DNA of 64,000 nucleotides from positions 720-64,719 of the forward strand of contig DASCPX010000147.1 of NCBI GenBank assembly GCA_036012755.1, in the 5' to 3' direction. The notes below the pieces were generated by a model. That model made no database searches, was not told where the DNA came from, and saw only the letters and a list, made by a program, of their open reading frames with translations. Positions 1 through 64,000 of this stretch are shown here, in pieces. Every line of letters begins with the position of its first letter. Within the stretch, counting starts at the first letter, position 1. The DNA comes from Myxococcota bacterium. GTDB taxonomy: Bacteria > Myxococcota_A > UBA796 > CAJQPC01. Position numbers and translations under genes: made by a program.

Positions 1-1388
1 ACGACGACTGCCAATTCTTCGGTGGCGTCGCCCCCAGCGCGCCGGCTGCGGTGATCCTGGGCGAGGACACGAGCGTGGCCTGCTGCGGCTCGAACACCGG
101 CTTCATCCTTGCCGGCGGTGACGACCTGAGCGGAGACGGGATCCCGGATCTCGTGACGTGGTCCGAGGCTGGTGGCCTGGACGGCCGCGTGCTGGAGGGG
201 CCCTTCGAGGGCGAGCACACCACCGAGGAGTGGGAGGGGGGCATCCCGTCGCTGGCTGCGGAGCGCTACTACACGTCCATCGCGACGGGTGACTTCAACG
301 GCGATGGTGTCGCCGATCTGGCGCTCGGCGAGATGATGGCGTTCGATGAAGTGGACTACTCCTGGTCGGGCGGTGCGAGCGTGGTTCTCGGGCCGATCGA
401 CGATGCTGTTTGGCTTGGGCAATTCGATGCGACGGTTACGGGCGAGCGGGGCGGATACAGTGGTAGAGCGATAGTCGATGGTGACTTTGATGGAGATGGA
501 ATTGGCGACCTGGCGATCTCGAATCCCGCGTGGAATGGTGAGGTTCACGTTGTCGATGGTCCAACACTCGTCGGCGGTGGCGCCCTCCAGAGCATCGCAA
601 CTTCTACGCTTTTCATTACCGACGGCGCGATCGGGAATGGCGTAGCGGTAGGGGACTTGAACGTTGATGGCGTCGAGGATCTGCTGGTCTGGTCTTCTCG
701 TGCCTCCCTTGACCCGCTCTTCGGCTCGCTGTCGCTGGTGTCTGGCCCCATTCCGGCTGGGAGTCTCGAGATTCTCGACACTGCGTCAATCGTATTCGAC
801 GACGCTCCGTACCCCTGTGCGGGGCATGCATTTGAGGTTGCAATCTCGCTGGTCGATACGTTGGGAACCGGGACTCCGGCTACCCTTCTGGCAGCCCAGA
901 CCTGTGACGAAACACGTCCCTACGCTTGGGTCTTCTCGGGGCCGTTTTCTATCAACGAGCACATGTCCAGTGCTGGTGCCACGCTATCTACGAACGACAT
1001 TGGCTACCCCGGCCGAATCGACGCCGACCGCGCAGGAGACCTGGACGACGACGGCTTCGAAGACCTCGTCATCGGTATCGGCGGTGGTGGCGACGGCGAC
1101 CCCTGGGGCCCCGGCCGTGCCTACGTCGTCTTCGGACCCGTGAGCGGCCACATCGTGCTGGAAGAGGACGCCTTCGGCATGCTCGAGGGATCACTCGCCC
1201 CCTTCGAGACATGCAAGACCGACGGCTGCGAGCACCCTGGCAGCATGTTCGGCTGGCAGGTCGTGGGCGGCACGGACTACACCGGCGACGGACACCCGGA
1301 TGTCGTGGTCGGTGCGCCGGGCTTCGAGGTGGACACGAGCTCGAACCAGAAAGGGCCAGGAGCTGTCTACATCTTCTCGGGTCAGTAG
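1..1388 (+). CDS. FG-GAP/integrin-alpha-like beta-propeller repeat protein (5' partial)
   Basis: Frame open from the window edge; repeated GDxxGDGxxDL motifs (GDFNGDGVADL, GDFDGDGIGDL, GDLNVDGVEDL, GDLDDDGFEDL), VVGAPG and GAVYIF. Confidence 0.85.
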   Translation, partial: DDCQFFGGVAPSAPAAVILGEDTSVACCGSNTGFILAGGDDLSGDGIPDLVTWSEAGGLDGRVLEGPFEGEHTTEEWEGGIPSLAAERYYTSIATGDFNGDGVADLALGEMMAFDEVDYSWSGGASVVLGPIDDAVWLGQFDATVTGERGGYSGRAIVDGDFDGDGIGDLAISNPAWNGEVHVVDGPTLVGGGALQSIATSTLFITDGAIGNGVAVGDLNVDGVEDLLVWSSRASLDPLFGSLSLVSGPIPAGSLEILDTASIVFDDAPYPCAGHAFEVAISLVDTLGTGTPATLLAAQTCDETRPYAWVFSGPFSINEHMSSAGATLSTNDIGYPGRIDADRAGDLDDDGFEDLVIGIGGGGDGDPWGPGRAYVVFGPVSGHIVLEEDAFGMLEGSLAPFETCKTDGCEHPGSMFGWQVVGGTDYTGDGHPDVVVGAPGFEVDTSSNQKGPGAVYIFSGQ

Positions 1389-1487
1389 CAGCCTGGACAG
1401 CCCTGCGTGCCAACGCGTTGGTTCGGCGTCTCGAGGTCTTTCCGGGCCTACCAGAGCATGTCGGCGTGAAGGCGCTCCCCTCCTCGA

Positions 1488-2084
1488 TCAGAAGCCCTCG
1501 AGGAGCTCCTGCTTCTTGCGCTCGAACTCCTCTTCGGTGAGCAGGCCGCTGGAGAAGGCGTCCTTGAGCTGCTCCAGCTTGTCCTTCAGCGTCGCGTTGC
1601 CCTTCGCGGAGGCCTGCTTCTCGGCCTTCTTCTCTTCGTAGACCCGCTTGAACATGGACTGCAGATCCTCTTGGGGAACGCCTCGTCCGTTGCGGAAGTA
1701 GTGGTCGCTGACCTCGCCGATGGCGTAGGTGAGCGCATAGGTCATCGCGATCGAGATGGCCCAGCCCGCGAAGGGGATGAACTTCACTGCCGTGGCAATG
1801 ACCGCCTGGGCCGCGATGCTGGCGCCGAAGCTGGTGAGGATCTCGATCACCGACTTCTGGTCGAGCTTGTAGCCGTGGACCTTGCCGATGGCCTGCACCA
1901 TCGCGATCTGGATCGGCGAGATGAGGGCGATGTCGAGGAAGGGGATCGGCTGGACGGCGATTGCCCCCGCGGCGACCGAGCAGACCTGGATGACGTCGCG
2001 GACCGCCGCTGACTTCTCGTCGGGCGAGGCGTCTTCGTAGCTGCCTCGCGTCACTCGGGAGATGGTGTCCATGTAGCCGGCCAT
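1488..2084 (-). CDS. DUF697/YcjF-like membrane-associated protein with C-terminal SHOCT domain
   Basis: QPIPFLDIALISPIQIAMV...KFIPFAG motif; C-terminus LEQLKDAFSSGLLTEEEFERKKQELL; ATG 2084 preceded by GGAG. Confidence 0.8.
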   Translation of the reverse strand: MAGYMDTISRVTRGSYEDASPDEKSAAVRDVIQVCSVAAGAIAVQPIPFLDIALISPIQIAMVQAIGKVHGYKLDQKSVIEILTSFGASIAAQAVIATAVKFIPFAGWAISIAMTYALTYAIGEVSDHYFRNGRGVPQEDLQSMFKRVYEEKKAEKQASAKGNATLKDKLEQLKDAFSSGLLTEEEFERKKQELLEGF

Positions 2085-2284
2085 CTGGGAGCTCCGGGGC
2101 TTCGGGGAGGGATACGTCCGAAGCGCTGATGGCCTTTCACACACTGGTACCTGGCGAGCCAGACGAAGTACCTGACAAGCCTCTGACGTAGTCGCTCCCG
2201 AAGACTTGGAACCCGGAGTCTCCAGAGGAGTCGCTGTAAGGGTCCTCTGGGCTTCGGCGTTGTCCGGGCCGAAGGAGTCTCGTC

Positions 2285-4675
2285 ATGCGTCAGTGGGTCA
2301 TTCGAATCGTTGGCGTCACCACCTTGTGTGCGCTCAGCTTTGGTCTCGGGGTCGGCTTCGACAGCTCGGGGCCAGAGAACTTCGATGTCGTCGACCTCGA
2401 GGACTTCGGCGACGAAGACCGCGCCTCCTGGCGGGAGCTGCTGCCTGCGCTGCGGGCCAGCGCCGACGGAGACCAGCTGCGGTACATCGCGCTGGACACC
2501 CTCGATGTCGCCGAGAGCGACGTCGCCAGGGCCGAGGCCATCCAGGTCCTGGGCTGGGTCGGCGCGGACGAGGACGCAGAGCTCCTCTATGTCTTCGTCA
2601 TCGAGGGGCCCCTGGTCATCTCGCACGAGGCCATCGAGGCCCTGGGCCACCTCGGCACGCCGAGCGCGGTGGACTACCTCGTGCAGCTGCACGAGCGAAA
2701 CGACCCCAAGTGGCGAAACCAGGTGCTGTCCGCCCTCGGAGCCAGCGGCTCTGAGGTCGGGCTCGAGATCCTGGAGGAGAGCCTCGACGATCCGAACGTC
2801 AGCAGCTGGGCTGCCTGGGGGCTGGCGGCCAACGGCTCCAACCAGGCCGCCCGCGTCCTGGTCCGTGCCTTCGAGGACGGTGGCTCGAAACAGGCCTGGG
2901 GACACGCCAACGCGCTGGCGACCTTCCCGAACGAGTCCGTTCCGGCCGCTCGCGCCGCGCTCCGCAAGGCACTCCGGGGTGGCGACGCCGACAAGCGGCA
3001 GGCCGCGATGAACGCCCTCGCCAGCGTGCGCGACCCGGGCATCTACGAGGCCCTCGTCAAGGCCGCGACGTCGAACAACACCAACGTGCAGTACCAGGGC
3101 ATCAGCGCTCTGGGAACCCTAGGAGACGAGCGGGCCGTGCCGGTGCTCGAGCGCATCGCCCGTGACGGCAGCGTCCGGGTCCGCACCTCCGCGGTCTATG
3201 CCATCGGCTCCATCGGCGGTGACTCGGCGCGCATGGCGCTGGTCGAGCTGGTCGAGGTCGGCCCCTCCGACACCGCTGGCGCCGCCGCGGCTGCCTTCCC
3301 CGACCTGGGCGAGCCCGACGTGGTCGAGGTCCTGCTGTGGGCGATCGACAACCGCGGCACCTCGGTGCGCGACCAGGCTCGCAACCGCCTGTTCTCCAAC
3401 TCCTGGCCGAAGGGCTCGGTGCCGGAGGAGATCCTCGACATCGCTCGGGATCACATCCGCAACGCAGGCGGAAACACCTGGGCGGGCAACGCCTACACCT
3501 TCCTCCTGCAGCACGGCGACGCCGGCGACGAGGACATGATCCGCGAGATCCTCTTCGAGGGCTCGGCCCAGCAGAAGTCCGACGCTCTCTACGCGCTCCA
3601 GACCCAGCCCGACCTGCTCTCGAACGACCTGCTCCTCGAGCTCCTCCAGGACGGCGACCCCAACGTCCGCCGCTCCGCGCTCTCGGCTCTGCAGAGTCGG
3701 GGTGACGAGGTCAGCGAGGAGCTCCAGGACGTCTTGCTCGAGCGCCTCGAGGACGGCACCGGCGGCATGGGCTGGGACGACACCGAGCAGGCCCTGGCCA
3801 GCCTCGGCACAGCCACCGCGCGCCGGGCCTTGATGGAGCGGGTCGAGGGCGGCACGGGCCAGGAGGCGCGCCGGGCGCTGTCCGCCATCGTCTACGGCGG
3901 CGACGCCGAGCAGATCGACGAGCTCTACGACATCCTGCAGTCCGCCGAGGACGAGGACGTGCGGCGTCGAATCTACGACACGATGCTCTACAGCAACGCC
4001 CCCAACGTCGAGGACTTCGTCCAGCACGCGCTGGACGAAGAGGACCCCAGGATCGCCTCGTCGGCGGTCAGCGCCCTGGGTCGTCTCGGCACGCCGGAGT
4101 CCCGCGACCAGATCCTCGACCTGCTCGACCACGACGCCATCGAGGTCCGCTCCGCGGCGATGAGCGCGATGGCCCAGCAGGGCGGACCCGACGCAGAGCG
4201 CATCCTGCTGGAGGGTCTCGAGGACGAGGAGATGTCCTCCTACGCCCTGTCCGGTCTCCAGACCCTGGGGACCAAGGGGGCTCGAGAGGCCCTCGTCGAC
4301 GTCGCTCGCAGCTCAGAGGACACCAACCTGCGCACCCAGGCGCTCTACGCCATCGCCTGGAACGGCGGCGCGGAGGGCGAGACCGCGATCATCGACGCCC
4401 TCGGCGACGAGGACGAGACGGTGCGCTCGACCGCCATCTACGCCATCCAGACCGGAGGCTCGACCAACGGGGCCGTGGCCCTCGGTGACTTCATCGCCGA
4501 CGGTGATCCGGAGGATCCGGCCATGGTCCAGGCCGCCCAGGTGCTCCAGGGCATGGGCGGTTCCGCCGCAGAGGACCACTCAGAGCTCATCGAGGAGATC
4601 CTCGGCTCCCAGGGCGACACGATGATGTACGACACCGGCATCCGCATCCACATGGGCGAGATCTACTTCGAGTGA
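2285..4675 (+). CDS. HEAT/PBS-lyase repeat protein with N-terminal signal or membrane anchor
   Basis: 796 aa ORF with many VRxxAxxALGxLG-type repeats and a hydrophobic N-terminus. Confidence 0.85.
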   Translation: MRQWVIRIVGVTTLCALSFGLGVGFDSSGPENFDVVDLEDFGDEDRASWRELLPALRASADGDQLRYIALDTLDVAESDVARAEAIQVLGWVGADEDAELLYVFVIEGPLVISHEAIEALGHLGTPSAVDYLVQLHERNDPKWRNQVLSALGASGSEVGLEILEESLDDPNVSSWAAWGLAANGSNQAARVLVRAFEDGGSKQAWGHANALATFPNESVPAARAALRKALRGGDADKRQAAMNALASVRDPGIYEALVKAATSNNTNVQYQGISALGTLGDERAVPVLERIARDGSVRVRTSAVYAIGSIGGDSARMALVELVEVGPSDTAGAAAAAFPDLGEPDVVEVLLWAIDNRGTSVRDQARNRLFSNSWPKGSVPEEILDIARDHIRNAGGNTWAGNAYTFLLQHGDAGDEDMIREILFEGSAQQKSDALYALQTQPDLLSNDLLLELLQDGDPNVRRSALSALQSRGDEVSEELQDVLLERLEDGTGGMGWDDTEQALASLGTATARRALMERVEGGTGQEARRALSAIVYGGDAEQIDELYDILQSAEDEDVRRRIYDTMLYSNAPNVEDFVQHALDEEDPRIASSAVSALGRLGTPESRDQILDLLDHDAIEVRSAAMSAMAQQGGPDAERILLEGLEDEEMSSYALSGLQTLGTKGAREALVDVARSSEDTNLRTQALYAIAWNGGAEGETAIIDALGDEDETVRSTAIYAIQTGGSTNGAVALGDFIADGDPEDPAMVQAAQVLQGMGGSAAEDHSELIEEILGSQGDTMMYDTGIRIHMGEIYFE

Positions 4676-4678
4676 GCC

Positions 4679-5311
4679 CTACTGCTCGGCGCCGCACTCC
4701 GGGCAGGTGCTGGCGAGGGACAGCAGCTCGTCTCCGCAGCTGGCGCAGGTCTTCCAGGACTCCGCGGCGAACTCGGCGGCGGTCATGCGGAAGGGGTCGA
4801 TCTCGGCCGAGTCCGCGCCGCAGCTGGGGCAGATGGTCTCTTCGTCCAGCGCCGTGAGGCAGGTCCCGCAGAGGGCGAGGTCGTCATCCTTGATCATGTC
4901 GGAGGGCTCGACCGTGGGCTCCTCGCCGCTCTCCCGGCGCTGGCGGAGCTCGGTGGCCACGTCTTGGAGCGCCGAGCCGACCAGGTTCAGACCGCTGATG
5001 ACCTGCTCGCTCTGGAGCACGCGGCCGAAGCGACCCGCCAGGCCGCGGAAGGCGCCACCCCCTGGGAGATCCCGCTCCTCTGCGAGCCTCCGAGCCTCTC
5101 CGACGAGGCCGTCGAAGCGCTCGGCGAGCAGGGCCTTGGCCTCCTCGGCCGGGATCTCGAAGCCCTCGATGGCCCGCCGGTTCACGTCTCGCGGCTTGCC
5201 CGGCACGGGGACCAGCGGCACGACGAGGTAGGCGCCATCTGGCAGACCTGTGCCTGCTGGCACGAGGTAGAAGAGCTGCCGCGAAGGGTTGACGAAGAGC
5301 GTGTCGGCCAT
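4679..5311 (-). CDS. hypothetical protein with C-terminal double zinc ribbon
   Basis: Four CxxC motifs (CGTC, CPSC, CASC, CPEC). Confidence 0.7.
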   Translation of the reverse strand: MADTLFVNPSRQLFYLVPAGTGLPDGAYLVVPLVPVPGKPRDVNRRAIEGFEIPAEEAKALLAERFDGLVGEARRLAEERDLPGGGAFRGLAGRFGRVLQSEQVISGLNLVGSALQDVATELRQRRESGEEPTVEPSDMIKDDDLALCGTCLTALDEETICPSCGADSAEIDPFRMTAAEFAAESWKTCASCGDELLSLASTCPECGAEQ

Positions 5312-5321
5312 CGCCCGGCGT

Positions 5322-5463
5322 CTATCCCCTCAGCGCTTCGAGGTCCCGACACAGCTCCGAGAACTGGATGGCGGAGACCTCGGACCAGCTCGCGGCCTTG
5401 CCCCTGGGCGTCGATCTCCCAGGACTTGTTGGACTTCGCGTCGGTGAACTCGAGACGTCGCAT
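5322..5463 (-). pseudogene. collapsed WGR...DUF4132 (MolR/YehI-like) gene remnant
   Basis: ATG 5463 gives the WGR-type start MRRLEFTDAKSNKSWEIDAQG; after a GGGG run the next frame gives KAASWSEVSAIQFSELCRDLEALRG*, resembling a DUF4132-family C-terminus; divergent from yehL. Confidence 0.7.
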
Positions 5464-5476
5464 TAGAGATTCCCCC

Positions 5477-6574
5477 ATGTCCGAGAAAAAAGAGAACAAG
5501 GCACTGCAGCGCCCACCCGCTGAGGTGGTCTACGCCGGGGAACTGAAACTACTGCGCGAGAGCGACGAGGATCCCAGACCCCTGGGCTGGGGGCTCAGTC
5601 CGCGGGCCGTGAGGCGCTTCGTGCTGGGCGACGACGAGGCAGGCATCACCAGGAAGTTCGTCGGCAATCCCAGCCTCGTGGATCGAGCGATGGTGGCGCT
5701 GGCGACCAACCGGGGGCTCTTGCTCGTCGGCGAGCCGGGCACGGCCAAGAGCCTGCTCTCCGAGCTCCTGTGCGCGGCGATCTGCGGCGACTCGACCCTG
5801 ACGATCCAGGGAGGCGCCGCCACCACAGAGGACCAGATCAAGTACGGCTGGAACTACGCGCTCCTGCTGGCGGAGGGGCCCTCCACCCGGAGCCTCGTCC
5901 CGGCGCCGCTGTACAAGGGCATGCGCGAAGGCCGCATCGTGCGCTTCGAGGAGATCACGCGTTGTCCGCCAGAGGTGCAGGACAGCCTCCTGTCGATGCT
6001 CTCGGACCGGGTCATGGCCGTGCCGGAGCTCGGGGACGAGGCCATGCTGTTCGCCCGGGACGGCTTCAACCTCCTCGCCACGGCCAACACCAGGGACCGC
6101 GGCGTGAACGAGATGAGCGCGGCGCTGAAGCGGCGGCTCAACTTCGAGACCGTCTTCCCCATTCCGGACTTCGACGTCGAGCTGCGGCTGGTGCGCGAGG
6201 AGACACGGCGGCGGCTGGAGCGCGCTGGCGTGCCCAGCCCCCCACCAGAGGACCTCTTGAGGATGCTCGTCACCAGCTTCCGTGAGCTGCGCTCCGGCGA
6301 GACCCAGGAAGGCCAGGTCCTCGATCGGCTCTCCACGATCATGTCGACCGCCGAGTGCGTGTCGGTGGGCTTCGCCCTTGGCATCAAGGGGCACTTCCTC
6401 AGCGGGGGCGAGCCCACCGCCGGGGATCTGCTGGACTGCATCGCGGGGGCCGCGGTGAAGGACGATCCAGAGGACCTCAAGCGTCTCCGGCGCTACCTCG
6501 AGCAGCGCGTCGCCCGGCGTGGCGGGCTGTTGTGGAAGGAGCTCTACGAAGCCAGGAGCCGCCTGCCTGGATGA
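5477..6574 (+). CDS. yehL: MoxR-type AAA+ ATPase, YehL family
   Basis: LQRPPAE N-terminus, Walker A GEPGTAKS, VRFEEITRC, TANTRDRGVNEMSAALKRR. Confidence 0.9.
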   Translation: MSEKKENKALQRPPAEVVYAGELKLLRESDEDPRPLGWGLSPRAVRRFVLGDDEAGITRKFVGNPSLVDRAMVALATNRGLLLVGEPGTAKSLLSELLCAAICGDSTLTIQGGAATTEDQIKYGWNYALLLAEGPSTRSLVPAPLYKGMREGRIVRFEEITRCPPEVQDSLLSMLSDRVMAVPELGDEAMLFARDGFNLLATANTRDRGVNEMSAALKRRLNFETVFPIPDFDVELRLVREETRRRLERAGVPSPPPEDLLRMLVTSFRELRSGETQEGQVLDRLSTIMSTAECVSVGFALGIKGHFLSGGEPTAGDLLDCIAGAAVKDDPEDLKRLRRYLEQRVARRGGLLWKELYEARSRLPG

Positions 6575-8826
6575 GCCCGATCGTGCTCGGCGTCCGGCAC
6601 CACAGCCCCGCTTGCGCCCGGGTGGTGCAGGACGTGATCCGGCGACAGTCGCCTGCCTTCGTGCTCATCGAGGGCCCGGTGGACTACAACGAGCGCATCG
6701 ACGAGCTGCTGCTTGGCCACCAGCTGCCCGTGGCGGTCTTCTCCTTCATGCACTCCGCGGCCCGCAGCCACGCCAGCTGGTCACCCCTGTGTGACTACTC
6801 GCCGGAGTACGTCGCCCTGCGCGCCGGGCGGGAGCAGGGGGCGGAGCTCCGCTTCATGGACCTGCCGGTCTGGGCCGAGCGCTTCCAGTTGGTGCGCAAC
6901 CGCTATGCGGACCGCCGCGCCGACGGGCTCGACGTTCGCAGGCTCTGCCAGCGGCTCGGGGTCGACGGCAGCGACGCCCTCTGGGACCACCTCTTCGAGC
7001 AGCCGGACGAGCTGGACGCGCTGCGAGAGCGGCTGCGCCTGTACTTCATCGAGCTCCGCGGGGATCACGACGCGGGCATCGACGCCGCCCGCGAGGCCCA
7101 CATGGCCCGCTGCGTCCGCTGGGCCATCGACCAGGATCGGGGTCCGGTGGTGGTCGTCTGTGGGGGGTGGCACGCCCCGGCGCTCGAAGAGCAGTGGCAG
7201 AAGGCCGAGCCAGGCTGGCCCGAGCCCATCGAGGCCCCGGAGCAGGCCCGCATCGGCAGCTACCTCGTGCCCTACAGCTTCAAGCGCCTCGACTCCTTCG
7301 TCGGCTACGAGTCCGGCATGCCCTCGCCCTCCTGGTACCAGGCGGTGTGGGACGTCGGGCCCCAGCGCGCTCCCGAGCTGTTGCTGGAGCGCTCGGTGAA
7401 GCGCCTGCGTGGCAAGAAGCAGGTGGTCTCCCCGGCCGACGTCATCGCCACGTGGACCCTGGCCCAGGGGCTGCGCCAGCTGAGGGGGCATCGCGCTGTC
7501 GCTCGGGTGGACCTGCTCGACGGCATCGCCGGGGCCTTGATCAAGCACGCGCTGGACCGTGAGTTGCCCTGGTCCGGGCGTGGCCGTCTCGAAGCTGGCA
7601 CCGACCCGGTGCTGGTCGAGGTCGTCGCGGCCTTCTCGGGCGAGGGCAAGGGCTCGCTCCATCCCGACACCCCTCGGCCTCCGCTGTTGGCAGATGTGCG
7701 CGCGGAGCTGGAGAACCACGACCTCGTCCCCACCGCGAGGGTGCGCGAGGTCGAGCTCGATCTGCGCGAGGAGGCCGGCCGAGGGGCGAGCCGTGTGCTC
7801 CATCGACTTCGTCTGTTGGATGTCCCCGGCTTCGCGCGCAAGCAGGGGCCGCGCAGCCCGGCGGATCCGGTGCTGTCGGAGCGCTGGGCGCTGGCGCACC
7901 ACCCCTCCACGGAGATCGCGCTCATCGAGGCCAGCGCCTTTGGGGCGACCCTCGTACAGGCCGCCGCCGCCCGCGTCGAGGCGCTCCTGGCGCAGAGCGC
8001 CGGTCTCGACGAACTCTCGATCGCCCTGTTGCAGGCCGTCTTCATCGGCATCGACTCGCTGGCTGGCAGGGTGCTGTCCAGCCTCCGGCCCCTGGTGGAG
8101 CAGGAGACGGACCTGGCCGTCCTCGGCGTCGCGGTGTCAGAGCTCATCGGTCTGTGGCGCCACGACACGCTCCTGCTCGAGGGCCGCCACGCGGGCTTGA
8201 AGGACGTCCTCGAGCAGTGCTTCGACCGGGGCCTGTGGCTCGTCGAGGGTGTCTCGGGGAGCGGCCCCGTCGACTCGGACCGTCTCCGGGCGGTGGTCGC
8301 GCTGCGGGACCTCCTGCGCCACGGCGAGGGTCTGGACCCGCGAGCGGCTTGGGGTGTCATGGAGCGCCGCGTCGGTGACCAGGACGCACCCTCCGATCTG
8401 CGAGGCGCCGCCTTGGGATTCCTCTGGTCCACCGGAGCCCCGGTCGAGGACGCCGATGGGCAGGCGGCTGCCTTGGCTCGGGGGGCACCGGTGGAGTGCC
8501 TGGGTGATGTGCTCGCCGGGCTGTTCGCCCTCGCACGCGAGGAGGTCTTGCACGCAGAGGGCCTCGTGGAGGCGATCGATGGGCGCGTCGTGGAGCTGGA
8601 GGATCGGGACTTCCTGATCGGCCTGCCGGGGCTGCGGCTCGCCTTCGAGTTCTTCCCTCCACGTGAGCGCGAGGCCCTCGCTCGTCGCGTGCTCGCCCTG
8701 CGCGGTCAGGATCCGGCCAGAGCCCGCTGTCTGCTCACTCTTCAAGCGCCGGCCAAGGTGCTCGCTTTTGGACTGCGGCTCGAGGACGAGGTCGATCGCG
8801 TGCTGACCGAGGAGGGACTGTCGTGA
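6571..8826 (+). CDS. yehM: DUF5682 family protein (YehM-like)
   Basis: GVRHHSPAC, VLIEGP, VVCGGWHAPAL, GYESGMPSP motifs; ATGA coupling to yehL. Confidence 0.88.
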   Translation: MSPIVLGVRHHSPACARVVQDVIRRQSPAFVLIEGPVDYNERIDELLLGHQLPVAVFSFMHSAARSHASWSPLCDYSPEYVALRAGREQGAELRFMDLPVWAERFQLVRNRYADRRADGLDVRRLCQRLGVDGSDALWDHLFEQPDELDALRERLRLYFIELRGDHDAGIDAAREAHMARCVRWAIDQDRGPVVVVCGGWHAPALEEQWQKAEPGWPEPIEAPEQARIGSYLVPYSFKRLDSFVGYESGMPSPSWYQAVWDVGPQRAPELLLERSVKRLRGKKQVVSPADVIATWTLAQGLRQLRGHRAVARVDLLDGIAGALIKHALDRELPWSGRGRLEAGTDPVLVEVVAAFSGEGKGSLHPDTPRPPLLADVRAELENHDLVPTARVREVELDLREEAGRGASRVLHRLRLLDVPGFARKQGPRSPADPVLSERWALAHHPSTEIALIEASAFGATLVQAAAARVEALLAQSAGLDELSIALLQAVFIGIDSLAGRVLSSLRPLVEQETDLAVLGVAVSELIGLWRHDTLLLEGRHAGLKDVLEQCFDRGLWLVEGVSGSGPVDSDRLRAVVALRDLLRHGEGLDPRAAWGVMERRVGDQDAPSDLRGAALGFLWSTGAPVEDADGQAAALARGAPVECLGDVLAGLFALAREEVLHAEGLVEAIDGRVVELEDRDFLIGLPGLRLAFEFFPPREREALARRVLALRGQDPARARCLLTLQAPAKVLAFGLRLEDEVDRVLTEEGLS

Positions 8827-9968
8827 GCCAGGACCTGACCGGGCTGCCGCCGCTGGTGCGGTGGAGGTTGCTGCTGGGAGAGTCGGCCGACGACGCCCTC
8901 GGGGGTGCTGGAGGGCTCGAGGGTGCTGCGGCAGCGGCGGACGCGGCGCTGGCCTGGCTCTATGGTCGGGACGCGGAGCTCGGAGAGCGGGACATCGCTC
9001 AGCGCGAGGCTGGAGGTGGAGGCTCGGCGATGACCGTGCCCGAGTGGATCAACGACGTGCACCGGCTCTTTCCGCAGGAGACCATCGAGCGCCTCGAGCG
9101 GGACGCCATCGAGCGCTTCGACATCACGGAGGTGGTCACCAACCCGGAGGTGCTGCGGCGCGTCGAGCCGAACGAGACCTTGCTCAGGGCGGTGCTCCAG
9201 ACCAAGCACCTGATGAACCCCGAGGTGCTGCAGTTGGCTCGGGAGCTCGTCCGAAAGGTCGTGAAGCAGCTCATGGAGGCTCTCGCCACGGACATCGAGA
9301 CAGCCTTTCGCGGTCGGCTGGACCGGCACCGCCACAGCCCCCTGCGCTACTCGCGCAACTTCGACGCCAAGGGCACCATCGCGGACAACCTCGGCAACAT
9401 CGACGCCAGGACCGGGCGCATGTTCATCAAGCGTCCGCGCTTCTTCGCGCGCACCCGCAACCACAACGCGAAGTGGCAGGTCATCCTGCTCGTCGACCAG
9501 TCCGGCTCGATGCTCAGCTCGACCATCCACGCGGCGGTGACGGCGGCCTGTCTGTGGGGACTGCCTGCCGTGAAGACCCACCTCTGCGTGTTCGACACAG
9601 AGGTCGTCGATCTCACTCGGGACATCGTCGATCCGGTCGAGACCCTGATGAAGGTCCAGCTCGGCGGCGGCACGGACATCTGCCGTGCCGTGCGCTACGG
9701 GGCTCAGCTGGTCGAGGTCCCGCGGCGGACCATCTTCGTCGTGCTCACGGACTTCTACGAGGGCGGCGATGCCTACCTGCTGGTCGAGACCATCGCCGGG
9801 CTCTGCGCCCAGGGCACTCACGTCCTCGGGCTCTGCGCCCTCGATGACAAGGCCGTGCCCGCCTACGACACCGGCCTCGCCCAGCGCTGCGCGGACGTGG
9901 GGGCCTATGTCGGCGCGATGACCCCCGGCCAGCTCGCGGGCTTCATCGCCGAGAAGGTCAAGGGATGA
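8823..9968 (+). CDS. yehP: VWA domain protein (YehP-like)
   Basis: RWRLLLG N-terminus, MIDAS DQSGSM, GGGTDI, TDFYEG. Confidence 0.9.
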   Translation: MSQDLTGLPPLVRWRLLLGESADDALGGAGGLEGAAAAADAALAWLYGRDAELGERDIAQREAGGGGSAMTVPEWINDVHRLFPQETIERLERDAIERFDITEVVTNPEVLRRVEPNETLLRAVLQTKHLMNPEVLQLARELVRKVVKQLMEALATDIETAFRGRLDRHRHSPLRYSRNFDAKGTIADNLGNIDARTGRMFIKRPRFFARTRNHNAKWQVILLVDQSGSMLSSTIHAAVTAACLWGLPAVKTHLCVFDTEVVDLTRDIVDPVETLMKVQLGGGTDICRAVRYGAQLVEVPRRTIFVVLTDFYEGGDAYLLVETIAGLCAQGTHVLGLCALDDKAVPAYDTGLAQRCADVGAYVGAMTPGQLAGFIAEKVKG

Positions 9969-11875
9969 GGCCGGACCTCGCTGCGCTCTCGGACGAGGTC
10001 CTCGTCACCCTGGCCAACCGGGGGTTGCTGAAGCGGGCCCGGAAGATGCTCGCCAAGGGTCGGGGTCCGGTGGTCTCCGTGGAGGGCGAGGTGGTCGTGG
10101 GCGTCTTCGACGACGGGGTGAAGACGCGCCTGGAGCCAGGGGTGCCTCTTGCCGAGTCCGACTGCTCCTGTGGCGCGCCCGGCGTCTGTCGGCATCGCAT
10201 CGCCGTGGTGCTGGCCTGCCGGGATGCTGCCCCTCCTCCTCCTGTAGAGGACTGGAGCCCAGCCGAGTTCGACGACGCCGCGCTCATCGACGGCCTGGGC
10301 AAGCGGCTCTTCGACCGGGCGTCTCGACTCGCCCGCCGCGGGCTCGTCGTCGAGGTCCTTGGCGACGGCAGCCCGACCGCTCGTCTGCCGACCTGCACCG
10401 TGCGCTTCCTCGTGCCCCACGATCTCGGCTATGCGAGGTGCGACTGCAAGGTGCCGGAGCTCTGCGAGCACGTCGCCTTGGCGGTCTTCGCCTGGCGTCG
10501 CGCGGCGCGGGTGCCGTCGATCGTCGAGCTCGGCGCTCGTGCCGACCTGGACCTCTCGTCGCTGGAGGAGCTCGTGGACCTGTCACGGGGGCTCATCGAG
10601 GAGGGCGTGGTGAACGCGCCCGAGAGCCTCGTCCAGCGCTTCGCCGTCGTGCGCTCCAGGCTGGCCGAGCACGACATGGTGTGGCCGCTGGATCTGTGCG
10701 AGGACATCGAGGATCTCCTCGGGGCCTACCGCGCCCGCAGCGCCCGCTATCGCTCCGAGCTGGCGGCGGAGCTGCTGGTGGAGCCCACGGCGCGGCTGCG
10801 AGCGGTGCAGGCTCGGGGCCGGACTCCACCGGGCTGGGTGCTCGGGACCGCGGAGGCGCGCCAGACCTCGCTGGAGAAGACCACCTTGGTGGCGCTGGGC
10901 TGTCGCATCGAGGCCTTCGGCCGCCAGCGCCAGGCAGAGGTCTACCTGGCGGAGCCAGGCTCGGGGACGGTCCTGGTGCTGCGCCGGACCTGGAATCCCC
11001 GAGACGACCAGGAGCCGCCGGACGCGCCAGCTCTTGCCAGGCGCGTCGTTGCGGGTGGCGTCAAGCTGCGCGCCCTCGCCGCGGGCCAGGTCATCACCCA
11101 GGTGGCTCGGCGGCGGGCGAACCGCCTGCTGGTCCTGGGCCGAGGCCGGACCTCCGCGACACCTCAGCCCGGTGACTGGGACAAGCTCCCGCCGCCGTTG
11201 CGGGTCTCCTCCCTGTCCGAGCTGGCGCACCACCGTGCCAGTCGAGCTCCGCGCATGCTCCGGCCTCGGCTGCTCGCAGAGGGCGTCGTGGTCCTTCCGA
11301 TACAGAGCGTGCTCGGCTTGCGTTGGGCGGCCGGAGAGCAAGCTGCCGTCGGCCTGATCGAGCTCCCCGGGGGCGAGGTGGTCGAGGTCGTCAAGCGTCA
11401 CCGCGGCGTCGTGCCCGGCGCCTGCGCCGCGGTCATCGAGGCGCTCTCGAGCGAGCCCCGCTTCGTGGCCGGGGAGCTCACTCGTGGCCCCGGGGGCTTC
11501 GAGCTCGACCCGCTGTCCATCGTCACCTCTGATGGGGTCGTAGTGGTCGAGCTGGCCCCGGCCAGGCCGGTCCATGGGACCTCGCGTGGCGAGTCCGCGC
11601 CGATCGAGCCCGTGGGCGAGGCGCTGTCCGCAGCCCTGGCCCTGCTGGCAGAGGGCGCCCACGTGGGGCTGTCCTCGGCCACCTCGTCCTGGGTCCAGCG
11701 CCTGGGACACGGCCAACAGCGCCTGGAGCGCGTGGGTCTGGCTCGCTGTGGCTGGGCGCTGGCCACCGTGGGCGTCGCGGCGCGGGCCGCCAGGAGCGGT
11801 GGAGACTCCGGGGCCCTCGTCGATGCCTGGCTCGACGCTCGGATTCGCCTGGGAGTGGCGGCGGAGCGCTTGTAG
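9965..11875 (+). CDS. yehQ: SWIM zinc-finger protein (YehQ-like)
   Basis: LANRGLLKRA start; two SWIM motifs CSCGAPGVCRH and CDCKVPELCEH; last gene of the operon. Confidence 0.85.
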   Translation: MRPDLAALSDEVLVTLANRGLLKRARKMLAKGRGPVVSVEGEVVVGVFDDGVKTRLEPGVPLAESDCSCGAPGVCRHRIAVVLACRDAAPPPPVEDWSPAEFDDAALIDGLGKRLFDRASRLARRGLVVEVLGDGSPTARLPTCTVRFLVPHDLGYARCDCKVPELCEHVALAVFAWRRAARVPSIVELGARADLDLSSLEELVDLSRGLIEEGVVNAPESLVQRFAVVRSRLAEHDMVWPLDLCEDIEDLLGAYRARSARYRSELAAELLVEPTARLRAVQARGRTPPGWVLGTAEARQTSLEKTTLVALGCRIEAFGRQRQAEVYLAEPGSGTVLVLRRTWNPRDDQEPPDAPALARRVVAGGVKLRALAAGQVITQVARRRANRLLVLGRGRTSATPQPGDWDKLPPPLRVSSLSELAHHRASRAPRMLRPRLLAEGVVVLPIQSVLGLRWAAGEQAAVGLIELPGGEVVEVVKRHRGVVPGACAAVIEALSSEPRFVAGELTRGPGGFELDPLSIVTSDGVVVVELAPARPVHGTSRGESAPIEPVGEALSAALALLAEGAHVGLSSATSSWVQRLGHGQQRLERVGLARCGWALATVGVAARAARSGGDSGALVDAWLDARIRLGVAAERL

Positions 11876-11903
11876 GCAGCTCTTGGCTGGAATGTGTCGC
11901 CCG

Positions 11904-12773
11904 CTACAGCGTCTTGTGCGGCTCCAGATCCGGGTCCGGTGGCGACAGGAGTCGAGGTCCGGACAGGGTCTCCGAGTAGCCCCCCGTGCGGATCCACTCG
12001 TCGATGTGCTTCGCGCGCATCACCGTCATCGGGTGGGTGCGCCAGGCCGTGATGAGGAACTTGTAGAAGGTCTCGAGCTCCTCGTCGGCCTCTTCGTACT
12101 CGCGGGCCTGCACCATGAAGGCGTTGAGGTTCATCTGGTCCGCCATCTCGCGTGAGCCGGCGGCCATCTTCATCATCGTGCGCAGGGCGACCTCTTCGTT
12201 CTGGACGACGAGCAGCCCGGCGCGGTCGCCGGAGAGCTCGGCCTTGCGGTACCAGTCGTAGAGCGGGATCGACAGCCCCATGCCGACCACCTGGCCGATG
12301 TTCAAGGTGAGCTCGCCGACGATCTCGAGGATCTTCTTCATGTTCTCGGCGACCACCCGGTAGAGCACGTGGTGGCACTTGATGTGGCCCAGCTCGTGGC
12401 CGATGACGAAGTCGACCTCGTCCTCGTCCATGAGCGCCACCAGCCCGCTGGTGATGCCCACGAGCGGCTGGGTCTCGCCGTAGGTCCAGGCGTTCGGGAT
12501 GGGGCTGTTCACGATGTAGAGGTCGGGGACGGGCATGTCGAGGATCTCGCAGTCCCGGACGAAGCGCTCGTACAACGGCGCGAACTGCCGCGGGCCCGCC
12601 TTGACGGCCATGCCTGTGAGCTGCAGGGCCAGGATCTTCTCGAAGCCGTGCTGCATGAGCTGCTTGACCATGTGCTCGAAGCCGGGGACCGCCCGGAGGA
12701 CCTTCATCGCCTCCTCGTCCCTGGGGTGGATGAAGTCGTCTTCGTCGATTCCGTTCAGAGTGCGGCGTTTCAT
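11904..12773 (-). CDS. M48 family zinc metallopeptidase
   Basis: PNAWTYG, HELGH, AELSGDRAG, THP motifs; start at ATG 12773. Confidence 0.9.
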   Translation of the reverse strand: MKRRTLNGIDEDDFIHPRDEEAMKVLRAVPGFEHMVKQLMQHGFEKILALQLTGMAVKAGPRQFAPLYERFVRDCEILDMPVPDLYIVNSPIPNAWTYGETQPLVGITSGLVALMDEDEVDFVIGHELGHIKCHHVLYRVVAENMKKILEIVGELTLNIGQVVGMGLSIPLYDWYRKAELSGDRAGLLVVQNEEVALRTMMKMAAGSREMADQMNLNAFMVQAREYEEADEELETFYKFLITAWRTHPMTVMRAKHIDEWIRTGGYSETLSGPRLLSPPDPDLEPHKTL

Positions 12774-12783
12774 GCCCACAACG

Positions 12784-14028
12784 CTAATCACCAATCTCCG
12801 AGCAGTCCGAGTGAGGCTCGACCTCGTCGCCGAAGACACCGCAGCCGTCCTCGAGCTCGACGACCCAGGTGGTCGGCTCCGCTTCGCAGGTCACGTTGGT
12901 GTCCTGTCCCGCCACGAGGACTGCCTCCAACCGGCTCCACACGTACTGCGCGTGCCACTCCACGGCCTGCATCTCGTGCCCCTCGACGAGGTCGGCGGGG
13001 CCGTAGAGGTAGAGATCCGCCGCATCCAGGCGACCACCGACTTCGACCTCGATCGTGTGCACGCCGTCGGCGCAGCTGGCGCTGGCGTCGCGAAAGCGAT
13101 CGGTGCCGCCGTCCTCTTCCTCGATGGTCTCCCGCGAGCGGGGGTCGTCGAGCAGTGGGACCTCTTTTGTGCCGTAGAGCCCCACGATGCCGTGACTCAT
13201 GGGGTCCTCGGCCAAGGCGCCGCCGACCACCCAGACGCCGTCTGCGTCGATCTGCACGTCGTGGAGGTCCAGCACGGTGGGGGTCCCGATGCCCAGGACC
13301 TCCCAGCCATCCCCCCGGTCGATGCGGATGGTGCCGCTGCGCCCGGTGACGACCATGCAGTCGGTCTCCAGCGCGACACCGGCCAGGGGAGGGACCGCCT
13401 CTGGGCTGATGTCGACCCAGCCGCCGTCGATGCGCTCCAAGACGAGGCCCTGGGCGTCTCCGCCCACCGCGACGATGCGGCCGTCGTTGCCGGTGACCGA
13501 GACGAGGAGCTCGTCGGTGCCGCTGTCCTCTGCGCTCCACTCCGAGCCGTCGAAGCGCAGGATCCGCCCCTCCGGACCCACGGCGAAGGCCTCGTCCCCG
13601 TCGGACCAGACCTTGAAGAGCGGATCCTCGCGCAGTCGGGTCCAGCCCTCTCCGTCGAACTCCCAGAGGCCCGAGTCGCCGACGACCCAGTCACCCCACA
13701 CGCCGAAGAGCGTGTCCTCGCCGAGCACGTCCCGTCGGACGACGTCCTCTTCGACCCGCAACACGCGCCCGGCCTCGCCCACCAGCCAGGTCCCCGACGA
13801 GTCCGACGCGGCCCACCAGAGGTCGCCCTCCGTGTCGAGGGGGAGCTCGCTCCAGAGCTCGCCCTCCAGGCTCCAGGCGGCGGGCCCGTGCCTTGCGTCT
13901 GCGCCGACGACCAGCGGTCCGGCCGCGAGGCTCAGCAGGGCCCCCGGCTCGTCTCGAGCGACCAGGCGCCACTCGGGCGCTGCCTCGACCCCGGAGTCGG
14001 TGGCGCAGGCGAGCAGTGCGAGGATCAT
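12784..14028 (-). CDS. lipoprotein with beta-propeller-like (VWG/VG-repeat) domain
   Basis: MILALLAC lipobox; repeats such as LFGVWG, LFKVWSDG, AVGPEGRILRFDG. Confidence 0.7.
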   Translation of the reverse strand: MILALLACATDSGVEAAPEWRLVARDEPGALLSLAAGPLVVGADARHGPAAWSLEGELWSELPLDTEGDLWWAASDSSGTWLVGEAGRVLRVEEDVVRRDVLGEDTLFGVWGDWVVGDSGLWEFDGEGWTRLREDPLFKVWSDGDEAFAVGPEGRILRFDGSEWSAEDSGTDELLVSVTGNDGRIVAVGGDAQGLVLERIDGGWVDISPEAVPPLAGVALETDCMVVTGRSGTIRIDRGDGWEVLGIGTPTVLDLHDVQIDADGVWVVGGALAEDPMSHGIVGLYGTKEVPLLDDPRSRETIEEEDGGTDRFRDASASCADGVHTIEVEVGGRLDAADLYLYGPADLVEGHEMQAVEWHAQYVWSRLEAVLVAGQDTNVTCEAEPTTWVVELEDGCGVFGDEVEPHSDCSEIGD

Positions 14029-14083
14029 GCTCGGCACAATAGCCGTCTTGCCGTACTGACGAGGGTGTATGCTCGTACGTACC

Positions 14084-14311
14084 ATGCGCAAGACACTCAC
14101 CCGGACGGGAAACAGCCTCGCCGTCGTGCTCGACAAGAAGCTGCTGGCGGCAACAGGCATCGACGCGGACACAGAGATCGAGATCTCGACCGACGGGGAT
14201 GTCATCGTCATCACGCCAGTCCGGTCGGGCGAGCGGACCCGCGAGCTCCGCGAGGTCATGGAGGACCTGAACAGCCGCTACGCCGGAGCGTTCAAGCGCC
14301 TTGCCGAGTGA
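14084..14311 (+). CDS. AbrB/MazE-family antitoxin
   Basis: KTLTRTGNSLAVVL swapped-hairpin motif; C-terminus YAGAFKRLAE; directly upstream of a Doc toxin. Confidence 0.9.
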   Translation: MRKTLTRTGNSLAVVLDKKLLAATGIDADTEIEISTDGDVIVITPVRSGERTRELREVMEDLNSRYAGAFKRLAE

Positions 14312-14696
14312 GCCTCGCTTTCTGAAGCTCGACGAGGTCCTCGCCATCCATGCCCAGCAGATCGAGCTCTATGGCGGGAGCCCGGGCTTGCGGGACGGAG
14401 GGCTCCTCGAGTCCGCACTCGCGATGCCCGCCGCCTCCTTCGGCGGAGCCTACCTCCACGGCACCCTGCACGAGATGGCGGCGGCCTACCTCTTCCACCT
14501 GGCGAGCAACCACCCCTTCGTGGATGGCATCAAGCGCGTCGGGTTGGCGGCTGCCGGTGCATTCCTCGGCATGAACGGGATGCGGCTGGTCGCGTCAGAG
14601 GACCAGGTGGTCGACATCACGCTCGGCGTCGCGGCGGGTACGGCGACCAAGGCCGACGTCGCGGTCTTCCTCCAGGAGTTCACCGAGCCTCGGTGA
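14301..14696 (+). CDS. doc: Fic/Doc family (death-on-curing) toxin with variant motif
   Basis: GLRDGGLLESALAMP and HPFVDGIKR (canonical HPFxDGNKR). Confidence 0.88.
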   Translation: MPSEPRFLKLDEVLAIHAQQIELYGGSPGLRDGGLLESALAMPAASFGGAYLHGTLHEMAAAYLFHLASNHPFVDGIKRVGLAAAGAFLGMNGMRLVASEDQVVDITLGVAAGTATKADVAVFLQEFTEPR

Positions 14697-15476
14697 TCAG
14701 TGCTCGTGCCCCTCGGCGGCTTCGCCGAAGATCCGGCCGATGCCCAGGCCAACGGCCCAGTCGTAGTTGCCGACGATCGGGACGCGCGCGTCCGCGGAGA
14801 GGGCCCAGCGCTCGTTGGGAGCCCAGACGAAGCCGCCCACCGCGGCCACCTCGGCGAACTGGCCCGGGGCTGCGGACCCGGCGGCGCCGATCCAGGGCAC
14901 GCCGTCGACGCGGCCGAGGCGCCGAGCTCCCTTCAGCGTGACCGTGCCGTAGGGTCTCTGCCTCGTGCCGTCGAGGCCGTCGTAGAGGGACACCCGGCCC
15001 TGTGCGGATGCCGCGAGGAGCCAGGCCGCGCCCCACACGACATCGGCGGAGAGCCAGGGATCGGCGCTCCCGGTGGACAGGGGGGTGAAGGCGAAGCCCT
15101 GGTTGGCGCTTCCGCTGGGAAGGGAGATCCCTGGCGCCACTCGCAGGGCCAGGTTCGGCTTGTCGATCACGCGGGCCTGGGCCGAGATCACGGTGTCCCG
15201 TGTGTAGAGCGCCGGCGCCCGTCGATAGGCCGCCGTCGTCAGGGTCACCGACCAGCGGTCGGACCAGGGCGCCTCGAAGCCGAGGGCCAGCTGTTCGCTA
15301 CGGCCTTGATCGTCCCCGGCGACGAGTCCGGCGGTGCGAACCACGTACTGCCCGGGCTCCATGCCGCCGTCGTACTCAGACCTGCCGACCGGCAGGGTGC
15401 TGTCCGCTCACAAGCTTCACTGGGCTTCGGCCGGTCCGGCCGCCAGCATCCAAAACAGCATCGTCATCGCACTCAT
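14697..15476 (-). CDS. putative selenoprotein: exported beta-barrel 'transporter'-like protein with N-terminal UxxU motif
   Basis: GGAGG RBS, signal peptide ending AEA|Q, then in-frame TGA-AGC-TTG-TGA (15417-15419 and 15408-15410), continuous with the 221 aa ORF; GISLPSG...TGSADP and alternating beta-strands; C-terminal GHEH. Confidence 0.7.
15377..15406 (-). promoter_or_regulatory. candidate bacterial SECIS element
   Basis: mRNA CGGAC-AGCACC-CUGCC-GGUC-GGCAG-GUCUG; the GGUC apical loop begins 17 nt after the second UGA. Confidence 0.65.
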
Positions 15477-15546
15477 CCTGCCTCCGATAGCCGCTTCCGC
15501 GTCCTGACTATCGCGTGCCCCGGACCATGCCGTCGCAGAATCGTCT

Positions 15547-15570
15547 TGATATTGACTTTCAGTTGCAACT
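15547..15570. promoter_or_regulatory. Fur/Zur-family-like operator plus adjacent palindrome
   Basis: TGATATTGACTTTCA (12/15 to the 7-1-7 box TGATAATGATTATCA) abutting the palindrome AGTTGCAACT, in an AT-rich divergent intergenic region. Confidence 0.55.
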
Positions 15571-15612
15571 AATTGATTTGACTACACTTTTTTATGGCCA
15601 TAGCCTCGACGG

Positions 15613-16455
15613 GTGTCTACTGAACGAGCCCTCGCTGTCGCGCTTTCACTGAACGCGGCCTTCCTCGTCGTGGAGGCCGCGGCGGGCTTCATCACAGGGT
15701 CGCTGGCGCTGTTGTCCGATGCCGCCCACATGCTCGGGGACGTTGCAGCCCTCGGACTCGCCCTGGCCGCTGCGATCGTCGCGAAGAAGGCCGGTGGCCT
15801 CGCGCAGACCTACGGACTTCGCCGGGTCGAGGTCCTCGGGGCCTTCGTCAACGGCCTGCTCCTGCTCGCGGCCGCTGGCTGGATCGTGCTCGAGGCCATC
15901 GAGCGCCTCGTCACCGGCATCCCAGAGGTGGCGGGGCTCCCGATCCTCGTGGTCGGCGTCGCGGGACTGGTCGTGAACCTCGGCAGCGCGGCGGTGCTCA
16001 TGAAGCGGGAGGGGCTCAACGTGCGCGCGGCCATGCTGCACATGCTCACGGATGCCCTCGGCTCCATCGGCGCCATCGTCGCGGCGCTGGCGGTCCTGCG
16101 CGGCTACCAGTTCGCGGACGCAGCTGTCTCCTTGCTGATCGCGGTGCTGGTGGTAGCGGCGACCTGGCGCTTGTTGGCCGACTCGACCCGCATCCTCCTC
16201 CAGTTCGCACCCGCGGGCACCGACGTCGACGCGATCCGAGCGGACCTCGAGGACCTGCCCGGGGTGGCCGGTCTGCACGACTTCCACGTCTGGACCTTGG
16301 ACGGCACCGAGCCCATCGTGAGCGTCCACGTGGTCGTCGAGCCAGGCACGCACCCCTACGAGCTCCACGCCGCGGCGCTCGATCTGCTCGCGCAGGACCA
16401 CTCCATCTGCCAGGCGACCGTGCAGGTGGAGACCTCCGCTCAGTCCGTGTCGTAG
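15613..16455 (+). CDS. cation diffusion facilitator (CzcD/ZitB-like Zn/Co/Cd exporter)
   Basis: SLALLSDAAHMLGD, TYGLRRVEVLGA, LNVRAAMLHMLTDALGS, HDFHVW. Confidence 0.93.
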   Translation: MSTERALAVALSLNAAFLVVEAAAGFITGSLALLSDAAHMLGDVAALGLALAAAIVAKKAGGLAQTYGLRRVEVLGAFVNGLLLLAAAGWIVLEAIERLVTGIPEVAGLPILVVGVAGLVVNLGSAAVLMKREGLNVRAAMLHMLTDALGSIGAIVAALAVLRGYQFADAAVSLLIAVLVVAATWRLLADSTRILLQFAPAGTDVDAIRADLEDLPGVAGLHDFHVWTLDGTEPIVSVHVVVEPGTHPYELHAAALDLLAQDHSICQATVQVETSAQSVS

Positions 16456-19400
16456 AGCGCCTCGATCGAGGCCACCACTTCTGCGTAGACCACCGGATCG
16501 ATCTCGCTCAAGGGGATGCCCTCGAGGCGGTAGCCGGGCTTGTCCGAGTGCACGCCTCGCACGAAGGTCAGCTCGCGAATCTCCTGCTGCTGCTCGAAGT
16601 CGTAGCCCATGCCGAGACCGGGCTGGAAGTCGAGGACCGCCGTGACGTCGCTGTTGCGGAAGGGCTTCACCATCCACAGGACCACGCCGCCGTCCTGGGG
16701 GGTGCCTCGGATCCAGCGTTTCCTCGCCATGAACCCGCGCAGGCGGCCCGTCCCGACGTCCTTTGCGATCCAGTTGTCCAGGCTCCGCACCGTGCCATCC
16801 ACAGGCGCCAGCGCCGGGCGGTCCAGCTGCGGGAAGGGAGGCAGCATCTCGTAGTCCGCGAGGACCTGGGCCCAGGCCTCTGTGTCGGTCATGCGCAGGG
16901 GATGGGCCAGGCGGATCTCCGCGTCGATCTCGACGGTCTCGTCCTCGAGGTCCGCGAAGCTGCCGTCCTCTGCCACCCGGAAGGCCCGGGTGCCGTCCCA
17001 CCAGAGCAGCTGCTCTGCCAGGCGCCGGTTCACGGGGTTGGTGAAGACCTCGCGCCAGGCCTCGACGGACCAGCTGCGTCCGTCGATCATCGCGGATTCC
17101 AAGCGCTCGATGGCTGCCTTCACACCAGTCTTCAGCTGCTTCTTCAGGGCCGAGAGCTCCTTGCGCCTGGCCTTGTCGTCCTCTGTCTTCGCCTTGGGCA
17201 GGGCCCGACGCTTCGCGCCGTCCAGGAAGATCGAGAGCGACAGATCGTTCGCCAGCCGCAGGGTGTAGGTCCGCTCCGCGTAGACGAAGTCCCGCTGTCC
17301 TCGAGCGTCGAGACCGAAGTCCGAGAGCACCCGCTCGGCGAGCTCGTCGCGGCTCAGCCCGAGCTTCTTCGCCGCCTCGTCCAGGGCCAGGCCCGCGCGC
17401 TCCCGAAGGCCGTTGCTCCGGGCGCGGCGTGCCCAGTGATCCACCCACTGCAGCGCCGCGGATGACCCATGCCGTGCGAGCGCCTCGACCTTGGCGAAGG
17501 CCTCGAGGTGGTCGCCGGAGCGCGCCTTGTCGTCCAGACTGCGGCCGTAGTCAGCGAGCTCGGACTCCTGTGCGAAGACGCCGGTCAGCTGCACGACCCA
17601 GCCATAGCGGTGCTCCTTTGTCCCCGCGGTCCGCTCCCCGAGGCCGGCCCTGAGCGCCGAGGCGCTGTCAGGGTCGAAGAGCGGGCGCAGGCTCGAGAGG
17701 TCCTCTCGATCGGCCAGCGCCGAGATCAGGCCGCGGAGGGCCCTTGGCGACACCGGGGTGCCATCCGACAACGACAAGGACAGCCCCTCCAGGGAGACCG
17801 GCGCCTCGGCCACCCGCCTGGCGAAGCGCGACTCCAGCTCGGCGAGGTCATCCAGCCCGAGCTCGGACAGGGGGCGCTCGCCAGCGGCGAGGCAGGCCTC
17901 GAGCACGCCCGCGAGCACCTCGCGGACCTTCTTGCTCTTCTCCTTGGCCATCGCGGCCTCGATGACCTCTACGTGCTCCGGGCCGGCGACGGCGAGGTAG
18001 AGCTTCGCTGCCTCGATGCGCACGTCGGCCTTCTTCGCGGACAGGTGCTCCGGCGCGAGCACGCCCAGCTCCCCCAGGACCTTCGGGGCCATGGACTTGG
18101 CTATGCCTTGGCTCGACACCATCAGGTATTTCATGAAGTCGATGGCGCCGGGCCAGCCCGTGCGGCCGTACCACCACCACAAGTCCGCGAGCCCCCAGTC
18201 CTCCATCGTCGCGAGCATGACCTGGACCGCCGCTTCCGCCCCCGGACCGAGCGCGCTGAGCACGTCCATGGCCCGCTGGCGTCCGTCCTCGTTCCAGCCC
18301 GCCTCCTCGAACATCCGCGCGCCGGCGGTGACCTCGTCGGCGAGGGGGAGGGGCGCGTCCGCCTCGGCTGACAACAGCGGCTTCAGGGCGGCGAGGACCT
18401 CTGCCGCCTTCTCCTTGGCGGCCGTGCGCTCGGCGAGCGCCTTGCCGCGGGCCGTGACCGGGATCGCGGCCAGGGCACGGGCCGCGCCAAGGCGGCTCCC
18501 CTTCTTGCGAGAGGCCAGCGCTCGGTCGATCACCTCGATGGCGCCTGGGTCCGAGAGGCCATGGACGGCGGCCTCGCGCACCCCCGAGTGGCTGTCGGCG
18601 AGTAGCTCGGCCAGCTTCGGCCAGGCCAGCTCGCCGCCAGCGGAGGCCAGGCCCCAGGCCACGATGTCCCGCTGGGGGAACTTCGCGATGTCCTGCTCCG
18701 AGAGCGTCGGCGCTGCAGCCCGCGGCAGCTTCTTGAAGGCTTCCAGCGCCCTGGAGCGCAGGTAGGGGTCGCCGCGGGGCCAGGAGCGAATGGCGTCGCA
18801 GGCCCTCTCGAGTGTCAGCGGCAAGGGGAGCTCGGGCAGCCAGCTCCAGATGGCTCCGTCACCGTAGCCGCGCTTGTCCGCCTTGAAGCACGGGGCGATG
18901 TGTCGCTCGATGAACTCGGGGCCAAAGACCTGCCACGCGCGGGCGTAGAGCGGGGCGAACTTCGCGTTGCAGGGCTTCGAGAGCGACTCGACGAAGAGGT
19001 CCGTATCCGCCAGTCCCGCCTTCGCCAGCACGATGGCCGCCATGTGGAGGCCGAAGCGCTGGGGCTGGCTGCGATCGGCCTGGACCAGCGCAGTCGCCAG
19101 GCCCTCGGGCACCGGGTCCAGCTTCTCCGCGACCGCCAGGACCGTGGGCCCGTAGTCGAGGTTCAGCACGACACGGGCAAGCTCCTCCGGGCTGGCGTGC
19201 GGCAGGAGGCGGCCGACGACCTTCTCGGACCAGATCGAGCACCCGGGCTCCCCGGCCGCCTTCGCGAGCGCCTTGCCCCCGACGGCGCCCGGCCACACCG
19301 CGTCGAAGTCCTCGAGGCTCCAGTTCGTGCCCTCGGCCTCGAGGCTCGCGATCAGCTCGAGGGTCTCGGCTCCCAGCTGACCTGGTTCGAGCGCTCCGTG

Positions 19401-19781
19401 GACCGCGAGCCGGAAGCCCAGGCGGCTCTTCATGGGCTCGGGCAGGGTCGGCCACAGCGCGACGAGGGGGTCTCGGTCCTCGAGGGCCTTCACCATCTTC
19501 TTGAAGAAGCGGGAGCGGGAGTTGGTCAGCCCCGCCATGTTCGGCTGCTTCGAGATCCGCTCCAGCAAAGAGGCCAGGTCCGCCCCGGAGAACGGGGCGC
19601 CCGCGGCGTCGTCCATGGTCGACCAGAACCAGCTCCCGGTGCTGCAGTCGAGGGTCCCGGCCCGATCCAGCTCCCACAGCAGGGCCCCCGCGGGCTTTTC
19701 CCCCAGGAGCGACTTCAGGCGGTCGCAGATGTCGTAGGCGTCTGTGTACTTCTGGAGGATTGTGTCGATTCGCGGGTCCAT
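16440..19781 (-). CDS. DUF4132 domain protein with HEAT-like repeats (YehI/MolR-like)
   Basis: LGLSRDELAERVLSDFGLD, RLESAMIDGRSW, IRLAHP, PFPQLDR, PLSEIDPVVYAE. Confidence 0.88.
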   Translation of the reverse strand: MDPRIDTILQKYTDAYDICDRLKSLLGEKPAGALLWELDRAGTLDCSTGSWFWSTMDDAAGAPFSGADLASLLERISKQPNMAGLTNSRSRFFKKMVKALEDRDPLVALWPTLPEPMKSRLGFRLAVHGALEPGQLGAETLELIASLEAEGTNWSLEDFDAVWPGAVGGKALAKAAGEPGCSIWSEKVVGRLLPHASPEELARVVLNLDYGPTVLAVAEKLDPVPEGLATALVQADRSQPQRFGLHMAAIVLAKAGLADTDLFVESLSKPCNAKFAPLYARAWQVFGPEFIERHIAPCFKADKRGYGDGAIWSWLPELPLPLTLERACDAIRSWPRGDPYLRSRALEAFKKLPRAAAPTLSEQDIAKFPQRDIVAWGLASAGGELAWPKLAELLADSHSGVREAAVHGLSDPGAIEVIDRALASRKKGSRLGAARALAAIPVTARGKALAERTAAKEKAAEVLAALKPLLSAEADAPLPLADEVTAGARMFEEAGWNEDGRQRAMDVLSALGPGAEAAVQVMLATMEDWGLADLWWWYGRTGWPGAIDFMKYLMVSSQGIAKSMAPKVLGELGVLAPEHLSAKKADVRIEAAKLYLAVAGPEHVEVIEAAMAKEKSKKVREVLAGVLEACLAAGERPLSELGLDDLAELESRFARRVAEAPVSLEGLSLSLSDGTPVSPRALRGLISALADREDLSSLRPLFDPDSASALRAGLGERTAGTKEHRYGWVVQLTGVFAQESELADYGRSLDDKARSGDHLEAFAKVEALARHGSSAALQWVDHWARRARSNGLRERAGLALDEAAKKLGLSRDELAERVLSDFGLDARGQRDFVYAERTYTLRLANDLSLSIFLDGAKRRALPKAKTEDDKARRKELSALKKQLKTGVKAAIERLESAMIDGRSWSVEAWREVFTNPVNRRLAEQLLWWDGTRAFRVAEDGSFADLEDETVEIDAEIRLAHPLRMTDTEAWAQVLADYEMLPPFPQLDRPALAPVDGTVRSLDNWIAKDVGTGRLRGFMARKRWIRGTPQDGGVVLWMVKPFRNSDVTAVLDFQPGLGMGYDFEQQQEIRELTFVRGVHSDKPGYRLEGIPLSEIDPVVYAEVVASIEALYDTD

Positions 19782-19860
19782 ACCAAGCCTTTACGCGCTC
19801 TTGGCAAGGCCTGCCCGGTAGACGCCCTGTATACTCGCCGCGGCACCGACGGATCAGGCC

Positions 19861-21048
19861 TTGCTCGCTCTGTTCTCCGTCCTGGCACTTGCCCAAGAAG
19901 CGCCCCCTGTCGTCAACGGCAACGCGACCTCGGACTACGAGGCGGTCGGCGCGCTGCTCGCGTGTAGCGGCAGCTGCTTCACCTTCTGCTCGGGCACGAT
20001 GATCGACGAGGAGTGGGTGATCACGGCCGCCCACTGCATCAGCCCGATGAGGAGCTACGACAACGGCGGCTACACGATGTGGTTCGGCGTCGGGCCGCGT
20101 CTCGGAGAGCTCGACGACTACAAGGAGATCGTCAGCTACGACGAGCATCCGCAGTACAACAGCTACTCGCTGGACCACGACATCGGCATCGCGAAGATGA
20201 AGCCGCTCACCAGCGTGGACCCGATCTACCTCAACGAGGAGTCCATCGACAACAGCTGGAAGGGCGTGGAGCTCCAGTACGTCGGCTACGGCGTCACGAG
20301 CGACAACGCCAACGACGGGGGCGTCAAGCGCACGGCCGCGATGCCGATCTACAGCTACGACAACGGCTTCGTCTACACGGCCGACACCGCCGACATGCAG
20401 AACATCTGCTACGGCGACAGCGGCGGCGCCGCGCTGGAGGATCTCGGCGGTGGGATCTACGAGCTCACGGGGGTCAACTCGCACGTCTTCGGCGTGACCT
20501 ACAGCAACTACATGTGCGAGGGCGGCGGCTCCGGAGCGACCCGGGTCGACAAGCACCTCAGCTGGATCCAGGGCTACGTCGACGCCGGCGGCTACGACCC
20601 GAACGAGGATCCCCCCGAGGAGGACCCGCCAGAGGACGATCCCCCGGAGGACGACCCCGAGGAGGAGGAGGGTGAGGGTGAGGGTAGCGACGGTGCCTTG
20701 GACGCCTTCGCCGAGCCCATGGTCGTCACCAAGGGCGGGAGCTCCGTCGTGAAGCTCCACGTCAGCGCGGACGACTACCTCATCACCGTCACGGATCCCC
20801 CCTGGCTCGGCCAGGCTCGCGTCGACGGCAGGCGCGTGCTCTTCGAGTCCAACGGCAGCGACCACGGCAGCGACTGGTTCGTCATGGACATCCACACCGA
20901 GAACGAGACCGTCGAGGTGCTGGTCGACGTCGAGGTCGTCGAGTCAGCCACCTACGAGGACATGGGGGGCTGTGCCTCCGCAGGGACGAAGGGTGGCGGT
21001 CTGTTCGCTCTGGCCCTCGCTGGACTCCTGATCCGTAGGAGGGAGTGA
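19861..21048 (+). CDS. secreted trypsin-like (S1) serine protease with MYXO-CTERM-like sorting tail
   Basis: VVNG mature start, TAAHC, DIGI, GDSGG triad; C-terminal GGC-hydrophobic-RRR. Confidence 0.92.
   Translation: MLALFSVLALAQEAPPVVNGNATSDYEAVGALLACSGSCFTFCSGTMIDEEWVITAAHCISPMRSYDNGGYTMWFGVGPRLGELDDYKEIVSYDEHPQYNSYSLDHDIGIAKMKPLTSVDPIYLNEESIDNSWKGVELQYVGYGVTSDNANDGGVKRTAAMPIYSYDNGFVYTADTADMQNICYGDSGGAALEDLGGGIYELTGVNSHVFGVTYSNYMCEGGGSGATRVDKHLSWIQGYVDAGGYDPNEDPPEEDPPEDDPPEDDPEEEEGEGEGSDGALDAFAEPMVVTKGGSSVVKLHVSADDYLITVTDPPWLGQARVDGRRVLFESNGSDHGSDWFVMDIHTENETVEVLVDVEVVESATYEDMGGCASAGTKGGGLFALALAGLLIRRRE
20605..20670 (+). repeat. imperfect 15-bp tandem repeat encoding an acidic E(E/D)DPP linker
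   Basis: EDPP-EEDPP-EDDPP-EDDPEEEE within the protease gene. Confidence 0.7.
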
Positions 21049-21061
21049 TGCCTGGACCGCG

Positions 21062-21190
21062 CTAGTCGGGGCCGGGCAGAGCCTCGTCAGCCCTTCGCAC
21101 GCACAACTCGAGCGAGGGCAGGAGGTCCGATTGATCGAGGGCTTGTTCGAGCAGTCGCGCGCAGAGGGCGACCAGCTCAGGGCTCGACAC
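21062..21190 (-). pseudogene. internally deleted nucleotidyltransferase-type toxin remnant
   Basis: GTG start overlapping the upstream gene end; MSSPELVALCAR joined directly to LLEQALDQSDLLPSLE, which I recall as a C-terminal motif of that family; only 42 aa. Confidence 0.55.
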
Positions 21191-21419
21191 GCCGGAAGCC
21201 CGCGATCATGCTTCGATGGTGGGCGAGGTCGGCGTCGCGGTCCGAGTCGGACGGCCAACCCGGACTCATCGCCCTGGCCAGCTCTCCAGCGCGGGCGCAT
21301 ACCCGAAGACGTTGTTCGGGTGTCGTTCCTCGAAAGTCGTCGAGCCATGCCTCGTGCTCGAGGCGGTTCAGGAGTGTCCAGTCCCGTTCTACGAAGCCCT
21401 TGACGTAGTCAGCGTCCAT
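21177..21419 (-). CDS. small putative antitoxin
   Basis: 80 aa with FVERDW, TTPEQRLR, GWPSDSDRDADLAHH; TAAGCT 7 nt before the ATG. Confidence 0.6.
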   Translation of the reverse strand: MDADYVKGFVERDWTLLNRLEHEAWLDDFRGTTPEQRLRVCARAGELARAMSPGWPSDSDRDADLAHHRSMIAGFRRVEP

Positions 21420-21448
21420 GGCAAGGAGCTTAGCCGTTAGGAGTTCGG

Positions 21449-22171
21449 ATGAAACAGGTCGGGTTCGTCGTCGTCGGGGTGGTGTTGGGGTTCCTCCTAG
21501 GAGGCATCGGACCCAGGATGGAACTCGCCGACATGCGCGACGCGCTCGCCGAGGCCACGCAGCGGGCCGACGATGCCGATCGGTCGGCGATGCGGAGGTC
21601 GGCGCCCTCCCTGTTCCTACCCGGCGTCTCGCAGAGCTACTCGGCCCCGGAGCCGGAGTCGTCCGAGGAGCCGGAGGACAAGGTCTTCGAGACCGAGGAC
21701 GGCAACGCCTCCCTCACGATCCAGGGCGCCGGGGGCGAGGGTGCCGAGGCCGGGCCGGAGGACCCCTTGGAGCGCTTCGACCTTGCCGCCGACGCCCAGC
21801 GCATCCGCGCTCGGCAGTCACGGGAGGCGCTGCGCCAGCAGGGGGACCTCTCCGACGAGCAGATGGCGCGCGTGGACGGCATCGTCGCGAGCATGAACGA
21901 CGAGCTCGCCATGCTGGGAGACGACGTCGTGGACCTCATGCTGAGCGACCAGGATCCCTCGGCCCAGGACATGCTGGGTGTGTCCCACGACGTCACGGGG
22001 GTGCTCTACGAAGCCCAGGTCGCGATGGACGACCTCGTCTCGGAGAGCGGCAACCCCGTGGAGCGAGAGGCCAGCGAGGTCTGGAACCACGTCGACCTCG
22101 ACGCCTTCCGTGAGGGGGTCGAGGATCTCGACGCCGCGGGCTTCGGTGACGCTGACGAGGGCGGTCCTTGA
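21449..22171 (+). CDS. membrane-anchored acidic helical hypothetical protein
   Basis: AGGAG RBS, N-terminal TM segment, coupled to ABC genes. Confidence 0.75.
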   Translation: MKQVGFVVVGVVLGFLLGGIGPRMELADMRDALAEATQRADDADRSAMRRSAPSLFLPGVSQSYSAPEPESSEEPEDKVFETEDGNASLTIQGAGGEGAEAGPEDPLERFDLAADAQRIRARQSREALRQQGDLSDEQMARVDGIVASMNDELAMLGDDVVDLMLSDQDPSAQDMLGVSHDVTGVLYEAQVAMDDLVSESGNPVEREASEVWNHVDLDAFREGVEDLDAAGFGDADEGGP

Positions 22172-23073
22172 GGGCCATCCGGGACGCCTTGCTGGTGGCC
22201 AGCTTCGACCTCTTCGAGTCGGTCCGGTCGCGGAAGTTCCTGGCGCTGTTGGTGCTGCACGTGCTCGGCGCTGTCGTGTCGACCCTGGTCTTCGTCAAGA
22301 TCCTCGCCGAGTTCGAGACCGTGCTCGCCACGCAGCTGGGGGTCGCCGAGACGGCCAAGCCGGGCACGATGACCGAGGAGCTGATGAACTCTCCGGAGAC
22401 GCTGGAGGTGCTCACCGGGCTCATGCAGGACGCGGAGCTGGCCAAGGAGCTCGTGAGCGTGCCTCCGCTGGCCTTGTTCTACGGCTGGATCGCGCTGTTC
22501 GTGCTCCCGGCGCTGGTGGTCTTCACCTCCAGCGACGCCATCTCCGCCGAGCTCTCGTCCGGCTCGGCGCGCTTCGCTCTGTTCCGCACCCAGCGCCTGT
22601 CCTGGGCGGTCGGCAAGCTCGGAGGGCAGGCCTGCCTGCTCTTCATCATGGTCTTCCTCGGCGCCATCGCGGTCTGGATCGTGGGCGCCCTGAGCCTGGC
22701 GGGCTTCGATGGACCGGGCACGGCCTGGTGGCTCGCGCGCCTCGGGCTGCGGGCCTTCGTCTACGGCTTCGCCTTCCTCGGACTGGCGCTGGGGATCTCC
22801 CAGATGACGCGGTCCGTGAACGGGGCTCGGGCCTTCGGGCTGATCGCCCTGATCGCAGTCGGTGTGCTCGCGTCGCTCTCGATGTGGGACGAGGCCATCG
22901 AGTACGCCCCGGTCCTCATCCCGACCCTGCAGCCGATGTTCCCCGGGACCCACAAGCTGACCCTGTGGCAGCCGGACCTGGCGGCGCGCGGCCCCTCGAT
23001 GGCGATGCTCCTGGCGCTTGGCTTCTTCTACTTCGGCATCGGGCACGCCGTGATGGTGCGGAGGGACGCGTGA
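22168..23073 (+). CDS. ABC-2 type exporter permease
   Basis: About six TM segments; DAISAELSSGSARF motif. Confidence 0.85.
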   Translation: MRAIRDALLVASFDLFESVRSRKFLALLVLHVLGAVVSTLVFVKILAEFETVLATQLGVAETAKPGTMTEELMNSPETLEVLTGLMQDAELAKELVSVPPLALFYGWIALFVLPALVVFTSSDAISAELSSGSARFALFRTQRLSWAVGKLGGQACLLFIMVFLGAIAVWIVGALSLAGFDGPGTAWWLARLGLRAFVYGFAFLGLALGISQMTRSVNGARAFGLIALIAVGVLASLSMWDEAIEYAPVLIPTLQPMFPGTHKLTLWQPDLAARGPSMAMLLALGFFYFGIGHAVMVRRDA

Positions 23074-24014
23074 GCCCTGCGCTTCGTCTGCGGGGTGTGC
23101 GCAAGGCCTACGGGAGCGTGCAAGCCCTCGACGGCCTCGACATCGAGGTCCCCCGCGGCGTGGTCTGCGGCCTCGTCGGTCCCAACGGGGCTGGAAAGAC
23201 GACCGCCTTCGGCATCGTCGGCGGCGTGCTGAGGGCCGACGCGGGAGAGGTCGATCTCCTCGGCGCCGGACGCTTCGACCCGAGGGTCCACGCGGGTCGC
23301 GTCACGCTCCTGCCCCAGGACTGCGAGCTCAACCCGCACACCGCCGTCGAGGATCTGCTCGTCTTCTATGGCCGCCTGCAGGGGCTCTCGAAGACCGAGG
23401 CGAACAGGGACGCCGCGCGATCCCTGGAGCTGGTGGATCTCTCCGACCGGAGGCGCATGCGCGTCAAGCAGCTCTCCCACGGCATGCGACGCCGGGTCGC
23501 CGTCGCCCAGGCCTTCCTCGGGGATCCGGACCTGGTGTTGCTCGACGAGCCGAACTCGGGCCTCGACCCCACCCAGGTCATTCGCCTGCGCGAGCTCTTC
23601 CAGGCCCAGAGCGGCCGGCGCACGCTGATCATCTCGAGTCACGTGCTCCACGAGCTGCAGGCCACGTGTGACTTCGTCGTGATGATGGACAAGGGTGTCT
23701 GCACGCTGTCCGGGCCGCTGGACGAAGTCACCCGGGTCGGCCAGCGCGTGACGATCCACATCGAGGGCGAGGCGCCGCTGGAGGCTCTGCGGGCTGCGCT
23801 CCCGGACGCGCAGATCGAGCAGGAGCGAGAATCCATCGTGGTCCTCGGGCCGCCGAGGACTGGCGTGGCGGAGCTCAACGCCCGGGCGCTTCGCGTGCTG
23901 CTCGACCACGACGTGCCCATCGAGTCCGTCGAGCGAGGCCAGTCGCTGGAGGCGCGCTGGCTCGACACGCGTGACACCGCCTCGAAGGTCCGCCCCGCCC
24001 CCACGGAGGGTTAG
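23070..24014 (+). CDS. ABC transporter ATP-binding protein
   Basis: GPNGAGKT, LSHGMRRR, LLDEP, SSH; GTGA overlap start. Confidence 0.93.
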   Translation: MSPALRLRGVRKAYGSVQALDGLDIEVPRGVVCGLVGPNGAGKTTAFGIVGGVLRADAGEVDLLGAGRFDPRVHAGRVTLLPQDCELNPHTAVEDLLVFYGRLQGLSKTEANRDAARSLELVDLSDRRRMRVKQLSHGMRRRVAVAQAFLGDPDLVLLDEPNSGLDPTQVIRLRELFQAQSGRRTLIISSHVLHELQATCDFVVMMDKGVCTLSGPLDEVTRVGQRVTIHIEGEAPLEALRAALPDAQIEQERESIVVLGPPRTGVAELNARALRVLLDHDVPIESVERGQSLEARWLDTRDTASKVRPAPTEG

Positions 24015-24023
24015 CGTCAAGAG

Positions 24024-25796
24024 ATGTTGTTGCTCGCAGCCACTCTGGCCACCGCCGCGCCCCTGGAGCCCTCGGCGGACCGCGCCGGTCTGCCGGTGGC
24101 GCTGCCAGCCTGGTCGCTGCTCGTCCAGGACCTCGACGGGGACGGCTCGGTCGAGCTGGCGGCGGTGAGCCACGGCACCGAGCCGGTCTGGTACCACCTC
24201 GACGGCGGAGGCACCTTCCACGAAGGATCGGATCCTTGGGAGGGAGAGCGGGCCGACCGCCACGGGCTCGCGCCCTGCGATCTCGACGCCGACGGGGACT
24301 TCGAGCTGGTCGCGGCGCGTGGGGGGGCGCGCGGGACAGGCGGTACACCCATCGAGATCTGGGAGTATCGGGACGGGCTCTGGGTGGACGAAGGTCAGCG
24401 GCTCGCCGAGACCGACGGCGTGCGCATGCGCGGCCTCAGCTGCGTCGACATCGACGGCGACGGCGCTCCGGAGCTCTACGTCCCGGGCCACGCGGGGGAC
24501 AAGGCCGACCAGCTCTGGTGGCGCTCAGAGGACGGCCAGTGGGAGGACCGGGCCGCCGAGCTGGGGCTGGATCGCATCGAGAGCACCTACGGGGGTGTCT
24601 GGGCCGACCTCGACGGTGACCGGGACCTCGACCTCGTGCGCTTGGAGGACGGCGACGTGGGTATCCTGCTGCAGGCCGGAGGCGCCTTCGTGCGGACCGC
24701 GTCGCCGCAGCTGACGGCGGTCCGCGACCTGGCCCTGTTGGACCTCGAGAACGACGGGGACCTCGACATCTACCTCGGCCGTGCCGGCCACTTCCGTGAC
24801 GCCGCGGGGGACCACGGGGCTCGGCTGTACCTCGGCGAGGGTGACACCGACCGGCTCAGCTGGCGCTTTCCCCAGGGCTGCTCGGTGGTGCGGATCCGGA
24901 TCCAGGGCGAGGTCGCAGGTGGTGGTGCTCGCATGGTCACCCCGACCGAGACAGACAGGATGCAGGCTCGCCTGCGTTTCGCGCCCCAGTACGCGAGCGA
25001 GCCCGAGGGCGAGGGCATCGCCGCCTGGGTCAGCCCGCTCCGGCGCCAGGTGCACTTTCGAGCCGGAGGAGGCGAGGGGCGCGTCCTGGTCGGGCTGGAG
25101 TGCATCGTCGGCGAGGGCGAGCCCGTGCTCATCGAGGACGACACAGAGAGCACCGGCGTCGAGGCGGGGCGGGTCGACAAGATCCTCGTCAACGACGGCC
25201 TCGGTGGCTTCTCGCTGATCCAGGGCACCGCTCACGAGAGCGCGGATGTCGTCGTCGTGGACGTGGACCTCGACGGTGACGACGACCTCTTCCTCGTGGG
25301 CGAGACCGTGGCCGGAGTCTGGGAGAACGGCCCGGACAGCCTGCTCATCAACGACGACGGCGTGCTCCGACCGGTCGAGCTCTCGGACCCCCGCTCGCCG
25401 GGCAAGGGACAGCTGGCGGTGCCGGTCGACCTGGATGGGGATCGCTTCGCCGAGATCGTGGTGGTCAACGGCGAGTACGACGGCTCGCTGGCCGGGCACA
25501 GCCAGGTCTGGGACAACCCCGGCGTGGCCGGCCACCACTGGCTCGAGGTCGAGGTCTACGAGCCCGATGGCCGGGTGCGCTCGCTCTCCGCCCGGGTGCA
25601 GGTGCTCGCAGGGGGCAAGGTGCAGCGCCGCATCTCGGCGCCCGCGCCCGACTACCGCAGCAACGGGACCACGGCCACGGTCTTCGGCCTCGGCCCGGAG
25701 CGGCTCGCCCAGGTGCTCGTGACGTGGCCCGACGGCAGCGCGGTGGTGCACGAGCGCGTCCCGGCCGGGACGACGCTGCGGGTCGTGAAACCGTGA
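24024..25796 (+). CDS. CRTAC1/ASPIC-UnbV family FG-GAP protein
   Basis: Multiple DLDGDG repeats; C-terminal HWLEV...FGLG...VTWPDG. Confidence 0.85.
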   Translation: MLLLAATLATAAPLEPSADRAGLPVALPAWSLLVQDLDGDGSVELAAVSHGTEPVWYHLDGGGTFHEGSDPWEGERADRHGLAPCDLDADGDFELVAARGGARGTGGTPIEIWEYRDGLWVDEGQRLAETDGVRMRGLSCVDIDGDGAPELYVPGHAGDKADQLWWRSEDGQWEDRAAELGLDRIESTYGGVWADLDGDRDLDLVRLEDGDVGILLQAGGAFVRTASPQLTAVRDLALLDLENDGDLDIYLGRAGHFRDAAGDHGARLYLGEGDTDRLSWRFPQGCSVVRIRIQGEVAGGGARMVTPTETDRMQARLRFAPQYASEPEGEGIAAWVSPLRRQVHFRAGGGEGRVLVGLECIVGEGEPVLIEDDTESTGVEAGRVDKILVNDGLGGFSLIQGTAHESADVVVVDVDLDGDDDLFLVGETVAGVWENGPDSLLINDDGVLRPVELSDPRSPGKGQLAVPVDLDGDRFAEIVVVNGEYDGSLAGHSQVWDNPGVAGHHWLEVEVYEPDGRVRSLSARVQVLAGGKVQRRISAPAPDYRSNGTTATVFGLGPERLAQVLVTWPDGSAVVHERVPAGTTLRVVKP

Positions 25797-26101
25797 AGCT
25801 GCCGGAGAGCGCCCGGACCGAGTTCGACGCGCTGGTGACCGCTCCGCTCCGGAGCACGCGACAGGTGATTCGGAGCCTGGAGCCGGCGCTGGAGGAGGCC
25901 GACGGCGACGCGGAGGCGGTGATCGCGGGTACGCTGGCCCAGCTGGGACGGCTGGAGCGGAAGAGCTCTCCGCTCTACGTCCGACTCGTCCACGCCCTGG
26001 CCGCCTACGTGCTCCTCCCCGACCGTGACTGGGCTGTCGTGCGCGAGGTCCACGACACGGTCGCCAGGAACACCAAGCGCTTCGAGCTGACGCTCGGGTG
26101 A
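25793..26101 (+). CDS. hypothetical protein
   Basis: GTGA-coupled at both ends within the operon; typical codon usage. Confidence 0.6.
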   Translation: MKLPESARTEFDALVTAPLRSTRQVIRSLEPALEEADGDAEAVIAGTLAQLGRLERKSSPLYVRLVHALAAYVLLPDRDWAVVREVHDTVARNTKRFELTLG

Positions 26102-27627
26102 GCCGGGGATTCCTGAAGCCGCTGGCGGGTCTCCTTGCCGCGGCGATGTTGCTGACCTGGCCGCTGGCGTGGGTCTTTCGGAGCGAGGTCCTCAGCCACC
26201 CGAGCCGCGAGGCGGCGTCCCACATCTGGGGCCTGTGGGCGGCCCTCGGCGACGGCCCGTTGATCATCGAGACGGAGCTCCTGAGGCACCCGGAGGGCCT
26301 TCGGCTGGTGCTGGTGGATCCGGGCAACCTCCCGGCCTTCGCCCTCGGGAGCGTGCTCGGACCTGCCGCTGGCTACAACCTCGTCGTGCTGTGCGGGGTG
26401 CTCGTCGCCGGGCTGGGTGGCTGGCTGATCGCCGAGCGTATCGACGGCGAGCCATGGCTGGGCGCGCTGGTGGCCATGTGCTGCCCGGGGCTGCTCGCGG
26501 CGGCCAGCGAGGGCACCACAGAGGACTTCGGTGTCGGCTGGGTCCTGGTCTTCCTGGCGCTGTTGCTGAGGCGCTCCTGGTGGGCCATCCCGGCCCTCAC
26601 GATGGCCTGGATCACGGGGCCCTACAACGGGCTGTGGGCCTCGCTCATCGGCGGGTCGTTGGGGCTCTGGTGGCTGCTGCGGGACCGCGCGCGGGCTGGC
26701 CGGGCTGCGCTGGTGGGCCTTGGCGGTGCCGTGCTCGGCGGGCCCTACTTCTGGGCCGTGTTGACCCAGCGCCACCACCGCCTGCCCGGCAGCGGCGGAC
26801 ACCCACAGTTCGGACACCTGCCGGAGATCATCGAAGCCCAGGACTTCCGCGGGGACATCTGGCACGGCGCGGATCTGACCGACGCCTGGCTGCCGGTGCA
26901 GCTCACCGGCGGCGAGGGGGACTGGAGCCACACGGCCTATGTCGGCCTCGTCGCGCTGGTCTTCGGCGTCGCGGCGGTCAACCGGCGTCGGGAGCTCTGG
27001 CCCTTCCTGGCTGGCTCCGTGGTCTTCTCGGTCCTCGCGCTGGGTCCGTGGCTCTACTTCGGGGGCGAGGTCCTGCGCGTTGGCGGGGAGCCCCTGCTCG
27101 CCCCCGCCGGGCTCCTCGAGGAGGCCTGGCCGGAGCTCACCCGCTTCACGCGTTGGTACCGCGCCGGGTCGGTCGCCGCCCTCTTGCTCGCCCCCCTGGT
27201 CTCCACCTGGCGAGGCCGCAGCTCCCTGCTCGTGGCCGCGCTGGTCGTGGCGGACACCCTGATTCTGGCCCCGATGCCCTGGCCGCTGGTCTCGGCGCCG
27301 ATGCCCTCTGTCGAGGGGCTCGAAGGCGAGGGCGCGCTCATGGAGGTCCCGCCCTTTATTGTCGGAGAGCCCGAGGGGGACGCCTGGCGAGACCAGAACG
27401 TGCTCGCCCAGACCCTCCACGGGCGCCCCATCGCCGGCTCGATGATGGGCCTGGGTCCTGCCCCCGAGGCCGGCCCGCTGTTCCGCGCCGCAGAGGTCGG
27501 CGACTTCACGGGCCTCTCCGAGGGAGGCTACACATCGGTGGTGGTCTGGAAGCGCCTGACCGATCGACGCCTGTCGCTGAGTCCCGTCTACGAAGACGAT
27601 GAGAAGTCTGTCTACGAGGTCCCGTGA
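26098..27627 (+). CDS. multi-pass membrane protein, probable GT-C glycosyltransferase (YfhO-like)
   Basis: Many TM segments, HPEG, AYVG, QTLHGRPIAG motifs. Confidence 0.65.
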   Translation: MSRGFLKPLAGLLAAAMLLTWPLAWVFRSEVLSHPSREAASHIWGLWAALGDGPLIIETELLRHPEGLRLVLVDPGNLPAFALGSVLGPAAGYNLVVLCGVLVAGLGGWLIAERIDGEPWLGALVAMCCPGLLAAASEGTTEDFGVGWVLVFLALLLRRSWWAIPALTMAWITGPYNGLWASLIGGSLGLWWLLRDRARAGRAALVGLGGAVLGGPYFWAVLTQRHHRLPGSGGHPQFGHLPEIIEAQDFRGDIWHGADLTDAWLPVQLTGGEGDWSHTAYVGLVALVFGVAAVNRRRELWPFLAGSVVFSVLALGPWLYFGGEVLRVGGEPLLAPAGLLEEAWPELTRFTRWYRAGSVAALLLAPLVSTWRGRSSLLVAALVVADTLILAPMPWPLVSAPMPSVEGLEGEGALMEVPPFIVGEPEGDAWRDQNVLAQTLHGRPIAGSMMGLGPAPEAGPLFRAAEVGDFTGLSEGGYTSVVVWKRLTDRRLSLSPVYEDDEKSVYEVP

Positions 27628-29021
27628 GGCGTCTCTCCAACGAACTCGTCCTCGTCCTCGCCATGGTCCTCGCCGCGGTCGCCTGGACCTCGCAGCAGTG
27701 GTCTGCCTTCGCCGCGCACGCCCCACAGTGGGGCCACGACCTGGCCTTCTTCAACCAGATCTTCTGGTCCGCCGCCCACGGAGGCCAGTGGGCCTCGCCG
27801 CTGTTGCTGGAGCCCCAGGGCTTCTTCGAGATGGTGCACTTCCACCCGGTCTTCGCGCTGTTGGTGCCGCTCTACTGGCTGTGGCCCGATCCGCGGACGC
27901 TCCAGCTCTTCAACGTGCTGGCGGTCGTCGGAGCGGCCTGGCCCCTGTCCAGGCTGGGCAAGGCGGCCTCCGGGCACGCCGGCTTCGGGCTCTGCGCCGG
28001 GCTGGCCTGGCTCGCGTGGGTCCCGGTCCAGTCGGCTGCGCTGGCCGACTTCCGGCCCATGATCTTCTTCGTTCCGGGCTTCGTCGTGCTGCTCTGGGGG
28101 GCTTGGACCGGCCGCTGGGTGCCCCTGGTCCTGGGGGCCCTGCTCATCTGCATCACCCGCGAGGAGTCCGGCTACCTGCTCGTCTTCTGCGGGCTCGTGC
28201 TGAGCGCCCGGCCGATGGGGCAGGGCACGCGCCGGCAGGGAGCCGTGGTGCTCGGCGTCGGTGTCTGCTGGTTCCTGCTCCTGCTCGCGATCAAGGGCAA
28301 CCTCTTCTTCCACTTCGATCCGCGCACCTACACCGCGGGCGCGACCGCCTCGGTGCCCGAGGAGCTGGTCGGCGCGAGGCTGGGCTACGGGCTCCGGGTC
28401 TTGCTCAGCGGCTACGGGCTCGCCCTGTTGTCACCGATCAGCCTGGTGCTGGCTGGCCCGCCGACGGCCTTCCTCGTCCTCGACTCCTTCCGCGAGTGGC
28501 ACAGCGTGACGGGGCCTTATGTCCACCTTCGCTCGGCTTCCCTGGCTCTGATCGCTTGCGGTGGCACCCTGGGGGCGGCCTGGCTCTGTCGCCGGGATGC
28601 GCGCCTGCCCTGGCTCGTCGGAGCCCTGCTCGTGGTCGCGAACCTCGGGGCCTTCTGGGGGGACCGCCAGCGCCTCCGCGCCATCCACGCCGGCCACGTC
28701 GAGGTGCTCTCCAGCTCCCAGTGGCAGGCCCGCGAGGCCCTCCTTCAGCAGGTCGCGCCCGGGGACGCTGTGGGCACGGACTACACGCTCATCGCGCGGC
28801 TGAGCGGCCGCGAGCTCTTGTGGAACACGATCCACCTCTACATGAAGGGCGAGCAGGCGAGGCACTGGACGGAGCCCTGGCCGATCACGGCGGATGACCT
28901 CGACGTGCTCGTAGTCACCCCCGAAGACCCGGTCCTGCAGCACCTGGGCCCCGAGTGGGAGCGCACCGACGCTGGCGGTGGCTACGAGCTCTGGCAGCAG
29001 CGGAAGCCGTCGTCGCCGTGA
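27624..29021 (+). CDS. DUF2079 family membrane protein (predicted GT-C glycosyltransferase)
   Basis: DLAFFNQIFW, HFHP, DFRP, REE motifs. Confidence 0.82.
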   Translation: MRRLSNELVLVLAMVLAAVAWTSQQWSAFAAHAPQWGHDLAFFNQIFWSAAHGGQWASPLLLEPQGFFEMVHFHPVFALLVPLYWLWPDPRTLQLFNVLAVVGAAWPLSRLGKAASGHAGFGLCAGLAWLAWVPVQSAALADFRPMIFFVPGFVVLLWGAWTGRWVPLVLGALLICITREESGYLLVFCGLVLSARPMGQGTRRQGAVVLGVGVCWFLLLLAIKGNLFFHFDPRTYTAGATASVPEELVGARLGYGLRVLLSGYGLALLSPISLVLAGPPTAFLVLDSFREWHSVTGPYVHLRSASLALIACGGTLGAAWLCRRDARLPWLVGALLVVANLGAFWGDRQRLRAIHAGHVEVLSSSQWQAREALLQQVAPGDAVGTDYTLIARLSGRELLWNTIHLYMKGEQARHWTEPWPITADDLDVLVVTPEDPVLQHLGPEWERTDAGGGYELWQQRKPSSP

Positions 29022-29641
29022 GTGGGTCCGTGCTGTTCGTGGGCGTGGCGTGACATGCAGCCCTGGCCGTAGATCGACAGCCACATCGTCCCACCGCGCA
29101 GCACGCGCATCGTGTCCTTGTACTCGTGGACGTCCGCGACCCACTCGCTGACGTTCCCCTGCATGTCGAGCACTCCGTAGCCAGAGGTGCAGGTGGGGAA
29201 GGACCCGGCGGGTCGCTTGCCGCTGTCGTCGCCGACCTCGACCGCGTCGTTGCAGCGCCCCTCTTCGTAGGTGTCGCCGTAGGGGAACAGCAGGCCCTCG
29301 GGCCCGGCGCATGCCTTGGTCCACTCGTCCTCTCTGCAGAGGCGCTTGCCCGCTGCCTCGCAGAGGGCGTGGGCGTCCTCCCAGCCGACGAAGACCTTCA
29401 CGGCGGCCCCGGCTTCGTTCGGGTACTCCATCGCGTCGATGCAGAAGGCGCCCGTCTCGCGCGTCTTGCGCTGTCGCGGGAGGTTCCACTTCTCGGGCCA
29501 GTCGACCGCGGCTCCGACCTGCTCGCCGGTGGCGCCTGCCTCGAACTCTCCGGCTGGGATGGCGACCATGCCGGCTGGACAGTCCCCCCGCGGTCCGGTC
29601 TCGGGCGGCTCGGTGCGGCAAGCCAGCAGCAGGACGATCAA
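28982..29641 (-). CDS. SUMF1/FGE-sulfatase domain lipoprotein
   Basis: TTGA-coupled start MIVLLLAC; GKRLCREDEWTKAC, DMQGNVSEW, GFRCC. Confidence 0.88.
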   Translation of the reverse strand: MIVLLLACRTEPPETGPRGDCPAGMVAIPAGEFEAGATGEQVGAAVDWPEKWNLPRQRKTRETGAFCIDAMEYPNEAGAAVKVFVGWEDAHALCEAAGKRLCREDEWTKACAGPEGLLFPYGDTYEEGRCNDAVEVGDDSGKRPAGSFPTCTSGYGVLDMQGNVSEWVADVHEYKDTMRVLRGGTMWLSIYGQGCMSRHAHEQHGPTHGDDGFRCCQSS

Positions 29642-30726
29642 GGGATGTGGTCGACCCGGCTGACGATCGTCCCGAGGGGCAGCTCCAGCCTCCAGACGAG
29701 CTCTCCGTCGGGGGTGTACTCGTCGATGCGGCCCAGCTCCGTCCAGCTCACGAGGATGTTTCCACCCGGCAGCAGCTGCGCGTCGCCCAGGAGCGGGAGG
29801 AAGTTCGAGTCCTGCTCGGGGATGCGGAAGCGCTCGGTGTAGATCTTCTCGTCCATGTCGAGGTCGTAGACCACGGCCCGAGAGTGCGGGGGCTCCTTGT
29901 GGTCTCCGTTGTCGAACATGACGATGAGCTCCTCGCTCATCTTGGAGACGTGGGGATGCGACCACGGCATCGTCCGGTCGCCTGCGGTCCAGTCGCTGTA
30001 GTCGCCGCCCATGATCCAGACGATCTCGCCGCTGTCCTTGTCGATGGCGAGGAAGGAGTCCCAGTGGCGGGCCTCCATGACGTAGACGTCCTCGAGCTCC
30101 AGGAGCGAGTTGACGTGCGTCCAGTCCTTCGCGGTCTGGTAGTAGAGGTCGTTGTCGAAGTGGCGGCAAGGGGAGAAGAGCTCGCCTGTCCAGTCGTCGA
30201 AGAAGGAGAACAGGGTCTTGCCTTCCCCCTCCTGGTCTCCGAGGTTCCGGATCACGAGCGCGTCCGCGGCGACGCTCACCATCTCACCCTCCCACTCCAT
30301 CTCGCGGAACTCGGCCTTGACGTAGGCGAGGGTGTCGCCGTTGATCGAGCCTGAGTGATGGCCGTATGGGGCCGCGGTCGTGATCACCTCGCCCGTGGAC
30401 AGTCGGACCGCGATGACGTCTCCCCCAGCGGAGTGCCTGTCCCTGTGATGTTCGTTGTAGACGATCAGGTCGCCGTCTGTGAGCTCGACCCAGCTGGGCA
30501 CTGCTCGCTCGGCCAACTCGCTCGCCCAGGTGATGGTGCCGTCGCGCTCCACGATGACCACCGCCGACTCACCGGTCTGGATGATCCCCGCGATGATGGC
30601 GCCGCCCTCGGACTCGGGCGCGTCGACCTCGACGGATGGGGAGGGGAGCCAGTCGGGGAGCTCTCCCGGCACATACTGGGAGTCGTCGTCGACTTCGGGC
30701 GAGGTACAGGCGAGCAGGAGCAGCAC
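29638..30726 (-). CDS. aryl-sulfate sulfotransferase (ASST-like) lipoprotein
   Basis: MLLLLAC; GHH, DWTHVNSL, HPH, FDNG, GDAQLLPGGN. Confidence 0.82.
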   Translation of the reverse strand: MLLLLACTSPEVDDDSQYVPGELPDWLPSPSVEVDAPESEGGAIIAGIIQTGESAVVIVERDGTITWASELAERAVPSWVELTDGDLIVYNEHHRDRHSAGGDVIAVRLSTGEVITTAAPYGHHSGSINGDTLAYVKAEFREMEWEGEMVSVAADALVIRNLGDQEGEGKTLFSFFDDWTGELFSPCRHFDNDLYYQTAKDWTHVNSLLELEDVYVMEARHWDSFLAIDKDSGEIVWIMGGDYSDWTAGDRTMPWSHPHVSKMSEELIVMFDNGDHKEPPHSRAVVYDLDMDEKIYTERFRIPEQDSNFLPLLGDAQLLPGGNILVSWTELGRIDEYTPDGELVWRLELPLGTIVSRVDHIP

Positions 30727-30749
30727 GCCGTCATGCTAATCCCTCTTCG

Positions 30750-31188
30750 ATGACCCTCGCGCGCTCGTGGCCGGTCTTCCTCGTCGCGCTCGCGCTCTAC
30801 GTCGCGACCTGTTCGACGACCGTCCAGGGCGGGGACGCTGGTGAGTGGATGACGGTGGCCGCCATCGGTGGTGTCGGCCATCCCCCTGGCTACCCCCTCT
30901 GGACCCTGCTCTTGCGCGCGCTGGCCCTCGTCCCGATCGGGACCATCGCCTTCCGTGCTTCGCTGGGATCCGCGCTCCTCGCCGCGCTGGCGGTGGCGCT
31001 CGTACACCGCGCGGTCTGGCGGGTGACCCTCGACGGTCGCGCGGCCTGGCTGGCGGCCCTCGCCTTGATGGTCTCCGCCACCTTCTGGCGCTACGCCACG
31101 GTCGCAGAGGTCTTCGCCGGCGCCGCGGCTACGGGACATGACCTGGGAAGGGCACGTCTGGCTCTCCCTGAGCCCTCAAGAGCGGTAG
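30750..31188 (+). pseudogene. truncated DUF2723 (TMEM260-like GT-C) membrane protein
   Basis: GDAGE...GVGHPPGYPLW and ATVAEVF motifs, then similarity is lost at about 31120; far shorter than the family norm. Confidence 0.75.
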
Positions 31189-31839
31189 CCGCCAGGCCGC
31201 CTCGAGGGCGATCGCGGTGGACATCTTGGAGGCCCCGAGGGTGCGCTCGGTGAAGACGATGGGGACCTCGACGACCGAGGCACCGCCTCGCACGGCTCGC
31301 CAGGTCATCTCGACCTGGAAGGCGTAGCCCTCCGAGCTGACCTCCGCGGCGAGCACCGCGCGGAGGAGCTCCGATCGCCAGGCCTTGAAGCCCCCCGTCA
31401 GATCGCGCTGGGGCAGGCCGAGACAGAGTCTCCCGTAGGTGGATCCGAAGCGGGACAGCAGGCGCCGCCTCAGGGGCCAGTTCCGCGTCCCGCCGCCGGG
31501 CACGTAGCGAGAGCCGAGGACCAGGTCGTGGTCCTCTGCGAGCAGTCGCACGACGTCACCCGGATCGTGTGAGAGGTCGGCGTCCATCTGCACGACGCGC
31601 TCGAAGGGCCGCTCCAGGCACCAGCGGAAGCCCGCGACGTAGGCGCTGGCGAGGCCGAGCTTGCCCTCTCTGCCCAGGACGTCGAGCCCCGGGCGACCGA
31701 GCGCTCGCGCCACCGACGCGGTCCCGTCGGGCGAGTTGTCGTCGACGACGAGGACCGCGACGTCCTCTGGCAGGGCGCGCACGAGGACGCCGATGTTCTC
31801 TGCCTCGTTGAACGTTGGGATCACCACTGCGGTGCGCAT
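31129..31839 (-). CDS. polyprenol monophosphomannose synthase (GT2, Ppm1/Dpm1-like)
   Basis: IPTFNEAEN, VDDNSPDGT, QMDADLSH, GSRYVPGG, GYAFQVE. Confidence 0.92.
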   Translation of the reverse strand: MRTAVVIPTFNEAENIGVLVRALPEDVAVLVVDDNSPDGTASVARALGRPGLDVLGREGKLGLASAYVAGFRWCLERPFERVVQMDADLSHDPGDVVRLLAEDHDLVLGSRYVPGGGTRNWPLRRRLLSRFGSTYGRLCLGLPQRDLTGGFKAWRSELLRAVLAAEVSSEGYAFQVEMTWRAVRGGASVVEVPIVFTERTLGASKMSTAIALEAAWRLPLLRAQGEPDVPFPGHVP

Positions 31840-31858
31840 CGGGGTATCCTTAGCATCG

Positions 31859-32449
31859 GTGCTTCTGGTCCTCCTACTCGCTTGCGGCTCCGACAAAGAC
31901 ATGTCGGAAGCACAGCCTCCGCATGTGTCCCCACCCCAGGTGGCGGATGTGGGGAGTGGGAGCTCTCCAGGGCTGGAGCCGGTCCACCTCGGCAAGGGAG
32001 GCCCTGGTGAGCTGCCGCCGGGGGTCTTGCCCCAGCCGACGATGACCCGCGCCGAGATCGCCGCCGGTGATCACTTCATTGTCCGGGGGGCCTTCGACAG
32101 CCAGTGCGACGGCGCCGTCCGGGTAGATCTCCTGACGGGGTCCTTGGGCTTCCCGATCGCGGTCCTCCAGCTCACCGACGGCGAGAGCGAGTTCGAGGTC
32201 CTCGCACCCACCGGCAACGACGAGATGATGATCACGGCGATCTGCGACATCGATCGTGACGGTCGCCTCAGCCCGAACGACTGGCTCAGCGATCTGGTCC
32301 CCCTGGGCAGCGCGACGGAGGACAGGTCGGACCTGCTGCTGCACTGGATGCCGAACATGGATCCCGGCTCGATGGCTCTGGGCGCCCCGGAGCCACGCTC
32401 AGAGGTGCCGAGCCCGACGCTCGAGCCCCCGGAGCCTGTGCCTCAGTAG
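31859..32449 (+). CDS. hypothetical lipoprotein
   Basis: GTG start MLLVLLLAC; DIDRDGR EF-hand-like loop. Confidence 0.65.
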   Translation: MLLVLLLACGSDKDMSEAQPPHVSPPQVADVGSGSSPGLEPVHLGKGGPGELPPGVLPQPTMTRAEIAAGDHFIVRGAFDSQCDGAVRVDLLTGSLGFPIAVLQLTDGESEFEVLAPTGNDEMMITAICDIDRDGRLSPNDWLSDLVPLGSATEDRSDLLLHWMPNMDPGSMALGAPEPRSEVPSPTLEPPEPVPQ

Positions 32450-32491
32450 GCGTTCGTCGCGCTTGACGTTGGCGTTGCGATCAAAGTCCCC

Positions 32492-33829
32492 CTACTGGCT
32501 CGAACAGAGCCCTTCTCGAACGGTCAGCGCCTCGATCAGGTGGTCGTTGGTGTCGCCCCCGGTCGCGGCGGTGAAGCCGACGTAGGCGTCGAAGGCGAGG
32601 TCGACCCCGACGTCCCCGTCGAACCTGGTCGTGCCGTCGATGACGACGGTCACCACCGATCCGCTGGTCGTGACGCTCATGGAGTGCCAGCCCGTGTCCT
32701 CGATCTCGGGGAGCTCGACATAGAACAGCGTCTCGGTCTGGTCCCCGTCGATGGACATCGCCAGGTGATCCGCCTCTGAGGCGTCGATCTCCGGGTTGTA
32801 GTAGGTGTCGACCTCGATGGACCAGCCGGGGAGGCCGTCGATGCCGTCGATGCAGCCGGCGGAGCTGTCGCCGTAGCCGAGGCCGCAGCCCTCGTTGCCG
32901 AGCAGGGTCACCATCCGGTCCGCGTCCAGTGCGGTGAGGGCGAAGCCGTCCGCGCCGGTGCCGCCGCCGACGAAGAAGTCGAAGGAGATGTCGACCTCGC
33001 CCGCGGACGCGACGTAGTCGGTCATGAAGGCCGCGCCGGTCTGGTAGTGGTCGTTGGGTGTGAGCCGCAAGGCCTCCTCCATGGGGAGCCACCCGGCGGG
33101 GCCGGCGAACTCGAAGCCCGTGCCCTCGCTCCCTTCGGTGGCGAAGCCGCCCTCCTGGCAGATCGCCGCCTCTAGTAGGACCTCGTTGCCGCAGGAGTCG
33201 GTCACGCTCAGCGTCAGGGTGTGCGTGGCGGGGGTGCGCTGCCTCCCGATCCACTTCGCCGAGATGAGGCCGTCGGGCAGGGGAGGGTATGCGTCGACCT
33301 CGCCGTCGAGGTCGGATCTCCAGCGGACCGTCAGATCCTCTGGCGCGTCTGCGTCGTCGGTGACCCACGCCTCCAGGGTGAGGGTCTCGCCGACATCGAC
33401 CACCGCCGAGGCCGCAGGAGAGGTGAGCGAGACCACCGGCGCCTGGTCGCTGGTGGCCGACAGCGGCACACGCACCGCGGTCGTCGGACCCGAGATCGAC
33501 AGCTCGGCCTCGCCAGAAGCAGCCGTCAGCTCCAGCTCGTGGCCCGCGCCCGGCTGGATGAAGAGGGGCAGGTCCACCGCCGGCAGCGTCCAGCCCTCGC
33601 CATCGAGGGCCAGGGTGTCCAGCTCGAGGACGCCGTCGCCGACGTTGGACAAGGTGATCACTTCGATCCGAGTGCCGCAGACGGCGTCGGCGAGCACCTC
33701 GTCGCGATCGAGAGCGAGCTTGCCTTCTGCCTCCCCCCCAGGGGTCGACAGCTCGTCCTCTCCGCTCGGGGCGTCGTCGCCGTACCCGTCCGGGCCGCAG
33801 GCCAGGAGAGCAAGGAGGGGAAGGGACAT
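32492..33829 (-). CDS. lipoprotein with Ig-like domains and C-terminal L-type (legume) lectin domain
   Basis: LLAC lipobox; LRLTP, GADGFA, IEVDTYYN, YVGFTAATGG. Confidence 0.85.
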   Translation of the reverse strand: MSLPLLALLACGPDGYGDDAPSGEDELSTPGGEAEGKLALDRDEVLADAVCGTRIEVITLSNVGDGVLELDTLALDGEGWTLPAVDLPLFIQPGAGHELELTAASGEAELSISGPTTAVRVPLSATSDQAPVVSLTSPAASAVVDVGETLTLEAWVTDDADAPEDLTVRWRSDLDGEVDAYPPLPDGLISAKWIGRQRTPATHTLTLSVTDSCGNEVLLEAAICQEGGFATEGSEGTGFEFAGPAGWLPMEEALRLTPNDHYQTGAAFMTDYVASAGEVDISFDFFVGGGTGADGFALTALDADRMVTLLGNEGCGLGYGDSSAGCIDGIDGLPGWSIEVDTYYNPEIDASEADHLAMSIDGDQTETLFYVELPEIEDTGWHSMSVTTSGSVVTVVIDGTTRFDGDVGVDLAFDAYVGFTAATGGDTNDHLIEALTVREGLCSSQ

Positions 33830-33834
33830 GAAGC

Positions 33835-33880
33835 TAGTACTTGTACTACAGATGATCTTCCGAGTGATCGGAAAATTTTC
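33835..33880. promoter_or_regulatory. clustered inverted repeats in a divergent promoter region
   Basis: TAGTAC-TT-GTACTA, TTCCGA-GTGA-TCGGAA and GAAAATTTTC. Confidence 0.5.
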
Positions 33881-33909
33881 GATAACGCGAGGAAGTTAGT
33901 CCTCGACTC

Positions 33910-34308
33910 ATGAAGTCGGTTCTCCGCGTCGCGCTGTCGTTCTCCTTCCTCTACAGCGGCGTCAGCTACGCCGTCTGCTCCTGTCCAGGAGGCACGGGCT
34001 CGCCGGAGGACCGGCTCGAGACCTATGACAAGGTCTTCGTCGGCGCCAAGACGAAGGGGCGCCCCTGGGGCTGTGGGAGCGAGCGCAGCCACACGACCGT
34101 CTTCCTCGTCACAGAGGTCTTCAAGGGGGTCGAGCTCGGCGAGGAGGTCACGGTGCTCCACGACACCAACACCGATGAGTGCGGGCGCAGGTACGCCAAC
34201 ACGGAGCACCTCGTCTACACCGACGGGGAGACGACTCTCTGCGATCCCGGTGGGGCGGTCTTCGAGAGCGAGGCGGAGATCGAGGACCTGCGGGACCTCG
34301 TCGACTGA
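33910..34308 (+). CDS. small secreted TIMP/NTR-like protein
   Basis: Signal peptide then VCSC, DKVFVG, VTEVFKG, ECG. Confidence 0.65.
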   Translation: MKSVLRVALSFSFLYSGVSYAVCSCPGGTGSPEDRLETYDKVFVGAKTKGRPWGCGSERSHTTVFLVTEVFKGVELGEEVTVLHDTNTDECGRRYANTEHLVYTDGETTLCDPGGAVFESEAEIEDLRDLVD

Positions 34309-34315
34309 AGCCGCT

Positions 34316-35794
34316 ATGGTCGCGGCCTTGCCCAGTCGTCCCAGCATCGTCGCGCTCGTCGGTTCCATCGGTCTCCTCGGGTGGATCACGGTCGGGGCGT
34401 ACTTGTGGCTGGCGATCGAAGAGCTCGGCCTCCCGGACATCGTGCTGTTCTTCTTCGTGGCCGCCGGTGTCGTCGCCGGGACCATCGGCGCACCCTTGAC
34501 GTGGTACCTCGCGCGGCCCTACAGCAAGGTCCAGGACGATCCGAGCCCACAGGTCGTGCGCGACGTCCTGCGCTTTCCGGCGCGCATCTTCGCCCTGACG
34601 ATCTGGCTGTGGCTCCTCCCCTGCCTGGCCTTCCCCATCCTGAGCGTGACCCTCCGCCCGGAGTACCGGGAGGCCAACGTGCAGGTCGTGGTGGCGGGGG
34701 TCACGGCGGCCTTCATCGTCGCCGTCACGACCTACTACGCCTGCCTGCGGGTGGTGCGGAGGTCGGTCGCGCCGGCCCTGCTCCCCGACGGGCGGCTGGA
34801 GCACCTGGAGCCCTTCCGGCCAGGCAAGATATGGTCCCACGTCCTGTTGTTGATCCTGCTGCTGGGGCTCATCTCCCCGGCGACGATCGCCACCCTGGCC
34901 TGGACCGGCCACGCCACGGCGCCGCTCATCACCTACCTGGCGATCGACTACTTCCTGGTCGGGGTCTTCGTCGGTCTCGAGGTCATGGCGGCGATCTCCA
35001 TCCCCATCGGCCACCTCCAGGAGCGCATGGACAAGGTCCGGAGTGGGGATCTCAGCCAGACCGCGACGATCTTCGGGTTGGACTCCCTCGGCATCCTCAC
35101 CTCGCGCTTCAACTCGATGGTCCTTGGCCTCCGCCAGCGCGAGGTCATCCGCGAGACCTTCGGGCGCTACGTGACGCAGCAGATCGCCGAGGAGATCCTC
35201 TCCGGGCGCGTAGAGCTGGGCGGCGAGCGCCGGGAAGCCACCGTGCTCTTCGCCGACATACGCGGCTTCACCCGGATGTCAGAGAACCTCTCTCCCGAAG
35301 AGGTCATCGCCTTCCTCAACGACTACCTTGGCCACATGGTCACCTGCGTGCTGGACAATGGTGGCGTGCTCGACAAGTTCATCGGCGACGCGGTCATGGC
35401 GCTCTTCGGCGTCCCCGTGTCCCGTGGACCCCAGGAGGAGGCCCGCGCCGCGCTGCGCTGCGCGCTGGAGATGAGCCAGCGCCTGGAGGAGATCAACGTC
35501 GCGCGCCTGGCCGAGGGCAAGACCCCGATCGACATAGGCATCGGCGTGCACTCCGGCGAGCTCATCGCCGGGAACATCGGAGCGCCGCAGCGCATGGAGT
35601 ACACGGTCGTCGGTGACACGGTGAACGTCTGCTCGCGCATCGAGGGCCTCACGAAGCGCCTGGGCAAGCGCATCCTCCTGAGCGACGCGACGGCCGAGCT
35701 GGCCGGTGATGGCTTCGAGCTCGAGGAGCTGGACACCCTTCCGGTCAAGGGCCGTCAGCGCCCGGTCCGCCTGTTCACGCTGTTGGCGTCGTGA
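34316..35794 (+). CDS. membrane class III adenylate/guanylate cyclase with HAMP domain
   Basis: TM segments, HAMP, VLFADIRGFT, DKFIGDAVMA, YTVVGDTVNVCSR; alternative start TTG 34328. Confidence 0.92.
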   Translation: MVAALPSRPSIVALVGSIGLLGWITVGAYLWLAIEELGLPDIVLFFFVAAGVVAGTIGAPLTWYLARPYSKVQDDPSPQVVRDVLRFPARIFALTIWLWLLPCLAFPILSVTLRPEYREANVQVVVAGVTAAFIVAVTTYYACLRVVRRSVAPALLPDGRLEHLEPFRPGKIWSHVLLLILLLGLISPATIATLAWTGHATAPLITYLAIDYFLVGVFVGLEVMAAISIPIGHLQERMDKVRSGDLSQTATIFGLDSLGILTSRFNSMVLGLRQREVIRETFGRYVTQQIAEEILSGRVELGGERREATVLFADIRGFTRMSENLSPEEVIAFLNDYLGHMVTCVLDNGGVLDKFIGDAVMALFGVPVSRGPQEEARAALRCALEMSQRLEEINVARLAEGKTPIDIGIGVHSGELIAGNIGAPQRMEYTVVGDTVNVCSRIEGLTKRLGKRILLSDATAELAGDGFELEELDTLPVKGRQRPVRLFTLLAS

Positions 35795-36540
35795 TCCTCG
35801 CTCTCCTCGCCTGCCGCCCCGACCCCGCGCCAGAGGACCTCGAGCAGCTCTGCGGCTACCTCTTCGCCCACCTCGACGACGAGCGGGACCGCGAGATGGA
35901 GGATGGGCTCTCCAACCTCGATGCCTGGCTCATCGAGAAGGGGATCGGACAGGACGGGCTGGAGGTGGATCGGCTGGCCGAGGACAGCGTCGTCGACCTC
36001 GCGGGGGACAAGACCCACACCGCCGGGGGTGCTGTCGGCGCCGCGGTGGACGATCGCATCACCCACCCGGTGCTCGCCATCGCGGAGGTGCTCATCGTCG
36101 CCGATCAGTACGAGGTCTTCGACGGGACCTACGAGGAGTACAGCCGCACCTTCCTGGGCGACGTGGACTGCTTCATGAGCCAGGACTGCGACCGCCTCGA
36201 CGCGGAGAACGACTTCATCGCCAGGTACGGCGGGGTCATCACCGTCGAGAGCGAGATGCACTCGCAGTCCCGCTGGGTGGACCTCGACGGAGAGCTCGCG
36301 TTGATCCAGCGCGGCTGGCTCAGCGGTGAGACGATCGTGAGCATCGATTGGGCCACTGTCGAGGAGCAGTACATCCTCACGGCAGCCCTGCCCCGCGGGG
36401 ACGAGACCCTGCGCATGCAGACCATCTGGATCAAGGCGGTGCTGGGCGAGGACGCCGCGCCCGAGTCTGCTGCGCTGAACGTGATGGTGAACTCGATGTC
36501 GGCGCAGTCCCAGACCATCCAGGACTACCTCGACGAATGA
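35791..36540 (+). CDS. hypothetical lipoprotein
   Basis: GTGA-coupled start MILALLAC. Confidence 0.75.
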   Translation: MILALLACRPDPAPEDLEQLCGYLFAHLDDERDREMEDGLSNLDAWLIEKGIGQDGLEVDRLAEDSVVDLAGDKTHTAGGAVGAAVDDRITHPVLAIAEVLIVADQYEVFDGTYEEYSRTFLGDVDCFMSQDCDRLDAENDFIARYGGVITVESEMHSQSRWVDLDGELALIQRGWLSGETIVSIDWATVEEQYILTAALPRGDETLRMQTIWIKAVLGEDAAPESAALNVMVNSMSAQSQTIQDYLDE

Positions 36541-37574
36541 GCTGGGCTCGCCGACGCCAGCGCATGCTCGCAGAGGCGCTGTTCCACCTCTACGCCTTGC
36601 GCGTCCTGATCCGCCCGATGTCCGCGCTGGCGGTCGTCTGGGTCATCGGAGCCGTGCTGCACAGCTTCTTTGGCGCACCGGTCGGACAGCCGGATCCGAG
36701 CTGGTCCGAGTCCTTCTTCATCTCGTACAACCTGCTCTTCATGGAGCACCTCACGGACCTCCCGGAGCATCCCATCGGGCAGGTCGTGCAGTACACCCAG
36801 CCGTTGTTCGGCATCTTCCTGCTCGCCGAGGGCGTCGTGAAGCTCGGCATCACCGTGTTTCGCAAGGAAGAGAACCAGGAGAAGTGGATGTCCATCGTCG
36901 CAGGCACCTCGAAGGGCCACGTGATCCTCTGCGGGCTCGGAAACGTCGGCTTCCGGGTGCTGGAGGAGCTCGCCTCGCTCGGTCACGATGTCTTCGCGGT
37001 CGAGATCGACGGCGACTGCGCGAACCTCGACCGAGCTCGGGAGCTCGGGGCCGAGGTCCTCGTCACCGACGCCCGAGGGGAGGGCACCCTGCAGACCCTG
37101 AACCTGGCACGTGCGCGGGCGCTGATCGTGGCCACCGATGACGACCTCGCGAACCTCGAGATCGCGATGGACGCCCGCGAGCTCGACGGCGAGGTGCCCA
37201 TAGTGCTCCGCCTCTTCGACCAGCGCCTGGCGGACAAGGTGAAGTCCTCGCTCGGCTTCGAGGTGAGCTTCTCCACCTCCAAGCTGGCCGCTCCGCTCCT
37301 GGCCGCGGCTGCCCTCGACGGCGCCGTGGTCGGGGCCCATCGGGTCGGGGAGCACGTCCTCGTCGTCATGGAGCTCAGCATCGACGGCCTCGCCGGGAAG
37401 AAGGTCTCCGAGCTGTCTCCGCTGCACGGCATCACGCCGATCGCGATCTGGAACCAGAGCTGGGAGACGTCGCCTTCCGGGACCAGGAAGCTGCAGAGGG
37501 GGGATCGGCTCCAGGTGATGGTGTCCAGCAGCCTCATGGACGAGGTCCACGCCCTGAACGCTGGAGCAGCCTGA
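36537..37574 (+). CDS. 2TM channel-like protein with TrkA-N (RCK) and TrkA-C domains
   Basis: HVILCGLGNVG Rossmann motif, ATDDDLANL. Confidence 0.85.
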   Translation: MSWARRRQRMLAEALFHLYALRVLIRPMSALAVVWVIGAVLHSFFGAPVGQPDPSWSESFFISYNLLFMEHLTDLPEHPIGQVVQYTQPLFGIFLLAEGVVKLGITVFRKEENQEKWMSIVAGTSKGHVILCGLGNVGFRVLEELASLGHDVFAVEIDGDCANLDRARELGAEVLVTDARGEGTLQTLNLARARALIVATDDDLANLEIAMDARELDGEVPIVLRLFDQRLADKVKSSLGFEVSFSTSKLAAPLLAAAALDGAVVGAHRVGEHVLVVMELSIDGLAGKKVSELSPLHGITPIAIWNQSWETSPSGTRKLQRGDRLQVMVSSSLMDEVHALNAGAA

Positions 37575-37584
37575 TGCACCCGAC

Positions 37585-37745
37585 GCGGATCGCCGGGAGC
37601 TCTGGTAGGGCGACGCGGTGGTGAGGGCGCGTTGATATCGCAACCTGCCGCGTTGTAGTCGATCGTCCGATCAGCTGGTCGGGTCACCCGGCGCGTCCAT
37701 CACCCTCGGTGCTCGGGCCCCGGCCAGCGACAATGTCCACGAGGT
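37585..37745 (-). ncRNA. candidate structured non-coding RNA
   Basis: Unusually long intergenic gap with nested complementary segments; TAGCGT hexamer upstream on the minus strand. Confidence 0.3.
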
Positions 37746-37813
37746 GAACCCACTCCGCCTCCGATCCCCGCCTTCGAGCACGCTATAGACTTGCTCGGCC
37801 GAACTCGAGGAGC

Positions 37814-38782
37814 ATGATGCGCTGCTGGTTGGAGCATCCGGAAGGGGTCCGTCGCTGGATCGGTCCTGGTGGCCTGCTGCTCGGGCGCGAAGCCGACTGC
37901 GACCTCGTCTTCGAGGACTCCCGCATCAGCCGGCACCACGCGCTGGTCCGCCACGGAAAGCCCGGCCCCGAGATCATCCACATGGGGCGCAACCCCAGCA
38001 AGGTGAACGGCAAGCGCGACGAGGGCAGCCGCGCGCTCACCGACGGCGACGAGATCGAGCTCCCCGGTGGCCAGGTGCTCCGCGTAGGGATCGCCGACGC
38101 CAACAGCCGTCGGAGCCCGATGGCCTGGATCGTCGAGCGCGCCCTGGGCGGGCGCTACGGCATCCGGCGCTACCCCTTCAGCATCGGCGGGACCCAGGAC
38201 GACGACCTCTCCTTCCGCAGCTGGCCGGGCGAGGCCCTGGTCGTCCGCCGCGCCCAGGGCTCGCTCTTCCTCCAGTCCACCGTGCCCTGCCAGTACAACG
38301 GCGAGGACCTCGAGGAGATGACGCCGGTGTTCCCTGGAGACAGGGTCGAGGTCGAGGGCGAGATGCTCCGCTTCTCCCTGGTCGGACAGGACGGCGAGCG
38401 CGTCACGGTGGTCCCGGAGCGCGCTCAGCGCATCGTCGCCCTGACGCTGTCGTTCCTGCCCACCGGCGGTCGCCTCGTCGTGAAGTTCAACGACGACGAG
38501 ACCCAGGTCTACATGCCGGAGCGGCGCTTCGCGCTCATCGCGACCCTGTTGAGCCCCGTCGGTCTCGACCCGGGCGACTACATCGAGGACGAGGTCGTCT
38601 GCAGCCGCGTCTGGCCCCGCAACCCGAACAAGGGACGCGAGCACGTCAACGTGCTGCTCAAGCGAGCGCGAGAGGACCTCGTCAAGGCGGGCCTCAACGG
38701 CTTCAAGCTGCTCGAGCGGGCCCGCGGGGGTGGCGCAACTCGCTTCGCCCTGCCCAACGGCTGCGAGGTGGAGATCAAGTGA
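37814..38782 (+). CDS. FHA domain protein with probable C-terminal winged-helix domain
   Basis: LGR..CDL...ISRHHA...N FHA motifs; C-terminal VWP...VNVLLKRAREDL. Confidence 0.8.
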   Translation: MMRCWLEHPEGVRRWIGPGGLLLGREADCDLVFEDSRISRHHALVRHGKPGPEIIHMGRNPSKVNGKRDEGSRALTDGDEIELPGGQVLRVGIADANSRRSPMAWIVERALGGRYGIRRYPFSIGGTQDDDLSFRSWPGEALVVRRAQGSLFLQSTVPCQYNGEDLEEMTPVFPGDRVEVEGEMLRFSLVGQDGERVTVVPERAQRIVALTLSFLPTGGRLVVKFNDDETQVYMPERRFALIATLLSPVGLDPGDYIEDEVVCSRVWPRNPNKGREHVNVLLKRAREDLVKAGLNGFKLLERARGGGATRFALPNGCEVEIK

Positions 38783-39264
38783 CCCGTCCAGGCGACGATC
38801 TCCTCGCGGAGGCGCTGGAGCTCTCAGGGAGCTTCGAGCTGGATCCGGAGCTCATCGAGCGCCTCCGGCAGCTTCCGATCCTGCGTACGGTGCGCCTCGA
38901 CCGCTGCCTGGCCGTGGACGACTCGGTCGTGGAGATGGTCGCGAAGGTCCCGCAGCTTCGGGATCTGGACCTCGCCTACACCTCGATAACAGACGAGTCC
39001 CTGCGGCATCTCGCTGGCCACGGACGCCTGAAGCGCCTGCGCCTGACCTGGTGCACGCAGATCACCGATGCCGGTCTCGTCCACTTGCAGCGGCTGCCCC
39101 TGCGCCGCCTGGACCTTGCGTTCACGAACGTCACGGACGCGGGACTGGAGCACTTGCGGGTGCTGCGTAGCCTCGAGGAGCTCAACCTCTCGAGCTGCCC
39201 GCGGATCACCCCGGCGGGCCTGTCCTGCCTGCCGGCGGGGTTGAAGCTCATCCTCGCGGAGTGA
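38779..39264 (+). CDS. leucine-rich repeat protein
   Basis: Repeats LRDLDLAYTSITD, LRLTWCTQITDAGL, LDLAFTNVTDAGL. Confidence 0.85.
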   Translation: MTRPGDDLLAEALELSGSFELDPELIERLRQLPILRTVRLDRCLAVDDSVVEMVAKVPQLRDLDLAYTSITDESLRHLAGHGRLKRLRLTWCTQITDAGLVHLQRLPLRRLDLAFTNVTDAGLEHLRVLRSLEELNLSSCPRITPAGLSCLPAGLKLILAE

Positions 39265-41000
39265 TCCTCCTCCTCGCCTGTCGGTGCGGCGCTCCCGCTG
39301 ACACCGGGGAACATCGCCCCCGCGAACCCTGCGCGGACCACCGCCCGGAGAAGCGGGTCTTGTGGGGAGACACCCACATCCACACGGCGCTGTCATTCGA
39401 CGCCTACGCCTACGAGGTCCGTGCCTGGCCAGAGGACGCCTGGCGTTTCGCGCGGGGCGAGGAGGTCGATCTCGGCTTCGACACCAGGCAGCTCGAGGTG
39501 CCGCTGGACTTCGCCGCCATCACGGACCACGCGGAGTACCTCGCCGAGATCCCCGCCTGCGTCGAGATGGGCTCGGACGCCTACGACACCGAAACCTGCA
39601 CGGACTACCGCGACAGCAGCACCTCCAGGGCGGTCCAGCTCTTCGGCCTGAAGATGTCGATGGAGGACCCCGATCGCTTCGACGACATCTGCTCGGTCAT
39701 CGACTGCGAGCTCGAGGCACGCCGGAGCTGGCAGCTCGTCCAGGACGCCGCCGAAGAGGCCTACGACCGGAGCTCGGCCTGCGAGTTCACGAGCTTCGTC
39801 GCATACGAGTGGAGCGGGACGCCGAACGTCGCCAACCTCCACCGCAACGTCATCTTCGCCAACTGGAAGGTGCCGGAGCAGCCCACGACCTACTTCGAGG
39901 TCCAGACCGCGGAGGGCCTGTGGGACGCGCTGGAGCGCGACTGCCTCGAGGGCCGAGCAGGCTGCGGGGTCCTGGCCATCCCCCACAACGGGAACACGAG
40001 CAACGGGACGCTGTTCTCCTTCGACGGCTCCGCGGACGACGCGGCTCGGCGAGCGCGCTTCGAGCCCCTCGTCGAGATCTACCAGCACAAGGGGGACAGC
40101 GAGTGCCGCATGGGCTTCTTCGGCGCCGACGAGTTCTGTGGGTTCGAGAAGGTCCGCCTCGACGAGGATGTCGAAGACTGCGGAGACGAGACCGGCAGCG
40201 GCGGGTTGACATACGCAGGCTGCCAGGCGGACCGGGACTTCCTCCGGGGCATGCTGGCCCTGGGACTGGAGATCGACGAGGACCTCGGCGAGAACCCCTT
40301 CCGGGTCGGCGTGCTGGCCGCCACCGACACCCACTCCGCGACCCCCGGCGCTGTCTCCGAGGAGCGCTATGCCGGGCACCTGGGCAGCGCCGAGGACGAG
40401 GCCGAAGAGCGCCTCTCGTTGCCGAGGCTCAACCCTGGCGGCGTCATCGACAGCGGGGGCGGGCTGATGGCCGTGTGGGCAGAGGACAACAGCCGCGAGG
40501 CGATCTTCGCTGCGATGGAGCGTCGAGAGGTCTACGGAACGAGCGGGCCCCGGATCGAGCTCGCCGTGACCTCCGCAGACGGCACGCCGATGGGCGGGGT
40601 GCTCCCTTCCGGTGCCGAGGCGACCTTCACCATCCGGGCGGTCGCGGACGAGGTCCCGCTGGAGCGCGTCCAGGTGATCCGTGGCTGGCTGTCGGAGGCC
40701 GGTGAGGCCCAGCTGGAGGTCCTGGACGTGGCCGGCTCGGCGGTGGAGGATCCAGACCTCGAGACCTGCGAGCCGAGCCCGGGCGGATCCGAGCTCCTCG
40801 AGCTCACGTGGACCGACTCTCAGTGGGCGGGAGAGCCCGCGTTCTGGTACGTGCGTGTCCTGGAGAGCCCGACCTGTCGGTGGTCCTGGCGGGACTGCCT
40901 GGGCTTCGACGAAGAGGCCCGCCCGGAGACCTGCGACGACGAGTCGGTCCCGAGGATCATCAGGGAGCGTGCTTGGAGCTCGCCGATCTGGGCGGGTTAG
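39261..41000 (+). CDS. DUF3604 (PHP-like metallohydrolase) lipoprotein
   Basis: WGDTHIHT, ITDHAE, NLHRNVIF, IPHNGNTSNG, ERAWSSPIW. Confidence 0.9.
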   Translation: MILLLACRCGAPADTGEHRPREPCADHRPEKRVLWGDTHIHTALSFDAYAYEVRAWPEDAWRFARGEEVDLGFDTRQLEVPLDFAAITDHAEYLAEIPACVEMGSDAYDTETCTDYRDSSTSRAVQLFGLKMSMEDPDRFDDICSVIDCELEARRSWQLVQDAAEEAYDRSSACEFTSFVAYEWSGTPNVANLHRNVIFANWKVPEQPTTYFEVQTAEGLWDALERDCLEGRAGCGVLAIPHNGNTSNGTLFSFDGSADDAARRARFEPLVEIYQHKGDSECRMGFFGADEFCGFEKVRLDEDVEDCGDETGSGGLTYAGCQADRDFLRGMLALGLEIDEDLGENPFRVGVLAATDTHSATPGAVSEERYAGHLGSAEDEAEERLSLPRLNPGGVIDSGGGLMAVWAEDNSREAIFAAMERREVYGTSGPRIELAVTSADGTPMGGVLPSGAEATFTIRAVADEVPLERVQVIRGWLSEAGEAQLEVLDVAGSAVEDPDLETCEPSPGGSELLELTWTDSQWAGEPAFWYVRVLESPTCRWSWRDCLGFDEEARPETCDDESVPRIIRERAWSSPIWAG

Positions 41001-41952
41001 AACCGCCGCTGGATGCCCAGTGTCCCCGAGTAGATCCACCCCGTGGTGGAGGGCAGGGTCGGCTGGGGGTAGACCAGGTCGCTCTCGGACGAGTCGACGC
41101 CGTGCCCGAGCAGGTAGAGGGTGAACGGAATCTCCAGGAAGAAGCCGGTCTTCTCTCCCAGGTTCCACATCGCGCCCCCGCCGAGGGTGACGCCGAGGAT
41201 GGCGCGGGCCGGGTAGCGGTCGCCGCCTTCGACGTCCACAGCGCCCATTCCGGTCACGCCGACACCCGTGAGCCAGTAGAACGCGCCTGCCGATTGCTGG
41301 GCGAAGAAGATGCGGAAGCGCGGCTCCACCTGGGCGATCCAGTAGGGCCGAGCTTCGATCGACTCCTGGCCGTAGTCGGCGATCTGCTGATCCTCGTCGA
41401 GGACCGTGTAGCCGAGGGTCCACTGCTTGCTACCCAGGATCAGGTTGCCGCGCAGGCCCAGCTCGACGACGTCGGCGAAGCGAAGGCCGAAGCCAGCGCC
41501 GAGTCGGAAGCCCTGGGCCAGGGTCAGCCCGTCGGCGTCTGGGTGCCCGAGCTGTCGGAGGCCACGCGCTCGTCGATCACGCGGGCGATCCCGCCCTTGC
41601 TGACGCCGCCATCGAGCTCGACGTAGAGGGCGATCGGCTTCTCGACCGCGTCTGCGACCCGTGGGGGCAGGGCGGTCTCCGGGCTCGAGCCCACCGGGTA
41701 GTCGGGGGTCGGCTGGTCCGGCCAGAGGTAGGCGCTCTGGGTGACGGCGCCGGTGCTGTCGAGGTGCTGGAAGAGCTGGGGGAAGCTCGTGCTCCGAACC
41801 TCGGCCCGGTGACCGTCGAAGCGGAGGTGGCCATCGCTGGTGGGCGCGAGCACCATCTGTGAACCGCTCGCCGGATCGTGCTCCAGGTAGAGCTCTTGCA
41901 CCGGGTGCTGCTCGGGCACCACCGTCAGGGCGAAGGCGAACGATGCGAGCAA
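40997..41952 (-). pseudogene. frameshifted outer-membrane beta-barrel protein (or sequencing error)
   Basis: The signal-bearing ORF 41524-41952 continues in another frame as LTLAQGFRLGAGFGLRF...GIQRRF; one added base near 41530 would join them. Confidence 0.65.
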
Positions 41953-42004
41953 GGTCCACGCATTCGGGCTTTAATGGTCTCGCAGGTGGAGTGAGGAGAC
42001 AACG

Positions 42005-42895
42005 ATGATCATAGCGTTGACAGCCCTTGGCTGCGTTGGCAGCACGGGTGAGTCCGGCCTGGACAGCAGCGCCGAGTGTGGAAGCACAGAAGGCTTCGTC
42101 TACGGCACCGTCACCCGCGGCAGCTCGCCAGCGGCCGCGGCGACCGTGAAGGCCTACCCGGGCGGCGAGGAGGAAGGCTCGATCCGGACACAGACCAACA
42201 CCGACGGACAGTACGAGCTCAACCTGACCGGCGGCGTCGACTGGGTCATCACCTCCTGGGACAACAGCGACTGCTACAGCGACGACCAGACCGTCTCCGT
42301 GGTCGAGTGCGTCGAGGAGGAGATCGACTTCGACCTCGACGAGTGCATCAGCGCCGACAAGCCGAACCTCTACCTCTACCCGGACGAACCCACGAAGATG
42401 TCCGTACGGCTGAGGCTGGACCCCAAGCAGAACGTCATCGCCAGCGAGCCTGCGTACGAGGACGGCTGGGCGGGTGTCGCGTGGCCGGACGGCACGTGGA
42501 CTCAGGGCGGAGAGCGCTTCGACTTCCTGTTCTACGAGGTCGGCCTGACCCCTTCGCAGCACGCCTCCCTGCGCACAAAGCGCGGGATGTGCGCCCAGGA
42601 TCTCAGCCAGATCACTGATATCGTTCGCGAATACGGCTTCGATGAGCGAGAGGTCTCGGACTTCCACGAGGCCTGGGTCGAGGACCTCCCCGACGCGGAT
42701 CTGTACGCGGTGTACCCCCAGCGCCACGTCGCCCGTCTCGCCGGCCTCCAGCTGGACCCGCCGCTGCGCGTCGAGCGTCTGTGGCTCGTGATCGAGCCCG
42801 CAGAGTCCTGCGATCTCGCACCGATGGACATCCACCCGGTGGATCGGAGCGGCGCCCATGCCGTCGAGTGGGGCGTCGTGCTCGACGGGTTCTAA
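42005..42895 (+). CDS. lipoprotein with carboxypeptidase-regulatory-like domain and KPxxYLYP domain
   Basis: GAGGAG RBS, LGC lipobox, TNTDGQYELNL, KPNLYLYP, VEWG. Confidence 0.78.
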   Translation: MIIALTALGCVGSTGESGLDSSAECGSTEGFVYGTVTRGSSPAAAATVKAYPGGEEEGSIRTQTNTDGQYELNLTGGVDWVITSWDNSDCYSDDQTVSVVECVEEEIDFDLDECISADKPNLYLYPDEPTKMSVRLRLDPKQNVIASEPAYEDGWAGVAWPDGTWTQGGERFDFLFYEVGLTPSQHASLRTKRGMCAQDLSQITDIVREYGFDEREVSDFHEAWVEDLPDADLYAVYPQRHVARLAGLQLDPPLRVERLWLVIEPAESCDLAPMDIHPVDRSGAHAVEWGVVLDGF

Positions 42896-44277
42896 AGCCA
42901 GGACAGCGGCGGGAGCTCCAGGCGCGCGACGACTCCGACGCAGAGGTCGGGGGCGGAGCCGAAGAGGCCGTCGCCCAGGTCCTCGTAGTCCCAGACCGTG
43001 GCTCTCGAGGCCCCCTCGAAGCCGAGGGTGATGCCCGAGGGATGTTCGCGGGTCGGCTTGCGCTCCACCGGAGGAAGCCGGACCTCGACGAGGCCGTCCC
43101 GCGGGCCGTCCACGGTCCTTGGCGGGAGCCTCCGGCGAGCCTGGATGCGCACGGCGTCGGGGTCCAGGCCAAGGGCCACGTGCAGGGTCTCGGTCGGGTA
43201 GCTGATCCCGTGGCTGCTGTGCTTGCAGCGCAACAGGGGGCGCCCGTGCCCCGCGAGGACGAAGACCGTGTCCTGGCTGTGCTCGAAGAACTCGCCCGGG
43301 ACCAGGGGGAGTCCGTAGCGCCGGAAGCTGGGGATGGACGGCAGGCGGGGGCCGCCGAACTCCAGGAAGCTGAAGCCGAGCGGACCTGGGAGGCTCAAGC
43401 CCATCATCTTGGTCGCTCACTCGCTCGCCACCTCGAGGTGGTGGAAGTCGCTGCGGCGCTCCCAGCTCAACCGGAAGGAGGTCGCCCCGTGGCGGACCTC
43501 GGTGAAGCGGTCCTCGAGCAGCACCTCGCCGACCCGCTTGGGCAGGCCGAAGAGCTCTCGCCCGACCAGCGTGGCCATGCGATCGTCCGGTCGGATCCAC
43601 CGGCTCTCGAGGCAGAGCTGGGGCGGGCGGCCGGAGATCAGGCGGGGCGCGAAGATGGCGGCCTCCCTGTAGGTCATGGTCTCCGCGCCGGGGGTCACGA
43701 CCTTCGGGTAGTCGGCGAGCGCCAGGAGCGTCCCGCAGCCGGGCGAAAAGGGCAGGGCGCGGGCGGGCTTCCTCGCGGGCCACGGCGGGAGGTCGAGGGC
43801 CACCAGCACGAGTCGGGTCTGGAGGAGCTCATAGGGTCCGGGCCTGATCCTGCCGTCTTCGTCCAAGCGGTCGTGAAGGGAGCGGAGCTGTTCCTCTTCC
43901 CGCTCGTCGAGCTCCTCGAATCACCGCTGCAGCTCCTCTGCGATGGCGCCGAAGAGCTCGATCGGGGCGGGGTCGCCCACGGGAACACGGATGGCGCTGG
44001 TTCGGTCGGATGCGCGGAACAGCTGGCTCCGGTGGGTCGTGGGCCCGGCGATGGCCGTGTCGAAGACGAGCCGGTCTGCGCCCACCGTCCGTCCGAAGCC
44101 GATCCCCAGGTGGCGGCCGCTGCCCTCGAGGACGAGGAGGAGGTCGTCGTCGAGCTTGTGTTCTTCCCACCGCTCCAAGCCGATCACACGGGCGGCCTCG
44201 ACGAGCGCGTCTGGGACGCCGGCGATCCTCGCCCGGAGCTGTTCGGTCTCTGTTGTCCGAAGGGCTCTCTCGTCCAC
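42892..44277 (-). pseudogene. acetoacetate-decarboxylase-like protein interrupted by two in-frame TGA codons
   Basis: Three ORFs in one frame separated only by TGA at 43921-43923 and 43417-43419; YREAAI and GRELFGLPK motifs. Confidence 0.65.
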
Positions 44278-44317
44278 GAGGCACGATAGGCCAGGCGCCC
44301 GACTCAGGCGGTGACCG

Positions 44318-44713
44318 TCACGGACCCAGGAGGCTCGCGCTCCTCCTGAGGGCATCCGCCACCCCCCGCAGCGCCCCGGGCGAGGGCGGCACCCCTCCTG
44401 CCACGATGCCCGAGGCCACGAGGACCGCGGCCACACCCAGGGTCAGCCCGGCGGCTTCGCGGGCGTCGCCTTCCAAGGCCTCGAGCTCATCGAGATCGAG
44501 CTGCCATTGCCTGAGCAGCTCGTGCACCAGGGCCGGCGGGTGACCCTCGCCAGAGAGCGCCGAGAGCGGCTCGACCCTCTCCGCATAGAGCGCCCGGAGC
44601 TCTGACAGGGGCGGGTCGGCGAGCTCCACCCGGTACAACAGGCGCACTTCTTGTTGCGTGGCCGGCCGCAAGCTGCGCCGGTGCTTCCTCAGCCAGTCGG
44701 TGACCTCTCGCAC
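44318..44713 (-). CDS. hypothetical protein
   Basis: 131 aa ORF with TAGCGT 6 nt before the GTG. Confidence 0.55.
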   Translation of the reverse strand: MREVTDWLRKHRRSLRPATQQEVRLLYRVELADPPLSELRALYAERVEPLSALSGEGHPPALVHELLRQWQLDLDELEALEGDAREAAGLTLGVAAVLVASGIVAGGVPPSPGALRGVADALRRSASLLGP

Positions 44714-44722
44714 CGCGCAACG

Positions 44723-45331
44723 CTACCCGAGGGAGTCGATCCACCTGCGATGACCAGCGGAGAGGTCGACGAAGCGGGCCTGGGCGATGCGCTCGCCTGT
44801 GCCCGGCGCGACCTGGACGGACTCGATCTTCATCAGGACCGGGAGCGGTCGAGCCCCGCTCGCCGAGACCCGCCCGCGTACGCGTCGACCCTGGATGTGA
44901 CGGGCGAAGATCGCGCTGAAGGTGAAGGTGACGCCGCGATGATCGAGGCGGCCCAGCGGAGCAGGGACCCACTCCTCGTCGATGAAGAGCTCGAGCTCGG
45001 TCGCGCTCGGCAGCCTGGTGCGGCCCATCGACTCTCTCGTGACCGTCGCGGGAACGGCCAGCAGCATGCGCCCGCTGCTCTCGAAGCCGACGAGCTGGGT
45101 CAAGAAGCTGAAGCTGCCTGCGGCGCCCTGGCTGCGCACCTTGAGCGGCACGCCGGCGCGAGGCCGCAGCGCTCGGGCGCGACCGAGGAAGGGAATGCGT
45201 CGGCTGTAGGGCGCAAACAGCGCGCCATCGAGGTCCGGCTGTCCGGGACACCGAAGGGAGGCGTAGTCCTGCTGGGGCAGGATTTCGGCCAGAAGCTCGC
45301 CGACGAGGTCCATGCGCGCGACGGTGGTCAC
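44723..45331 (-). CDS. YcgR/PilZ-like protein with degenerate c-di-GMP motifs
   Basis: Two beta-rich domains, FSFLTQL...LAVP linker, C-terminal ARFVDLS; no RxxxR or DxSxxG. Confidence 0.5.
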   Translation of the reverse strand: MTTVARMDLVGELLAEILPQQDYASLRCPGQPDLDGALFAPYSRRIPFLGRARALRPRAGVPLKVRSQGAAGSFSFLTQLVGFESSGRMLLAVPATVTRESMGRTRLPSATELELFIDEEWVPAPLGRLDHRGVTFTFSAIFARHIQGRRVRGRVSASGARPLPVLMKIESVQVAPGTGERIAQARFVDLSAGHRRWIDSLG

Positions 45332-45518
45332 GCGCTCTTCTCGCCCAGCTGCTCCTCGAGCCACGTGCGACCGGCTTTCTCCATGCGCACGATGCGTCAC
45401 CCGCAGTACTCCAGGCCCGTCCCTGGGGCCTCCCCGAGCTTGGTCGCCTGGAGGAGCACCTGGCTGCCTTCACCGCGGCCACGCTCGACTCGGGCGCGCA
45501 AGCGACGAGCCAGAGCAT
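45328..45518 (-). pseudogene. degraded small lipoprotein gene
   Basis: MLWLVAC start, frameshift, then GEGSQVLL...YCG(TGA)RIVRMEK...SA* coupled to the next gene by GTGA. Confidence 0.5.
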
Positions 45519-45528
45519 GCCACCGACC

Positions 45529-47802
45529 TTAGGTCTTCCTGCGCCTCAGCTCGGCCAGCAGAAGCGTCCGCGCTGGGTGGGCGTGGACTCCGGAGAGCGT
45601 GTCCTCCGTGGAGACGCGGGCCACCTGGAGGGACTCTGCCAGCCGCTCCGGGGTGAAGGGCTTGCTGAGGTAGTCGTCCATGCCGGCCTCGATGCAGGCC
45701 TCTCGGTCGCCGCGCAGAGCGTTCGCGGTCATCGCGATGACGTAGATGTCCCGGTTCCACGTGCGGAGCCTGCGAGTCGCCTCGAGGCCGTCCATCACCG
45801 GCATCTGGACGTCCATCAGTACGATGTCGAAGGCCTCTTTCGCGATGGCTTCCAGGGCCTGCTCGCCGTCCTCGACGACCACGGCGTCGTAGCCGAGGCG
45901 CCGAAGGAAGAGCACCGCGACCTTCTGGTTGACCGGGTTGTCCTCTGCCAACAGGATGCGGCGGCGGCTGGGCTCGGGGAAGAGCACGCAGCCGAGGTCG
46001 ATGGGCTGTATCTCTGCGGCGCGGGCGGTCCCGGCGCGGATCCTGACGTGGAAGGTCGAGCCTCTGCCCTCTACCGACTGGGCCGAGATGCCCCCGCCCA
46101 TCCGCTCCGCCAGGCGCTTGCTGATCGCCAGACCGAGGCCGCTGCCGCCGAAGCGTCGCGTGACGGAGGAGTCGAGCTGCGAGAAGCTCTCGAAGAGCCG
46201 ATCCATGCGGTCGTGGGGGATGCCGATGCCCGTGTCCTCGACCGCGAAGTCGAGCCACCAGCCATCGCGCCCGCGGGGCTCGGCTCGGACGCGCAGCTCG
46301 ACGTAGCCCTCTGGGGTGAACTTCACGGCGTTCGAGACGAGGTTCATGAGGATCTGGCGCAGGCGGATCGGGTCCGCGAAGGCCCTCCGAGGCACCCCCG
46401 GATCTATCCAGGCCCGCAAGCCCAGGTCCTTCTTGTCCGCGTTCGGTTGGCAGAGGTCGACGACCTCCTGGATCGAGGCGCGGACATCGAAGCTCTCGTC
46501 CTGGATCTCGATGCGGCCAGCCTCGATCTTCGAGAAGTCGAGGATGTCGTTGATGATGTCGAGCAGGGTCTGGCCCGAGAGCTTGATCGTGTCGACGTAG
46601 TCACGCTGGTCCGTGGACAGGCGCGTGTCTCGCAGCACCTCGGTCATCCCGATGACGCCGTTCATCGGCGTGCGGATCTCGTGGGACATTGTCGCGAGGA
46701 AGGCCGACTTGGCCCGAGTGGCGGCCTCTGCCGTGTCCTTGGCCTTGCGCAGCTCCTTCTCGGTGCGCTTGCGGACCGTGATGTCGCGCATCATTGCGAC
46801 CAGCCCCATGACCTGGTCGCGGTCGTCCCGGACCGGCGCGATCGAGAGCAGGACGGGCACGCTGGCTCCTTCGCGCGTCAACAGGGCGCCCTCGGTGAGG
46901 GTGTCGTGCCCGCGGCGCCAGCGCATGTCGAAGCCCCCGGGCCAGCTCATGGACCGGTCCCAGAGCACGCCGAGGTCGCGGCCCTCGAGATCGCCCGCCG
47001 GGTAGCCCGTGAGCCGGCAGAGGGCGGGATTGGCGAGGCGGATGATGCCGCGGGGATCGGTGATGGCGAGGGCCTCGTTCAGACAGCGGATGACCTGGCG
47101 CGACCCGGCCAGCGGCGTGATCGCCTCGTGGCGCGTCGCGCCGTAGGCCAGGAGCAGGGTCGCCGGGATGACGCAGGCGGGGGCCAGGAACAGCGGGGTC
47201 TCCGGGGCGCCGAACAGCCGCGGGAGGACCTCGAGCGACAGGGTGACCACCGGTGGGAGCACCAGCCCGACGAGGACCCAGAGGTGGCGCCCTCGCCGCC
47301 CTCGCTCGTGGCCGAGGACCCAGTGGACCGCGAGCCCCGCGGACCCCATGACCACGAGCGCGGAACAGAACAGCAGGACCTCGCCGACTGTCGCCATGTG
47401 GCCGAGTTCCACGACGAAGCCGGTCTCGGCGGGGACCACGTGGCGCAGATCGCCGAAGACCATGATCGCCGCCATCGTGGCGGCAGCGCTGTAGAGGAGC
47501 GAGGCCCCGTGCCCGCTCATTCGGCGCCCTGTCCACACCCACACGAAGTGGAGGCCGGCAGCGGCGAGGATGAAGTGGGAAGACAGCACGTCCAGCCAGA
47601 GGCTCGCCTCCTCGATGCTCCCGGCGCTTCGGAGGCCGTACGTGGCCAGTAGGAGGAGGCCGCGGATGGCCACCACGGCGGCCGCGAGGCGGTTCAGCGC
47701 GTGCCTGTCGTAGGCCCAGAGGCCGGCGGCGACCGCCACGTGCAGGAAGGCCCCGAACAGTGGGAGCCACAGCAGGTGAAAGTCCGCCATCGTCGGCGTC
47801 AT
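45529..47802 (-). CDS. hybrid sensor histidine kinase (multi-TM sensor, PAS, HisKA, HATPase, receiver)
   Basis: FLATMSHEIRTPMNG, NLVSNAVKFT, DTGIG, GSGLGL, LMDVQMP. Confidence 0.95.
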   Translation of the reverse strand: MTPTMADFHLLWLPLFGAFLHVAVAAGLWAYDRHALNRLAAAVVAIRGLLLLATYGLRSAGSIEEASLWLDVLSSHFILAAAGLHFVWVWTGRRMSGHGASLLYSAAATMAAIMVFGDLRHVVPAETGFVVELGHMATVGEVLLFCSALVVMGSAGLAVHWVLGHERGRRGRHLWVLVGLVLPPVVTLSLEVLPRLFGAPETPLFLAPACVIPATLLLAYGATRHEAITPLAGSRQVIRCLNEALAITDPRGIIRLANPALCRLTGYPAGDLEGRDLGVLWDRSMSWPGGFDMRWRRGHDTLTEGALLTREGASVPVLLSIAPVRDDRDQVMGLVAMMRDITVRKRTEKELRKAKDTAEAATRAKSAFLATMSHEIRTPMNGVIGMTEVLRDTRLSTDQRDYVDTIKLSGQTLLDIINDILDFSKIEAGRIEIQDESFDVRASIQEVVDLCQPNADKKDLGLRAWIDPGVPRRAFADPIRLRQILMNLVSNAVKFTPEGYVELRVRAEPRGRDGWWLDFAVEDTGIGIPHDRMDRLFESFSQLDSSVTRRFGGSGLGLAISKRLAERMGGGISAQSVEGRGSTFHVRIRAGTARAAEIQPIDLGCVLFPEPSRRRILLAEDNPVNQKVAVLFLRRLGYDAVVVEDGEQALEAIAKEAFDIVLMDVQMPVMDGLEATRRLRTWNRDIYVIAMTANALRGDREACIEAGMDDYLSKPFTPERLAESLQVARVSTEDTLSGVHAHPARTLLLAELRRRKT

Positions 47803-47833
47803 CGGCCGCGCGCGCGCGGGCTTTAGGGCTTTT

Positions 47834-51465
<3,632 letters not shown>

Positions 51466-51503
51466 ACGGCTCCTTCTATCGCACTGGATGCCACAATCCG
51501 CAG

Positions 51504-53021
51504 GTGCGTCGCAGCTATCGAGCCGTCGTTGGCCTCTTCCGTCTCGTCGTGCGGATGTTCTTCCGCCGCGTCGAGGTCATCGGGCTCGAGCACCTGCCTG
51601 CAGACGGCGGCGGCATCCTGGTGTCCTGGCACCCCAACGGGATGGTGGACCCGGGGCTGATCATCACGCACTTCCCCATGCAGGTCGTCTTCGGCGCCCG
51701 GCACGGACTCTTCAGGGTTCCGGGGCTCGGCTTGCTCATGCGTCTCATCGGGACCGTCCCGGTCTACCGGGCCGTCGATCAGGGCGTCGTCGATCCCGAG
51801 GTCCGTCGAGAAGCCAACCTCCGAAGCCTCGACGCCCTGGCCAACGAGGTCGCGGGGGGCTCCTTCAGCTGCCTCTTCCCAGAAGGGGACAGCCACGACA
51901 ACCCCAACCTGCTCGCGCTCAAGACCGGCGCTGCTCGGTTCTACTACCGCGCTCGACAGCTCAGTCCCCAGGGCGCGAAGCCTCCGGTCATCATCCCCGT
52001 CGGGCTCCACTACGACGAGAAGCGCGCCTTCCGCAGCAGCGCCCTGGTGGCCTTCCATCCGCCCATCCAGCTCACAGCGGATCTGGACATCTCTCCGGTC
52101 GAGGACGAGGACCCCGATCTCGCCCGCAGCCGCAGCCGCAAGCTCACCGACGAGATCAACCGCGTCCTGCGCGAGGTGGTGCACGCCACCGAGAGCTGGG
52201 AGCTCCACCACCTCATGCACCGGGCGCGGAAGCTGGTCCGAGCGGAGAGGGCCCTGCGAGCCGGAGAGGTCGACCTCGGGCCCACGAAGATGGAGGAGCG
52301 CATCCTCGGCTTCGCTCGGGTGTGGGCTGGCTACTACCAGCGACTCCAGACCCACCCGGAGCACGTCAACGAGGTCGTCGACCGGGTCCGCGAGTACAAC
52401 AGCGACCTCCGCGCCCTCGGGCTGGAGGACCACGAGCTGGACCGCGACCCACGGCTGGCCTCGCCCTGGCTCTACGGCATCCTGGTGCTGCAGATCCTGC
52501 TGGTCTTCTTCCTGATGCCGCCTGTGTTGTTGCTGGGCTACCTCGTCAACGGCCCTACGGCGCTCTTGGTCTGGGGGGCGTCCAAGTACTTCAAGAAGCG
52601 CAGGAAGGACGAGGCCACGATCAAGGCGCTGCTCGGGTCCCTCGCCTTCCCGATCACCTGGATCGGCATCGGGATCCTCGCCGCGCGAGCCCACGTGCTG
52701 CTGCACACGCTCTTCCCCAACATGCCGGAGGGGGCGGTGATGACGGGCATCGCGTCCACGGCGCTGGCGATCCTCGGTGGCGCCATCGCGCTGCGCTATC
52801 TGCGGGTCGCGCAGGAGACCATGCGCTCGGTCCGGGTCAGGCTGACCCGGGCTCGACGCAGCGCAGCCATCCGTCGCCTGAAGCTGGAGCGAGCAGAGCT
52901 CCACGACCTCATCATCGGCCTCGCAGAGGACCTGGAGCTTCCAGGCGAGGTCGGGCCTGCCGGAAGGGTTCGGCTACCAGCGCAGCCTGGCGGTACCGGC
53001 GACGAGGTCGTGCCGTCCTGA
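51504..53021 (+). CDS. membrane lysophospholipid/glycerol acyltransferase (PlsC-like)
   Basis: HPNGMVD (HX4D-type), PVYR, FPEG, LKTGAAR, C-terminal TM segments. Confidence 0.85.
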   Translation: MRRSYRAVVGLFRLVVRMFFRRVEVIGLEHLPADGGGILVSWHPNGMVDPGLIITHFPMQVVFGARHGLFRVPGLGLLMRLIGTVPVYRAVDQGVVDPEVRREANLRSLDALANEVAGGSFSCLFPEGDSHDNPNLLALKTGAARFYYRARQLSPQGAKPPVIIPVGLHYDEKRAFRSSALVAFHPPIQLTADLDISPVEDEDPDLARSRSRKLTDEINRVLREVVHATESWELHHLMHRARKLVRAERALRAGEVDLGPTKMEERILGFARVWAGYYQRLQTHPEHVNEVVDRVREYNSDLRALGLEDHELDRDPRLASPWLYGILVLQILLVFFLMPPVLLLGYLVNGPTALLVWGASKYFKKRRKDEATIKALLGSLAFPITWIGIGILAARAHVLLHTLFPNMPEGAVMTGIASTALAILGGAIALRYLRVAQETMRSVRVRLTRARRSAAIRRLKLERAELHDLIIGLAEDLELPGEVGPAGRVRLPAQPGGTGDEVVPS

Positions 53022-54446
53022 GCCGAGGTCCTCGCTCGCGAAGTAGTGGCCGCCCTGGAGCAGGAACTCGGGGTGCATGCCGTCGCGCTCGCCGGAGAGC
53101 AGGATGGCCCAGTCGATCTCCCACCCCATCCAGACCTCGGACGTGGGCTGCCCGAGGTGGTTGGTAGGCACTCCGCCCGCCCGGTGGCTCTCGAAGGGCT
53201 GGGCGATGGGGGCGGTCTGCCAGGCGCTGGTCAGGCCCAGGCGGATGCTGCCCCAGGGCTTCGGGTGCACCGTCAGCGCGGGCTGCACGAACGTGGCGCG
53301 CTTGAAGGCTCCCTCGCTCAGCAGGGCTTCGATGCCATCCGGCGGCTTGCCCGTGTTGTGCGGGTCCGTGAGCTGGAGGTACGCCCCGTTCTCCAGGCCA
53401 CCCTGGAACTCGTCGAACATCACCATGCCGACATCGAAGTTCCGGTCGAAGCCGAAGTCGTTGGTCTGCTCGTCGTAGGGGTCGCCGTCGCCGCTGGCCC
53501 AGCCGCTGCGCAGCTGGAGCTCGAAGAAGTCGGCATCCGCCGCGACCACGCCGGTCGCACCAGCGCTTCGAACGAGGAGCTGCTCCCGCGCGTTGTAGCT
53601 GAGGCTCCGCGAGGTCTGGCCGAGCACGCCCGCAGCCTCGCCCGCGACGCGCAGGTCGATCGGCCCCACCGGCATCACGTGTGCGCCGGTCACGTCGAGG
53701 ACACCGACCTGCGTCCGGCGGCGAGGGTCCAGCTCGCGCTGGCTCCGGTACACCGTGTAGACGCCTGCGTGGGTCGCGTCGCGGTCCCCGAGCACCGCCG
53801 CGAGGGTGCCCTGGTAGGCGGCCTGCCCCTCGTCGAAGCGGGCGAGGTCGTCAGCCAGGACCCGGTCACCTGCCACGAAGAGCACCAGCGGCGCTGGAGC
53901 CAGCGGAAGACGGGTCGCGGCGCTCACACGGAAGACCCGATCACCGAGGTCGTTGCGGCCAAAGGTCGGATCCTGCGCGCCGTCGTTGGACAGCATGCCG
54001 AGGCCCCAGTGCGAGGTCGTGAAGCCTGCGGTGAGCATGGCCGGACCCATGAGGCCGGAGACCTTGGCCTGTCTGAGGGTGAAGGCATCCGGCGTCATCA
54101 CGCCCTTGTCCGCCCGGCGCCGCTCGTCATCGGGGGACAGGCCCCACACGTCACCGGCGATCTGCGCGTCGAGCAGGTCGAGCTCGACGTCCAGGGTCGA
54201 GCCGCCCATGGCCATCGAGCCGCCCATGCGCAGGCGCGAGTCGAGGACGGGGCCCTGATCCACCATCGTGCCGTCGGAGTCGACGGCGAAGTCCGGATAG
54301 GCGCTGCCGACGAAGCGGAGCTCTCCGTGGTGCTCGAAGGTGGCGTCGCGTGACTCGAGCTCGACCTCGGCCTCCGTGACCTCTGGGGTCTCCTCGGCGG
54401 GGGGCTGGGGGGGCTCCTGCGCGAAGGCAGTGGCGAGGAAGAACAT
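52974..54446 (-). CDS. outer-membrane beta-barrel protein (alginate-export-like)
   Basis: MFFLATAFA|QE signal, SHWGLGML, GWASGD, GWEID, terminal RLRW. Confidence 0.75.
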   Translation of the reverse strand: MFFLATAFAQEPPQPPAEETPEVTEAEVELESRDATFEHHGELRFVGSAYPDFAVDSDGTMVDQGPVLDSRLRMGGSMAMGGSTLDVELDLLDAQIAGDVWGLSPDDERRRADKGVMTPDAFTLRQAKVSGLMGPAMLTAGFTTSHWGLGMLSNDGAQDPTFGRNDLGDRVFRVSAATRLPLAPAPLVLFVAGDRVLADDLARFDEGQAAYQGTLAAVLGDRDATHAGVYTVYRSQRELDPRRRTQVGVLDVTGAHVMPVGPIDLRVAGEAAGVLGQTSRSLSYNAREQLLVRSAGATGVVAADADFFELQLRSGWASGDGDPYDEQTNDFGFDRNFDVGMVMFDEFQGGLENGAYLQLTDPHNTGKPPDGIEALLSEGAFKRATFVQPALTVHPKPWGSIRLGLTSAWQTAPIAQPFESHRAGGVPTNHLGQPTSEVWMGWEIDWAILLSGERDGMHPEFLLQGGHYFASEDLGSGRHDLVAGTARLRW

Positions 54447-57355
54447 CACTCCTCCTCGGGCAGCTGGGGGATCCAGTCGCAGGAGGCGTCCTGGAGGCAG
54501 ACGTCGTCGACCAGGTCCTGACCGCCGCTGGTCAGGTAGGTCCCGATCTGGAAGACCGAGTAGGTCGAGCTGTCGAAGGGTCGATCGGGCTCCGGGAGGC
54601 CGAAGGCGTGGGTGCCTCCGCTGCGGTGGTAGGGCAGCCGGAGACCAGAGACCCCCGAGGAGGTCTCGATGGTGATTCGCAGGGGCTCTTCGCTGGGGGC
54701 GTCGTATTCGTCCGTGCCCTCGTCGAGGTCGTCCGGGTCGAAGAGGATCGGGCTCCCCTCGTCGTTGGTGTAGGGGCCCCACTCTTCGAGTCCCTGGACG
54801 ACGTGGCGGTCGATCAGGAACTGGTCCTGGCTGACGCCGTAGCGCTCGTCGATCTCGTGACGCTCGATGTACCCGGCCACCCGGGCGTGAGCGATGCCGG
54901 TGGCGACGGGGACGATCTCGTCGCCGATCGATGGCATCACCAGCACGTTGATGGGATCGTCGTCGAGGCGCCCCGTCAGGTAGTAGGGGGCGTAGGCCAC
55001 CGGGTCGCCGGCCTCGAGGATGGCCCCGAAGGTCATCGCCAGGCGGCGCAGCTCTGGCGTCCCGCGGATGTGGCCGAAGCCCGTGTTCCCGGCCACGAGC
55101 GGAGTGCCCGCCTCGTAGCTGTGGCCCTCGTGCTCGATGGTGGTCTCCCAGGTGTCCATCACCGCGATCTCGTCCCCGTCTGCGTCGTAGAAGGTGAGGA
55201 CGAGCTGGTCTCCGATGTTGTCCTCGTCGACCAGGGTCTTCTCCAGACCGTCCGCGGCGTCGGCGCCGATGCTGAGCCTGAAGGTCCCGTCGGCGGGGAT
55301 CCAGCCCTCCTTGACGACCCCCGTGTCGAGGTTCTCGGCGACGATGCGGCCGCCCGCGGGCACGCTGGGCAGGGTGCCCACGAAGAGCGAGTCGAGGTCC
55401 GTGACGGAGTTCACGAGCTGGTAGACCTGCAGGCTCCCGTCTTCTTGTGGGTAGCCGACGAACATCGGGGTCACGAGCCGGCCGAACATGGCCTCCACGG
55501 CCCCGCCGATCTCGGTCCGCATGCCCACATCGAGCAGGCCGGCACCAGGCACGACAGCGGCGAATGCGTCGACATCCGGCATGACGCCTGCGGCGACGCC
55601 GGTGTTGATGCCGCCGAGGCTGCCGCCGAAGACAGAGAGCCCGGAGTCCGCGGAGATGTCCGGGGTTCCGTCGTCGTCCCAGTCGCAGGAGATGAGGTCC
55701 CCGTCGTCGGTCGTCATGGTCCCGGAGCCGCAGTCCTCGAGGGCCTGGCCGAGCCAGATCCAGTCCAGGATCGCCTGGCGGACCATGTCGCGGGTGTGGA
55801 AGGCGTCGGCGGACCACTGGTCCCCTCCGCTGTCGGGCACCCCGTCGTTGTCGAGGTCTCGGGCGCGGTGCTCGTTGAGGTGGAACCAGAGCGCCTCCAT
55901 GCCCTTGGAGCGCAGCACGCCCTCGACGAGGATCTCCTCCTCCTCTCCCAGGCCGATGCCGTGTCCGGGCCAGTCCATCGAGCAGGCCGCGTAGCCGAGA
56001 CGGGTCACGGCGTGGCCGAAGCCCAGGAACTCGAGGCGGTTGCTGCCGTAGCCGTGGCCGTAGAGGGCGATGGGGTAGGGCTGCTCGCCCTCCTTGGGCA
56101 GGATGCAGGTGAAGGTGACCTCCTGGGTCCCCATCACGATCGAGCCGGTAGAAGGATCGAGCTGCCACCACTCGTCGCTGTCGTCGTCGCCGTCGCGGTC
56201 GACGAGCAGATACGGCGTCGTGAAGGTGCCGCCGACCATGACCGAGGCGAAGGCTTCGTAGCTGTCGAAGATGGGGGCGGCCTCTTCGGGGTCGATCAGG
56301 CCGAGGTCGCCGAGGGCGTCCATGACGATGCTGACGGGCAGGTTGTAGGGATCAGAGCTGTCGTCCCACATCGGGGTGGCCCGGTGGATCTCCGGAGGCA
56401 CCTCGGTGGCCAGCCAGTCGTAGGGCCCGCGGCCTTCGACGGCCTCTGCGAGGTCCACGAGGTCGCCGGTGATGCGGCCCGTGGTGAAGGTCCAGGCGAA
56501 GTTCACGTCGCCTACGTCGAGGCCCTCTGGCATGACCTCGTGCAGTGGCATCAGCGCTTGGGTCTGGGAGGTGTGGTTGATGTAGGGCCAGGGCGAGCGG
56601 ACGGGGTTGTGGTCCTCGCCGACGAGCCGCCGGGTGAGCACGACCGCGTAGGTGGTCTCCTCTCTCAAGGGCACGATGGGCCGCAGGATCAGCGTGTTGG
56701 ACTGGCGCTCGTACCAGGTGAGCAGGTCCTCGCGCGCGTCGCCGCCCTCCGGGTAGACGTTGGGGGCGTCCAGCACGCCGTCGTTGTCGGTGTCCTCGCC
56801 CCAGTCCAGCTCTCCGTCGCCGTCGAGATCCTCGTCGAAGGTCTCGAAGACCACGCTGGGCTCGCCGGCCCGGGCGTCGTTCGGGAAGTAGCGGTAGGCG
56901 TCGCAGGCGTCGTAGGGGAAGCGCCCCTCTCCGAGGTCGAGCTCGACGGCCTCGCCGTAGGTCGGGCTTCCGGCGGTGACGTCGATGATGTAGACCGCGT
57001 CGTCGTCGAGGCGCTCGAGCCCGACGCGCTCGTCCCCACCGTGACGATCCCAGATGATGTCGAGGTCCAGGGGCTCCTCGAAGGCCACCGTGATGGGGGC
57101 GTAGACACCCCAGCCGCTCATCTCGTTGAGCTTCTGGCGGGCTTCCGTCTCGGCCTCGAGGTCCGCTCCGGTGGGCACGTTGAGGCGCAAGCCGGTCGGC
57201 GAGCTCGGGTCGGGACGGGTCGCCAGGTCGTTGGGGAAGGGGATCTCCGGGAGGGGCTCCGCGTCCCAGTCGATGAGGACCGCCGGGCCCTCTGTGGCGT
57301 AGGTGCGGCGGAGGCCCTCTGGGGCGGTCGCGCAAGAGAGGATGAGGAGGATCAC
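54446..57355 (-). CDS. large lipoprotein with Ig-like domain and alpha/beta-hydrolase (lipase-like) domain
   Basis: GTGA-coupled MILLILSC; IPFPNDL, YGHGYG, DWPGHG, nucleophile GGSLGG. Confidence 0.85.
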   Translation of the reverse strand: MILLILSCATAPEGLRRTYATEGPAVLIDWDAEPLPEIPFPNDLATRPDPSSPTGLRLNVPTGADLEAETEARQKLNEMSGWGVYAPITVAFEEPLDLDIIWDRHGGDERVGLERLDDDAVYIIDVTAGSPTYGEAVELDLGEGRFPYDACDAYRYFPNDARAGEPSVVFETFDEDLDGDGELDWGEDTDNDGVLDAPNVYPEGGDAREDLLTWYERQSNTLILRPIVPLREETTYAVVLTRRLVGEDHNPVRSPWPYINHTSQTQALMPLHEVMPEGLDVGDVNFAWTFTTGRITGDLVDLAEAVEGRGPYDWLATEVPPEIHRATPMWDDSSDPYNLPVSIVMDALGDLGLIDPEEAAPIFDSYEAFASVMVGGTFTTPYLLVDRDGDDDSDEWWQLDPSTGSIVMGTQEVTFTCILPKEGEQPYPIALYGHGYGSNRLEFLGFGHAVTRLGYAACSMDWPGHGIGLGEEEEILVEGVLRSKGMEALWFHLNEHRARDLDNDGVPDSGGDQWSADAFHTRDMVRQAILDWIWLGQALEDCGSGTMTTDDGDLISCDWDDDGTPDISADSGLSVFGGSLGGINTGVAAGVMPDVDAFAAVVPGAGLLDVGMRTEIGGAVEAMFGRLVTPMFVGYPQEDGSLQVYQLVNSVTDLDSLFVGTLPSVPAGGRIVAENLDTGVVKEGWIPADGTFRLSIGADAADGLEKTLVDEDNIGDQLVLTFYDADGDEIAVMDTWETTIEHEGHSYEAGTPLVAGNTGFGHIRGTPELRRLAMTFGAILEAGDPVAYAPYYLTGRLDDDPINVLVMPSIGDEIVPVATGIAHARVAGYIERHEIDERYGVSQDQFLIDRHVVQGLEEWGPYTNDEGSPILFDPDDLDEGTDEYDAPSEEPLRITIETSSGVSGLRLPYHRSGGTHAFGLPEPDRPFDSSTYSVFQIGTYLTSGGQDLVDDVCLQDASCDWIPQLPEEE

Positions 57356-58095
57356 CAGACCACCGGGTTCGTTGTCGCGCCCCACCAGCCTGGGCCTTGG
57401 GTGCTCGTCTCGAAGGTCTCGGCCGTGTCCGGGTCGACCGCGACGATCGTCCCGTCGGCGGAGAAGCCGAAGAGCTCGTCGTTGGTGAAGCCGAGCCCGA
57501 AGAGGCGCTCCACGCCAATGACACCGACCCACTGGGAGAAGCCGTTGTCCGGGTCGAGGCGCACCAGCTCGTCGCCGTCGTCACCCTCGACGGTCCAGTA
57601 GAGGTAGCCGTCGGGGAGGCCGACCAGGTCCCCGCTGGTGAGGTACTGGCTGGTCGTCAGCACGCTGCCGGAGCAGTCGGACAGGTCGATCTCCTCGATG
57701 ACGTTGTCGCCGCCGGCGAACAGGCGCCCGTCGCTGGAGAAGGCCAGGGCGTACATGACGATGTCGGTGTCGCAGACGTGGGTGAGCTCGGCGGTCTCGG
57801 CGTCGATCGTGTAGATGGCGTCGAAGGTGCCTCCGACCACCAGCCCCTCACGGTCGATGGCGATGTCGGTCATGCCGTCGACGGGGACCCCATCCTCCGA
57901 GAAGTCACCGAGGGTGCTCAACTCCTCTTCGTCGAGGCGGTAGAGGGTGGTCGAGGTGTTCGCGTAGACCGGCGCGTCGGGGAGGGCGAGGTACTCGGCG
58001 TCCTCCGGGTCGCCGATCGGGGCCTGGACATCGGGGTCCTTGCCGTCTACGCCGTACTCGATCATGCAGGCGGGGAGCAGGAGCAGGGCGGTCAT
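57352..58095 (-). CDS. beta-propeller lipoprotein
   Basis: ATGA-coupled MTALLLLPAC; MTDIAID, SGDLVG, LFGLGF, WWGA. Confidence 0.75.
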   Translation of the reverse strand: MTALLLLPACMIEYGVDGKDPDVQAPIGDPEDAEYLALPDAPVYANTSTTLYRLDEEELSTLGDFSEDGVPVDGMTDIAIDREGLVVGGTFDAIYTIDAETAELTHVCDTDIVMYALAFSSDGRLFAGGDNVIEEIDLSDCSGSVLTTSQYLTSGDLVGLPDGYLYWTVEGDDGDELVRLDPDNGFSQWVGVIGVERLFGLGFTNDELFGFSADGTIVAVDPDTAETFETSTQGPGWWGATTNPVVW

Positions 58096-59324
58096 AGGGC
58101 CTCCGGGCCGAGGACGGCGTCGGGCTTGAGCGGCTCGGGGAGGGTGTGGCCGCATGTGGACAGCTCGTTGTGGCCGTCCCAGCCGTCTTCCCAGTCCCAC
58201 GAGAAGTGCATGTGGTGGTGATGGAAGGGCCAGCCGTCGCCATAGGCGAGGTGGTTCCGGATCTTGTTCTTCTGCCCGCTGGTCAGCGTCCCGGCGTCCA
58301 CGAGGTCGTCTGTCGCGTCCAGGACCTGCTCGGCGATGAGCGGGTCGACGCCGATGACCCGGACCTTCTTGGAGTCGAGCAGCATCGCCATGAAGTAGGC
58401 GGTCTTCTCCGTGTCGAGGATGCTCGGATCCGAGGTGCAGAAGTAGCCGTTGTTGGTGCAGACGGCGCGGCCCAGGTTGTCCGATCCGGTCTGGTAGTAG
58501 GCGATGTCGATGTCGTTGCCGTAGACGTGCGTGCCCTCTGGGTGGCGGAGGGTGCCCTCGTCGCGCCCGGGGGTGTCGCCGTCGGTCTGGCTCATGTCCA
58601 TCAGCCCCAGCGGCATCGTGTCCGGCCACGCGAGCTGGACCTCTGCGGCGGCGTGACGCACGACGTAGGCGACCTCGCGTCGGAGGTTCGAGTAGTGGGC
58701 CTCGTGGCTGACGACGTAGCCCTCGTCCACCGAGTTGGCCTGAGGGAACTGCAGGATGCGGTTGCAGGGGCCGGACTCGGAGGTGTCCTCGTAGAGCCCG
58801 TCGCAGTCGAGGTCGTCGTGGAAGTCGTCGACCGTCACCGAGATGTCGTAGGCGGCGACGGCCTTGTGGTAGCCATCCACCGCTATGTAGTGGAGGGCCG
58901 GCTCCTGGCTGTCGTTGTACCAGGCGAGCCGCTCGTACGGCTGGGCCGATGCGGAGTACCAGACGATGTCCTCCTCGTCGGTCGTACGCAGGGCGTCGTC
59001 GAGTGGGCTCTGTGGATCGTCGAGCTCCCACAGGTCGAGGTCGGTCTTGTCCGTGGGGTTGTGGCCCGATCCGCCGATCTGGACCTCGAATGCCAGCCAC
59101 GACATTGGGGGCACCGCGATCGCGTAGACGTCGATGTCTCCCTCGCAGATCCAAAGCCCCGTGTGGCGTGTCCCGTCGGCACCAAGGATCGCCTGAGCCT
59201 GGCCCAGGTCGTTGTCGAGGGCCGCTGTGCAGTCGTCGGTCGGGGGCGGGAGCGCTGTGTCTTCAAGCACTTGCGCCGCTTGGTCCTGGCTGGAACCCGC
59301 ACAGGCGAGAAAGAGTGGGAGCAT
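58092..59324 (-). CDS. lipoprotein with PPC-like domain and MepA-like murein endopeptidase domain
   Basis: MLPLFLAC; DMS...HPEGTHVYGNDIDIAYY and HHHHMH zinc motifs. Confidence 0.72.
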   Translation of the reverse strand: MLPLFLACAGSSQDQAAQVLEDTALPPPTDDCTAALDNDLGQAQAILGADGTRHTGLWICEGDIDVYAIAVPPMSWLAFEVQIGGSGHNPTDKTDLDLWELDDPQSPLDDALRTTDEEDIVWYSASAQPYERLAWYNDSQEPALHYIAVDGYHKAVAAYDISVTVDDFHDDLDCDGLYEDTSESGPCNRILQFPQANSVDEGYVVSHEAHYSNLRREVAYVVRHAAAEVQLAWPDTMPLGLMDMSQTDGDTPGRDEGTLRHPEGTHVYGNDIDIAYYQTGSDNLGRAVCTNNGYFCTSDPSILDTEKTAYFMAMLLDSKKVRVIGVDPLIAEQVLDATDDLVDAGTLTSGQKNKIRNHLAYGDGWPFHHHHMHFSWDWEDGWDGHNELSTCGHTLPEPLKPDAVLGPEAL

Positions 59325-59476
59325 CCTGTCCAATCTCCGAGAAGCCGTGGCTCCTAACGGGTCTGGAGGACAGTTGGCGAAATGGTGTTACGGTTCGCGT
59401 CCTGTTGCTGTTGAGGGCACCCGTCGGCCCCTGCTGAAGCTGAAACAAACGTCATCTCTCTGGAGAGAATCCTCAC

Positions 59477-59728
59477 ATGGCCACTGCCCTCCTCGCCCTC
59501 GGCGGCATCTGCAGCCTGATTTCCTTTGTCGGCGCAATCATCATCCTGATCTCGGCCTTCAAGGAGTCCGTCGGTCAGGGCTTCCTGTGCCTCTGCGTGC
59601 CCTTCTACATCCTGTACTTCGCCTTCGCGAAGTTCCAGCACGAGAAGAAGAACATGATCCTCGGCGCCTGGCTGGGCGGCACCGTCCTGAACCTGGTCTT
59701 CCAGGGTCTCGCGGGCGCTATGGCCTGA
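59477..59728 (+). CDS. small membrane protein
   Basis: GGAG RBS, three hydrophobic segments, AFKES...GFLCLCVPFY. Confidence 0.8.
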   Translation: MATALLALGGICSLISFVGAIIILISAFKESVGQGFLCLCVPFYILYFAFAKFQHEKKNMILGAWLGGTVLNLVFQGLAGAMA

Positions 59729-59780
59729 GGCTTCTCTGAAGCACCCATACGAGATCCTCTTCGGTCGCTGGTCGGTCGGA

Positions 59781-60158
59781 GTGGGTCTCGTGATCGTCCT
59801 TGGCATGCTGTTCATGCCGGCGGACGGTTTCGGTCGTGACCTCTGCTACGTCCACGCCAGCTCGGGGCTGCCTTGCCCTGGCTGTGGATTGAGTCGCAGC
59901 GTCGCCCACGGCATCCGGGGGCACCTCGTCGAGGCCATCTGGTACAACCCCTTCGGCCTCCTCGTCGTGCCCTACGCGCTGGCCGCGGTGAGCTCGGTGA
60001 TCTGGCCGCGTACGCTCAAGGACCGTGTCCGCGCCTGGCTCGAGCCGCGCACGGTGGGCTTCAAGCGCGTCTACATGTCGCTCCTGGCGGCTTTTCTGAC
60101 CTACGGCGCGGTGCGGATGGCTCTCGCGATCTTCGGGCTCTGGCCGGGGTGGCACTGA
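59781..60158 (+). CDS. DUF2752 family membrane protein (start uncertain)
   Basis: GLPCPGCGLSRS...YNP motif. Confidence 0.85.
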   Translation: MGLVIVLGMLFMPADGFGRDLCYVHASSGLPCPGCGLSRSVAHGIRGHLVEAIWYNPFGLLVVPYALAAVSSVIWPRTLKDRVRAWLEPRTVGFKRVYMSLLAAFLTYGAVRMALAIFGLWPGWH

Positions 60159-60221
60159 GCTGCTGTTGCGCCGACTGCAATGGTCGCTGACCCTGACGAA
60201 TAGTTCGGGGCAGGAGGTTCC

Positions 60222-60448
60222 TTGGGTGTAGTCGTCCTCATCGCCGTCCTGGTCGCCTGTGTGCTCGCGTTCATGCGCGCCCAGCCGAGGGGAAGATCGC
60301 CATCGGGTCGATCCTCGTCCTCAGCTTCGTCGTGCCTGCCTTCGTCGCCCACCCCTACGTCGTGGCCGCATGCCTCGCGGCGCGTTGCCTGCTGGGGGCA
60401 GGCTGCGTGATCTGGCTGAAGTGGGATGACAGCCAGCTCGGGGGCTAG
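60222..60448 (+). pseudogene. small membrane protein with single-base frameshift (likely sequencing error)
   Basis: AGGAGG RBS; one extra G in the G4 run at 60289-60292 gives a continuous 3-TM protein ending WLKWDDSQLGG. Confidence 0.6.
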
Positions 60449-60951
60449 TCCACGTAGGACTCCAGGGTCTCCTTCAGCGCGACCGTGCTCGAGATCCCGC
60501 GGAAGCGCACCGCTCCATCTTCGACGAAGACGACGTAGGAGCCGTACTCTCCGGGGCTGGGCCAGCTCTCGCGAAACTCCTCGTCGGAGAGCAGCACGGT
60601 CAGTGAGAGACCGAGGCTGTCGGACCAGAGCAGCGCGTCGTCTCCGATCGGGTCCTCGCCGGCGAGGTTCTCGCAGAGCACGTCGAAGGTCGGGACCTCT
60701 GGGTGGGCCTCGTAGAACTCGTCGATGTCCCGGACGCGGTCCTGCCAGGTGGGGTCCCACATGACGCTGACGCTCACGACGGCGCGTTCGTGCTCCGAGA
60801 GCGTGTGGACGTCGCCTTCCTGATCGTAGAGGTCGTAGTCCTCTGGGCACTCCCCGACGGCAGTGCCCACCTCGCAGCCCGTGTCCTCGACCGTCGGCGT
60901 GCTGTCGATGGGCTCGGGTTCCGGCTTGTGGCAGGCGAGGAGGAGGAACAC
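60445..60951 (-). CDS. thioredoxin-fold (TlpA/redoxin-like) lipoprotein lacking CxxC
   Basis: MFLLLAC; DYDLYDQEGDVHTLSE redoxin start; WDPTW in place of WCxxC. Confidence 0.65.
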   Translation of the reverse strand: MFLLLACHKPEPEPIDSTPTVEDTGCEVGTAVGECPEDYDLYDQEGDVHTLSEHERAVVSVSVMWDPTWQDRVRDIDEFYEAHPEVPTFDVLCENLAGEDPIGDDALLWSDSLGLSLTVLLSDEEFRESWPSPGEYGSYVVFVEDGAVRFRGISSTVALKETLESYVD

Positions 60952-61097
60952 GTGGGTCCAAGATGCCACAGCGGCGCCACGTCGCACGAAGTACCAATCC
61001 GAGCGCCGCGACGGGTCCTCATCAACGGCAAGGCGTCCAGGTCGAGCCAGGCCAGGCGGATGGCCTCGATCATCGGGCGGTCGGGGGTGTCCATGGC

Positions 61098-61737
61098 TCA
61101 GATCCTGGTGGCGAAGAGCTGGTAGCTGCGAATCCCGCGCTCTAGCAGCCTCGGCATGCTCTCGTAGAGGTCGGACTGCACCCGGTGGCAGGAGATCTCG
61201 CCGTACCCGGCGGCTGCGAGGTCCGTCTCGAGCTCCTCCGGGTCGTGGCAGGTGAAGAGCATGGGCCCGCCGTCGATCCAGTCCTCGATCGTGTACTCCC
61301 GGATGCCCTGGGTGGAGTCGATCATCATCAGCGACAGCAGCCCGCCGGGGACGAGCAGCTCGCGGAGCCGGCGCAGCGTCTGATCGGCGAGGCTCCGCGG
61401 AAGGTGGATGAAGCTGGCGAAGCCATAGACCCCGTCGAAGCTCTGGCTCGGCAGGTCCGGTTCGGTCATGTCCATGACTCGCGCCCGCAGCTCCGGGTAG
61501 CGCTCGCGCACGATCGACACGAACTCGGGTGCGTAGTCGGTGGCGGTGACCTCCAGGCCGCGCGCCGCCAGCCTTGCCGCGTCGACACCCGGCCCGCAGC
61601 CGACCTCCAGCACGCGCTCGCCACGAAGTCGCCCGCAGGAGCTGGCGCATCACCGGGTCGTCCTCGTACTCGCTCTCTCCAGCGTATGCGCGCGCCACGC
61701 GCCGCCAGCAGGCCTGATTGTCGAGGTTGTAGCTCAT
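61098..61737 (-). pseudogene. class I SAM-dependent methyltransferase, frameshifted near 61630
   Basis: The ATGA-coupled N-terminus is in a different frame from VLEVGCGPG...FDGV...LVPGG. Confidence 0.75.
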
Positions 61738-62351
61738 CCCTTCGGGAGGGCGGCCCGCACTTCGTCAGCGCTGGCGACGATGCCGATGTGCTCTGCGATG
61801 AAGTGGAGCGCCGCCTCGTGCATCTCGGGGCAGGGATCGGCGACGGCCTCTCGGACGACGACCACCGCGAAGCCTCGGGCGAAGGCCGACCGGGCGGTGG
61901 CCTCGACGCAGCCCCGGGTCGTGACACCGGAGAGGACCACCGTCTCGCAGGCCATCTTCCTCAGGACGAAGGACAGGGGTGTCCCGTAGAAGGCGTCGTG
62001 GGCGTGCTTGGAGACGACGGCTTCTCCAGGTGCCGGCGCGGTCTCTGGCGACAACGCACAGCGGTCCGCCGGGTCTCCTGGCGCGATGTTCTCGAGGCGG
62101 TCCACGAATCGCGGCGACACGATCCGGCAAGGCCAGTTCGACCAGGCGTCATCGACGCTCTTGATGTGCACCAGCGGGACGCCGTGACCGCGGGCCAGGT
62201 CCTGTGTCCGGGCGATGTGGGGCAGGGCCGCCTGCATCGGCGCCACGTCGAAGCCCAGCCGGTGGAACCAGCCGCCGTCGGCCACGAACATGTGCTGGAC
62301 GTCGATGGTCAACAGCGCGCTCGGGCGCGACAGCCACTGCCGCAGGCTCAT
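61734..62351 (-). CDS. isochorismatase-family cysteine hydrolase
   Basis: [30 protein letters not shown]. Confidence 0.9.
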
Positions 62352-63616
62352 GTCGATCCTCCGCGTGGTCGTCTCCGCCGGCGCCTCCTCCTCGGGCGGT
62401 CGTCCTGACCCTGGCTGGTCGGGCTCGGCTGGCCTCGACGCTGCCGCTGGGGCTTGGAGCGCACAGGGGCCGGCATCGCCTCGGGGTGGTGCCAGCGGTG
62501 GTCGGACACCACCTCGATGGGCTTGCCCGTGAGCTTCTCGATGTCCCGCAAGTAGGTCGACTCCGACTCGTCACAGAAGGCGATGGCGATGCCCTCGCGC
62601 CCAGCGCGTCCGGTGCGGCCGATGCGGTGGACGTAGCTCTCCGAGACGTTGGGCAGGTCGTAGTTGATGACGTGGCTCACGCCGTCGACGTCGATGCCTC
62701 GTGAGGCGATGTCGGTGGCCACGAGCACCCGGACGCGACCAGACTTGAAGCCGGCCAGCGCGCGGGTCCGCGCGGCCTGGGACTTGTTGCCGTGGATGGC
62801 TGCGCAGTCCACGCCGCCCTTCACGAGGTGGCGCACGACCCGGTTGGCGCCGTGCTTTGTGCGCGTGAAGACGATGGCGCTCTCGATCTCCGGGTCCCGG
62901 AGGAGCTCGCGCAGCAGGCGCTTCTTGTCTGCCCTCGCCACGAACATCACCCGCTGGATGATGCGCTCCACCGTCATGGACTCGCGGTCGACCTCTACGC
63001 GGACCGGGTCGTGCAAAAAGGCGCTGGCCAGCTTGATGATCGGCTCGGGCATCGTCGCCGAGAAGAGCAGGTTCTGGCGGTCCTCGGGGAGCAGCGCGAG
63101 CACCTTGCGGATGTCGCGGATGAAGCCCATGTCGAGCATGCGATCGGCCTCGTCGAGCACGAAGAACTCGACGTCTTCGAAGTCGATGAAGCCCTGACCG
63201 TGGAGGTCCAGGAGCCGTCCCGGCGTGGCCACGAGCACGTCGACGCCGCGCCGGAGGGCCGCGACCTGGGGGCCCTGCTTCACGCCTCCGAAGATGACGA
63301 TGTGGCGCTGTTCGAGGAACCGGCCGTAGACCCCGAAGGCTTCGCCGATCTGGGCGGCGAGCTCGCGGGTCGGCGTGAGGATCAGCGAGCGGATGTGGCG
63401 CTTTCCACGCACCGGGTGTTCGGCTTGGTGCTGCAGGATCGGCAGCAGGAAGGCAGCGGTCTTTCCGGTCCCGGTCTGGGCGCAGCCGAGCACGTCCCGA
63501 CCTTCCAGCAAGGGTGGTATGGCGCGGGCCTGGATCGGGGTCGGGGTCTCGTAGCCCTCGGCCGCGACAGCGCGCTGGAGGGGCTCGATCAGCTCGAGCG
63601 AGGCGAATGAGGGCAA
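62348..63616 (-). CDS. rhlE: DEAD-box RNA helicase (RhlE-like)
   Basis: Q motif, [31 protein letters not shown]; probable TTG start at 63616. Confidence 0.92.
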
Positions 63617-63748
63617 GGGCTTTGGTGTCTCCAAGAGGTGTCGTATCGCACGAGCCGGCGGTAGGCTGCCGACCGTGGGCACACTCTCCGAGTCGCTGCC
63701 CGAAGGGGTGATCATCGGCGCAGCTACCCAGCGACGTGGCGGACGGGC

Positions 63749-64000
63749 CTATACACCAGCGAACTCCGGCTGGTACCGAGCGATTCCCGAGATACGGCTG
63801 ACCGCACCGTCGGCCAACTCGACGATCATGAAGTTCTCGTCGGGCACGTCGTACTCGCACCCGATCCCGAACCGGCTTGCGGTCTCGAAGCCGAAGCGGG
63901 GGTAGTAGGCCGAGTGGCCCAGGACGACGACGCAGCCGACACCGGTTCGTCTGCAGTGGGCAAGGCCGGTCTCCACGAGCAGGGAGCCGACGCCCTGCCG
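63749..64000 (-). CDS. GNAT N-acetyltransferase, YhbS-like (5' partial)
   Basis: RQGVGSLLV, VVLGHSAYYPRFGF, YQPEF. Confidence 0.88.
   Translation of the reverse strand, partial: RQGVGSLLVETGLAHCRRTGVGCVVVLGHSAYYPRFGFETASRFGIGCEYDVPDENFMIVELADGAVSRISGIARYQPEFAGV

Follow-up and report, generated by a model that had tools for sequence, protein, structure and literature searches.

A probable selenoprotein family of uncultured marine Myxococcota with two selenocysteines before a predicted outer-membrane barrel, truncated by gene callers

Prokaryotic selenocysteine (Sec, U) proteins were assigned to 119 families in a 2026 review (Table 1 of PMC13188914). In that table, U-x-x-U was given only for Prx-like, NF041115 and FmdB-family proteins, and outer-membrane barrels only as the GSU2204 family and the FCYXU TonB-dependent receptor; the UxxU of NF041115 was read as a metal site (PMC13188914). 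The bacterial SECIS (bSECIS) model of the same source consists of a 3-9 nt loop whose two initial positions contain G, a 4-16 bp stem, a distance of 16-37 nt from UGA to the loop, and an MFE of -7.5 kcal/mol or lower (PMC13188914). Among outer-membrane channels, the solved COG4313 channel Pput2725 is reported to be a 12-stranded barrel, the first ~14 residues of which are located in the lumen from the periplasmic side (PMC4493636).

The DNA analyzed in this study (referred to as the window) is a stretch of 64,000 nucleotides from a Myxococcota bacterium, in which an earlier note had proposed, from the letters alone, a hidden selenoprotein gene at 14697-15476. According to the best overall explanation, to which we assign a probability of roughly 0.8, this gene encodes an exported barrel with two Sec residues, decoded through a SECIS element and carrying a metal-binding N-terminus. 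The parts of this explanation differ in strength, and are graded separately below.

Reading frame and conservation of the two TGA codons

The minus-strand frame from the ATG at 15476-15474 reads MSAMTMLFWMLAAGPAEAQ, TGA, S, L, TGA, ADSTLPVGRSEYDGG and then M39, the start of the 221-aa ORF of standard calling, and the protein ends in GHEH, followed by a TGA stop (Table 1). All elements of the hidden frame described in the earlier note (GGAGG, ATG, signal peptide, Q-TGA-S-L-TGA and the GHEH end) were exact in both coordinates and reading. The putative signal peptide is short and lacks a positively charged n-region, and its cleavage would fall before Q19. The N-termini of the homologs retained a hydrophobic core with P-A-[QEY]-A behind it, and several homologs also had G-rich motifs upstream of their starts; pairwise differences in the signal-peptide segment were 0.50/0.32/0.58 by codon position. 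Independent data come from the assembly of run X3, which belongs to a different study: a single contig of 2476 nt (depth about 11) spanned 14600-15600 and differed from the window at two positions, 15331 and 15442; both TGAs were unaffected, and the sequence itself was thereby reproduced at the two sites. Runs X7-X9 were without coverage of the TGAs.

Table 1. Positions of the gene, its elements and the divergent neighbor in the window.
Feature	Position (nt)	Strand	Remarks
Full read-through gene, putative di-Sec barrel precursor	14697..15476	(-)	259 codons + stop TGA 14697-14699; homologs span residues 1-259, two TGAs included
Shine-Dalgarno-like GGAGG	15481..15485	(-)	4 nt before ATG; read directly
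Signal-peptide-like segment MSAMTMLFWMLAAGPAEA	15423..15476	(-)	Hydrophobic core + A-x-A cleavage motif
First in-frame TGA, codon 20	15417..15419	(-)	Sec reading; 26 nt before hairpin loop
Second in-frame TGA, codon 23	15408..15410	(-)	Sec reading; 17 nt before hairpin loop
Putative SECIS hairpin	15381..15396	(-)	Stem C15396-C15391 with G15386-G15381; loop GGUC 15390-15387
221-aa ORF of standard calling	14697..15362	(-)	Predicted barrel body + C-terminal tail; identical to database protein P0002
Acidic, His-containing tail GEAAEGHEH	14700..14726	(-)	C-terminal; after last predicted strand (…GLGIGRIF)
Cation diffusion facilitator, divergent neighbor	15613..16455	(+)	Pfam Cation_efflux 3e-39, ZT_dimer 1e-10; context only

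When the read-through protein was searched in 61 related genomes, homologs with 30-55 % identity were found in 16 genomes, and 16 of the 19 matches contained exactly two in-frame TGAs. The remaining three matches did not reach across the span of both Sec codons: two were cut by contig ends, and one was the downstream half of the frameshifted copy in genome G002. All gene copies with the N-terminus on the contig (16/16) had U-x-x-U, within a common N-terminal pattern in which a hydrophobic segment precedes P-A-[QEY]-A-[QGS] and U-x-x-U, and L-P-V-G-R-[STN]-[ED]-[YF]-D comes after four further residues that vary. His-rich tails were found in most homologs (GDGHDH, HHAGDGHAH, HHHGDGHKH and EDEDEHH). 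When 185,579 species were scanned, each through one genome, 25 loci were obtained, all in metagenome-assembled genomes labeled mostly as Myxococcota, Myxococcales or Deltaproteobacteria; both TGAs were present at 24 of these named-record loci, and the 25th was cut at a contig end. An even sampling of the phylum (301 genomes) gave strong matches in 17 genomes only, all within the order of the window (families f1, f3 and f5), and 17 of the 19 strong matches contained two TGAs, the other two being cut by contigs.

After pooling, 41 loci gave 28 distinct sequences, and the two TGAs, separated by two codons, and a 12-nt spacer to the hairpin were found in 28/28, a degree of conservation that is, on this comparison, far beyond chance. 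The TGA pair at CxxC spacing with a SECIS-like hairpin behind it, as first noticed at this single locus, is thus a property of every distinct homologous sequence. From the second TGA to the first downstream Met, conservation was at the protein level (S/T-E/D-Y/F-D), with differences of 0.28/0.34/0.58 by codon position.

When 1.84 billion representative proteins were searched with a profile constructed from 14 read-through homologs, 86 matched, including 58 at E <= 1e-30. All 58 strong matches started at or past profile position 39 (range, 39 to 122), and these database entries are therefore truncated products of gene calling, as the earlier note had anticipated. No full-length close Cys form was found among these 58 matches or at the 25 genome loci. 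A word-indexed protein search returned five matches, all unnamed and truncated. Against NCBIfam, the read-through protein had 0 families at E <= 1 (including NF041115, NF041027, NF049945 and TIGR02605), and the protein of the window had no Pfam match above the threshold. The barrel family is absent from the 119 families in Table 1 of PMC13188914, and no description of it was found in the selenoprotein, outer-membrane barrel or Myxococcota literature, while supplementary lists (BSepDB and deep-Sep) may hold one. Most likely, these sequences represent a new selenoprotein family of uncultured marine Myxococcota that is always truncated by gene callers. It would add to the prokaryotic selenoproteome a well-supported family missed by annotation pipelines, every public copy found being truncated and unnamed.

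Hairpin and selenocysteine machinery of the genome

In every copy, the sequence C-U-S-C-C G-G-U-C G-G-S-A-G was found exactly 12 nt past the second TGA. In the window, the stem of this hairpin (15396-15381) is CCUGCC/GGCAGG and overlaps the codons for L-P-V-G-R. The hairpin has five invariant or covarying pairs; among the 28 distinct sequences, the S-S pair was C-G in 20, G-C in 8, and broken in 0. The observed covariation score was reached in 0/500 column shuffles, and sliding the partner strand destroyed the pairing. In a maximum-likelihood tree built from 26 gene products, the pair state required four changes, at least two of which were forced by well-supported branches; therefore, the covariation was not one inherited event. 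The codons at the hairpin were frozen (CCG, GTC and AGR, each in 28/28 distinct sequences); elsewhere in 14 of the genes, the same codons were used in 73/219, 137/345 and 12/253 cases, respectively. The GGUC loop, the stem of 5-6 bp and the distances of 17 nt (UGA2) and 26 nt (UGA1) fall within the bSECIS model, and the consensus energy was -8.85 kcal/mol. When the hairpin region of the window was folded alone, the result was no better than shuffles (z = -0.21), and the case for the hairpin thus rests on comparison. An Rfam search over 15300-15500 of the window returned no SECIS family, and its four weak matches belonged to unrelated families.

The genome (6.7 Mb, 68 % G+C, 250 contigs) contains selA, selB (291 bits over its curated cut-off), selD with one in-frame TGA of its own, and tRNA-SeC; thus, the machinery that would be needed for the proposed decoding is encoded. 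SelA was found in 58 of the 61 related genomes, so that co-occurrence with SelA is uninformative; in one genome bearing the barrel gene (G018), SelA was not matched. The genome of the window has further Sec genes, which encode FdhA (T-U-H-A-P; TIGR01591, 796 bits), a UshA-like protein (NF041198, 292 bits), a ResA/TlpA-like protein (W-U-P-V-C), a thioredoxin-like protein (W-U-G-V-C) and SelD. In these five genes (FdhA, UshA-like, ResA-like, Trx-like and SelD), GGUC-type loops begin 17-20 nt after UGA. The distance of 17 nt from UGA2 is the same as that in the ResA-like gene, and the distance of 26 nt from UGA1 is beyond the range of the five checked genes and inside the general model. By this comparison, the hairpin of the barrel gene shares the local loop sequence and, for UGA2, the local distance. 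A custom scan of the genome for Sec genes gave 72 candidates, of which the seven with GGTC-type loops were checked; four of them look real, and three (L073, L076 and L079) are likely false positives. TGA is otherwise a stop in this genome, and ends most copies of the barrel gene.

Distant CxxC family and predicted fold

In the same profile search, weak matches (E 1e-7 to 1e-3) formed a small unnamed family with a signal peptide followed by C-A-[AG]-C-S-N-P-N-L-P-x-G, the members of which (P0076, P0092, P0093, P0101-P0103 and relatives) are annotated as 'hypothetical protein' in their sources. An hhalign comparison of the Sec family (alignment A2) with this Cys family (alignment A3) gave 99.5 % and an E value of 3.4e-23 over about 250 columns, and placed both U residues on both C residues of CxxC. 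In the Cys family, the signal peptide is followed by C-x-x-C-x4-L-P-x-G, corresponding to U-x-x-U-x4-L-P-V-G at the same place in the protein of the window, and the motifs G-L-[ST]-L-P-x-G, [ST]-G-[ST]-x-D-P and R-x-P-L-Y are common to both families. On the other hand, insertions with the invariant His motifs IHHRDE and HQH occur in the CxxC family only, the Sec family having gaps or residues other than His at these positions. Six His residues are invariant in alignment A3. The lack of these invariant His motifs in the Sec family was counted against the best explanation. Fusions with a thioredoxin domain and a His/Asp-rich linker were seen in several CxxC members, with WCHPC in P0078, P0087, P0095 and P0096. 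Some members end in a C-terminal Phe, which was counted in favor of a barrel. When the A3 profile was searched against the genome of the window, the sole match was the Sec gene itself, and no CxxC member was found.

Homologs of the read-through protein have a TGA at each of the two positions, distant homologs have a Cys at each, and Trp or unconserved residues were found there in none. Together with the Sec machinery and the independent assembly, this supports the interpretation as a di-Sec protein put forward in the earlier note. We regard it as very probable from these comparisons that both UGAs are decoded as Sec and, jointly with this, that the family is the Sec counterpart of the distant, uncharacterised CxxC family.

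The assignment of the fold is less direct. The protein of the window matched Pfam Phenol_MetA_deg (PF13557) with 17.0-17.1 bits (E 0.006), below the cut-off of 22 bits. Matches to this family were obtained for 6 of the 14 homologs at E <= 0.1 (best, 3.9e-6), and the relative P0084 was above the cut-off; these values suggest a link at the superfamily level only. A crude periodicity scan indicated 10 amphipathic segments, two of which were long enough for two strands, a result compatible with about 12 strands but suggestive only. Neither of the two profiles (A2 and A3) nor P0084 retrieved a usable relative from the PDB by sequence. We infer a barrel fold with an N-terminal plug.

For the gene neighborhood, ORFs were clustered around 17 loci and 20 neighbors were scanned with Pfam; a GC3 filter in the clustering dropped most ORFs of three lower-GC loci (L039, L044 and L047). 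Among the 17 loci, no partner was conserved beyond the genus, and no thioredoxin-like gene was a conserved neighbor. The cation diffusion facilitator (CDF) gene adjoins the barrel gene only within the same genus. Since the neighbors are unconserved beyond the genus, the context gives no functional support. Among the products of neighboring genes were a chaperonin and a pseudouridine synthase, as well as T2SS-F, ABC transporters, a trypsin-like protease and a MopE-motif protein. In the divergent intergenic region, a scan for palindromes and repeats was empty, and a scan for promoters and terminators gave 0 sites.

Candidate function, alternatives and comparison with known systems

In the proposed mechanism, the precursor of 259 residues would consist of a short Sec-type signal peptide, a mature N-terminus of Q-U-S-L-U, a beta-barrel of roughly 230 residues and a His/acid-rich tail, the barrel belonging to the Phenol_MetA_deg (COG4313-like) outer-membrane superfamily. 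SelB and Sec-tRNA would decode both UGA codons, with one hairpin (CUSCC-GGUC-GGSAG) directing both, and signal peptidase I would cleave after A-x-A to give a mature N-terminus of [Q/G/S]-U-x-x-U. If the barrel is even-stranded, the N-terminus and the His-rich C-terminal tail would both be on the periplasmic side. The two selenols, perhaps together with this tail, may then act as ligands of a soft metal ion of the Cu, Zn, Cd or Hg class, and the barrel may help the metal across the outer membrane or keep it there. That the N-terminal segment faces the periplasm or lies in the lumen, with its selenols binding a soft metal for transport or retention by the barrel, is a tentative proposal, to which we give somewhat less than an even chance.

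Alternatively, the UxxU of the same selenoprotein may be a redox centre and not a metal site, cycling between selenenylselenide and diselenol in exchange with thioredoxin-like partners of the periplasm, for instance in channel gating or substrate reduction. This reading draws on the fusion of Cys relatives to thioredoxin domains with WCHPC, on the predominance of redox proteins among the known Sec families that have UxxC or CxxU (PMC13188914), and on the exported Trx-like selenoproteins encoded in the lineage. However, the same fusions contain long His/Asp-rich linkers, and these, with the six invariant His of the Cys family, point to metal binding; the Sec family itself has His-rich tails, and its conserved neighbors include no thioredoxin-like gene. 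We therefore consider a redox centre unlikely, and place the metal reading somewhat above it because of the His-rich tails and linkers, the invariant His of the Cys family and the CDF neighbor in the genus. More doubtful still is an obligate di-Sec channel, in which one SECIS would serve two Sec three codons apart and a selenium pair (Se-Se / 2 Se-) at the extreme N-terminus, located in the lumen, would gate the passage of a soft metal or chalcogen species or provide selectivity for it; if this is true, no sulfur version was kept in the lineage, and the chemistry truly needs selenium.

Two further alternatives deny Sec at these positions. If the TGAs were genuine stops, the product would be the 221-aa ORF from M39, or the gene would be decaying, and the upstream frame would be untranslated or would encode a leader peptide of 19 residues. 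Although the output of every gene caller and the frameshifted copy in G002 are in line with this, the frame is kept across both TGAs in the 28 distinct sequences, the conservation between TGA2 and the first downstream Met is that of a protein with synonymous change, and the downstream start is unconserved (profile positions 39 to 122 in the truncated database forms). Furthermore, a barrel without a signal peptide could not get to the outer membrane, and the hairpin covaries and sits at the distance of a SECIS; genuine stops are thus very improbable. Read-through of the UGAs with insertion of Trp or Cys, whether through near-cognate decoding, through suppressors or through a general reassignment of TGA, can be set aside as similarly remote in spite of the inserted residue not being readable from sequence alone, because TGA ends most copies of the gene and is absent inside SelA, SelB and other matched genes (the code is not reassigned), the Sec machinery is complete, the hairpin fits both the bSECIS model and the Sec genes of the same genome, and Cys, which usually pairs with Sec in such families, is found at the homologous positions.

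Under the preferred reading, that is, an exported di-Sec barrel with a metal-binding N-terminus, the decoding mechanism would be of a known kind, and the protein setting would be new, with no close Cys form found. The combination of two Sec, no close Cys orthologs found, and a predicted outer-membrane barrel with Sec directly after the signal peptide is unusual, and suggests that abundant uncultured marine Myxococcota use selenium chemistry at their cell surface. The known UxxU selenoproteins (the Prx-like PF00578 thiol:disulfide oxidoreductase, NF041115 and the FmdB-family protein) resemble the protein of the window in U-x-x-U and in predicted bacterial Sec decoding, but are soluble proteins of the thioredoxin-fold, HMA or zinc-ribbon type, whereas the present protein is a predicted barrel without homology to them. 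The remark in the earlier note that UxxU is known mainly from SelL needs correction in this respect, since in prokaryotes the motif also occurs in Prx-like, NF041115 metal-binding and FmdB-family proteins (PMC13188914). Precedents for Sec in outer-membrane beta-barrels are the GSU2204 family of MtrB/PioB-type barrels (NF041027) and the FCYXU-type TonB-dependent receptor (NF049945); however, these are large unrelated barrels with a single Sec, and the protein of the window has no NCBIfam match.

With the COG4313 channels, which we take to be equivalent to Pfam Phenol_MetA_deg, our protein shares a similar size and an N-terminal segment before the first strand, but it remains below the Pfam cut-off and has no sequence link to any PDB chain. 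COG4313 channels are implicated in the uptake of hydrophobic molecules and, to our knowledge, have no known Sec or CxxC motif. With regard to decoding, the closest comparison is the bacterial SECIS of the E. coli fdhF type: both have a short GC-rich stem and a G-G-U-C apical loop about 11-12 nt after UGA. In contrast to the fdhF type, one hairpin follows two UGAs here and no bulged U is evident. With a length of about 60 nt, the region offers a compact natural system in which to study how one bacterial SECIS could serve two UGA codons 9 nt apart.

Other selenoprotein genes of the genome

GGUC-type loops, located 17-20 nt 3' of the UGA, were found in each of five other selenoprotein genes from the genome of the window: FdhA with T-U-H-A-P (locus L075, contig C59), an UshA-like protein with C-G-U (L077, C135), a 641-aa protein carrying a C-terminal ResA/TlpA-like domain with W-U-P-V-C (L078, C137), a 241-aa thioredoxin-like protein with W-U-G-V-C (L074, C27), and SelD with Sec (L010, C70). 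The 241-aa thioredoxin-like protein had no NCBIfam match.

Surroundings of the barrel gene

An AT-richer spacer of 136 nt separated the barrel gene from the divergently transcribed cation diffusion facilitator (CDF) gene. Among the related genomes, CDF was found beside the barrel gene only within the same genus: adjacent in L018 and approximately 3.4 kb away in L045. The self-complementary 10-mer AGTTGCAACT, spotted by eye in the spacer, may be a chance occurrence, because a repeat scan of this intergenic region reported nothing at its thresholds. At its 3' end, the CDF gene shared a few bases with the 1113-aa ORF on the opposite strand. At the other end of the barrel gene, the two overlapping ORFs of a toxin-antitoxin pair (14069-14696, +) were convergent with it, and its stop codon (14697-14699) immediately abutted the end of the Doc ORF.

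Features flanking the barrel gene in the window
Feature	Position	Strand	Pfam match
MazE/AbrB-type antitoxin ORF	14069-14311	+	MazE_antitoxin, 1.8e-6
Fic/Doc-family ORF	14301-14696	+	Fic, 5e-15
Self-complementary 10-mer	15561-15570		
CDF gene	15613-16455	+	Cation_efflux, 3e-39; ZT_dimer
1113-aa ORF with DUF4132 domain	16440-19781	-	DUF4132, 1.6e-36

In the related genome G036 (L028 / L044), the raw in-frame translation directly upstream of the barrel gene contained WFNADCPF and ended with YGCSVKY; the product looks like a thioredoxin/redoxin-like exported protein.

Barrel gene copies and distant relatives

The copy of G002, a genome of the same genus (L017 / L029, also L061), was split over two frames, with residues 1-112, including both TGAs, in one frame and residues 129-259 in another, and is either a pseudogene with a frameshift or the result of misassembly. 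Two related genomes, G040 (L022 and L030) and G014 (L023 and L031), each possessed two barrel gene copies or overlapping contig-end fragments, which suggests that the gene was recently duplicated or that the assemblies are split. Several barrel-gene records (L051, L055, L056, L058, L062-L064, L067, L068, L070, and L072) carried the labels Enterobacterales, Enterobacteriaceae, Rhodobacterales, Alphaproteobacteria, or Cognaticolwellia. Their barrel copies clustered with Myxococcota-labelled copies on the maximum-likelihood tree, and these non-Myxococcota labels look unreliable.

In the distant Cys family, the barrel relatives with CxxC in place of UxxU, four proteins (P0078, P0087, P0095, and P0096) carried a thioredoxin domain (WC[HV]PC) together with long linkers rich in His and Asp, fused at the C-terminus, and in P0078, C-C replaced the C-x-x-C ahead of the L-P-x-G-R motif.
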